From positions 1 through 34,442 of the forward strand of contig JAZAHK010000032.1 of NCBI GenBank assembly GCA_036231405.1: 34,442 nt of DNA. The letters are read 5' to 3'. Source of the stretch: Nitrospinota bacterium. Lineage in GTDB: Bacteria > UBA8248. The first letter of the stretch is position 1, and each line of letters begins with the position of its first letter. Both the position numbers and the translations under genes were made by a program. The notes beneath the pieces are model-generated. The model had not been told where the DNA came from and ran no database searches. It worked only from the letters and a program-made list of their open reading frames with translations. Shown here piece after piece: positions 1 through 34,442 of this stretch.

Positions 1-86
1 TAATATAGGAGTGAAAAAATGATAAATTCATAGGCGGAAACACAGTCTAAAACAATTTAAAAGAAAAATAAATAAGGAATCCTCAA

Positions 87-1058
87 TTAATCAATACCTT
101 GTATTTCCAGAAGAGTACTATCTAAACTTTCCTTGTCTTCAACATTGAAAACGGGGATATTTTTCAAAATTCTTTTATTCAACCCTGAAAGAACTTTCCC
201 AGGACCTACTTCAATGGCAGCAGAGATATCCTGATCTGCTAATGAACTCACAGAACTCTCCCACCTAACAGAAACACGCATCTGCTGCTTAAGTAACTTT
301 TTTACCTCTCGAGATTCTCTTACAAGTTTCCCGGTTACATTAGCGCAAATAGGGATCGTTGAAGAATTAAAGTTGGTTTCTTCTAAAACCTGACTCATTT
401 TTTCAGAGGCTTCAACAAGCAGAGAGCAATGGAACGGTGCTCCTACAGGAAGCATAACAGCTTTTTTAAAACCCGCTTCTCGCGCAATAGAACAAGCTTT
501 TTCGACTGATTTCCTCTCGCCAGAAAGAACGTACTGTCCTGGGGCATTATAGTTTGCAATCTCTAAAACTCCTTCAATTTCTTCGCATAATTGTTCTGCC
601 TTGTGTAATTCTCCTCCTAGGAGAGCTAACATTGCACCCCCATCAATGGGGACTGCTTCATGCATCAAACGACCCCTTTCCTTGACCAAGAGTAGAGCAG
701 TACGAAAGTCAAAAACTCCCCCAGCAATCATAGAGGCATATTCTCCAAGACTATGACCAAGTGCAACGCTAGGATAGATACCTGCACGTTGCAACAGGAT
801 CATTCCTATATAACTATGCACTAAAATTGCAGGTTGAGTATTAATTGTTTGAGTCAAAGTTTCTGTTGGTCCATCAAAGCTCAATTTGGCAATATTGAAA
901 CCAAGTATCTCATTTGCTTCATCATAAATCTCTGTTGCAATATCGAAATTTTCATAAAACGAATTACCCATTCCAACATATTGCGAACCTTGTCCAGGAA
1001 ATAAGAAAGCTATCTTTCTTATTTTAGAATCTTCAAATGAAATGTTCTCTGTAAACAT
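87..1058 (-). CDS. fabD: Malonyl-CoA:ACP transacylase
   Basis: FLFPGQGSQ N-terminal motif, TQPAI, GHSLGEY catalytic Ser motif, APFHC, EVGPGKVL; follows fabH. Confidence 0.97.
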   Translation of the reverse strand: MFTENISFEDSKIRKIAFLFPGQGSQYVGMGNSFYENFDIATEIYDEANEILGFNIAKLSFDGPTETLTQTINTQPAILVHSYIGMILLQRAGIYPSVALGHSLGEYASMIAGGVFDFRTALLLVKERGRLMHEAVPIDGGAMLALLGGELHKAEQLCEEIEGVLEIANYNAPGQYVLSGERKSVEKACSIAREAGFKKAVMLPVGAPFHCSLLVEASEKMSQVLEETNFNSSTIPICANVTGKLVRESREVKKLLKQQMRVSVRWESSVSSLADQDISAAIEVGPGKVLSGLNKRILKNIPVFNVEDKESLDSTLLEIQGID

Positions 1059-1091
1059 AAAAAGTTTATCAATTAATGAATTAAAAAAACT

Positions 1092-2072
1092 CTACCATTT
1101 TATTAACGAAGCTCCCCACGTTAAACCGCCTCCAAAGGCTGCCAAAAGTATTTTATCACCCTCTTTAATTTTTCCATCTCTAACCTCTTCATCCAATGCT
1201 ACTGGAATTGTAGCAGCAGACATATTTGCGTACTTCTTTATAGTTACAACAATTTTTTCCATCGACAAATCTAATCGCTTTGCAATGGCTTCAATAATTC
1301 TTATGTTAGCTTGATGGGGTATAAAAAGATCAAGATCGCTTAGAGACATTTGATTTTTTTCCAAAATCTCCAGAGACACATCTGCAAAATTCTTTACGGC
1401 TGTTTTAAAAACACCTTGCCCATTCATTTTAAGAAGGTGTGCTTTAGATTTCACATCTTCCTCTGAGATAGGAGTTAATTTAGAACCTCCACCAACAATA
1501 AGTATTAATTCTCCATCGCGACCATTGCTATAAGTAATCGAATCTAAAATTCCAGAATCATCCTCTGATTGTCCAATTACGACCGCTCCCGCACCATCTC
1601 CCCATAAAATGCAATTCCCTCGGTCAGTCCAGTCCGCAACTCTTGTCATTATATCTGCACCAACTAACAGAACATTTTTAGCCAAACCTGACCTGATATA
1701 TGCATCTGAGCACTGCAAGCCATAAACAAAACCAGAACAAGCAGCATTAAGATCAAATGCAGGACAATTCCCAATATTAAGATTAGCCTGCAACCAGCAG
1801 GCAGCAGAAGGACACATAGAATCAGGAGTAATAGTCGAAAAAATGACAAGATCTATTTCACTTGCCTGTAAACCTGCAGCTTGTATGGCATTTTCTGCAG
1901 CTGGAAGAGACAACTCCGATACTCCAACACCTTTTGGTGCAATTCTTCTTTCAGAAATACCAGTCCGTTCAAGAATCCACTCATCGGTTGTGTCAACGAT
2001 TTTTTCAATTTGCTTGTTAGTTAGGACTTCTTCGGGAACATAAGAACCGGTCCCTATTATCTTTGATCTCAA
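1092..2072 (-). CDS. fabH: 3-oxoacyl-ACP synthase III
   Basis: DLNAACSGF (Cys), PHQANIRI (His), YANMSAA (Asn), GDGAGA, FGGGLTWG. Start placed at in-frame TTG 2072 (LRSKIIGTG); track start is 2129. Confidence 0.95.
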   Translation of the reverse strand: MRSKIIGTGSYVPEEVLTNKQIEKIVDTTDEWILERTGISERRIAPKGVGVSELSLPAAENAIQAAGLQASEIDLVIFSTITPDSMCPSAACWLQANLNIGNCPAFDLNAACSGFVYGLQCSDAYIRSGLAKNVLLVGADIMTRVADWTDRGNCILWGDGAGAVVIGQSEDDSGILDSITYSNGRDGELILIVGGGSKLTPISEEDVKSKAHLLKMNGQGVFKTAVKNFADVSLEILEKNQMSLSDLDLFIPHQANIRIIEAIAKRLDLSMEKIVVTIKKYANMSAATIPVALDEEVRDGKIKEGDKILLAAFGGGLTWGASLIKW

Positions 2073-2134
2073 AATAGATTGACCAACCTTGTGGGCGAAG
2101 TTAAAAAAACGAGTGGCGATATTAACCAAACTTC

Positions 2135-3226
2135 TTAAATATCTTTTTTATCCGATTCATCTCCAGAAAAAATTCCACCCCTAATTTGATTCCAAAGACG
2201 CCAGCCTACATCAGAAGTACTAGAACGGTAGATTTCACTATATCTAGCAATATTTTCTTGTAACTTTGAATTCAAATCTTTCTTTACAAGTTCGTTCGTT
2301 GTTCGAATAGCGTTCTTAATAGTCTTAGCATCACTCCTACCGTGACCTATAGTACAAAGCCCATTAAGACCAAGTAATGGAGCGGCACCGTATTCAGAGT
2401 AATCAGTTTTCCTACGCATCGTATTGATCCCATCACGAAGGAAGAGATAACCTATCTTTCCTTTGACTGACCCATTGAATTCGGTCCTCAAAAGACTAGA
2501 TATCATACTACTAACACTTTCACTAACTTTCAATGCGACATTACCTGAAAAACCATCAGATACGACAACGTCTGAAATTCCTTGAAAAATGGTGCTACCT
2601 TCAATATTCCCAATAAAATTCAGATCTGATTTTGAAAAAAAATCATGAGAACTAATTAGCGCGTCGGTTCCCTTGGACTCTTCACTCCCAATATTGAGTA
2701 GTCCGATCTTGGGATTTTTCTTGCCAAAAAGTACTTCGGAATAAACTGATCCCATTATCCCAAATTGAAAAATATGCTGAGCTCTTGGATTTAAATTAGC
2801 TCCAACATCAACCATAACAGCAAATCCTTTTAAAGTTGGGATAACTGCTGCTATCGCAGGACGCTGGACATCTCTCATTTTTTTAAGGACGAAAAGCGCT
2901 GCAGTAAAGGCTCCACCTGTATCACCAGCGGTAAATACTGCAGATGCTTCGCCTCTTTTCACTAATTCCAATGCAACTCTTATAGATGAATCTTGTTTTT
3001 CCTTTGCGGACTTCGTGGGGGATTCTCCCATTTCTACAACCTGCTTTGCCTCACGTATATCAAAATTAAAATCAGTAATTCCGAGTCGATCCAGTTCACT
3101 TTGTATTCTGTCTTGCAAACCAACCAAGATCGTTTCTATTCGAAACTCTTTCAATGCAAGATAAGCACCCTCAACAACATCTCTAGGAGCACTATCACCA
3201 CCCATCGCGTCTACGGCTATTTTCAT
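2135..3226 (-). CDS. plsX: Phosphate acyltransferase PlsX
   Basis: MKIAVDAMGGD, RPAIA, DGFSGNVALK, YGAAPLLG, HGRS; rpmF-plsX-fabH synteny. Confidence 0.97.
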   Translation of the reverse strand: MKIAVDAMGGDSAPRDVVEGAYLALKEFRIETILVGLQDRIQSELDRLGITDFNFDIREAKQVVEMGESPTKSAKEKQDSSIRVALELVKRGEASAVFTAGDTGGAFTAALFVLKKMRDVQRPAIAAVIPTLKGFAVMVDVGANLNPRAQHIFQFGIMGSVYSEVLFGKKNPKIGLLNIGSEESKGTDALISSHDFFSKSDLNFIGNIEGSTIFQGISDVVVSDGFSGNVALKVSESVSSMISSLLRTEFNGSVKGKIGYLFLRDGINTMRRKTDYSEYGAAPLLGLNGLCTIGHGRSDAKTIKNAIRTTNELVKKDLNSKLQENIARYSEIYRSSTSDVGWRLWNQIRGGIFSGDESDKKDI

Positions 3227-3247
3227 ATGAACCTACGCTTATTTTTG

Positions 3248-3430
3248 TTAGACAGTAGAAACATCTAATATTTTTTTCCCGTTGTAAAATCCGCAAGCAG
3301 TACAAACTCTATGGGGAAGAACTGATGCATTACAGTTAGTACAGATAGATACAGCAGGAATATTGACCTTATAATGAGTCCTGCGCTTACGCCCTCTAGT
3401 CTGGGAATGCCTTCGCTTTGGTAACGCCAT
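3248..3430 (-). CDS. rpmF: 50S ribosomal protein L32 (Zn-ribbon type)
   Basis: MALPKRRHS...RRTH, CTNC...PHRVCTACGFY; AGGAG RBS. Confidence 0.97.
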   Translation of the reverse strand: MALPKRRHSQTRGRKRRTHYKVNIPAVSICTNCNASVLPHRVCTACGFYNGKKILDVSTV

Positions 3431-3487
3431 TTTATTAAATCTCCTAACTTACAAAAACAGAAAAAACTATATAGAAAAGCTAAAATA

Positions 3488-4024
3488 TCATCTTTTTAAT
3501 TTAAAATCTTTCAGAGCAGACCATCTATTATCAATTTTTTGAATCTCAGTTTCATCACTTGATGGGGACAATATTGAATTGGCTTTTGAACAATCTTCGC
3601 CACACCGAGGTTGGACGGGAATAGAAAGCAAAATATGGTCTCTGATAGATGGAAATAAATCAATTTCCTCTGAAATTATGTCGGAAATTTCTAGATCTCT
3701 AGAAACAAGTTCAGATTCATCCTCTTGATGATATTTATCATTTAAAGGTGGAAGGAAAAAAACACGAAAATTTTCGTCTATACTAAAGTGAAAAACTTTT
3801 AAACAGATTGAGCAGGAAAGGTGACAAAGACCACCAATTCTAGCCTTGAAAACATATTCATAAGTATTTATTCGACTAACCTTCCCATCAAGATTAATAT
3901 CTACTAATTCAATGGAATGATCATCTTCAAAAGAAATTAGAGAAACATCAACACCAGAGTTAATATGAAGATCATCTTCTCTTATATCTTGAAGTGAAAT
4001 TACAAATTCTGTACGATTTTTCAA
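3488..4024 (-). CDS. yceD: YceD/DUF177 family protein
   Basis: CxxC(L), EIDL..IRDHILLSIP, C-terminal IDNRWSALKDFK; directly upstream of rpmF; TTG start with AGGAG RBS. Confidence 0.88.
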   Translation of the reverse strand: MKNRTEFVISLQDIREDDLHINSGVDVSLISFEDDHSIELVDINLDGKVSRINTYEYVFKARIGGLCHLSCSICLKVFHFSIDENFRVFFLPPLNDKYHQEDESELVSRDLEISDIISEEIDLFPSIRDHILLSIPVQPRCGEDCSKANSILSPSSDETEIQKIDNRWSALKDFKLKR

Positions 4025-4061
4025 ACTAAACTCCTAAAATACGTAAAAAAATAAACCATTA

Positions 4062-4090
4062 AATGTATTGACGATATTTTTGCGTGTCAA
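4062..4090 (-). promoter_or_regulatory. Sigma70-type promoter for yceD-rpmF-plsX-fab genes
   Basis: Minus strand reads TTGACA (4090-4085), 17 nt, TACATT (4067-4062), 37 nt upstream of the yceD start. Confidence 0.7.
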
Positions 4091-4157
4091 GTAAAAAAAG
4101 CTGATAGCAATAAATATTTCAAATTTTCTGATTAACAATCTCTAAGATGAAGGTCAA

Positions 4158-4670
4158 TTAAATATTTTTTTTAAATCTATCCTTCAATTTTGAATAACCT
4201 ACTGCGGTATGACTAAAACGTTGAACTTCATCTTCCTTTAAATGCCGGACATATTTTGCAGGAACACCCATCCATAAAGTTCCTGGTTCTATAACTTTAT
4301 ATTCAGGGACAAGCGAACCTGCACCTACAACAGAACCTTCTCCAACATCGACTCCATTGAGTATGGTTGCCCCCATAGCAACAAGAGCACCATCCTTCAC
4401 ATCACAACCGTGAACGATAGCATTATGCCCTATAGAAACATTATCGCCTAAAATACAAGAATGCTTGTCAGTTTCTATATGAAGAATCGAACCATCCTGT
4501 ATATTAGTATTTTTCCCAACCCTAATAGGCATATTGTCCCCGCGAAGAACGCAGTTATACCAAACACTACTATTTTCCCCAATTTCAACATCTCCAATAA
4601 TGACAGCCGTTTCTGCCAACCAAACAGTAGGGTGGATTTTGGGGATTTTCCCTTCAAAAGGTATAATCAT
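4158..4670 (-). CDS. Gamma-carbonic anhydrase family (YrdA/CaiE-like) hexapeptide-repeat protein
   Basis: IIGDVEIG, VLRGD, TNIQDGSILH, IGHNAIVHGC (three His ligands), GVPAK. Confidence 0.92.
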   Translation of the reverse strand: MIIPFEGKIPKIHPTVWLAETAVIIGDVEIGENSSVWYNCVLRGDNMPIRVGKNTNIQDGSILHIETDKHSCILGDNVSIGHNAIVHGCDVKDGALVAMGATILNGVDVGEGSVVGAGSLVPEYKVIEPGTLWMGVPAKYVRHLKEDEVQRFSHTAVGYSKLKDRFKKNI

Positions 4671-4714
4671 GATTTAAGAGTCCTCCACTATAATTTTGGC
4701 TTAACAAAAATAAA

Positions 4715-5992
4715 TTAAAATGGATGCGGTGCACCTACGCCCAATAAAGAACGTCTCACTAGATCCATTGCAAACATAGGGACGCGTGACTGAACAAATT
4801 GTTCATTCCCCCCAAAATTTGATTCAAAGAAGTTACTTTTATTGTCCCGATCATTAAGAACAATATGGGTGGGACCTATTGCAGGCGCGCGTCTACTCAT
4901 CTCAGGTTCGATATTTTCAGGAGGATTTGGTCCGAAAATTGCTAATCCAAGATCAGCATCCGATTTCTCTCTAACTCCCCTAGCAAAACTTTCTGCTATG
5001 ATTGAATGTTCCATTTCATTTGAAACCGGAGTATCTAGGATACTAGAAACTTCATCACAGCTAAACGCAACAATCGCACGCTTTAGAAAATCAACTCTCT
5101 GAGGCCAAGCTCCAAGCCTTTGTACAACAGAACCTCCAGAATTCGTCTCAACGATCGATAGAGTTTTATTTTTTTTAACTAATAAGTTCGAAAGAACTTC
5201 ATCAAGAGTGACCTCACCTATTCCGTAAATAGAATGGCTTAAAATTGAATTAATTTTCTTTTCCATCTCGTCAGTCATCTTTTCTGCTTCTGAAATAGAA
5301 TTTGCCCTTGCCGTAATACGTACATCAACCTGTCCAGGATGTGCCAAAACACCAATGCTTGGATTAACAGAGTTTCTGAAAAGATCCCCAATCATCTGAT
5401 CAACTCTGCTTTCACCTAACCCACACGTTTTCAATACACGAGTTCTAATTACCTCTCCTAAATCAAATTTCTCTTGAATAATAGGAATAGCTCTCTCTCC
5501 TATAATATAACGCATTTCATGAGGAACCCCTGGACTCACAAGAATGATTCCTTTTTGATCTTCACAATAGAAACAAGGAGCAGTTCCTCTTGGATTCTCA
5601 ATAGGGATCGCACCTTTGGGGACAAAAGCTTGCTTGCGATTATTTTCCGTCATTTTGAATCCACGACGAACAAAATAGGCGCTGATATAATCATATAAAT
5701 CTTGCCTGAACTCTAGTTCAACACCCATTACCTTTGCTACAGCTTCTCGTGTCAAATCATCAACTGTAGGCCCCAGTCCACCAGACGTAATAACAACTTG
5801 ACTCCTCTCGTGAGCCTGTCCAATAGTCGATGCCATACGATCAATATTATCTCCAATAATCGTCTTATAGTACATATTAACGCCAATCGATTTAAGTTGC
5901 TGTGCGATAAAAGCGCTATTTGTATCAATTAAATCCCCAAGCAACATCTCTGTACCTACTGCAACAATTTCACCACGAATGACATCTCCCAT
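4715..5992 (-). CDS. cinA: CinA-family protein (MoCF-like/COG1058 domain plus degenerate PncC-like domain)
   Basis: VGTEMLLGDLIDTN, GGLGPTVDDLT, GTAP, PGVPHEM, GLGES; C-terminal domain divergent. Confidence 0.88.
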   Translation of the reverse strand: MGDVIRGEIVAVGTEMLLGDLIDTNSAFIAQQLKSIGVNMYYKTIIGDNIDRMASTIGQAHERSQVVITSGGLGPTVDDLTREAVAKVMGVELEFRQDLYDYISAYFVRRGFKMTENNRKQAFVPKGAIPIENPRGTAPCFYCEDQKGIILVSPGVPHEMRYIIGERAIPIIQEKFDLGEVIRTRVLKTCGLGESRVDQMIGDLFRNSVNPSIGVLAHPGQVDVRITARANSISEAEKMTDEMEKKINSILSHSIYGIGEVTLDEVLSNLLVKKNKTLSIVETNSGGSVVQRLGAWPQRVDFLKRAIVAFSCDEVSSILDTPVSNEMEHSIIAESFARGVREKSDADLGLAIFGPNPPENIEPEMSRRAPAIGPTHIVLNDRDNKSNFFESNFGGNEQFVQSRVPMFAMDLVRRSLLGVGAPHPF

Positions 5993-6049
5993 TATCTTCC
6001 CTTCATTAGAACAAATAGGTTAAAATTAAAACTAAACCTGAGATAAAAT

Positions 6050-6808
6050 TTATATGTTAATTAAATCAATTACTTGCATAACATCCTGGATCTCAAAATC
6101 TGGCCTCTCGCTTTGATCTGAGAGAACTTTTTTATCTTTATTTAACCAAACTGACTTCATCCCAACACTTTTTGCTCCAATTATATCTGCCTCAAAAGTA
6201 TCTCCAACGAAAAGAATCTCCGAAGGATTCAAATTCAACTTTTCAGACAAACTCACAAAAACACTACTTCTAGGTTTACGATAACCTTCATCTTCAGAAA
6301 TTATAGAAACATCAAGAAAAGGAAGGATTCCTGTTTTTTCTAAAATGTGTTTCGCTCCCTTAGAATGATCAAAATTACTTAATAAACCTAAGAGCAACCC
6401 AGAATTTTTAATTTTTTCTAACAATGACAAGCGCTTATTATCAAAGACGGTAGCACTCAATAAAGTTTCCATGTGCGCTTCCATTGCTATATTTGCAACT
6501 TTTTCTCTTTCTTTGTCTGTTAAATTTAAAAAACGACCCGACAGCCGTCTAAATCTATCTATAGAACTAATTTCACGATTTTCAGCATCTTTATCTCTCT
6601 CATTCCATACAATTTTCGAGATCTCCTGCCAAACTACATGAAATGCTAAAAACGTTGGCAACGCGAATCCCTCATTGTAAAGCCTTTCATACGCTACCTT
6701 TGAAGTTGTCCTCTCTCTTTCACCATTAACTTCTGCTATTGGTAAAAGAGAAAAATCAAAATCAATCAAGGTATCAAATAAATCAAAAGAAACGCTTTTA
6801 ATTTGCAA
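6050..6808 (-). CDS. HAD-superfamily hydrolase (subfamily IA)
   Basis: FDLFDTL, LSN, RKP, VGDTFEADIIGA. Start placed at TTG 6808 behind GAGGG; alternative ATG at 6841. Confidence 0.88.
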   Translation of the reverse strand: MQIKSVSFDLFDTLIDFDFSLLPIAEVNGERERTTSKVAYERLYNEGFALPTFLAFHVVWQEISKIVWNERDKDAENREISSIDRFRRLSGRFLNLTDKEREKVANIAMEAHMETLLSATVFDNKRLSLLEKIKNSGLLLGLLSNFDHSKGAKHILEKTGILPFLDVSIISEDEGYRKPRSSVFVSLSEKLNLNPSEILFVGDTFEADIIGAKSVGMKSVWLNKDKKVLSDQSERPDFEIQDVMQVIDLINI

Positions 6809-6841
6809 AATCAACCCTCGAATCAAGAACTTTTCATACAT

Positions 6842-7345
6842 CTAATCAAACTGAGCATTCAGATCCATTTTTCGGTATGAACTTGCGTAATAAAGAAGAG
6901 GAGCTTTAACCTCTTCTTCAAAAAGAGCACGGCTAACCAACCCAATGAAAATACTATGATCTCCACCAGGCACTTCATTAAAAAGTTCACACTCCAGTAA
7001 ACCAATATTGCCCTTTAAAACAGGAGTTGCATTCTCCCCCAAATCATATTCAAGTTCAGAAAATTGATCCTCAGCATCACGACCCTTCCCTGCAAACCAA
7101 TCAGAAATTTGCTTCTGTTCTTGTGCCAAAAAGTTCACATTAAATTTTTTGGCATTTCTAATCATTTCCAAACATGTTGCGTTCTGATCAACACAAACAA
7201 GAACCAAAGGAGGATCAAGGGAAACTGAGGAAAAAGCATTTGCAGTCATTCCACGCGACAATTCACCATCACTAACTGTTATAACTGTCACTCCTGTAGC
7301 AAACCTCCCCAACGTATCACGAAAATGCTTTGGATCCATTGCCAT
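6842..7345 (-). CDS. Flavin reductase family protein (HpaC/RutF-like)
   Basis: FRDTLGRFATGVTVIT, GMTANAFSSVSLDPPLVLVC, GDHSIFIG, PLLY; ATG 7345 behind a G-rich RBS. Confidence 0.93.
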   Translation of the reverse strand: MAMDPKHFRDTLGRFATGVTVITVSDGELSRGMTANAFSSVSLDPPLVLVCVDQNATCLEMIRNAKKFNVNFLAQEQKQISDWFAGKGRDAEDQFSELEYDLGENATPVLKGNIGLLECELFNEVPGGDHSIFIGLVSRALFEEEVKAPLLYYASSYRKMDLNAQFD

Positions 7346-7380
7346 AAAACCCCCCATATACAATGAAATTAATTATTAAA

Positions 7381-8094
7381 CTACGCATTAAGAACAGCAA
7401 TCGCTCTAATTGGTGAACCGGAGCCACCTTTTATCTTAAGAGGCAACCCAATATAAAGAAATTCTTTACCCACAACTTTCTCTATATTATAAAGATTTTC
7501 TGTATTTGTCCTTCCTAGTTCACGACATACTAGATGACAAGGGTATTCAGGACTATGCGCCATATCCATACTAGGAGCATCAGTTCCAACATTTAATGCC
7601 CCGCATTCTCTGTAAACGTACTCAGCGGCATCACGTGTCCACCCAGCATAATGGGTTGTATAAGATTTTTTAGGATAATGTCTATTGTAATGACCGTAAG
7701 TAAAAAGAAGAGTGTCCCCTTCTCTGATTTCAAGATTATAATGATCTAATCTTTCTTTAACTTTTTCAGCATCTATGTAGCTGTTGTCCTTAACATCTTC
7801 GAAATCGATAGCAATTCCTCTACTGTAAAAAAAGTTAAAATCCATTTCGTCTATATGCTTTGCGGTAGGAGATGGATCAAGATGACTAATTGAATCAACA
7901 TGCGTGGGACCATGTTCACACATTTGAATGATGCCTGAGTAATAACTCATCTCACTTTCAAATCTACCACTAGCAGCACTTTCTTCGTGGGTCATATTTG
8001 TCCATCGCCAAGTATCGGGATGACCGACAAAAACAGGCATCCCCGAAAAAATAGATTGTGTAAGATCGACTATCTCATGATTTTTATACGCCAT
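7381..8094 (-). CDS. Cyclase family metal-dependent hydrolase (kynurenine formamidase KynB-like)
   Basis: IVDLT, HGPTHVDSISH (variant of HxGTHxDxPxH), VGTDAPSMD, ENL, GLPLKIKGGSGSPIRAIA; AGGAGG RBS. Confidence 0.9.
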   Translation of the reverse strand: MAYKNHEIVDLTQSIFSGMPVFVGHPDTWRWTNMTHEESAASGRFESEMSYYSGIIQMCEHGPTHVDSISHLDPSPTAKHIDEMDFNFFYSRGIAIDFEDVKDNSYIDAEKVKERLDHYNLEIREGDTLLFTYGHYNRHYPKKSYTTHYAGWTRDAAEYVYRECGALNVGTDAPSMDMAHSPEYPCHLVCRELGRTNTENLYNIEKVVGKEFLYIGLPLKIKGGSGSPIRAIAVLNA

Positions 8095-8275
8095 ATCTTT
8101 TCCTCCTGATTCGTATGATTTGAAATTATTTATAATTTTGAGTTTATTTAACGCCTAATGATACAATTTATCAATTCAGTGATAGTATTATCTTTTAAAT
8201 TTAAAAATAAGTCTCTATCGTGAGAATTAGTTACAAAAAAACATATCCTAATTAATCTATTACAGACTAAAAAAG

Positions 8276-8893
8276 ATGGATACCCCAAATAAAATTTCGA
8301 TAATAATCCTTGCTGCAGGCCTCTCACAGAGATTCAATGGAAATAAGCTTCTTGTTGAAATTGACGAAATTCCCCTAGTACGTAAAACGGTAGAAATCTA
8401 CATGGAAAACGATCCATATGAAATCATCATAGTAGTTGGATACGAACAAGAGAAAATAAAATCTGCACTGAAAGGACTAAACGTTAAATTTGCCCTAAAT
8501 GAAAAATTTAAAGAAGGACAAAGTACAAGTGTAATTAAAGGAATTCTATCCACCAACAAACATTCAGACGGCTACTTATTCGGTTTGGCTGACCAACCTT
8601 TTATTTCAAAGGAATTAATAAAAAAGATTATTGACTCATTTTATCTTCATGAAGGGAAAGAGACACTTATTGTTGCGCCTTTTGTAGAAGAACAAAGGGG
8701 TAATCCTGTCCTTTTTTCTGCATCTCTCCGTCAAAAACTACTTAATATAAGTGGGGATCAGGGAGCTCGCGATATCTATGCACACATACAGGACAAATTC
8801 CCTTCAGCAATCGAGAGAGTAAACATCCTCGAAAAAAAGACTTTTTATGATTTAGATACTGAAGAGGACTTTAAAAATTTTCTGTTAAACTAA
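8276..8893 (+). CDS. MocA/MobA-like nucleotidyltransferase (molybdenum cofactor cytidylyltransferase-like)
   Basis: IILAAGLSQRF..NKLL, LADQP, RGNPVLF, GDQGAR, DLDTEED. Confidence 0.88.
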   Translation: MDTPNKISIIILAAGLSQRFNGNKLLVEIDEIPLVRKTVEIYMENDPYEIIIVVGYEQEKIKSALKGLNVKFALNEKFKEGQSTSVIKGILSTNKHSDGYLFGLADQPFISKELIKKIIDSFYLHEGKETLIVAPFVEEQRGNPVLFSASLRQKLLNISGDQGARDIYAHIQDKFPSAIERVNILEKKTFYDLDTEEDFKNFLLN

Positions 8894-8938
8894 AAAGATT
8901 TTTCCATTTGAAAACAATAAATTAAAAAGGGGCAGAGC

Positions 8939-10102
8939 ATGACATTCAATTTTGACATAGCATCTGGTCCAAAAGTTATTTTTGGACACCAATCCATTTT
9001 AAAACTCGGAGAAGAATGCACAAAACTAAACATCAAATCTCCAATGGTTTTAACAGATCCAGGTTTGAAATCTAGTGGTGCAATTGACGTTGTATTTAAG
9101 AGTCTTAAGAAAGAAAAAATTAATTTTCAATTATACGACAAAGTTGAACCAAACCCGTCAGATAAGAGTATAGAAGATGCTAACAACAGATTCAAAGAAG
9201 GAGAGTGTGATAGTTTGATTGCTGCTGGTGGTGGAAGCACTATGGACACGGCAAAAGCTGTATCAGTTTTGTTTTCGAACGGCGAAAAACTGAGTAACTG
9301 GTACGGAAGAGGAAAAACATTAAAACAAGGACCTCCCATAATAACTGTTCCTACTACGGCAGGAACAGGAAGCGAAGTTACGAGAAGTTCAATTATAACT
9401 GACACAAAACTTCAGATTAAAACTGCGATGGGGAATGATACTATGTTCGCAAAACTGGCAATTGTTGATTCCTCACTACTTGCCAAACTACCTCGCGAAA
9501 TTGCCGCTGGCGCACTTATGGATGCGTTGACTCATTCGATAGAATCCATCGGTTCCCCAGATTCATCTCCATGGACAGAAGGGTTAGCCTTTAAATCAAT
9601 AGAATTAATTGGAAGATACGCTAGAGAATACGTAGACGACCCGAGTTTGAAAGAATCTGCTGACCCAATTTCACTTGCTGCAACACTTGCAGGAAGAGCA
9701 TTTACGCACACTGGACTTGGGATAGTTCATTCGCTTGCCCATCCCCTTGGGGCTTATCACCAATTACATCATGGCACTGTAAACGGTATTTTCTTACCTT
9801 CAGTGATGAGATTCAATTTGCCAAAAATGAAAAAAAAATATGCAGAAATGAATAGGTTACTTTCACCAGAAACTAATAATCAAAAAAATCAAGATGAACT
9901 TCTACAAGCTGAAGAGACTATTAAATCTATTGAAGAGTTAGCACATGATATAGAAATACCTAAAACTCTTAGAGAACTTGATATAACGAAAAAAAATCTT
10001 GAAGTAATGTCAAAAGACGCAGTTGAAAGTCATCAGGTTAATACAAATCCTGTACCTGCAACCGAAGAAGATTTGAAAAAATTATACGAAGACCTCCTAT
10101 AG
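8939..10102 (+). CDS. Iron-containing alcohol dehydrogenase
   Basis: GGGSTMDTAK, PTTAGTGSE, DALTHSIE, GIVHSLAH, HHG metal ligands. Confidence 0.93.
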   Translation: MTFNFDIASGPKVIFGHQSILKLGEECTKLNIKSPMVLTDPGLKSSGAIDVVFKSLKKEKINFQLYDKVEPNPSDKSIEDANNRFKEGECDSLIAAGGGSTMDTAKAVSVLFSNGEKLSNWYGRGKTLKQGPPIITVPTTAGTGSEVTRSSIITDTKLQIKTAMGNDTMFAKLAIVDSSLLAKLPREIAAGALMDALTHSIESIGSPDSSPWTEGLAFKSIELIGRYAREYVDDPSLKESADPISLAATLAGRAFTHTGLGIVHSLAHPLGAYHQLHHGTVNGIFLPSVMRFNLPKMKKKYAEMNRLLSPETNNQKNQDELLQAEETIKSIEELAHDIEIPKTLRELDITKKNLEVMSKDAVESHQVNTNPVPATEEDLKKLYEDLL

Positions 10103-10849
10103 AAAGATTCTTAAAACTCTATAGGAGAGAGGACCAAAATATTTACAAAGGTATGTTGCACCCAAAATAAGCCCTCTTTTTTTCGAATATTCTTGTTTGT
10201 TGACTAAGACTATGTCGTGCTGCAAGGACTTTCGGCTTCTTGCGATAACCATAAAGCCTTCACTATCTAATAAATCTAAAACATCTTGTTTAGTCTTCTG
10301 ATCTTTCCAAACCTCTTCTGTCTCCACTTCAACATGGATCAAACTAACTAAGTCTTTCACACCACTTAACCCATTTAACACTTCAAATGATCCTCCTTCC
10401 ACATCTATCCAAAGTGCTATACTTTTTGGAAGAACAGGCAAAGACAGTACAAAAGAATCAACTCTTGTGGTTTCAACCTTAACCTTATTATGACCCTTAC
10501 TAATTTCATCTACTCTTGCTCTAGTAGAACTTACACCACCATGTCTATTGTCTCTCCCATCATCTTTGATGAAAATCTCTTCTTCGTAAAAATCTACTTC
10601 TCCATCAATATCTGATACTGCTTTATTCATAATAGAAATATTAAGAGGATTAAAAACAGGATTTTCTTCCATCTTTTTATAATTTAAAGAATTTGCTTCA
10701 AATGAAACAATTTGAGATTCTGGGAGTAAATCCCTCATCCTAATCGCATCTCTTCCATCTAAACTGCCTATATCAAATACTAAATCTGGTTTAAAAATGA
10801 ATAACAAGCTATTGAAAAGATATTTGGTCCTTTTCAATATCGTTTCCAT
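10097..10849 (-). CDS. FkbM family SAM-dependent methyltransferase
   Basis: VFDIGSLDG, SFEAN, NKAVSD, TTRVD, WIDVEG; GAGGA RBS; 6-bp convergent overlap with the ADH stop. Confidence 0.8.
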   Translation of the reverse strand: METILKRTKYLFNSLLFIFKPDLVFDIGSLDGRDAIRMRDLLPESQIVSFEANSLNYKKMEENPVFNPLNISIMNKAVSDIDGEVDFYEEEIFIKDDGRDNRHGGVSSTRARVDEISKGHNKVKVETTRVDSFVLSLPVLPKSIALWIDVEGGSFEVLNGLSGVKDLVSLIHVEVETEEVWKDQKTKQDVLDLLDSEGFMVIARSRKSLQHDIVLVNKQEYSKKRGLILGATYLCKYFGPLSYRVLRIFL

Positions 10850-10975
10850 ATTAATCCTCTCTTTTTTTACAATAAGAATACATTAGCTTAGAATATAGGA
10901 TACAACTTGTTTAATTTAAATCTTCAAATTTATAATTTTTTGATTTTAAGAACTACATTGAAAGGGTTAGTGTTA

Positions 10976-11494
10976 ATGGGAATTGGAAGGGTAATTATTA
11001 CAGAAAAATCCATCAAAGAAAGAATTAAAATACTGACCAGAGAAATCGAACAAACAAACATTTCAGACTATCTCCACGTTATTATTGTTCTAAAGGGAGG
11101 TGCATTTTTTGCTTGCGACATCTTAACTAATCTTCAAAAAGAAACCACCCTAGGATTCATAGAGGCTTCTAGTTATTTAGACAAGATAGAAAGTTCTGGT
11201 GAGATAAAATTAGAGAATTCAAACACTGGAATTGTTAAGGATAGACATATATTATTAATAGACGATATTTTGGATACTGGGCAAACTCTAAAAACAACCA
11301 AAAAAAAGATCCTAGAATTTCAACCAAAATCAATTAAGACATGCGTACTTCTTGATAAACCTTCACGCCGAATTGTAGACTGTCAAGCAGATTTTGTGGG
11401 TTTTACTATAGAAAATTTCTTTGTAGTTGGATATGGATTAGATTTTAACAATAGATATAGACATCTTCGTGATATCCATATTTTTACTCCTTAG
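10976..11494 (+). CDS. hpt: Hypoxanthine phosphoribosyltransferase
   Basis: VLKGG, ASSY, LLIDDILDTGQTL PRPP motif, LLDKPSRR, FVVGYGLD..YRHL; start placed at ATG 10976. Confidence 0.93.
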   Translation: MGIGRVIITEKSIKERIKILTREIEQTNISDYLHVIIVLKGGAFFACDILTNLQKETTLGFIEASSYLDKIESSGEIKLENSNTGIVKDRHILLIDDILDTGQTLKTTKKKILEFQPKSIKTCVLLDKPSRRIVDCQADFVGFTIENFFVVGYGLDFNNRYRHLRDIHIFTP

Positions 11495-11542
11495 AAAAAA
11501 GTCAAAACAAAATTCTAATCTTACCTGAACTCAGAGGGGAAA

Positions 11543-12457
11543 ATGTCTAAAAAAGGTCATATTACAATTGTTGAAGTTGGGACGAGAGATGGGATGCAAA
11601 TTGAGAAAGAGTTCATCCCAACTGAACAGAAGATTAAAATTGTAAATTTAATTTCAGATTCTGGTATCCAGAGAATTGAAGTAACTAGTTTCGTAAGTCC
11701 AAAACATGTTCCACAATTATCAGATGCTAAGGAAGTAATGGACAATATAAAAAGAAAAGTTGGAGTTGAATACGAAGCACTTATCCCGAATACGATGGGC
11801 ATGGAACGAGCGTTAGAATGCGATTTAGACAGAATTAGTCTGTTTGTGTCAAGTAGTGAAAAGTTTAACAATAAAAATTTAAGGGCTTCCCGTTCAGAAA
11901 TGATTAAAAAATCAAAAGAAGTTTCCGAAATTGCTATTAGAAACAAAATTAAAGTACGTGGGGCAGTAGTTACTGCATTCGGTTGTCCGTACGAAGGAAA
12001 AATCCCATTTAAATCTTTGGAATGGGTGGTTAAAGAATACCTTGAAATGGGTTGTGATGAAATATGCTTGGCCGATACAGTAGGGATGTCAAATCCCATA
12101 CATGTAAAAGAAATAACAGAAAAGCTAAGGAACATTGCACCGGATGCGAATTATTCTCTTCACTTTCATAACACCAGAGGTTTAGGACTTGCGAACCTTT
12201 TCGCGGGATTAGAAATTGGAATCAAAACTTTTGATTCTTCGATTGGTGGTCTTGGTGGATGTCCATTCGCGCCAAAAGCAACAGGAAATATAAGTACTGA
12301 AGATGCAGTAAATATGCTCCATGAAATGGGATATAGCACTAACATTAACCTAAATAAAATATTTAAGGCGGTCTCCTCACTAGAAAAAATTTTATTACGA
12401 CAATTACCTGGGCAATTATTTCACGCTGGCGTACCAAAATGGAAAACTAAGAAATAA
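11543..12457 (+). CDS. Hydroxymethylglutaryl-CoA lyase family (DRE-TIM) enzyme
   Basis: EVGTRDGMQ, TSFVSPK.VPQL, AFGCPYEG, LADTVG, LHFHNTRG, GGCPFAP.ATGN. Confidence 0.9.
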   Translation: MSKKGHITIVEVGTRDGMQIEKEFIPTEQKIKIVNLISDSGIQRIEVTSFVSPKHVPQLSDAKEVMDNIKRKVGVEYEALIPNTMGMERALECDLDRISLFVSSSEKFNNKNLRASRSEMIKKSKEVSEIAIRNKIKVRGAVVTAFGCPYEGKIPFKSLEWVVKEYLEMGCDEICLADTVGMSNPIHVKEITEKLRNIAPDANYSLHFHNTRGLGLANLFAGLEIGIKTFDSSIGGLGGCPFAPKATGNISTEDAVNMLHEMGYSTNINLNKIFKAVSSLEKILLRQLPGQLFHAGVPKWKTKK

Positions 12458-12479
12458 CTACATTTCATATGAAATACAC

Positions 12480-12509
12480 TTGTTAAAATTAAAAAAAATT
12501 GCATACAAT
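12480..12509 (+). promoter_or_regulatory. Putative promoter with overlapping GntR-type operator palindrome ATTGCATACAAT (12498-12509)
   Basis: TTGTTA, 18 nt, TACAAT; the 12-bp near-perfect palindrome covers the -10; the operon ends in a GntR gene. Confidence 0.55.
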
Positions 12510-12544
12510 ATACGATATTTTCTTATAAAAGAGAGATACTATAT

Positions 12545-14089
12545 ATGGAAGATAGGTTAGAAGAACTCAGAAAGATTCTAGGCGACGCCTCTTTGAAAGG
12601 AGGTAGAGCATCGGAAAAAAGACAACATCAACAAGGAAAGTTGACCGCAAGAGAAAGAATTTCTTTTCTACTTGATGAAGATAGTTTTTCTGAATTAGGT
12701 TTGTTAATGGAATCTCGCTCCTCTGATTTTGGCATGGATTCTAAGCGTAGTGCAGGAGATGGTGTCATAACTGGAAGTGGAAAAATATCCGGCCAAAAGG
12801 TTTTTGTTGCTGCACAAGATTTCGGAACACTCGGTGGATCGCTAGGAGAAATTCATGCACAGAAAATCATTCGCATACAAAAACTGGCTTTAAAAATGGG
12901 AGTTCCAATAATTTTAATTCTGGATTCAGGGGGAGCAAGAATACAAGAAGGAGTTTTATCCCTACATGGGTATGCACAAATTTTCAGAATGAACACCTTA
13001 TCTTCAGGTGTCATTCCACAGATTTCGATTATCCTTGGACCATGCGCTGGAGGGGCAGTTTATTCACCAGCTATTACAGATTTCATTTTCATGGTTGAGG
13101 GTCTTAGTAAGATGTTTATTACTGGGCCCGACGTGATAAAATCTGTCACGGGAGAGGAAGTTACATTTGAAGATTTGGGCGGTGCTGACGTACATTCTAA
13201 AAAAAGTGGAAATGCACATTTCACATCAAAGGATGAGGAAGGTTGTTTTAATCTAGTTAAAAAATTGTTAGCCTTTTTACCATCGAACAATATAGATAAA
13301 TGTCCCGTCGCAGAAATCCCTAATTCCCCACCTGATGAGAATCCCATACTAGAAAAAATAGTACCTACATCTTCTACAGATTCTTATGATGTAAGAGAAA
13401 TAATTTCTAATATTTTTGATAGTGGAGATTTCCTTGAAGTACAATCTGAATTTGCCAAAAATATTGTCGTTGGTTTCGCGAGACTAAGAGGTAATACAGT
13501 CGGTATTGTCGCCAATCAACCTGCTCATCTCGCAGGAGTTTTGGATATTGACAGTTCAGACAAATTGGCCCGTTTTGTTCGTTTTTCTGACTCATTCAAT
13601 ATTCCCATTATTAATTTTGTAGATGTCCCAGGATATTTACCTGGGACTCAACAAGAATATGGAGGTGTAATTCGCCATGGAGCAAAAGTGCTTTATGCTT
13701 ATAGCGAAGCAACAGTCCCGAAAATTGCAATTATTCTTCGTAAGAGTTATGGAGGAGCATATATCGCCCTCAGTGGTTTGGGTCTTGGGTATGACCATGT
13801 GTTCGCTTTTCCTACAGCTGAAATTGCAGTAATGGGACCAGAGGGCGCGTCAAATATTATTTTTCGTCAAGAGATTGAAAAATCCATTGACCCTGAAAAA
13901 ACAAGACAAGAAAAAATACAAAATTATAAAGATATGTTTGCTAAACCTTATACTGCAGCAAAACAGGGTTTTGTAGACACAATAATTGAACCACGTTTTG
14001 CTCGTCAAGAACTCGCTAATTGCCTAGAAATACTTTCATTAAAAAGAGAAAATCGTCCGAATAAAAAACATGGAAATATCCCTCTTTAA
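12545..14089 (+). CDS. mmdA: Acyl-CoA carboxyltransferase; alpha subunit of a (methyl)malonyl-CoA decarboxylase-type Na+ pump
   Basis: GKLTARERI, DSGGARIQEG, GPCAGGAVYSPA, DVPGYLPG, IRHGAK, KKHGNIPL; context with delta, gamma and beta genes. Confidence 0.85.
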   Translation: MEDRLEELRKILGDASLKGGRASEKRQHQQGKLTARERISFLLDEDSFSELGLLMESRSSDFGMDSKRSAGDGVITGSGKISGQKVFVAAQDFGTLGGSLGEIHAQKIIRIQKLALKMGVPIILILDSGGARIQEGVLSLHGYAQIFRMNTLSSGVIPQISIILGPCAGGAVYSPAITDFIFMVEGLSKMFITGPDVIKSVTGEEVTFEDLGGADVHSKKSGNAHFTSKDEEGCFNLVKKLLAFLPSNNIDKCPVAEIPNSPPDENPILEKIVPTSSTDSYDVREIISNIFDSGDFLEVQSEFAKNIVVGFARLRGNTVGIVANQPAHLAGVLDIDSSDKLARFVRFSDSFNIPIINFVDVPGYLPGTQQEYGGVIRHGAKVLYAYSEATVPKIAIILRKSYGGAYIALSGLGLGYDHVFAFPTAEIAVMGPEGASNIIFRQEIEKSIDPEKTRQEKIQNYKDMFAKPYTAAKQGFVDTIIEPRFARQELANCLEILSLKRENRPNKKHGNIPL

Positions 14090-14110
14090 TTTTTTAAAGG
14101 ATTAGATGAA

Positions 14111-14401
14111 ATGTACCCTCTACTAACACAAGGATTAAAGTTAACGATTATAGGAACAACCTTTGTTTTCATATCGCTCTTTTTCCTGTGTTTGATCATA
14201 AAAATGCTTAGTTTTTTTCTAAAAGAGGGAGAAATAAAAGAAGAGGAAACAAAAGATTTAGATACAGATCTAGTTATTTCTGCATCTGTAGCATATTTTT
14301 TAGAGCAATCAAACGACAAAATATATATTCCAAAGATTTATAGAGAAGACTCAAATTGGCTACTTGAATCTAGGATTAATCCCATTACAACTGAGGGATA
14401 A
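14111..14401 (+). CDS. mmdD: OadG/MmdD-family membrane anchor (delta) subunit
   Basis: Single N-terminal TM (GLKLTIIGTTFVFISLFFL), LVISASVA helix, C-terminal SNW...R; lies between alpha and the biotin carrier. Confidence 0.75.
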   Translation: MYPLLTQGLKLTIIGTTFVFISLFFLCLIIKMLSFFLKEGEIKEEETKDLDTDLVISASVAYFLEQSNDKIYIPKIYREDSNWLLESRINPITTEG

Positions 14402-14402
14402 A

Positions 14403-14780
14403 TTGAAAAAATTTTCGTTAAGAATAAACAACAAAGATTACAAAATTGAAGCAGTACGACTAGAAAGCCCAGGAAAATTAAAAATTAACGTAAACGGTGT
14501 TGACCATGTCGTGCAGATTGAAGATGAGACAACACCCTCAGTTCAAAACCTAAGTTCTTCTCATGCCTCCAAAAATATTCGGGCACCACTTCCTGGAGAG
14601 GTCCTTTCTATAGAAGTATCAGTCGGACAAACGGTAACTGCAGGAACAAAATTATTAATACTTGAAGCCATGAAAATGGAAAATATTATTACTGCGGAAG
14701 CAGATGGAAAAGTTTCGGCTATTTTTATAAACAAAGGAGATAAAGTAGAAGCAGGACAGGAGTTAATTAAAATAGAATGA
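14403..14780 (+). CDS. mmdC: Biotin carboxyl carrier (gamma) subunit
   Basis: IRAPLPG, ILEAMKMEN biotinylation motif; TTG start at 14403 behind GAGGGA (track start 14364). Confidence 0.88.
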   Translation: MKKFSLRINNKDYKIEAVRLESPGKLKINVNGVDHVVQIEDETTPSVQNLSSSHASKNIRAPLPGEVLSIEVSVGQTVTAGTKLLILEAMKMENIITAEADGKVSAIFINKGDKVEAGQELIKIE

Positions 14781-15901
14781 AAGATTTAGTTACTTCTTTA
14801 AACGATTTCTTTGTGCTATCTGGAATTTACTCTCTTAGTTTGGGTAGTTTCCTGATGATACTTATTGCGTGCATTTTGCTTTTTTTAGCAATTTCTAAGG
14901 GATTCGAACCTCTTTTACTAATTCCAATAGGATTTGGAATGTTATTATCAAATCTTCCAAACTCTGACATCTTCTCAGAAGGTGGGTTAATAAATTTCTT
15001 TTACTTTGGAGTCAAATTTGGAATATTTCCGCCTCTAATTTTTATGGGAATTGGCGCACTTACAGATTTCAGTCCTCTTATATCAAATCCTAAAACTATA
15101 CTTCTTGGAGCGGCGGCACAATTTGGAATTTTTACAACACTCTTAGGTAGTATTTATTTAGGCTTTAATCTATCTCAATCTGCAGCAATTGGAATAATAG
15201 GAGGTGCTGATGGTCCCACAGCTATTTACACCGCGTCAAAATTAGCCCCAGAATTAATTGGACCGATTGCTGTTGCAGCCTACAGTTATATGGCTCTTGT
15301 CCCAGTAATCCAGCCTCCAATAATAAAAGCTTTAACCACTCGAGAAGAACGCTCTCGTGAAATGGAAGTTCCACCACCTACTAATCAGAAAATCTTAATT
15401 TTATTTCCAATTATCACAACTATATTTACAGGTTTATTACTTCCATCTGCTATTCCTTTAATCGGAATGTTGATGTTAGGAAATCTATTTCGAGAATCAC
15501 GCGTGGTCGAAAGACTCGTTAAAACAACAGGAAACTCACTTCTTAATATAATCACTATTTTTCTCGGTGTGTCTGTGGGAGCATCTATGACGTCAGAGAG
15601 TTTCCTGAAATGGGAAACAATAGGGATTTTACTTTTGGGACTATTTGCGTTTGCAATTGGAACTGCGACAGGTGTTATTTTTGGGAAATTAATGTCTTTC
15701 TTCAGCAAAACCCCTATTAATCCAATGATTGGAGCAGCAGGAGTAAGTGCTGTGCCAATGTCAGCTAGAGTTGTACAGAAAATAGGATTGGATGAAAATC
15801 CGAAGAATTTTCTACTTATGCACGCAATGGGACCAAATGTTGCAGGTGTAATTGGTTCTGCAATAGCAGCTGGGTTGTTGATATCTCTGATACAAAACTA
15901 A
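14777..15901 (+). CDS. mmdB: Na+-translocating carboxybiotin decarboxylase beta subunit (OadB/MmdB/GcdB family)
   Basis: FEPLLLIPIGFG, GIIGGADGPT, AAYSYMALVP, NPMIGAAGVSAVPMSAR, HAMGPNVAGVIGS; ATGA overlap with gamma. Confidence 0.93.
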   Translation: MKDLVTSLNDFFVLSGIYSLSLGSFLMILIACILLFLAISKGFEPLLLIPIGFGMLLSNLPNSDIFSEGGLINFFYFGVKFGIFPPLIFMGIGALTDFSPLISNPKTILLGAAAQFGIFTTLLGSIYLGFNLSQSAAIGIIGGADGPTAIYTASKLAPELIGPIAVAAYSYMALVPVIQPPIIKALTTREERSREMEVPPPTNQKILILFPIITTIFTGLLLPSAIPLIGMLMLGNLFRESRVVERLVKTTGNSLLNIITIFLGVSVGASMTSESFLKWETIGILLLGLFAFAIGTATGVIFGKLMSFFSKTPINPMIGAAGVSAVPMSARVVQKIGLDENPKNFLLMHAMGPNVAGVIGSAIAAGLLISLIQN

Positions 15902-15913
15902 GGGAATTGACTA

Positions 15914-17104
15914 ATGAGTGCTCCACTAAAAGACATTAAAATCTTAGATCTAACCAGAATTCTTGCAGGTCCATATTGCACGATGATGCTCGGAGATATG
16001 GGTGCAGAAATTATAAAAGTAGAAAATCCGAAAAATGGAGACGATACACGAGGTTGGGGACCACCCTTCCTAAACGGAGTAAGCACTTATTTTATTTCGG
16101 TCAATAGAAATAAAAAAAGCATAACATTGAACTTAAAACATGTTGAAGGAAAAAAAATCCTCAACAAACTAATAAAAGAGTGTGATGTTTTGGTGGAAAA
16201 TTTTCGTCCCGGCACATTAGAGAGACTCGGCTTCCCATGGACTGAGATTCAGAAAATTAATGAAAAAATCATTTTTGCATCGGTTTCTGGATTTGGACAA
16301 ACGGGTCCTCGTAAAAACGAACCTGGGTTTGATGTAGTTATTCAGGGGGAAGGAGGTATTATGAGCATAACAGGGGAACCTGACGGACCTCCCACAAAAG
16401 TAGGTGCTTCGATTGGAGATATCACCGCTGGAATGCTAGCTGCTCAAGGGATACTCCTAGCACTTTACAATCGAGAGAAAACTGGCAAGGGACAGATGGT
16501 CGATATAAGTATGTTAGATGGTCAAATTTCGTTGCTAACATATCATGCAAATGCTTTTTTCGCGACAGGCAAAATCCCAAACAGAAGAGGTAATAGACAT
16601 CCGTCAATTACGCCATATGAGACTTATAAATGTAGAAATGGTTTCTTTAATTTGGGTGTGGGGAATGACTCTCTTTGGATAAAATTCTGTGATTCATTAG
16701 AACTAGACGAATTAAAAGAAGATAAACGCTTTCAAATAAATGCGGACAGAGTCAAGAACAGAACAGAATTAGAAGAAATTCTTATCCCTTTTTTCGAAAA
16801 TTTTGAACTGGAAAAAATAATCAATATACTTAGGGATGCTGGAATTCCATGTGGAGCAATCAATAACTTAGAAAACGCACTCAATAACCCACAGGTCGTG
16901 GCAAGAGAAATGACACAAGAAATTGAAATTCCAGAAGTTGGAAAAACTAAAATAACTGGCATACCTATAAAAATGTCTGAAACTCCAGGATCTATCAGGA
17001 TTCCTCCACCCGGCTTAGGAGAGCATACGACCCAGATTCTTAAAAATTATCTTTATTTTTCTGATATAGAAATAAAAAACCTACGAGAGAAAAACGTAAT
17101 ATAA
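15914..17104 (+). CDS. Family III CoA-transferase (CaiB/BaiF/Frc family)
   Basis: LDLTRILAGP, GAEIIKVE, NRNKKS, DVLVENFRPG, SGFGQTGP, SIGDITAG catalytic Asp, PPGLGEHT. Confidence 0.95.
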   Translation: MSAPLKDIKILDLTRILAGPYCTMMLGDMGAEIIKVENPKNGDDTRGWGPPFLNGVSTYFISVNRNKKSITLNLKHVEGKKILNKLIKECDVLVENFRPGTLERLGFPWTEIQKINEKIIFASVSGFGQTGPRKNEPGFDVVIQGEGGIMSITGEPDGPPTKVGASIGDITAGMLAAQGILLALYNREKTGKGQMVDISMLDGQISLLTYHANAFFATGKIPNRRGNRHPSITPYETYKCRNGFFNLGVGNDSLWIKFCDSLELDELKEDKRFQINADRVKNRTELEEILIPFFENFELEKIINILRDAGIPCGAINNLENALNNPQVVAREMTQEIEIPEVGKTKITGIPIKMSETPGSIRIPPPGLGEHTTQILKNYLYFSDIEIKNLREKNVI

Positions 17105-17116
17105 AGGAAAATAGTT

Positions 17117-17788
17117 TTGTTTAGTCCAACAAGAATAAATAAACCCAAATCCTTAAGTAAAATTGTTGTTGAGAAAATCAAAGATTCTATTCTAAATGGT
17201 AGTCTCAAGCCCGGTACAAAATTAATTGAGACACAATTGACAAATTCGTTGGGAGTAAGTCGAACTCCGCTTAGAGAAGCTTTTCGGGAACTTGCTGTGG
17301 AAGGCTATATCATTATTTATCCTCATAAGGGTGCCTTTGTAACAAAAATAACCAAAGAAGAAATAAAAGATCTTTATATGATTACTAGCGTACTAGAAGG
17401 GTTAGCAACAAGATTAGCAACACCCCTCTTGACTCTCGGGAAAAACAGGAAACATTTAGAGAAATTATTAGAAGAACTAAGAATTTTCGAACAATCTAGT
17501 GAAGTTAGTAAATACTGGGAAACCAATCAATTGTTCCACCAATTTATCACTAATTCATGTAAAAACGAAAAATTAAAAATTGTTATCAATAATCTTCGCA
17601 GACAAATTTTAAAAACGAGAATCATAACTTTACAAGTTCCTGGGAGATTAACCTCATCGATGGAAGAACATGAAAAAATACTTGAATTCATTCTTAAAAA
17701 TGAAGGAGGGAAGGCAGAGAAAATGGTTATTAAGCACCTCGAATTGCAAGGGAAAATTCTGTACGACTTAACCGACAAACCTGAGTAA
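17117..17788 (+). CDS. GntR family transcriptional regulator (FadR subfamily, FCD domain)
   Basis: LKPGTKLIE..L...LGVSRTPLREA wHTH; LEGLA, NQLFH, EEHEKI, H ligands; TTG start behind AAGGA. Confidence 0.93.
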   Translation: MFSPTRINKPKSLSKIVVEKIKDSILNGSLKPGTKLIETQLTNSLGVSRTPLREAFRELAVEGYIIIYPHKGAFVTKITKEEIKDLYMITSVLEGLATRLATPLLTLGKNRKHLEKLLEELRIFEQSSEVSKYWETNQLFHQFITNSCKNEKLKIVINNLRRQILKTRIITLQVPGRLTSSMEEHEKILEFILKNEGGKAEKMVIKHLELQGKILYDLTDKPE

Positions 17789-17803
17789 AATTTTATTTAA
17801 AAA

Positions 17804-18211
17804 CTAAGACTTCATAATGAATGTGCTTCGTGCCTCTGCAACCAATTTTTCATCCTTAATTCTAAATCCCAGTCCACGCAAGAAAACAAATGATTTTTTT
17901 TTGTTTTCTACAAACCCTTCAAATCTTAATGGAGTAAAAATTTCGACTGGAGACCTGTAGCGAATTTCACTCCTTGCAGAATAACATTTAACACCATTCA
18001 GAAACAAACAATTCGCCATGACATCATCTAAAATTGAAAAAAGGATTCCTCCATGAAGGATATTGTCGTAACCCTGATGTCTTTTATCTGGAGTAAATTC
18101 AGCTCTACATACCTTCCCATCCAAGCTGAATTTGATTCGTAAACCAAAAGAATTATTTGAACCACAAACAAAACAATTATCAGCCATTCCTATTGTATTC
18201 TGAACATTCAT
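17804..18211 (-). CDS. PaaI-like hotdog-fold acyl-CoA thioesterase
   Basis: CFVCG..N..GL, HQGY..ILHGG.....LDDVM, IRYRSPV; start uncertain (18223, 18211 or 18187). Confidence 0.85.
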   Translation of the reverse strand: MNVQNTIGMADNCFVCGSNNSFGLRIKFSLDGKVCRAEFTPDKRHQGYDNILHGGILFSILDDVMANCLFLNGVKCYSARSEIRYRSPVEIFTPLRFEGFVENKKKSFVFLRGLGFRIKDEKLVAEARSTFIMKS

Positions 18212-18221
18212 ATTTTTGACC

Positions 18222-18252
18222 AAAAAAAGGGAGAGACATTTTTGCCTCTCCC
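18222..18252 (-). terminator. Rho-independent terminator of the ribosomal protein cluster
   Basis: Minus strand GGGAGAGGCA-AAAA-TGTCTCTCCC (10-bp stem, one G-U) followed by T7, 18 nt after the rplQ stop. Confidence 0.9.
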
Positions 18253-18270
18253 GTATAAAAATTTTAAAAA

Positions 18271-18693
18271 TTAAGAATCTGTTTTATTCTCTTCTTTTTT
18301 CTGACGTATTTCCCTCCTTGCATCTTCTCGACTTGTATCTCTGTCAACTAATTCTAGAATCGCCATATCCGCAGCATCACCTGGACGTGGAGGTAATTTC
18401 AAAATGCGTGTATAACCTCCGGGTCTATTCAAATATCTAGGGCCTATAACTTCCATAATCTTTTTCACAGAAGATGAAGTCCTTAACATTCCTGCAATTC
18501 TTCTTCGTGCATGAAGAGAGTTCCTCTTACTTGTAGTAACGAGTTTTTCAAAATGTCGTCTAATCTCCTTAGCTTTCGGCAGGGTTGTCCTAATACGCTC
18601 TTCTTCAACAAGAGAAGTCATCATATTACGGGTCATAGCTATCCGGTGTTCTGTCGTTCTACTAAGTCTTCGACCACTTTTCCTATGCCGCAT
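18271..18693 (-). CDS. rplQ: 50S ribosomal protein L17
   Basis: MRHRKSGRRLSR, TTLPKAKE, RPGGYTRILK, GDAA. Confidence 0.98.
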   Translation of the reverse strand: MRHRKSGRRLSRTTEHRIAMTRNMMTSLVEEERIRTTLPKAKEIRRHFEKLVTTSKRNSLHARRRIAGMLRTSSSVKKIMEVIGPRYLNRPGGYTRILKLPPRPGDAADMAILELVDRDTSREDARREIRQKKEENKTDS

Positions 18694-18704
18694 CTTTCTT
18701 CCCC

Positions 18705-19721
18705 CTAGGAATCTTCCTTATTTTTTTCAATGTCTTCTGCAACTAAATCTAGATCACTTAAATTCATTCCAAAAGATAATCCCATTGAAGACAATATATG
18801 ACGAATTTCAGTCAAACTTTTTCTTCCAAAATTTCTTGTTTTTAGCATCTCACTCTCAGTCTTTGAAACAAGTTCACCCAAAGTCTGAATTCTTGCCGCC
18901 TTCAAACAGTTATAACTCCTTACAGTTAGTTCTAACTCTTCTATGCTGCCATTCAATGTACCTATTAGGTCATTATGAGGCTCTTCAACCAAAATCACTT
19001 CTGGTTCTTCTTCTTCTTCTTCGAAATTTATAAAAATGGACAAATTGTCCTTTAGAATCTTGGCAGAATGTGCGAGAGCATCGTCCGGAGAAACAGAACC
19101 GTCAGTTTCAACATCCAAAATTAAACTATCATAATCGGTATTTTCTTCTACCCGAGTTTTTTCCACCTTATAAGAACAACTTCTAATTGGAGAGAAAATA
19201 GAATCTATAGGTATGAACATGGGGCCATATTCATCAACCAGTTTTCTTTCTGCTGGGACATACCCTTTTCCAGCATCAATAATTAACTCTATATCCAAGA
19301 CAGCATCATCATTTAAAGTGGCAATTTTATGATCTGGATTTAAAATAGAAACTCCTTGAATTGTCTGAATATCCCCTGCTTTAAATTCTCCACTTGTACC
19401 ATCACTCTTGTAAGAAAGACGAATTGGCAATTCAGTACTTTCAGCTTTTATGACAACCCCTTTTAAATTCAAAATTATATTAGTAACATCCTCTACCACT
19501 CCGGGTACAGTAGAAAATTCGTGATACACTCCCTCAATTCTAATCGCAGTGATTGCAGCACCCTTAATAGAGGAAAGCATAATTCGTCTTATTGCATTAC
19601 CAAGAGTCAAGCCAAATCCTCTTTCTAGAGGTTCTGCAGTAAAACGGCCATACTCACTAGTCAAAGATTCTCTATCAAAACTTAGAGAATCAGGCTTAAC
19701 TAAATTCGCGAGAAAATTCAT
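18705..19721 (-). CDS. rpoA: RNA polymerase alpha subunit
   Basis: [34 protein letters not shown]. Confidence 0.98.
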
Positions 19722-19775
19722 TTAATACCTCCGTCCGTCTATTGGATTACAATAGGAAAATAAAACTTTAAAAAA

Positions 19776-20177
19776 TTAAACCCTTCTGCATTTTCTAGGA
19801 CGACATCCATTATGCGGAATTGGTGTGACATCACGTATTAAACTTACTTCTAAACCTGTTGCAACTAAAGACCTTATAGCAGCTTCCCTGCCAGCACCGG
19901 GTCCACTTACATATACTTCAACCGAAGTAACCCCGAGATCTAGAGCCTTTTTCGCAACTTCCGCGGCGGCCATCTGCGCAGCAAATGGAGTACTTTTACG
20001 AGACCCCTTGAACCCCTGTCCTCCAGCAGTGGACCAGCAAACCACATTCCCAGAATTATCGGAAATCGATATTATTGTGTTATTGAAACTAGCATTTATA
20101 TGTGCTTGCCCTGCTCCGACAGATCTTCTCTCTCTCCGTCTTCTTCCAAACCTTTTCCCCTTAGGACTCTGTGCCAA
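19776..20177 (-). CDS. rpsK: 30S ribosomal protein S11
   Basis: [35 protein letters not shown] start behind AAGGAG. Confidence 0.98.
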
Positions 20178-20215
20178 AAGAATTCTCCTTGCCAGTTTTT
20201 AATTCAAAAAATATT

Positions 20216-20590
20216 TCACTCAACTTTTTTCTTTGCTCCGACCGTTTTTCTTGGTCCTTTCCTAGTTCGCGCATTTGTATGAGTTCTTTGTCCTCTTACC
20301 GGAAGACCGCGCCTATGACGCAATCCTCTATAAGTTCCTAAATCCATCAACCTCTTAATATTCATTGAAACTGTATTGCGCAGATCACCTTCTACTAAAT
20401 ATTCTCTCTCAATAACATCTCTAAGATTTTGCAACTGATCTTCTGTCAAGTCTTTAACCTTGGAAAGTGAATCTATATTAACATCTTTAACAATTTTGTC
20501 CGCAGCACTTCTTCCTATGCCATAAATACTGGTCAAAGCAATATTTACATTCTTTTCGTTTGGAATATCAACACCAGCAACACGAGCCAT
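20216..20590 (-). CDS. rpsM: 30S ribosomal protein S13
   Basis: [35 protein letters not shown]. Confidence 0.98.
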
Positions 20591-20616
20591 AAAATTTTAT
20601 CTCCTATTAAATACTT

Positions 20617-20730
20617 CTACCCCTGTCTTTGTTTATGCTTTGGCTGAACACAAATCACACGAACAACCCCACGCCTTCTAATAATTTTACACTTGTCACA
20701 CATTCTTTTAACAGAACTTCTCACTTTCAT
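20617..20730 (-). CDS. rpmJ: 50S ribosomal protein L36 (not in ORF track)
   Basis: Manual translation [37 protein letters not shown] (37 aa); canonical position between infA and rpsM. Confidence 0.97.
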
Positions 20731-20746
20731 AAAATTCCCTTCTTAT

Positions 20747-21028
20747 CTACTTATATCTACTTGTAATACGACCCCTAGTGAGATCATATGGAGAAAGTTC
20801 AACTCTTACCTTGTCACCCGGCAAAATACGAATGAAATGCATTCTCATTTTCCCTGAAATATGTCCTAGCACTTTATGTCCATTTTCTAATTCAACTCTA
20901 AACATCGCATTTGGTAAAGGCTCTAGAACGACTCCACCCACTTCTATTACATCTTCTTTAGGTTTGCGTTCTTCGACCTCTACATTTTCTTTTTTCTTTT
21001 TGCTTCTTCTTCCTGATTGCCTAGGCAT
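20747..21028 (-). CDS. infA: Translation initiation factor IF-1 with N-terminal extension
   Basis: [48 protein letters not shown]. Confidence 0.97.
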
Positions 21029-21776
21029 CTATAACACTCAAAATATCTGGACCTCTCTCAGTGATAGCAATCGAATGCTCAAAATGTGAGGACAATTTCA
21101 AATCCTCTGTAATAACCGTCCACTTATCTTCCAAAACTTTTACTTTCTCGGTTCCCTGATTCAACATTGGTTCTATTGCTAATACCATACCTACCTTAAG
21201 CTCTGGACCAGTATCCGGAATACCAAAATTTGGGACTTGTGGTTCCTCATGCAATTGAGTCCCAACACCATGCCCCACAAAATTTCTTACCACCGAATAT
21301 CCGTTCTTCTCTGCATTCACTTGTATAACACTTGAAATATCATGTAGCCTATTCCCAGGAACCGCTTCTTTTATACCTAACATCAATGATTCATGGCAAC
21401 AACATAATAATCTCTTAGCTTCATTTGATGCAGAACCAACCTCAAAAGTAACTGCATGGTCGCCAAAATAGCCATTTAAATTGGCTCCAATATCAATGCT
21501 AACAATATCACCATCTAAAAGTTTTCTCACAGATGGGACACCATGTACCACCTGCTCATTAATCGAAGCACAGATTGTATGTTTAAAACCCCTATATCCT
21601 TTAAAAGCAGGCAAAGCACCATTCTCCAGCAAAACCGACTCAGCTATAACATCCAGTTCCAAAGTCGATACACCTGGAGATATCTTAGAACTAACCGCAT
21701 CCATCGCTAAAAGAACAACCCTATTGCTATCCCTCAGTTTCTCAATCTCAGTTGCCGATCGAAGTACAATTGCCAT
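21021..21776 (-). CDS. map: Methionine aminopeptidase type I
   Basis: VVHGVP, DIG...GYFGD, GHGVG..LHEEP, AIEPM, HFEHS; ATG overlaps the adk stop (TAATG). Confidence 0.97.
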
Positions 21777-22411
21777 TAAATCCAAACTTCACTTAAAGCT
21801 TCCAAAACCCTCTTGGTTATCTCGTCGGTAGCACCAATCCCGTCTACCTTTAATAATTTTCCCGTCCCACTATAAAACTCTACCAATGGAGATGTGCTCT
21901 CTTGGTAAACTTCAAGACGTTTTACAACTGTTTGTTCTAGATCGTCTTCTCTTACATATAAATTTTCACCACTACAATTACTACATTTCGATGTTTTAGT
22001 CGAGTTTGGAAAAACTGCGCTACAATCCTTGCATGTCAAACGACCGGAAAGACGACTAACCACCTCTTCGTTAGAAACGTCCAATAATAATGCAATGTCA
22101 ACGCTTCCGGATATTTCTTTTTCGAGTGCTTTCCCTTGAGCAAGATTTCTAGGGAACCCATCTAATATATAACCATCCTTACAATCATCCTCAGACAGTC
22201 TTTCTTTCATTAATTCAATTATCAATTGGTCAGAAACAAGTCTTCCCTCATACATTACCTGCTCTACCTTTTTCCCTAGAGAGGTTTTTTCTTGGACAGC
22301 CCTTCTTAACATATCACCCGTTGAGATACGTGGAATTTGATTCTTTTCGCTTATTATTGCTCCCTGAGTTCCCTTTCCAGAACCAGGAGCCCCTAAAAGA
22401 ATAATTTTCAT
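21776..22411 (-). CDS. adk: Adenylate kinase
   Basis: GAPGSGKGTQ P-loop, ISTGDMLR, LDGFPR, Cys4 lid, REDD. Confidence 0.98.
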   Translation of the reverse strand: MKIILLGAPGSGKGTQGAIISEKNQIPRISTGDMLRRAVQEKTSLGKKVEQVMYEGRLVSDQLIIELMKERLSEDDCKDGYILDGFPRNLAQGKALEKEISGSVDIALLLDVSNEEVVSRLSGRLTCKDCSAVFPNSTKTSKCSNCSGENLYVREDDLEQTVVKRLEVYQESTSPLVEFYSGTGKLLKVDGIGATDEITKRVLEALSEVWI

Positions 22412-22413
22412 AA

Positions 22414-23730
22414 CTATCTCCCACGAATCCGGCCACGTTTAAGAAACCCTTCGTAATTTCTCATAACAAGGTGACTCTCAATTTGTCTTTGTGTATCAAC
22501 AGCAACACCCACTACAATAAGCAGAGCAGTTCCGCCAAAATAGAAAGGAACGTTAAACCACTGAACAAGGTAAGTAGGCAATATAACTATCGCACTCAAA
22601 TAAATAGCTCCAAGAAACGTCAAACGGCTCAGAGTTCTGTCTATAAAATCAGCTGTTGGCCTGCCAGGTCTTCGCCCTGGAACAAAACCGCCATATTTTC
22701 TCAAATTCTCAGCAACGTCCATAGGATTAAAAATTATTGCAGTATAAAAATATGCAAAGAAAAAAATTAAAATAATAGTTAACAAAACATAGAACGGGCT
22801 TGGTGGAGTCAACATCGCGCTAAGTTCTTTTAACCATCCAACATTTGAAAACTGCGCTATAGTCGCAGGAAAAAGTATCATAGAACTCGCAAAAATTGGA
22901 GGAATAACTCCAGATGTATTGACCTTAAGAGGCAAGTGTGAGTCCTGCCCCCCAGCCATCTTCCTGCCAACCATTCTTTTGGGATATTGTATTCGAATTC
23001 GACGTTGACCTGCCTCAAACCAAACAACTAACGCAACTACTGCAATCATTAAGACTGTTATAATTATCATGACAAAAGGTTGTATCTCCCCACTGCTTAA
23101 AAGCCTAAAAGTATTCATGATCGCGCCAGGCAAACCAACAACAATTCCAGCAAATATGACAAGTGATATACCATTACCTATGCCACGTTCTGTAATCTGC
23201 TCTCCAAGCCACATAATGAAGGATGTCCCTGCAACCAACGTAAGGACAGTCATCAAACGGAAACTCCATCCAGGTTCTGGAACAATAGCGGCACCTGTTG
23301 GCGAGGTCATCTGCTCAATACCTACTGCAATACCAAAGCCTTGAATTGTAGAAAGAAGAACTGTACCGTATCTTGTATATTGACTAATTTTCTTCCTTCC
23401 AGATTCCCCTTCCTTCTTTAAACGTTCTAAATGAGGCACTACCACGGTTAACAATTCCAGAATAATAGAAGCACTAATATAAGGCATAATACCTAGTGCA
23501 AAAATCGTCAGTTGACTTAGAGCACCACCGGTAAAAAGATCAAAGAACTGCATTATTGTTCCACCACTTCTCGTAAGTTCTGCAAAAAATGCGGAAAGAG
23601 CAACTGTATCGATTCCTGGGGTAGGTATATGAGCACCTATCCTAAAGACCGCCAATAACCCTAAAGTGAACAAAATCCTGCTCTTCAGTTCTGGAATCTG
23701 TAAAATACTTGGGACACGAGATTCTCGCAT
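22414..23730 (-). CDS. secY: Preprotein translocase subunit SecY
   Basis: IFALGIMPYISASII, WLGEQITERGIGNGISL, GVIPPIFASS, PGRRPG, FGGTALLIVVGV. Confidence 0.98.
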   Translation of the reverse strand: MRESRVPSILQIPELKSRILFTLGLLAVFRIGAHIPTPGIDTVALSAFFAELTRSGGTIMQFFDLFTGGALSQLTIFALGIMPYISASIILELLTVVVPHLERLKKEGESGRKKISQYTRYGTVLLSTIQGFGIAVGIEQMTSPTGAAIVPEPGWSFRLMTVLTLVAGTSFIMWLGEQITERGIGNGISLVIFAGIVVGLPGAIMNTFRLLSSGEIQPFVMIIITVLMIAVVALVVWFEAGQRRIRIQYPKRMVGRKMAGGQDSHLPLKVNTSGVIPPIFASSMILFPATIAQFSNVGWLKELSAMLTPPSPFYVLLTIILIFFFAYFYTAIIFNPMDVAENLRKYGGFVPGRRPGRPTADFIDRTLSRLTFLGAIYLSAIVILPTYLVQWFNVPFYFGGTALLIVVGVAVDTQRQIESHLVMRNYEGFLKRGRIRGR

Positions 23731-24254
23731 TAATCAGTCCCCTCCGAAGGTGCATATAAAATTACAATTTCTACGGTACCACCTGCCTCTTCTATTTTCT
23801 TCTTAGCAGACTTACTACAATGTTGAATTTTTAAATGTATTTTTTTCTTTATGTCACCAAAACCTAGAAGTTTTACTCCATCCTTTGATTTTCTAGATGC
23901 AAGGCCCATGCTCAAAAAGTTCTCAAAATTTAAAGTTATGCCGTTTTCCAAACTATCAAGTGTACCAACATTAATTTCAGAATAATGTTTTCTAAATCGA
24001 TTATGAAAACCTCTTTTAGGTAGTCGTCTCTGTAATGGCATTTGTCCACCTTCAAAACCCACTTTCCTACTATATCCAGAACGAGACTGTTGACCTTTCA
24101 CCCCTCTTCCCGAAGTTTTCCCTTTACCAGATCCAGCCCCTCTTCCTACTCTTTTTCTCTTCGAAGTTGAACCAAACTTCCCCTTTAAATTATTTAAAGA
24201 GATAGACCCAGTATTTTCCAGTTTTTCTTTTGTTGAATTTGCCAATTTCTCCAC
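23730..24254 (-). CDS. rplO: 50S ribosomal protein L15
   Basis: RVGRG.GSGKGKTSGRG.KGQ, FEGGQMPLQRRLPKRGF; GTG start uncertain. Confidence 0.96.
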   Translation of the reverse strand: MEKLANSTKEKLENTGSISLNNLKGKFGSTSKRKRVGRGAGSGKGKTSGRGVKGQQSRSGYSRKVGFEGGQMPLQRRLPKRGFHNRFRKHYSEINVGTLDSLENGITLNFENFLSMGLASRKSKDGVKLLGFGDIKKKIHLKIQHCSKSAKKKIEEAGGTVEIVILYAPSEGTD

Positions 24255-24265
24255 TCAAAAGACTG

Positions 24266-24520
24266 TTAAGCCTTTTCCTTTAATGTAATCATGTGTTTAA
24301 CTTTAAAAGTCATTCCGCGTATTTCAGGAGTATCATTTCGAATAACAGATTGATTTATTTTTTTGAGCCCTAATCCACGTAACACTAATTTTTGTTTTGA
24401 GTTAGCGGAAGATACGCTCCTATCAAGAGTCAATTCAACCTCAGCAATTTTCTTTGCCTTTGGTTTTTTAAGGGGTTTCTTTTTTTTCGCCTTGTCTTCA
24501 ACCTTCTCTTGCTCTGTCAT
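24266..24520 (-). CDS. rpmD: 50S ribosomal protein L30 with N-terminal extension
   Basis: LRGLGLKKINQSV...DTPEIRGM..KVKH; lies between rpsE and rplO. Confidence 0.92.
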   Translation of the reverse strand: MTEQEKVEDKAKKKKPLKKPKAKKIAEVELTLDRSVSSANSKQKLVLRGLGLKKINQSVIRNDTPEIRGMTFKVKHMITLKEKA

Positions 24521-24548
24521 TTGTTTTGATACCTTTACAAATAGGATA

Positions 24549-25070
24549 TTATGAAGATGTCTCTTCCAAACCCCTCAGCGCAATGACCTCACCACGCGTT
24601 CTTAATGACATCAATCCATTCATTGTTGCCTTGGCAGAATTATGAGGATTGTTTGTCCCAATACACTTAGTCAAAATATCTCTCACTCCCGCCACATCCA
24701 AGACTGCCCTAACCGGCCCTCCAGCAATGACTCCAGTTCCTCTTCCAGCAGGTTTTAAGAAAACTCTGCCGGCACCATATTTTCCCATCGCTTCGTGAGG
24801 AATAGTCTCTCCATCTAGAGAAACACGAACTATAGAATTCCTTGCTTTCTCTAAAGCCTTTTGGATCGCTTCCGGGACTTCGTTAGCTTTTCCCATACCA
24901 ATTCCTACTTGCCCTTTCCTATCACCAACTGTGACTAGGGCACTAAAACTGAAACGGCGTCCACCCTTAACAACTTTAGCAACTCGATTAATATAAATTA
25001 CTCTATCGATAAATTCTTTATCATTTACATTTTCTTCTTTATTTTCGACCTTTCCATCACCACGTGCCAT
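24549..25070 (-). CDS. rpsE: 30S ribosomal protein S5
   Basis: [24 protein letters not shown]. Confidence 0.98.
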
Positions 25071-25456
25071 TAAAATTTTACCCCCATTTTTCTTACACCA
25101 TTTGCAAGAGATCGCACTCTTCCATGATAATGGTAACCATTACGATCATATACAATTGATTCTATACCCTTGTCCTTGGCTCTCGTACCTAAAATTTCTC
25201 CCACTAGTTCAGCCCCTTCCCTATTACTCGCTTTTACCTTTGAATCTTTCATTTCTTTAGTTTTCTCTATAAACATATTCTCATTTGATGAAGCGGCTAG
25301 AATAGTTTTCTTCTCCGAATCATCTATTAATTGGCAATAAATATGTTTAGAACTCCTAAAAACGGTCAGTCTAGGCCTTATTGTTTTGCCGACTACCTTT
25401 TTACGAATTCTATCTTTCCTTCTTATCCGAGATTTATGTCTGTTACTTAAACTCAA
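25070..25456 (-). CDS. rplR: 50S ribosomal protein L18
   Basis: [30 protein letters not shown] start. Confidence 0.97.
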
Positions 25457-25478
25457 TTATCCATTCCTCAAGAAAGTT

Positions 25479-26024
25479 TTAAACTGCCGTTTTTCCAACT
25501 TTTCTTTTGACATACTCCCCAAGGTACCGAATCCCCTTCCCTTTATAAGGTTCAGGAGGTTTAATACGACGGATCTCTGAGGCAACCCAACCGACGACTT
25601 CTTTATCGATACCTTTGACTTTTATAGTACTTTTTTCCCTATCACTCTCCACTTCAAAATCTATGCCATCAATTGAGTCAACGTTTACTGGGTGTGAAAA
25701 TCCTAAACTAAGAACTAAGCTTTTTCCCTTCAACTCTACCCTATATCCAAGTCCAATCACTTCCAAAACTCTCTCATATCCGTTCAAAACCCCTTCAACC
25801 ATATTAAAAATTAAAGTTCTAGTTAGCCCATGAAGTGATCTATCCGTCTGAGAATCAGATATTCTACTAACCTTTATCTCTTTATCGTGCAATTCAACTT
25901 TAGGTCTTTCATGCAATTCTCTGGTCAGGACACCCTTTGGCCCTTTGACAGTTATAACTCTGCCATCCAAAGTAACCTGAACATTATCTGGTATATTTAT
26001 TGGTTTCAATCCTACACGTGACAA
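25479..26024 (-). CDS. rplF: 50S ribosomal protein L6
   Basis: SRVG..PI, VKGPKG, LGFSHP, PEPYKGKGIRY; TTG start behind GAGGGAG. Confidence 0.98.
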   Translation of the reverse strand: MSRVGLKPINIPDNVQVTLDGRVITVKGPKGVLTRELHERPKVELHDKEIKVSRISDSQTDRSLHGLTRTLIFNMVEGVLNGYERVLEVIGLGYRVELKGKSLVLSLGFSHPVNVDSIDGIDFEVESDREKSTIKVKGIDKEVVGWVASEIRRIKPPEPYKGKGIRYLGEYVKRKVGKTAV

Positions 26025-26036
26025 TGAAATCTCCCT

Positions 26037-26438
26037 CTACCAAACTTCACAAATAACTTCGCCACCCACACCTAAATTTCTAGCTTCATCATCAGTAACT
26101 AAACCTCGTGAGGTGGACAAAATTGCAATACCCATACCATTCAAAACTTTAGGAATTGTACCCTTATTAACATAAACCCTCCTTCCAGGTTTACTAACAC
26201 GCTTTAAATCGTTAAGCACAAGTTTTCCATCCACCTTCTCTAATAATTGGATCGAAATTTCAGTCTGTCCTGTAATACCATCTTTTACTTCATAACTATG
26301 TATGTATCCTTGAGCACGTAGTATGCCAACAATACTCGACTTAATCCGACTACCAGGCACAATCAAATTCAAACGACCCGCTCTAATAGCATTACGGATT
26401 CTCGTCAATAAATCAGCTATAGGATCTGTCATTCCCAT
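26037..26438 (-). CDS. rpsH: 30S ribosomal protein S8
   Basis: TDPIADLLTRIRNA, SKPGRRVY, GVGGEV. Confidence 0.98.
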   Translation of the reverse strand: MGMTDPIADLLTRIRNAIRAGRLNLIVPGSRIKSSIVGILRAQGYIHSYEVKDGITGQTEISIQLLEKVDGKLVLNDLKRVSKPGRRVYVNKGTIPKVLNGMGIAILSTSRGLVTDDEARNLGVGGEVICEVW

Positions 26439-26453
26439 TAAAAAATTTCTCCT

Positions 26454-26639
26454 TTACCAGCTTGACTTCGTAACACCAGGTATCTGGCCTGCTAGGGCCA
26501 ATTCCCGGAAGCAAATTCTACACAACTTAAACTTCCTATAATAACCTCTTGGCCTGCCACACCTTTGACATCTGTTATAAGAACGAACTCCAAATTTTGG
26601 AGTCTTCATTTGCTTTGCAATCAAACTTTGTTTCGCCAC
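26454..26639 (-). CDS. rpsN: 30S ribosomal protein S14 (type Z)
   Basis: RCQRCGRPR...CRICFRE...IPGV.KSSW; GTG start behind GAGGTG. Confidence 0.97.
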
Positions 26640-26651
26640 AAAACACCTCTT

Positions 26652-27203
26652 TTATCTTGTTCTAAAAGGAAATCCCATACACTCTAAAAGTGCTTTTCCT
26701 TCTTCATCACTTTTAGCAGTGGTCTCAATTACAACACCCAATCCTCTAGTTTTATCTACACTATCAACACTTATTTCAGGAAAAATCACCTGTTCTCTAA
26801 TCCCTATACTATAATTTCCTCTGCCATCAAATGATCTTTCATTCAATCCACGAAAATCCCTCACACGTGGAAGTGCTATACTTAATAGACGATCAAAAAA
26901 ATACCACATGTTTTTACGTCTAAGAGTGACCATTGCACCTATAGGGGTACCTTCTCTCAACTTAAAATTAGCTACAGATTTTTTAGCTTTCGTCACCACA
27001 GGTTTTTGTCCTGATATTGCAGTCAATTCTTCTACTCCCTTATCAAGAACAGTAGCATTCTGAGACGCCTCCCCTAATCCCATATTCAATGTAATTTTCG
27101 ACAGAGTAGGCACTTCCATTATATTTTTATAATCAAATTTGCTTTTTAACTCGCTAACAATCTGTTCTCTGTATCTATCAAGCAAACGAGGGTTATTACT
27201 CAC
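26652..27203 (-). CDS. rplE: 50S ribosomal protein L5
   Basis: [26 protein letters not shown]; start placed at GTG 27203 behind AAGGTGA. Confidence 0.97.
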
Positions 27204-27226
27204 TTTACAAATCACCTTTCATTCAA

Positions 27227-27553
27227 TTAAATAGTATCTAATATTTCCCCACTTCTCTTAGTAACTCTGACAGAACTTCCATCCTCAAGTTTTTTTCTGC
27301 TTACACGAGAAGGTTTATTTGATTTTGGATCAACAGGCAATACATTGCTCATATGGATTTTTCCCTCACGCTCAAGAATACCGCCCTGTTGATTCGCTTG
27401 GCTAGGTTTTGTATGCCTCTTAATCATGTTTAGTTTTTCCACAATTACTTTGGATTCTTCTGTTATGACACGTAAAACTTTTCCACGCTTACCTCTTTCA
27501 CGACCAGAGATAACTTCTACAATATCTCCTTTTTTCACATGAAGTTTTTGCAT
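27227..27553 (-). CDS. rplX: 50S ribosomal protein L24
   Basis: KKGD.V.VISG..RGK.GKV KOW motif, GGI.E.E..IH.SNV; ATG 27553 behind GAGGTG. Confidence 0.97.
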   Translation of the reverse strand: MQKLHVKKGDIVEVISGRERGKRGKVLRVITEESKVIVEKLNMIKRHTKPSQANQQGGILEREGKIHMSNVLPVDPKSNKPSRVSRKKLEDGSSVRVTKRSGEILDTI

Positions 27554-27560
27554 ACCCACC

Positions 27561-27929
27561 TCATAGAACTTCTGGTGCTAAAGAAACAATCCGCATAAAA
27601 CGTTTTCTTCTTAATTCTCTGGCAACAGGACCAAAAATACGAGTACCGACAGGCTCTCTAACCTCATTAATAATAACAACAGCATTATCATCAAATTTAA
27701 TACAGGTTCCGTCTTCCCTACCAATTTCTTTAGCCGTCCTTACAACAACAGCTCTACGTACTTCCCCTTTTTTTACGTTACTATTAGGGACAGCTTCCTT
27801 AATGGAGACAACTATTACATCACCGATACTCGCGTACCTTCTCTTTGACCCACCAAGAACCTTTATACATTGTGCACGCTTTGCCCCTGAGTTGTCTGCT
27901 ACACCACAAACTGTTTGAACTTGAATCAT
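27561..27929 (-). CDS. rplN: 50S ribosomal protein L14
   Basis: MIQ...[26 protein letters not shown]; 122 aa from ATG 27929. Confidence 0.98.
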
Positions 27930-27946
27930 CTGTAAAATCCTAAAAA

Positions 27947-28201
27947 TTATTCTGATTTTTCTATGACTTCCAATAAACGCCAATTTTTATTCCTGCTCAT
28001 TGGCCTAGTTTCTATTATTTTCACACGATCACCTACATTTAATTGATTTTGATCATCATGAACAAGATAATTTTTACTTCTTCTTATGACTCTTTTAAAA
28101 GTTTTATGCATAAAAGTACGAACTACTTGGACACTAGCAGTTTTATCCATGCTCGAACCTACAACTTCACCTTCTCTAACCTTCCTTCTCGCACTTTTCA
28201 A
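27947..28201 (-). CDS. rpsQ: 30S ribosomal protein S17
   Basis: G.VV...MDKT, HD, GD.V.I.ETRP.S..K.W; TTG start. Confidence 0.96.
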
Positions 28202-28219
28202 TGTTCAATAACCCCTATG

Positions 28220-28438
28220 CTAAACAGTTTTGTCTTGCGTATATGAAAGCTCATTCTTGTAAGTTAAAATTCTTGCTAAATCTTTTTTTAAAATAGAGAT
28301 CCTTGAAGTGTTATCTAGTTGTCCAGAAAATTTTCTGAACTTGAGATTAAAAAGCTCCATTCTGATCTCTTTCTCTTTAGTTGCCAATTCGTCTTCTGTC
28401 AACTCTTTTATTTCTGAATATTTCAACTTAAACTCCAT
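28220..28438 (-). CDS. rpmC: 50S ribosomal protein L29
   Basis: ELFNLKF, GQLDN, KKDLARILT; position after rplP. Confidence 0.95.
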   Translation of the reverse strand: MEFKLKYSEIKELTEDELATKEKEIRMELFNLKFRKFSGQLDNTSRISILKKDLARILTYKNELSYTQDKTV

Positions 28439-28842
28439 TAAACGGATACTATTCTAGTCTTACATGGCAACTTTCTAGCGGCCAAACGTAGTGCCTCTCT
28501 AGCAATTGCATCTGGGACACCATCCATTTCGTAAAGTATTCTTCCTGCTCGAACCACCGCATGCCAAGCCTCCGGTGCGCCTTTGCCCTTTCCCATTCTA
28601 ACCTCAGCGGGCTTTCTGGTAATTGGCTTGTCAGGGAAAAGTCGTATCCAAATCCTTCCACCCCTCTTAATATGACGCGTCATTGCAATTCTAGCCGCTT
28701 CAATTTGACGAGCAGTTAAGTAGACCGATTCAACAGACTGTAGACCATAAGTACCAAAGTTAAGCCTAGCACCTTTGTCGGTCTTTTTCCCAAGACGACC
28801 CTTCTGCATTTTCCTATACTTAGTCTTCTTTGGCTGTAACAT
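28438..28842 (-). CDS. rplP: 50S ribosomal protein L16
   Basis: MLQPK.TKYRK, RQIEAAR, FPDKP, RMGKGKG. Confidence 0.98.
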
Positions 28843-28860
28843 TTTAAATCACACTCCGAA

Positions 28861-29526
28861 CTAGTTTTCTGAAGTTTTTTCAGAAAATTCTTTTTTAGAT
28901 TTCCTTATGATTTCACCCCGAAAAATCCAAGTTTTTACGCCAATTACTCCATATGTAGTATGTGATTCTGCAAATCCATAATCTATATCCGCTCTAAGAG
29001 TCTGCAAAGGGACTCTCCCCTCACGATACCACTCGGTTCTAGCAATTTCAGCTCCACCCAAACGGCCTGAACACTGAATTTTTATTCCTTTAGCTCCAAA
29101 TCTAAGTGCAGAAGTTACTGCCTTCTTCATTGCCCTTCTAAAGGCAATCCTTCTCTCTAGTTGTAATGCGATATTTTCAGAAACTAATTGGGCATCAATT
29201 TCAGCTCTTCTGATTTCCTTGATATTTACGTGAATCTGTTGTCCGGTTATTTTCTCTAAATCAGACTTAAGTCTGTCTACTTCGGAACCTCTTTTCCCAA
29301 TGATAATTCCTGGCCTAGCTGACCAGATATTAATCCTACAATTCTGGCTTGCTCTCTCTATGTTTACTCTACTTACTCCAGCATTTAGAAGACGGCTTTT
29401 AACGAATTTCCTGATTTTTATATCGTCATGAATAAAATCAGAATAATTCTTGCCAGCGAACCATGTTGACTCCCATTCCCTAGTCACACCAACTCTAAAT
29501 CCAATTGGATTCACTTTTTGTCCCAT
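28861..29526 (-). CDS. rpsC: 30S ribosomal protein S3
   Basis: [42 protein letters not shown]. Confidence 0.98.
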
Positions 29527-29535
29527 CACACTCCC

Positions 29536-29871
29536 CTAACTTGATTCATTTAAAACGATTTTCACATGACAAAGTTTATGTCTTACTCTTCCCATACGTC
29601 CTCTAGCTCTTGCACGTTGTCTCTTAAGAACGGGGCCCTGATCTACAATAGCACTTTTAACAAAGAGAATATTTGGATCGTCATTTTCTCCCTTATCAGT
29701 TGCATTTGAAAGAGCAGACAAAACAACTTTCTCAAGAACCTTCGCAGAAGACCTAGTAGAAAGTCTCAAAAATGAGAGCGCTTCCGAAACTCTTTTCCCA
29801 GATATTTCCTTTGCCAACTGTCTAGTCTTAAGAGGTTTAGCTCTATAGTATTTTAAAACTGCTTGAGACAT
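29536..29871 (-). CDS. rplV: 50S ribosomal protein L22 (divergent)
   Basis: SA..NA, VDQGP.LKR..ARARGR; lies between rpsS and rpsC; ATG 29871 behind GGAG. Confidence 0.94.
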   Translation of the reverse strand: MSQAVLKYYRAKPLKTRQLAKEISGKRVSEALSFLRLSTRSSAKVLEKVVLSALSNATDKGENDDPNILFVKSAIVDQGPVLKRQRARARGRMGRVRHKLCHVKIVLNESS

Positions 29872-29891
29872 TAAATTCTCCAATAAAAATG

Positions 29892-30176
29892 TTACTTCAA
29901 AGTAACTGTTCTTTTTGTAACACCAGAATGAGAACGAAAAGTCCGTGTAGGAGAAAAATCTCCTAATTTAAAACCAACCATATTTTCGTGCACATAGACA
30001 GGAATAAATTTCTTTCCATTGTGAACTGAAAAGGTAAACCCTATAAACTCCGGAACTATGGTCGAACGTCTAGACCAAGTCTGTATCATCTTCTTCTCAC
30101 CACTTTCTTCCATAACCTTCACTTTTTTCATCAAATGACCATCAACAAAAGGTCCTTTATGTAGAGATCTAGGCAT
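29892..30176 (-). CDS. rpsS: 30S ribosomal protein S19
   Basis: [30 protein letters not shown]. Confidence 0.98.
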
Positions 30177-30192
30177 TTTAATTTAATTCCTT

Positions 30193-31023
30193 TTATTTAA
30201 CTTTACGTCTTCGAACAATAAATTTCGAAGAACTTTTATTTACATTTCTAGTTTTATAACCCTTTGTGGGCTTCCCCCATGGAGTAACAGGATGGCGACC
30301 TCCTGAACTTTTACCCTCACCACCACCTAATGGATGATCCACAGGATTCATCGCAACTCCTCTTACATGAGGCTTCTTCCCCAACCATCTCTTTCTACCA
30401 GCTTTCCCTAGACTTACGTTAGAGTGCTCTGAATTGCCAACTTCACCAATAGTAGCTGAACACGATAATCTGACCATCCTTATTTCACCCGAAGACAATC
30501 GAAATTGTGCGTATCCCTCTTCTTTAGCCATAAGTTGTGCGCTGGCACCAGCACTTCTTGCTATTTTTCCTCCTCCACCTGGCTTCATCTCAATATTATG
30601 GCATAGAGTACCCATAGGAATCCTTGAGATTGGAAGAGCGTTCCCAACACGAATTACTGAATCTGGACCAGAAACTAAAATCTCTCCAACCTTCAAACCA
30701 TCAGGAGCCAAAATATATCTCTTTTCTCCGTCGCTATATATTAAGAGTGCTAGACGAGCTGAGCGATTGGGATCATATTCAATGGAACTCACTCTAGCAG
30801 GAATTCCTAATTTTTCCCTTTTGAAATCGACTATCCTGTAACGACGCTTATGCCCTCCACCCTTATGGTAAGAAGTTATTCTCCCCAAATTATTTCTTCC
30901 CCCACTTTTTGATAATCCCTTAGTTAAGGATTTCTCCGGAGGATTCTTGGAGAGATCATCTCTGGTCAAAATACTCTGAAAACGCCTACCAGGGGACGTT
31001 GGCTTATATCTTTTAACAGGCAT
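30193..31023 (-). CDS. rplB: 50S ribosomal protein L2
   Basis: [34 protein letters not shown]. Confidence 0.98.
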
Positions 31024-31040
31024 ATACTTTCTTTCTAAAA

Positions 31041-31328
31041 TTATGTCGTTTCAAAAAATTCAACGTTATCTCCATCCTTAAGTGTAACAATTGCTTTTTT
31101 CCAAGGAGACTTAACCCCAAGGTGCCTACCAACCCTTACCTTTTTCTCAGGCATGCGTAGTGTATTAACGTTTAAAACAGTTACATTGAAAAGTTGTTCA
31201 ACTGCATTTTTTATTTGAATTTTATTTGCAGCATTCTTGACTTCAAGAACAATTTTATTAGCTTCTTCACTTATAGATATACTCTTTTCTGTAACACAAG
31301 GCCTTACAATGATCGAAACTGGATCCAT
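31041..31328 (-). CDS. rplW: 50S ribosomal protein L23
   Basis: [29 protein letters not shown]. Confidence 0.97.
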
Positions 31329-31331
31329 AAT

Positions 31332-31958
31332 CTAACCCGCCAATCTTTGCTGTAATTTGTCCAAAGCATCTTTGTCTAAAACTAGAAAATCATGCTTAAT
31401 AACATCATAAGGATTAATTCCACGAACTGAAATCTTATTGATCTTCTTTAAATTTCTTAAAGAAAGCTCAAAATTTTCGTTGTGGCTCTCATATACAAAA
31501 AGTACCTTGCCAAAAACATCCATCTCACTAAGAATATTTAAAAAATCAGACGTTTTAGATGATTCTAGATTTAGTTGATCAACCAATCTAAGCTTTTTCT
31601 CAGAAAATTTTAAATTCAAAACGCTCTTGAGAGCCTTTACAGCGACTTTTTTATTAATTTTTTGCGTATATTTCCTTGGCTTAGGACCAAAGGTAATTCC
31701 ACCATGACGCCATATAGGAGATTTGACATCACCTGCACGCGCCCTCCCACCTCCTTTTTGTTTCCATGGTTTAGCTCCAGTTCCACGAACCTCACTTCTA
31801 GTCAAAGTAGAATGGGTACCTAATCTCCTATTAGCTAGTTGAGATTTTATAACCTGATGAACTAAGTGCAATCTCACTTCTCCATCAAATAAAGAATCAG
31901 AAAATTCTACTTCATCTTTAGATAAATTTTTTAAATTAAACATTTCTATTTTTGCCAT
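31332..31958 (-). CDS. rplD: 50S ribosomal protein L4
   Basis: GTH.T.TRSEV, KPW.QKG.GRAR.G, SP.WR.GG..FGP.PR. Confidence 0.97.
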   Translation of the reverse strand: MAKIEMFNLKNLSKDEVEFSDSLFDGEVRLHLVHQVIKSQLANRRLGTHSTLTRSEVRGTGAKPWKQKGGGRARAGDVKSPIWRHGGITFGPKPRKYTQKINKKVAVKALKSVLNLKFSEKKLRLVDQLNLESSKTSDFLNILSEMDVFGKVLFVYESHNENFELSLRNLKKINKISVRGINPYDVIKHDFLVLDKDALDKLQQRLAG

Positions 31959-31967
31959 ATAAACCTC

Positions 31968-32891
31968 TCAACCACCTCTAGCCATACGCTTTGAAGCTTT
32001 CAACGGATTCAAACTTCTTGTGTTCTCTTGTTTTTTAACTTGATCTGCACTCTTGCCTTTCAAAGAATCTCTAACTATCAACAAGGAGTTAGTCCCGCCT
32101 GGGACTGAACCACGAACTATCAAAACATTTTTTTCCGGAACTATATCGACAATTAACAATCCTTCAATAGTATTTTTTTTATTTCCCATCTGACCAGGCA
32201 TTTTCTTTCCCTTGATAATTTTTGATGGCCAAGCTGCTTGTCCAACTGATCCTAAACCACGATCAAACATACCACCATGTGTAGCAGGACCACCTGCAAA
32301 ACCATGTCTTTTCATAGCTCCAGCAAATCCTCTTCCTTTTGATAATCCACTAACATCAACATAATTTCCTCTATCAAAAATGGTAACATCAATAATTCCA
32401 CCTTCGACTAAATTATCTTTGTCTGATGGAGAAGGTACTTCTTTTAAGTAACGAAATGCTTGCACCCCTTTGCTTGAAAAATGAGAAAGTTCTGCTTTTG
32501 TCACACCTTTTTCTTTTCTTGGGATAAAGCCTAACTGCAAAGAATCATACCCTTCCTTTTCAACTGTTTTCTTTTGAACAATAGTGCATGGTCCAGTCCG
32601 AAGAACAGTTACAGCTATAGTTCCTCCATCGGGTGAAAAAATTTGGGTCATTCCCACCTTATATGCCAATAAATAATTATTTGTCGCATTACGTTTTGGT
32701 TCGTCTAAATCCTCTTCTGCAACTTCTTCTGCAGGAGCACTAGCCTCTTCTACTTTCTCTTCTGCAACTTCTTCTGCAGGAGCACTAGCCTCTTCTACTT
32801 TCTCTTCTGCAACTTCTTCTGCAGGAGCACTAGCCTCTTCTACTTTCTCTTCTTTAGACTCTTCTGAATTAGGCTTATCTTCAGGCGACAT
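31968..32891 (-). CDS. rplC: 50S ribosomal protein L3 with long N- and C-terminal extensions
   Basis: KVGMTQIF, GY...QLG, SKGRGFAG..KRHGF, KGKKMPG, GSVPG; lies between rpsJ and rplD. Confidence 0.96.
   Translation of the reverse strand: MSPEDKPNSEESKEEKVEEASAPAEEVAEEKVEEASAPAEEVAEEKVEEASAPAEEVAEEDLDEPKRNATNNYLLAYKVGMTQIFSPDGGTIAVTVLRTGPCTIVQKKTVEKEGYDSLQLGFIPRKEKGVTKAELSHFSSKGVQAFRYLKEVPSPSDKDNLVEGGIIDVTIFDRGNYVDVSGLSKGRGFAGAMKRHGFAGGPATHGGMFDRGLGSVGQAAWPSKIIKGKKMPGQMGNKKNTIEGLLIVDIVPEKNVLIVRGSVPGGTNSLLIVRDSLKGKSADQVKKQENTRSLNPLKASKRMARGG
32712..32853. repeat. Perfect 45-bp tandem repeat, 3 copies plus 7 bp, inside rplC
   Basis: Unit ctcttctgcaacttcttctgcaggagcactagcctcttctacttt at 32712, 32757 and 32802; encodes EEKVEEASAPAEEVA x3. 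Confidence 0.97.
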
Positions 32892-32900
32892 CTTATCCTC

Positions 32901-33209
32901 TTAATTTAATTTAATTTCAACATCTACACCCGCAGCCAACTCTAGTTTCATAAGTTCCTCTACGGTTTGTTCAGTAGGATCTACTATATCTACTACTCTT
33001 TTGTGAGTACGAATTTCGAATTGCTCACGAGATTTTTTGTCAACATGTGGACCACGTAAAACGGTAAATTTATTGATGGTAGTAGGTAGCGGTATTGGTC
33101 CCACTAACGACGCACCAGAGCGTCTAGCCGTCTGAACTATTTCTCCAACAGACTGATCTAGCACTTTATGATCATATGCTTTTAAGCGAATTCTAATTTT
33201 CTGATTCAT
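32901..33209 (-). CDS. rpsJ: 30S ribosomal protein S10
   Basis: [29 protein letters not shown]; start placed at ATG 33209. Confidence 0.98.
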
Positions 33210-33236
33210 TTTTATCAAAACACCTTAATTAAATTT

Positions 33237-34415
33237 TCACTCTACAACTTCCGTAACAACACCTGCGCCCACTGTCCTACCACCTTCTCTGATCGCAAAA
33301 CGTAGTTCTTTTTCTATCGCTATAGGAGTCAACAACTCAATTTCCAGTGCAACATTATCACTTGGCATTACCATTTCTCTTCCTTCTGGAAGAGTTATCA
33401 ATCCTGTAACGTCAGTCGTTCTAAAATAAAATTGGGGACGATATCCCTTGAAGAAAGGAGTGTGACGTCCACCCTCTTCTTTCGATAATATATAAACCTC
33501 CCCCTTAAACTTCGTATGAGGCTTGATCGAACCAGGAGCAGCTAAAACTTGACCTCGCTCTATGTCCTCTTTCTTAACGCCACGAAGTAAAACACCCACA
33601 TTATCACCAGCTTGACCTTGATCAAGAAGTTTGCGGAACATTTCAACCCCAGTAGCAACTGTCTTCTGTGTGTCTGTTATACCAACGATTTCGACCTCAT
33701 CCCCAACGTTTACTATTCCACGCTCTACACGACCTGTGGAAACCGTCCCACGACCTGAAATAGAAAAAACATCCTCAACCGGCATCAAAAATGGTTTGTC
33801 CACATCTCTTTCTGGCTCAGGGATATAACTATCGATTGCGTCCATCAATTCGTCAATACAATCTGTATCCGTGCCCTCCAACGCCTTCAGAGCCGATCCC
33901 TTTACTACAGGGATATCATCACCAGGAAACTTGTAATAAGTTAACAACTCACGGACTTCCATCTCTACCAGTTCAAGAAGTTCTTCATCATCCACCATAT
34001 CAACTTTATTCAAAAATACTACAATGTAAGGAACACCAACCTGTCTTGCAAGGAGAATATGTTCCCGGGTTTGCGGCATAGGGCCGTCTGCTGCGGAAAC
34101 AACCAAAATTGCTCCATCCATCTGCGCGGCACCAGTAATCATGTTCTTCACATAGTCAGCATGACCAGGACAATCCACATGAGCATAGTGGCGATTATCT
34201 GTCTCATACTCAACATGTGCAGTCGCAATAGTGATACCTCTTTCTCTCTCCTCGGGAGCTTTATCAATTTCGTCAAAAGCAACAGCTTCTGCACGACCCT
34301 TATCAGACAAATGCTTGGTAATAGCCGCCGTCAAGGTCGTCTTCCCATGATCAACGTGACCAATCGTTCCTACATTCACATGTGGTTTCGTACGCTCAAA
34401 CTTCGCCTTAGCCAT
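33237..34415 (-). CDS. tuf: Elongation factor Tu
   Basis: [40 protein letters not shown]. Confidence 0.99.
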
Positions 34416-34442
34416 AATTTATTAAATCTCCAATTAAAAATT

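Follow-up and report, generated by a model that had tools for sequence, protein, structure and literature searches.

We analysed a window of 34,442 nt, the whole stretch of DNA considered here, from a Nitrospinota genome (contig JAZAHK010000032.1, the source genome below). Six genes on the plus strand follow one another in the order alpha, delta, gamma, beta, CoA-transferase and GntR regulator, with gaps of 21, 1, -4, 12 and 12 nt (Table 1). The gap of 1 nt between delta and gamma presupposes that the start codon of gamma is the TTG in position 14403, preceded by GAGGGA. The motifs GADGPT, AYSY and GVSAVP were all found in beta and AMKM in the translation of gamma. The original prediction had given this arrangement, with the same gaps and motifs, and it was borne out by the list of open reading frames and by the family matches.

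Table 1. Genes and candidate regulatory features in and around the operon (window positions).
Feature	Positions	Strand	Basis
HMG-CoA lyase-family gene, 304 aa	11543-12457	+	NF004283 353 bits, cut-off 246
Promoter-like site before alpha (TTGTTA, 18 nt, TACAAT)	12480-12509	+	consensus scan
Candidate operator ATTGCATACAATATAC, near-palindromic core TTGYATRCAA	12498-12513	no strand	overlaps -10 region
alpha, acyl-CoA carboxyltransferase of PccB/MmdA/12S type, 514 aa	12545-14089	+	PF01039 Carboxyl_trans 612 bits
delta, small membrane anchor, 96 aa	14111-14401	+	PF04277 OAD_gamma 28.4 bits, cut-off 27
gamma, biotin carboxyl carrier with AMKM motif	14403-14780 (alternative TTG start 14364)	+	PF00364 Biotin_lipoyl 69 bits
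beta, Na+-translocating carboxybiotin decarboxylase subunit, 374 aa	14777-15901	+	PF03977 OAD_beta 516 bits; TIGR01109 494 bits, cut-off 191
Family III CoA-transferase, SUGCT/YfdE-like, 396 aa	15914-17104	+	PF02515 CoA_transf_3 441 bits
GntR-family regulator with FCD domain, 223 aa	17117-17788	+	PF00392 and PF07729
4HBT-fold thioesterase, 139 aa, convergent	17804-18223	-	PF03061 25 bits

Among solved homologues, alpha scored highest with PccB of T. maritima (676 bits), followed by 12S (592), PccB (581), MCC beta (238) and GcdA (99-113); its match to the mmdA model TIGR01117 (771 bits) lies under the cut-off of 999, and that of delta to TIGR01195 (27.5 bits) under the cut-off of 36. The top solved homologue of the CoA-transferase is the human succinate-hydroxymethylglutarate CoA-transferase (E 7e-102), with a formyl-CoA transferase and YfdE next, and its Asp169 matches an Asp invariant in all five aligned homologues. 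Judged by sequence, the operon is a predicted Na+-translocating biotin complex in the mmdADCB gene order, joined by a CoA-transferase of family III and a regulator of the GntR/FCD type. The family matches thus support the Mmd-type Na+ pump that had been predicted, with its co-oriented transferase and regulator.

The operon has conserved neighbours on both sides. The HMG-CoA lyase gene lies 87 nt 5' of alpha, syntenic with the operon but upstream of its promoter. HMG-CoA lyases rank first among its solved homologues (E 3e-76), and its RDG, HxH and GGCP motifs align with theirs. In all orthologous loci that extend far enough, this gene precedes alpha and the thioesterase gene follows GntR. The thioesterase has no NCBIfam match, and it is a conserved neighbour of uncertain membership in the system.

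The orthologous group comprises 27 loci, with CoA-transferase identities of 65-85% (for L078, 77% over a partial match). HMG-CoA lyase, alpha, gamma, beta, CoA-transferase and, as the final gene of the set, GntR occur in identical order in 22 loci; the other five end at contig ends, and their visible genes are all compatible with this order. The linkage of pump, CoA-transferase and GntR that had been proposed is therefore conserved across Nitrospinota. A full-length alpha orthologue (612-660 bits) was found in 45 of 49 genomes of the phylum and fragments in two more, and beta is present as a single copy in 47, including the source genome, and lies about 2 kb from alpha in every coordinate comparison made.

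Upstream of alpha, the -35-like and -10-like blocks are kept in loci of the same genus, and TTGACT plus the operator is found in more distant genera; the consensus scan that located the promoter is weak alone, as it gave fewer sites than in shuffles. Exact sites for the candidate operator number 25 in 21 of the 49 genomes, compared to none for the reversed control pattern, and 19 of these sites are at most about 130 nt 5' of alpha. We infer that the GntR/FCD protein probably binds this site. The source genome holds exactly two perfect copies. The second has on one side a gene for an OadA/PycB-like transferase that lacks a biotin domain (NF006761 495 bits, cut-off 402) and on the other a TAXI-TRAP transporter, which points to a small regulon and ties the OadA/PycB-like enzyme to the biotin carrier of the operon. 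The HMG-CoA lyase gene, the operator and the regulon had all been missed by the original prediction.

Ile407 of alpha aligns with position 422 of PccB, where Asp presumably restricts PccB/AccB enzymes to propionyl-CoA and Ile admits acetyl-CoA. The equivalent residue in 18 Nitrospinota orthologues is Ile in 16, Val in two and Asp in none. This position fits acetyl-CoA as a putative substrate.

Absences were called from six-frame HMM searches with a prefilter, which detected biotin carboxylase in 13 of 14 control genomes. In a PF01039 search of the 49 genomes, alpha was the only PccB-type acyl-CoA carboxyltransferase found, and no AccD-type match appeared anywhere. Biotin carboxylase was found in only 28 genomes and in none of the remaining 21, closed genomes among them. 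Sixteen copies sit in frames of 1157-1189 aa that also hold a pyruvate-carboxylase domain and five adjoin a second carboxyltransferase, of which the one tested resembles MCC beta (769 bits to 3u9r); a second biotin carboxylase able to serve alpha was shown in none of the 49 genomes. Five genomes free of biotin carboxylase (G026, G037, G038, G009 and G010; 95-100% complete, one or two contigs) were checked directly. With a BC-BCCP protein as query, the only matches in them were gamma of the operon, carbamoyl-phosphate synthase and lipoyl domains, and gamma is their only biotin protein. FabD and FabH, encoded in the window at 87-2129, were present in five of five genomes tested, and BirA in all 31 genomes searched. 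The phylum showed no other route to malonyl-CoA: MatC-type carriers and MatB-type ligases were each detected in none of the 49 genomes. The original prediction had also stated that mutase and epimerase are lacking from the window. Within its annotated part (1-22411) neither was found, nor was a metabolite transporter, but the absence does not extend to the genomes: an acyl-CoA mutase and an epimerase-like gene (above cut-off in 20) occur in all 49 genomes, the source genome included.

Our tentative reading, drawn from comparative genomics throughout and with a probability of roughly 0.45, is that the operon encodes a reversible carboxyl hub acting mainly as an acetyl-/propionyl-CoA carboxylase that is driven by Na+ or works by transcarboxylation. 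The complex shares the architecture of methylmalonyl-CoA decarboxylase, but we would read it as a reversible hub and not as a one-way decarboxylase. Alpha, the delta anchor, the biotin carrier gamma and the beta pump would form a membrane-bound, biotin-dependent, Na+-coupled acyl-CoA carboxyltransferase complex, in which Na+ inflow from sea water would pay for the loading of CO2 onto the biotin of gamma by beta. Alternatively, methylmalonyl-CoA may serve as carboxyl donor, or oxaloacetate where an OadA/5S-like transferase is also encoded, as in the source genome. Alpha would then carboxylate acetyl-CoA to malonyl-CoA for FabD and FabH, and propionyl-CoA to methylmalonyl-CoA, which epimerase and mutase would convert to succinyl-CoA. 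The CoA-transferase may shuttle CoA between succinyl-, acetyl- or malonyl-CoA and free malonate, methylmalonate, hydroxymethylglutarate or acetoacetate, feeding or draining the same acyl-CoA pool without ATP, and HMG-CoA would be split by the neighbouring lyase. The GntR/FCD protein would repress the operon at the conserved candidate operator in response to a presumed effector. That the carboxylating direction is needed is suggested by the sole PccB-type carboxyltransferase, by the sole biotin protein of the five genomes without biotin carboxylase and by the presence of FabD and FabH. Na+-driven carboxylation, which had been named only as an alternative to decarboxylation, is therefore favoured over decarboxylation as the main reading. 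In 1984 both Na+ pumps were reportedly reversed, with carboxylation of pyruvate and of acetyl-CoA. A 2026 survey sets about -46 kJ for the entry of two Na+ against +31.5 kJ for pyruvate carboxylation.

The original prediction saw here a closed catabolic cycle of two enzymes, in which the CoA-transferase would move CoA from the product acyl-CoA onto free malonate, methylmalonate or a similar dicarboxylate, and the pump would decarboxylate the resulting thioester and export Na+, under substrate induction through GntR. The chemistry is plausible. It is consistent with a CoA-transferase and a regulator within one operon under a conserved operator, with the TAXI-TRAP transporter at the second operator copy, with Ile or Val at the specificity position of alpha, which also fits malonyl-CoA, and with the similarity of the transferase to YfdE, which we take to be an acetyl-CoA:oxalate CoA-transferase. 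Moreover, relatives of the transferase in other phyla (47-54% identity) adjoin alpha-like carboxyltransferases and carboxylate transporters, most clearly in L042, a Vicinamibacterales MAG with a MatC-like carrier, CoA-transferase, alpha and beta together; L066 combines alpha, TAXI-TRAP and two CoA-transferases, and L043 a CoA-transferase, alpha, a second CoA-transferase and an MFS transporter. A review table has an entry for malonate CoA-transferase, EC 2.8.3.3, and gives malonyl-CoA as CoA donor for EC 2.8.3.13, to which the closest solved homologue of our transferase belongs (PMC8085960). In Nitrospinota such a cycle has less support and is unlikely, since MatC and MatB are missing, no locus has a transporter within the operon, and the ubiquitous mutase and epimerase-like genes mean that the pump need not rely on free malonates. 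On its own it would also leave 21 genomes without a source of malonyl-CoA unless malonate were always available. We consider it very unlikely that the operon serves the classical succinate-to-propionate pathway as in Propionigenium, whose known users are strict anaerobic fermenters with a CoA-transferase of a different family. The transferase would convert succinate to succinyl-CoA with propionyl-CoA as donor, mutase and epimerase would yield (S)-methylmalonyl-CoA, and the pump would decarboxylate it and export Na+. The pathway as such is described in the same review (PMC8085960). The mmdADCB order, the mutase and epimerase-like genes and the use of succinyl-CoA by the closest solved homologue of the transferase agree with this, but the many acyl-CoA dehydrogenases (18 matches in the source genome, 21-24 in three relatives) should yield propionyl-CoA rather than consume succinate, and the malonyl-CoA gap stays.

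For N. gracilis, a reversed oxaloacetate decarboxylase Na+ pump that carboxylates pyruvate in place of pyruvate carboxylase has been proposed, and the pump was reported from every Nitrospinae genome examined at the time (PMC3578206, PMC5029188). The OadA/PycB-like transferase downstream of the second perfect operator would suit this proposal. However, beta is accompanied in every genome by a transferase of the acyl-CoA type, and the PYC_OADA domain occurs in 23 of the 49 genomes, 16 times in full-length ATP-dependent pyruvate carboxylases and only seven times in OadA/5S-like proteins. An oxaloacetate role can thus be no more than an extra in a few lineages, and as the main function it is highly improbable. 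Two-subunit carboxylases built from BC-BCCP and PccB-type proteins are common, and alpha of the source genome could pair in this way with a 573-aa BC-BCCP protein (C38:35497-37218; G+C 0.382, typical of this genome) as an ordinary ATP-driven acyl-CoA carboxylase, so that the pump would only have to remove surplus carboxybiotin or (methyl)malonyl-CoA. We find this very doubtful, although the possible pairing counts against our reading. The BC-BCCP gene is located at the end of a contig and has glycosyltransferase genes as neighbours; with pyruvate carboxylase as its best NCBIfam match (633 bits), it could equally join the OadA/PycB-like protein in a split pyruvate carboxylase. Moreover, the other three genomes of its genus (90-97% complete) yielded no biotin carboxylase, and the 21 genomes lacking it throughout the phylum would be left unexplained.

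Other observations also weigh against a mainly carboxylating hub. A repressor-controlled operon with a CoA-transferase resembles a substrate-induced catabolic unit rather than a housekeeping one, and the carboxylate transporters beside the transferase relatives in other phyla fit the decarboxylating direction. By a rough estimate, the CO2 levels of sea water would place reversal near equilibrium. Our reading gives the HMG-CoA lyase no clear role in genomes that have neither MCC nor HMG-CoA synthase. In addition, genera that have an MCC-type second carboxyltransferase with its own biotin carboxylase also keep the operon, so its role is not only to replace a missing carboxylase. As many of these marine Nitrospinota have no other carboxylase of this kind, the operon may well use the Na+ gradient of the sea, and not ATP, for lipid building blocks.

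All six genes that the original prediction had placed in the operon, namely alpha (carboxyltransferase), delta (anchor), gamma (biotin carrier), beta (Na+ pump), a family III CoA-transferase and a GntR regulator, were found at the predicted positions and matched the families assigned to them, delta only narrowly. The 1-nt gap between delta and gamma was likewise recovered, with gamma starting from a TTG at 14403, and the motifs read in beta and gamma are all present in the translations. We take the Asp, Tyr and Ser of the beta motifs to be the functional residues. The regulator reached no NCBIfam equivalog in the profile search. Absent from the prediction was an HMG-CoA lyase-family gene upstream of alpha. 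Its Arg-Asp, His-x-His and Cys-in-GGCP motifs align with those of solved bacterial and human lyases, and these residues presumably have the catalytic roles. On the other side of the operon, the thioesterase-fold gene is probably transcribed on its own, because a strong terminator-like hairpin follows rplQ. The fabD/fabH/plsX block (87-3226) is located about 9 kb from the operon, fabD and fabH encoding malonyl-CoA consumers; for closed relatives the distance between alpha and these two genes is about 25 kb (G026). The genome assembly comprises 2.09 Mb in 48 contigs and is 92% complete.

Coordinates of the operon, its neighbours and related features. Positions without a prefix are those of the window; C31 and C38 are other contigs of the same genome, G018, G046 and G048 are compared Nitrospinota genomes, and L090 and L091 are loci around homologues.
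Feature	Position	Strand	Remarks
fabD	87-1058	-	left end of the window
fabH	1092-2129	-	left end of the window
plsX	2135-3226	-	left end of the window
gamma-carbonic-anhydrase/CaiE/PaaY-like hexapeptide-repeat protein	4158-4670	-	between fab genes and operon; 184 bits, below cut-off 250
HMG-CoA lyase-family gene	11543-12457		87 nt upstream of alpha; NF004283 353 bits, cut-off 246
candidate operator of the GntR protein, form in this genome	12498-12513		between lyase and alpha; ATTGYATRCAATATAC
alpha	12545-14089	+	Carboxyl_trans PF01039 612 bits; TIGR01117 mmdA 771 bits over the full length, cut-off 999
delta	14111-14401	+	OAD_gamma PF04277 28.4 bits, cut-off 27; TIGR01195 27.5 bits, below cut-off 36
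gamma, biotin carrier	14403-14780	+	PF00364 69 bits; AMKM present
beta	14777-15901	+	OAD_beta; TIGR01109 494 bits, cut-off 191; GADGPT, AYSY and GVSAVP in translation
CoA-transferase	15914-17104	+	CoA_transf_3 PF02515 441 bits, model positions 1-366 of 366
regulator	17117-17788	+	GntR PF00392 59 bits; FCD PF07729 68 bits
thioesterase-fold gene	17804-18223	-	directly downstream of operon; then rplQ, rpoA
terminator-like hairpin	18229-18252	-	10 pairs and T-run, after rplQ
OadA/PycB-like carboxyltransferase	C31:8237-9805	-	no biotin domain; divergent from TAXI-TRAP transporter
second perfect operator copy	C31:9814-9829
TAXI-TRAP transporter	C31:9925-13642	+	binding protein and fused permease
BC-BCCP (biotin carboxylase-biotin carrier) fusion	C38:35497-37218	-	573 aa; contig end, glycosyltransferase genes adjoining, unlinked to operon
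citrate synthase II/2-methylcitrate synthase	L090 (G046:C24) 678-1892
citrate synthase II/2-methylcitrate synthase	L091 (G048:C12) ~1194-2409
split beta	G018:C1:2452224-2453266		two frames side by side, matching the model at 2-189 and 187-348

The synteny of pump, CoA-transferase and GntR genes, which the original prediction had proposed to search for, was confirmed. When the proteins of the window were compared by tblastn with 80 loci, 27 were taken as orthologous (CoA-transferase identity of 65-85%; 77% over a partial match in locus L078) and 53 as non-orthologous. In 22 of the 27 orthologous loci the lyase, alpha, gamma, beta, CoA-transferase and GntR genes were found in the same order, followed by the genes for the thioesterase, L17 and rpoA. 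The remaining five are interrupted by contig ends, one being labelled Tectomicrobia. In distant members unrelated genes are inserted before and after the lyase gene, which is thus a conserved neighbour and not clearly part of the transcription unit. Extra genes in the clusters of relatives (enolase-superfamily, DUF429, alanine dehydrogenase) gave no clue to a pathway. Nitrospinota also harbour a second CoA-transferase paralogue (~51% identity) in a conserved block of the F420-biosynthesis type, present in locus L051 and about 20 similar loci, with CofG/CofH-like radical SAM, CofD-like, FrhB-like, amidase and shikimate dehydrogenase genes; these surroundings were uninformative on the operon. 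In the single-contig relative G018, which has a full-length pyruvate carboxylase, beta is split into two adjacent frames; either the gene is broken or frameshifted, or the sequence contains an error.

The gap between the lyase gene and alpha harbours a 16-nt element with a near-palindromic core, ATTG(C/T)AT(A/G)CAATATAC, as well as a promoter-like site. The promoter and terminator scan returned fewer sites than shuffled sequences, and its sites carry weight only together with conservation. The element is retained across genera despite very different base composition. Its exact pattern occurs 25 times in 21 of the 49 genomes, and 19 of these sites are within ~130 nt upstream of alpha; the reversed control pattern did not occur in any of the 49. 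We regard the element as a candidate operator of the operon's own GntR protein. The sole other perfect copy in the window's genome is located between the OadA/PycB-like gene and the TAXI-TRAP transporter, while in two genomes of the same genus a second perfect copy is found just upstream of a citrate synthase II/2-methylcitrate synthase gene (TIGR01800, 465 bits). The assembly of the window's genome yielded no homologue of the latter gene. The genes adjoining these second copies suggest that the regulator controls a small regulon at the acetyl-/propionyl-CoA and oxaloacetate node.

Against solved structures, alpha scored 676 bits with Thermotoga PccB, 625 with Sulfolobus "MmdA", 592 with the 12S transcarboxylase subunit and 581 with Streptomyces PccB. 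Judged by these scores, alpha belongs with the enzymes acting on malonyl-/methylmalonyl-CoA. An identity as glutaconyl-CoA decarboxylase was rejected, as the GcdA structures reached only 99-113 bits. That alpha is the beta subunit of methylcrotonyl-CoA carboxylase (MCC), forming a leucine cluster with the lyase, is unlikely given 238 bits for MCC beta versus 580-676 for the PccB type; a genuine MCC-beta-like gene is separate from alpha in some genera. Ile407 of alpha aligns with PccB position 422, at which 16 of the 18 Nitrospinota orthologues aligned have Ile and two have Val. We assume that Asp at this position of PccB/AccB restricts the enzyme to propionyl-CoA and that a hydrophobic residue admits acetyl-CoA. 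For the CoA-transferase, the top solved homologue is human succinate-hydroxymethylglutarate CoA-transferase (SUGCT; E 7e-102), followed by formyl-CoA transferase and YfdE. Its Asp169 aligns with the Asp of SUGCT, the formyl-CoA transferase 10uh, YfdE and the CaiB/BaiF-family protein 4ed9, presumably the catalytic residue of family III enzymes. Since the protein stayed under every NCBIfam CoA-transferase cut-off (best NF052585, 368 versus 750 bits), the family score leaves its substrate specificity open.

Genome content was compared in 49 Nitrospinota genomes with a completeness of at least 85%. The original prediction had argued from missing methylmalonyl-CoA mutase and epimerase genes, and this absence holds for the window. 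It does not hold for the genome, where a mutase-type large subunit is encoded on contig C25 and an epimerase-like protein on C48, nor for the phylum, since both were found in 49 of 49 genomes (the epimerase-like gene above cut-off in 20). This genome context changes how the operon is to be read. Fatty-acid synthesis is taught as beginning with an ATP-dependent acetyl-CoA carboxylase. In contrast to this textbook picture, the Carboxyl_trans search of the 49 genomes gave no AccD-type match and no biotin carboxylase (BC) was found in 21 of them, yet FabD and FabH (5/5 genomes tested), BirA (31/31 genomes searched, including that of the window) and a single biotin enzyme coupled to a Na+ pump are kept. 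Alpha is the only PccB-type carboxyltransferase, with one full-length orthologue in 45 of the 49 genomes and fragments in two. Beta is single copy in 47 and lies ~2 kb from alpha wherever coordinates were compared. The operon contains no BC partner for alpha.

BC was present in 28 genomes, never in more than one copy per genome. Sixteen copies are inside frames of 1157-1189 aa that also hold a pyruvate-carboxylase domain, and five share their contig with an adjacent second carboxyltransferase, of which the one typed is MCC-beta-like with a separate carrier. The second carboxyltransferase of G048, adjoined by a TPR protein gene, had no solved homologue at E <= 1e-100. Genomes in which BC was missing include five that are 95-100% complete: G026, G038 and G009 consist of a single contig, G037 and G010 of two. 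A search of these five with a BC-BCCP protein revealed no BC and matched only the operon gamma, carbamoyl-phosphate synthase and lipoyl domains. The PYC_OADA domain is absent from 26 of the 49 genomes and an OadA/5S-like gene is present in just seven; the sole PYC_OADA gene of the window's genome is on a different contig from beta and encodes no biotin domain. MatC-type carriers were found in 0/49 genomes, as were MatB-type ligases, a model for which no control genome was positive either. As probes of the host's lifestyle, the NarG-family search gave 0/49 at E <= 1e-30, and the Citrate_bind search gave only weak matches in three of five genomes. In the control genome of Thermotoga maritima, OAD_beta, Carboxyl_trans and fabD were matched and Biotin_carb_C was not, the same pattern as in the BC-less Nitrospinota. 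FabH gave no match in this control. Among solved proteins, the PccB of T. maritima is closest to alpha.

Apart from the operon complex, no means of carboxylating acetyl-CoA and propionyl-CoA is visible in these bacteria. For this reason our leading reading, to which we assign a probability of about 0.45, is that it may act as a reversible carboxyl hub, used mainly for carboxylation. The genome content, with BC missing in many genomes and a sole PccB-type carboxyltransferase, argues that the carboxylating direction is needed. Carboxybiotin on gamma would be formed by beta, driven by Na+ entering the cell, or else would come from another donor on a carboxyltransferase. Alpha would use it to make malonyl-CoA for lipid synthesis, and methylmalonyl-CoA en route to succinyl-CoA. 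In the window's genome oxaloacetate could also serve as carboxyl source for this carrier through the co-regulated OadA/5S-like enzyme, a transcarboxylase route. A demand for propionyl-CoA disposal is plausible; this genome has 18 acyl-CoA dehydrogenase and seven enoyl-CoA hydratase matches. The respective numbers are 21-24 and 18-19 in G026, G037 and G038, and 0 and 2 in G010. One would not expect such an abundance of these enzymes in a lineage known for chemolithoautotrophy. We infer from sequence in which direction the complex runs, what its substrates are, which effector is sensed and which protein binds the operator.

The original prediction favoured a malonate/alkylmalonate cycle, in which the transferase loads the acid, the pump decarboxylates it and Na+ is exported. 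The chemistry is sound, and both the repressor control of the operon and a co-regulated TRAP transporter in the window's genome fit a catabolic role. Outside the phylum, the cycle is best supported by a Vicinamibacterales MAG with a MatC-like carrier, CoA-transferase, alpha and beta in a row, and in other MAGs alpha-like genes occur together with transporters of the TRAP or MFS type and with one or two such transferases. The same logic is known from the Oxalobacter formyl-CoA transferase/oxalyl-CoA decarboxylase cycle, where a family III transferase takes CoA off the product of decarboxylation and hands it to the next dicarboxylate, and Frc and YfdE are among the best solved homologues of our transferase; the Oxalobacter decarboxylase, however, is a soluble thiamine enzyme and energy is conserved via an antiporter, not a biotin Na+ pump. 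A same-strand alpha-like gene was present in just five of the 53 non-orthologous loci, and the cycle leaves the source of malonyl-CoA in BC-less genomes unexplained. We consider it unlikely; if its direction holds, the operon would provide candidate genes for a malonate-type decarboxylation cycle. Even less probable is the classical succinate-to-propionate route, with which the mutase and epimerase-like genes now known in the genome would agree. These genes are a likeness to the Na+-translocating methylmalonyl-CoA decarboxylase (EC 7.2.4.3; mmdADCB of Propionigenium modestum and Veillonella parvula), as are the four types of subunit and their shared order, the PccB-type alpha, the AMKM carrier and the Asp/Tyr/Ser motifs of beta. 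The Nitrospinota operon differs in an alpha that stays under the curated mmdA cut-off, in the co-transcribed CoA-transferase and GntR genes, and in hosts labelled Nitrospinaceae/Nitrospinota, not fermenters. Moreover, many hosts have no other biotin enzyme, and this speaks for operation in reverse.

In the accessible parts of Lücker 2013 (PMC3578206) and Ngugi 2015 (PMC5029188), the Nitrospina pump is a reversed oxaloacetate decarboxylase (OadGAB), and its reversal by the marine Na+ gradient is the same idea as here. The beta and delta/gamma-type membrane subunits are indeed alike. The carboxyltransferase adjoining beta, however, is of the acyl-CoA type and not OadA, and the published reading fits at most the seven of 49 genomes with an OadA-like gene, which is unlinked; we judge it improbable for this operon. 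The subunits meant by the authors may be named in the gene tables of both papers. Similarly doubtful is an ordinary ATP-driven enzyme formed in the window's genome by alpha and the orphan BC-BCCP. Such a gene exists at a contig end, but no BC was found in the three other genomes of the genus. The carboxyl hub also has parallels in the Propionibacterium methylmalonyl-CoA:pyruvate transcarboxylase (12S, 5S, 1.3S), given the resemblance of alpha to 12S and, in the window's genome, a 5S/OadA-like protein lacking a biotin domain and a small carrier; in contrast, the operon includes a membrane pump subunit, and most of the phylum lacks a 5S-like gene. As far as the available portions of the sources go, both Na+ pumps were reported in 1984 to run in reverse, a 2026 survey tabulates reversal energetics for pyruvate, and transcarboxylase also converts acetyl-CoA and oxaloacetate to malonyl-CoA and pyruvate (PMC8085960).

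A conserved HMG-CoA lyase gene lies beside the operon. BC-less genomes lack MCC, and HMG-CoA synthase was found in 0/31 genomes searched. As a lead, the only visible HMG-CoA source in BC-less genomes would be the SUGCT-like enzyme, acting by loading free hydroxymethylglutarate with CoA. An intact-looking lyase gene adjoins the operon and the transferase keeps the Asp of SUGCT, although here the transferase and lyase genes are set apart by the operon promoter and the pump genes. Malonyl-CoA is tabulated as donor for the SUGCT class (EC 2.8.3.13) in the accessible part of a review (PMC8085960).

The operon consists of known families in an Mmd architecture. Three features appear not to have been described before: the constant association with genes for a family III CoA-transferase and for a GntR regulator with its candidate operator, the phylum-wide conservation, and the status as sole PccB-type carboxyltransferase and, in the genomes checked, sole biotin enzyme. 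Literature searches, with subscription journals mostly outside their coverage, returned nothing relevant on a Na+-driven or BC-free malonyl-CoA route and nothing on HMG-CoA lyase in Nitrospinae. Whichever direction holds, the conserved operator and regulator offer a direct experimental handle, and the operon data change the reading of "oxaloacetate decarboxylase" in Nitrospina metabolic reconstructions.

The main marine nitrite oxidisers belong to the phylum Nitrospinota. Should the pump operate backwards in vivo, it would allow energy-saving carboxylation in energy-limited cells and give a physiological role to a reversal that, to our knowledge, has so far been known only from proteoliposomes. 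More tentatively, marine Nitrospinota might make all their malonyl-CoA and methylmalonyl-CoA without ATP, with the sea-water Na+ gradient driving a reversed Mmd-type pump as the cell's only acetyl-/propionyl-CoA carboxylase. If true, this would be the first natural acetyl-CoA carboxylase driven by sodium motive force, and it could help to explain the tie of this group to saline habitats.
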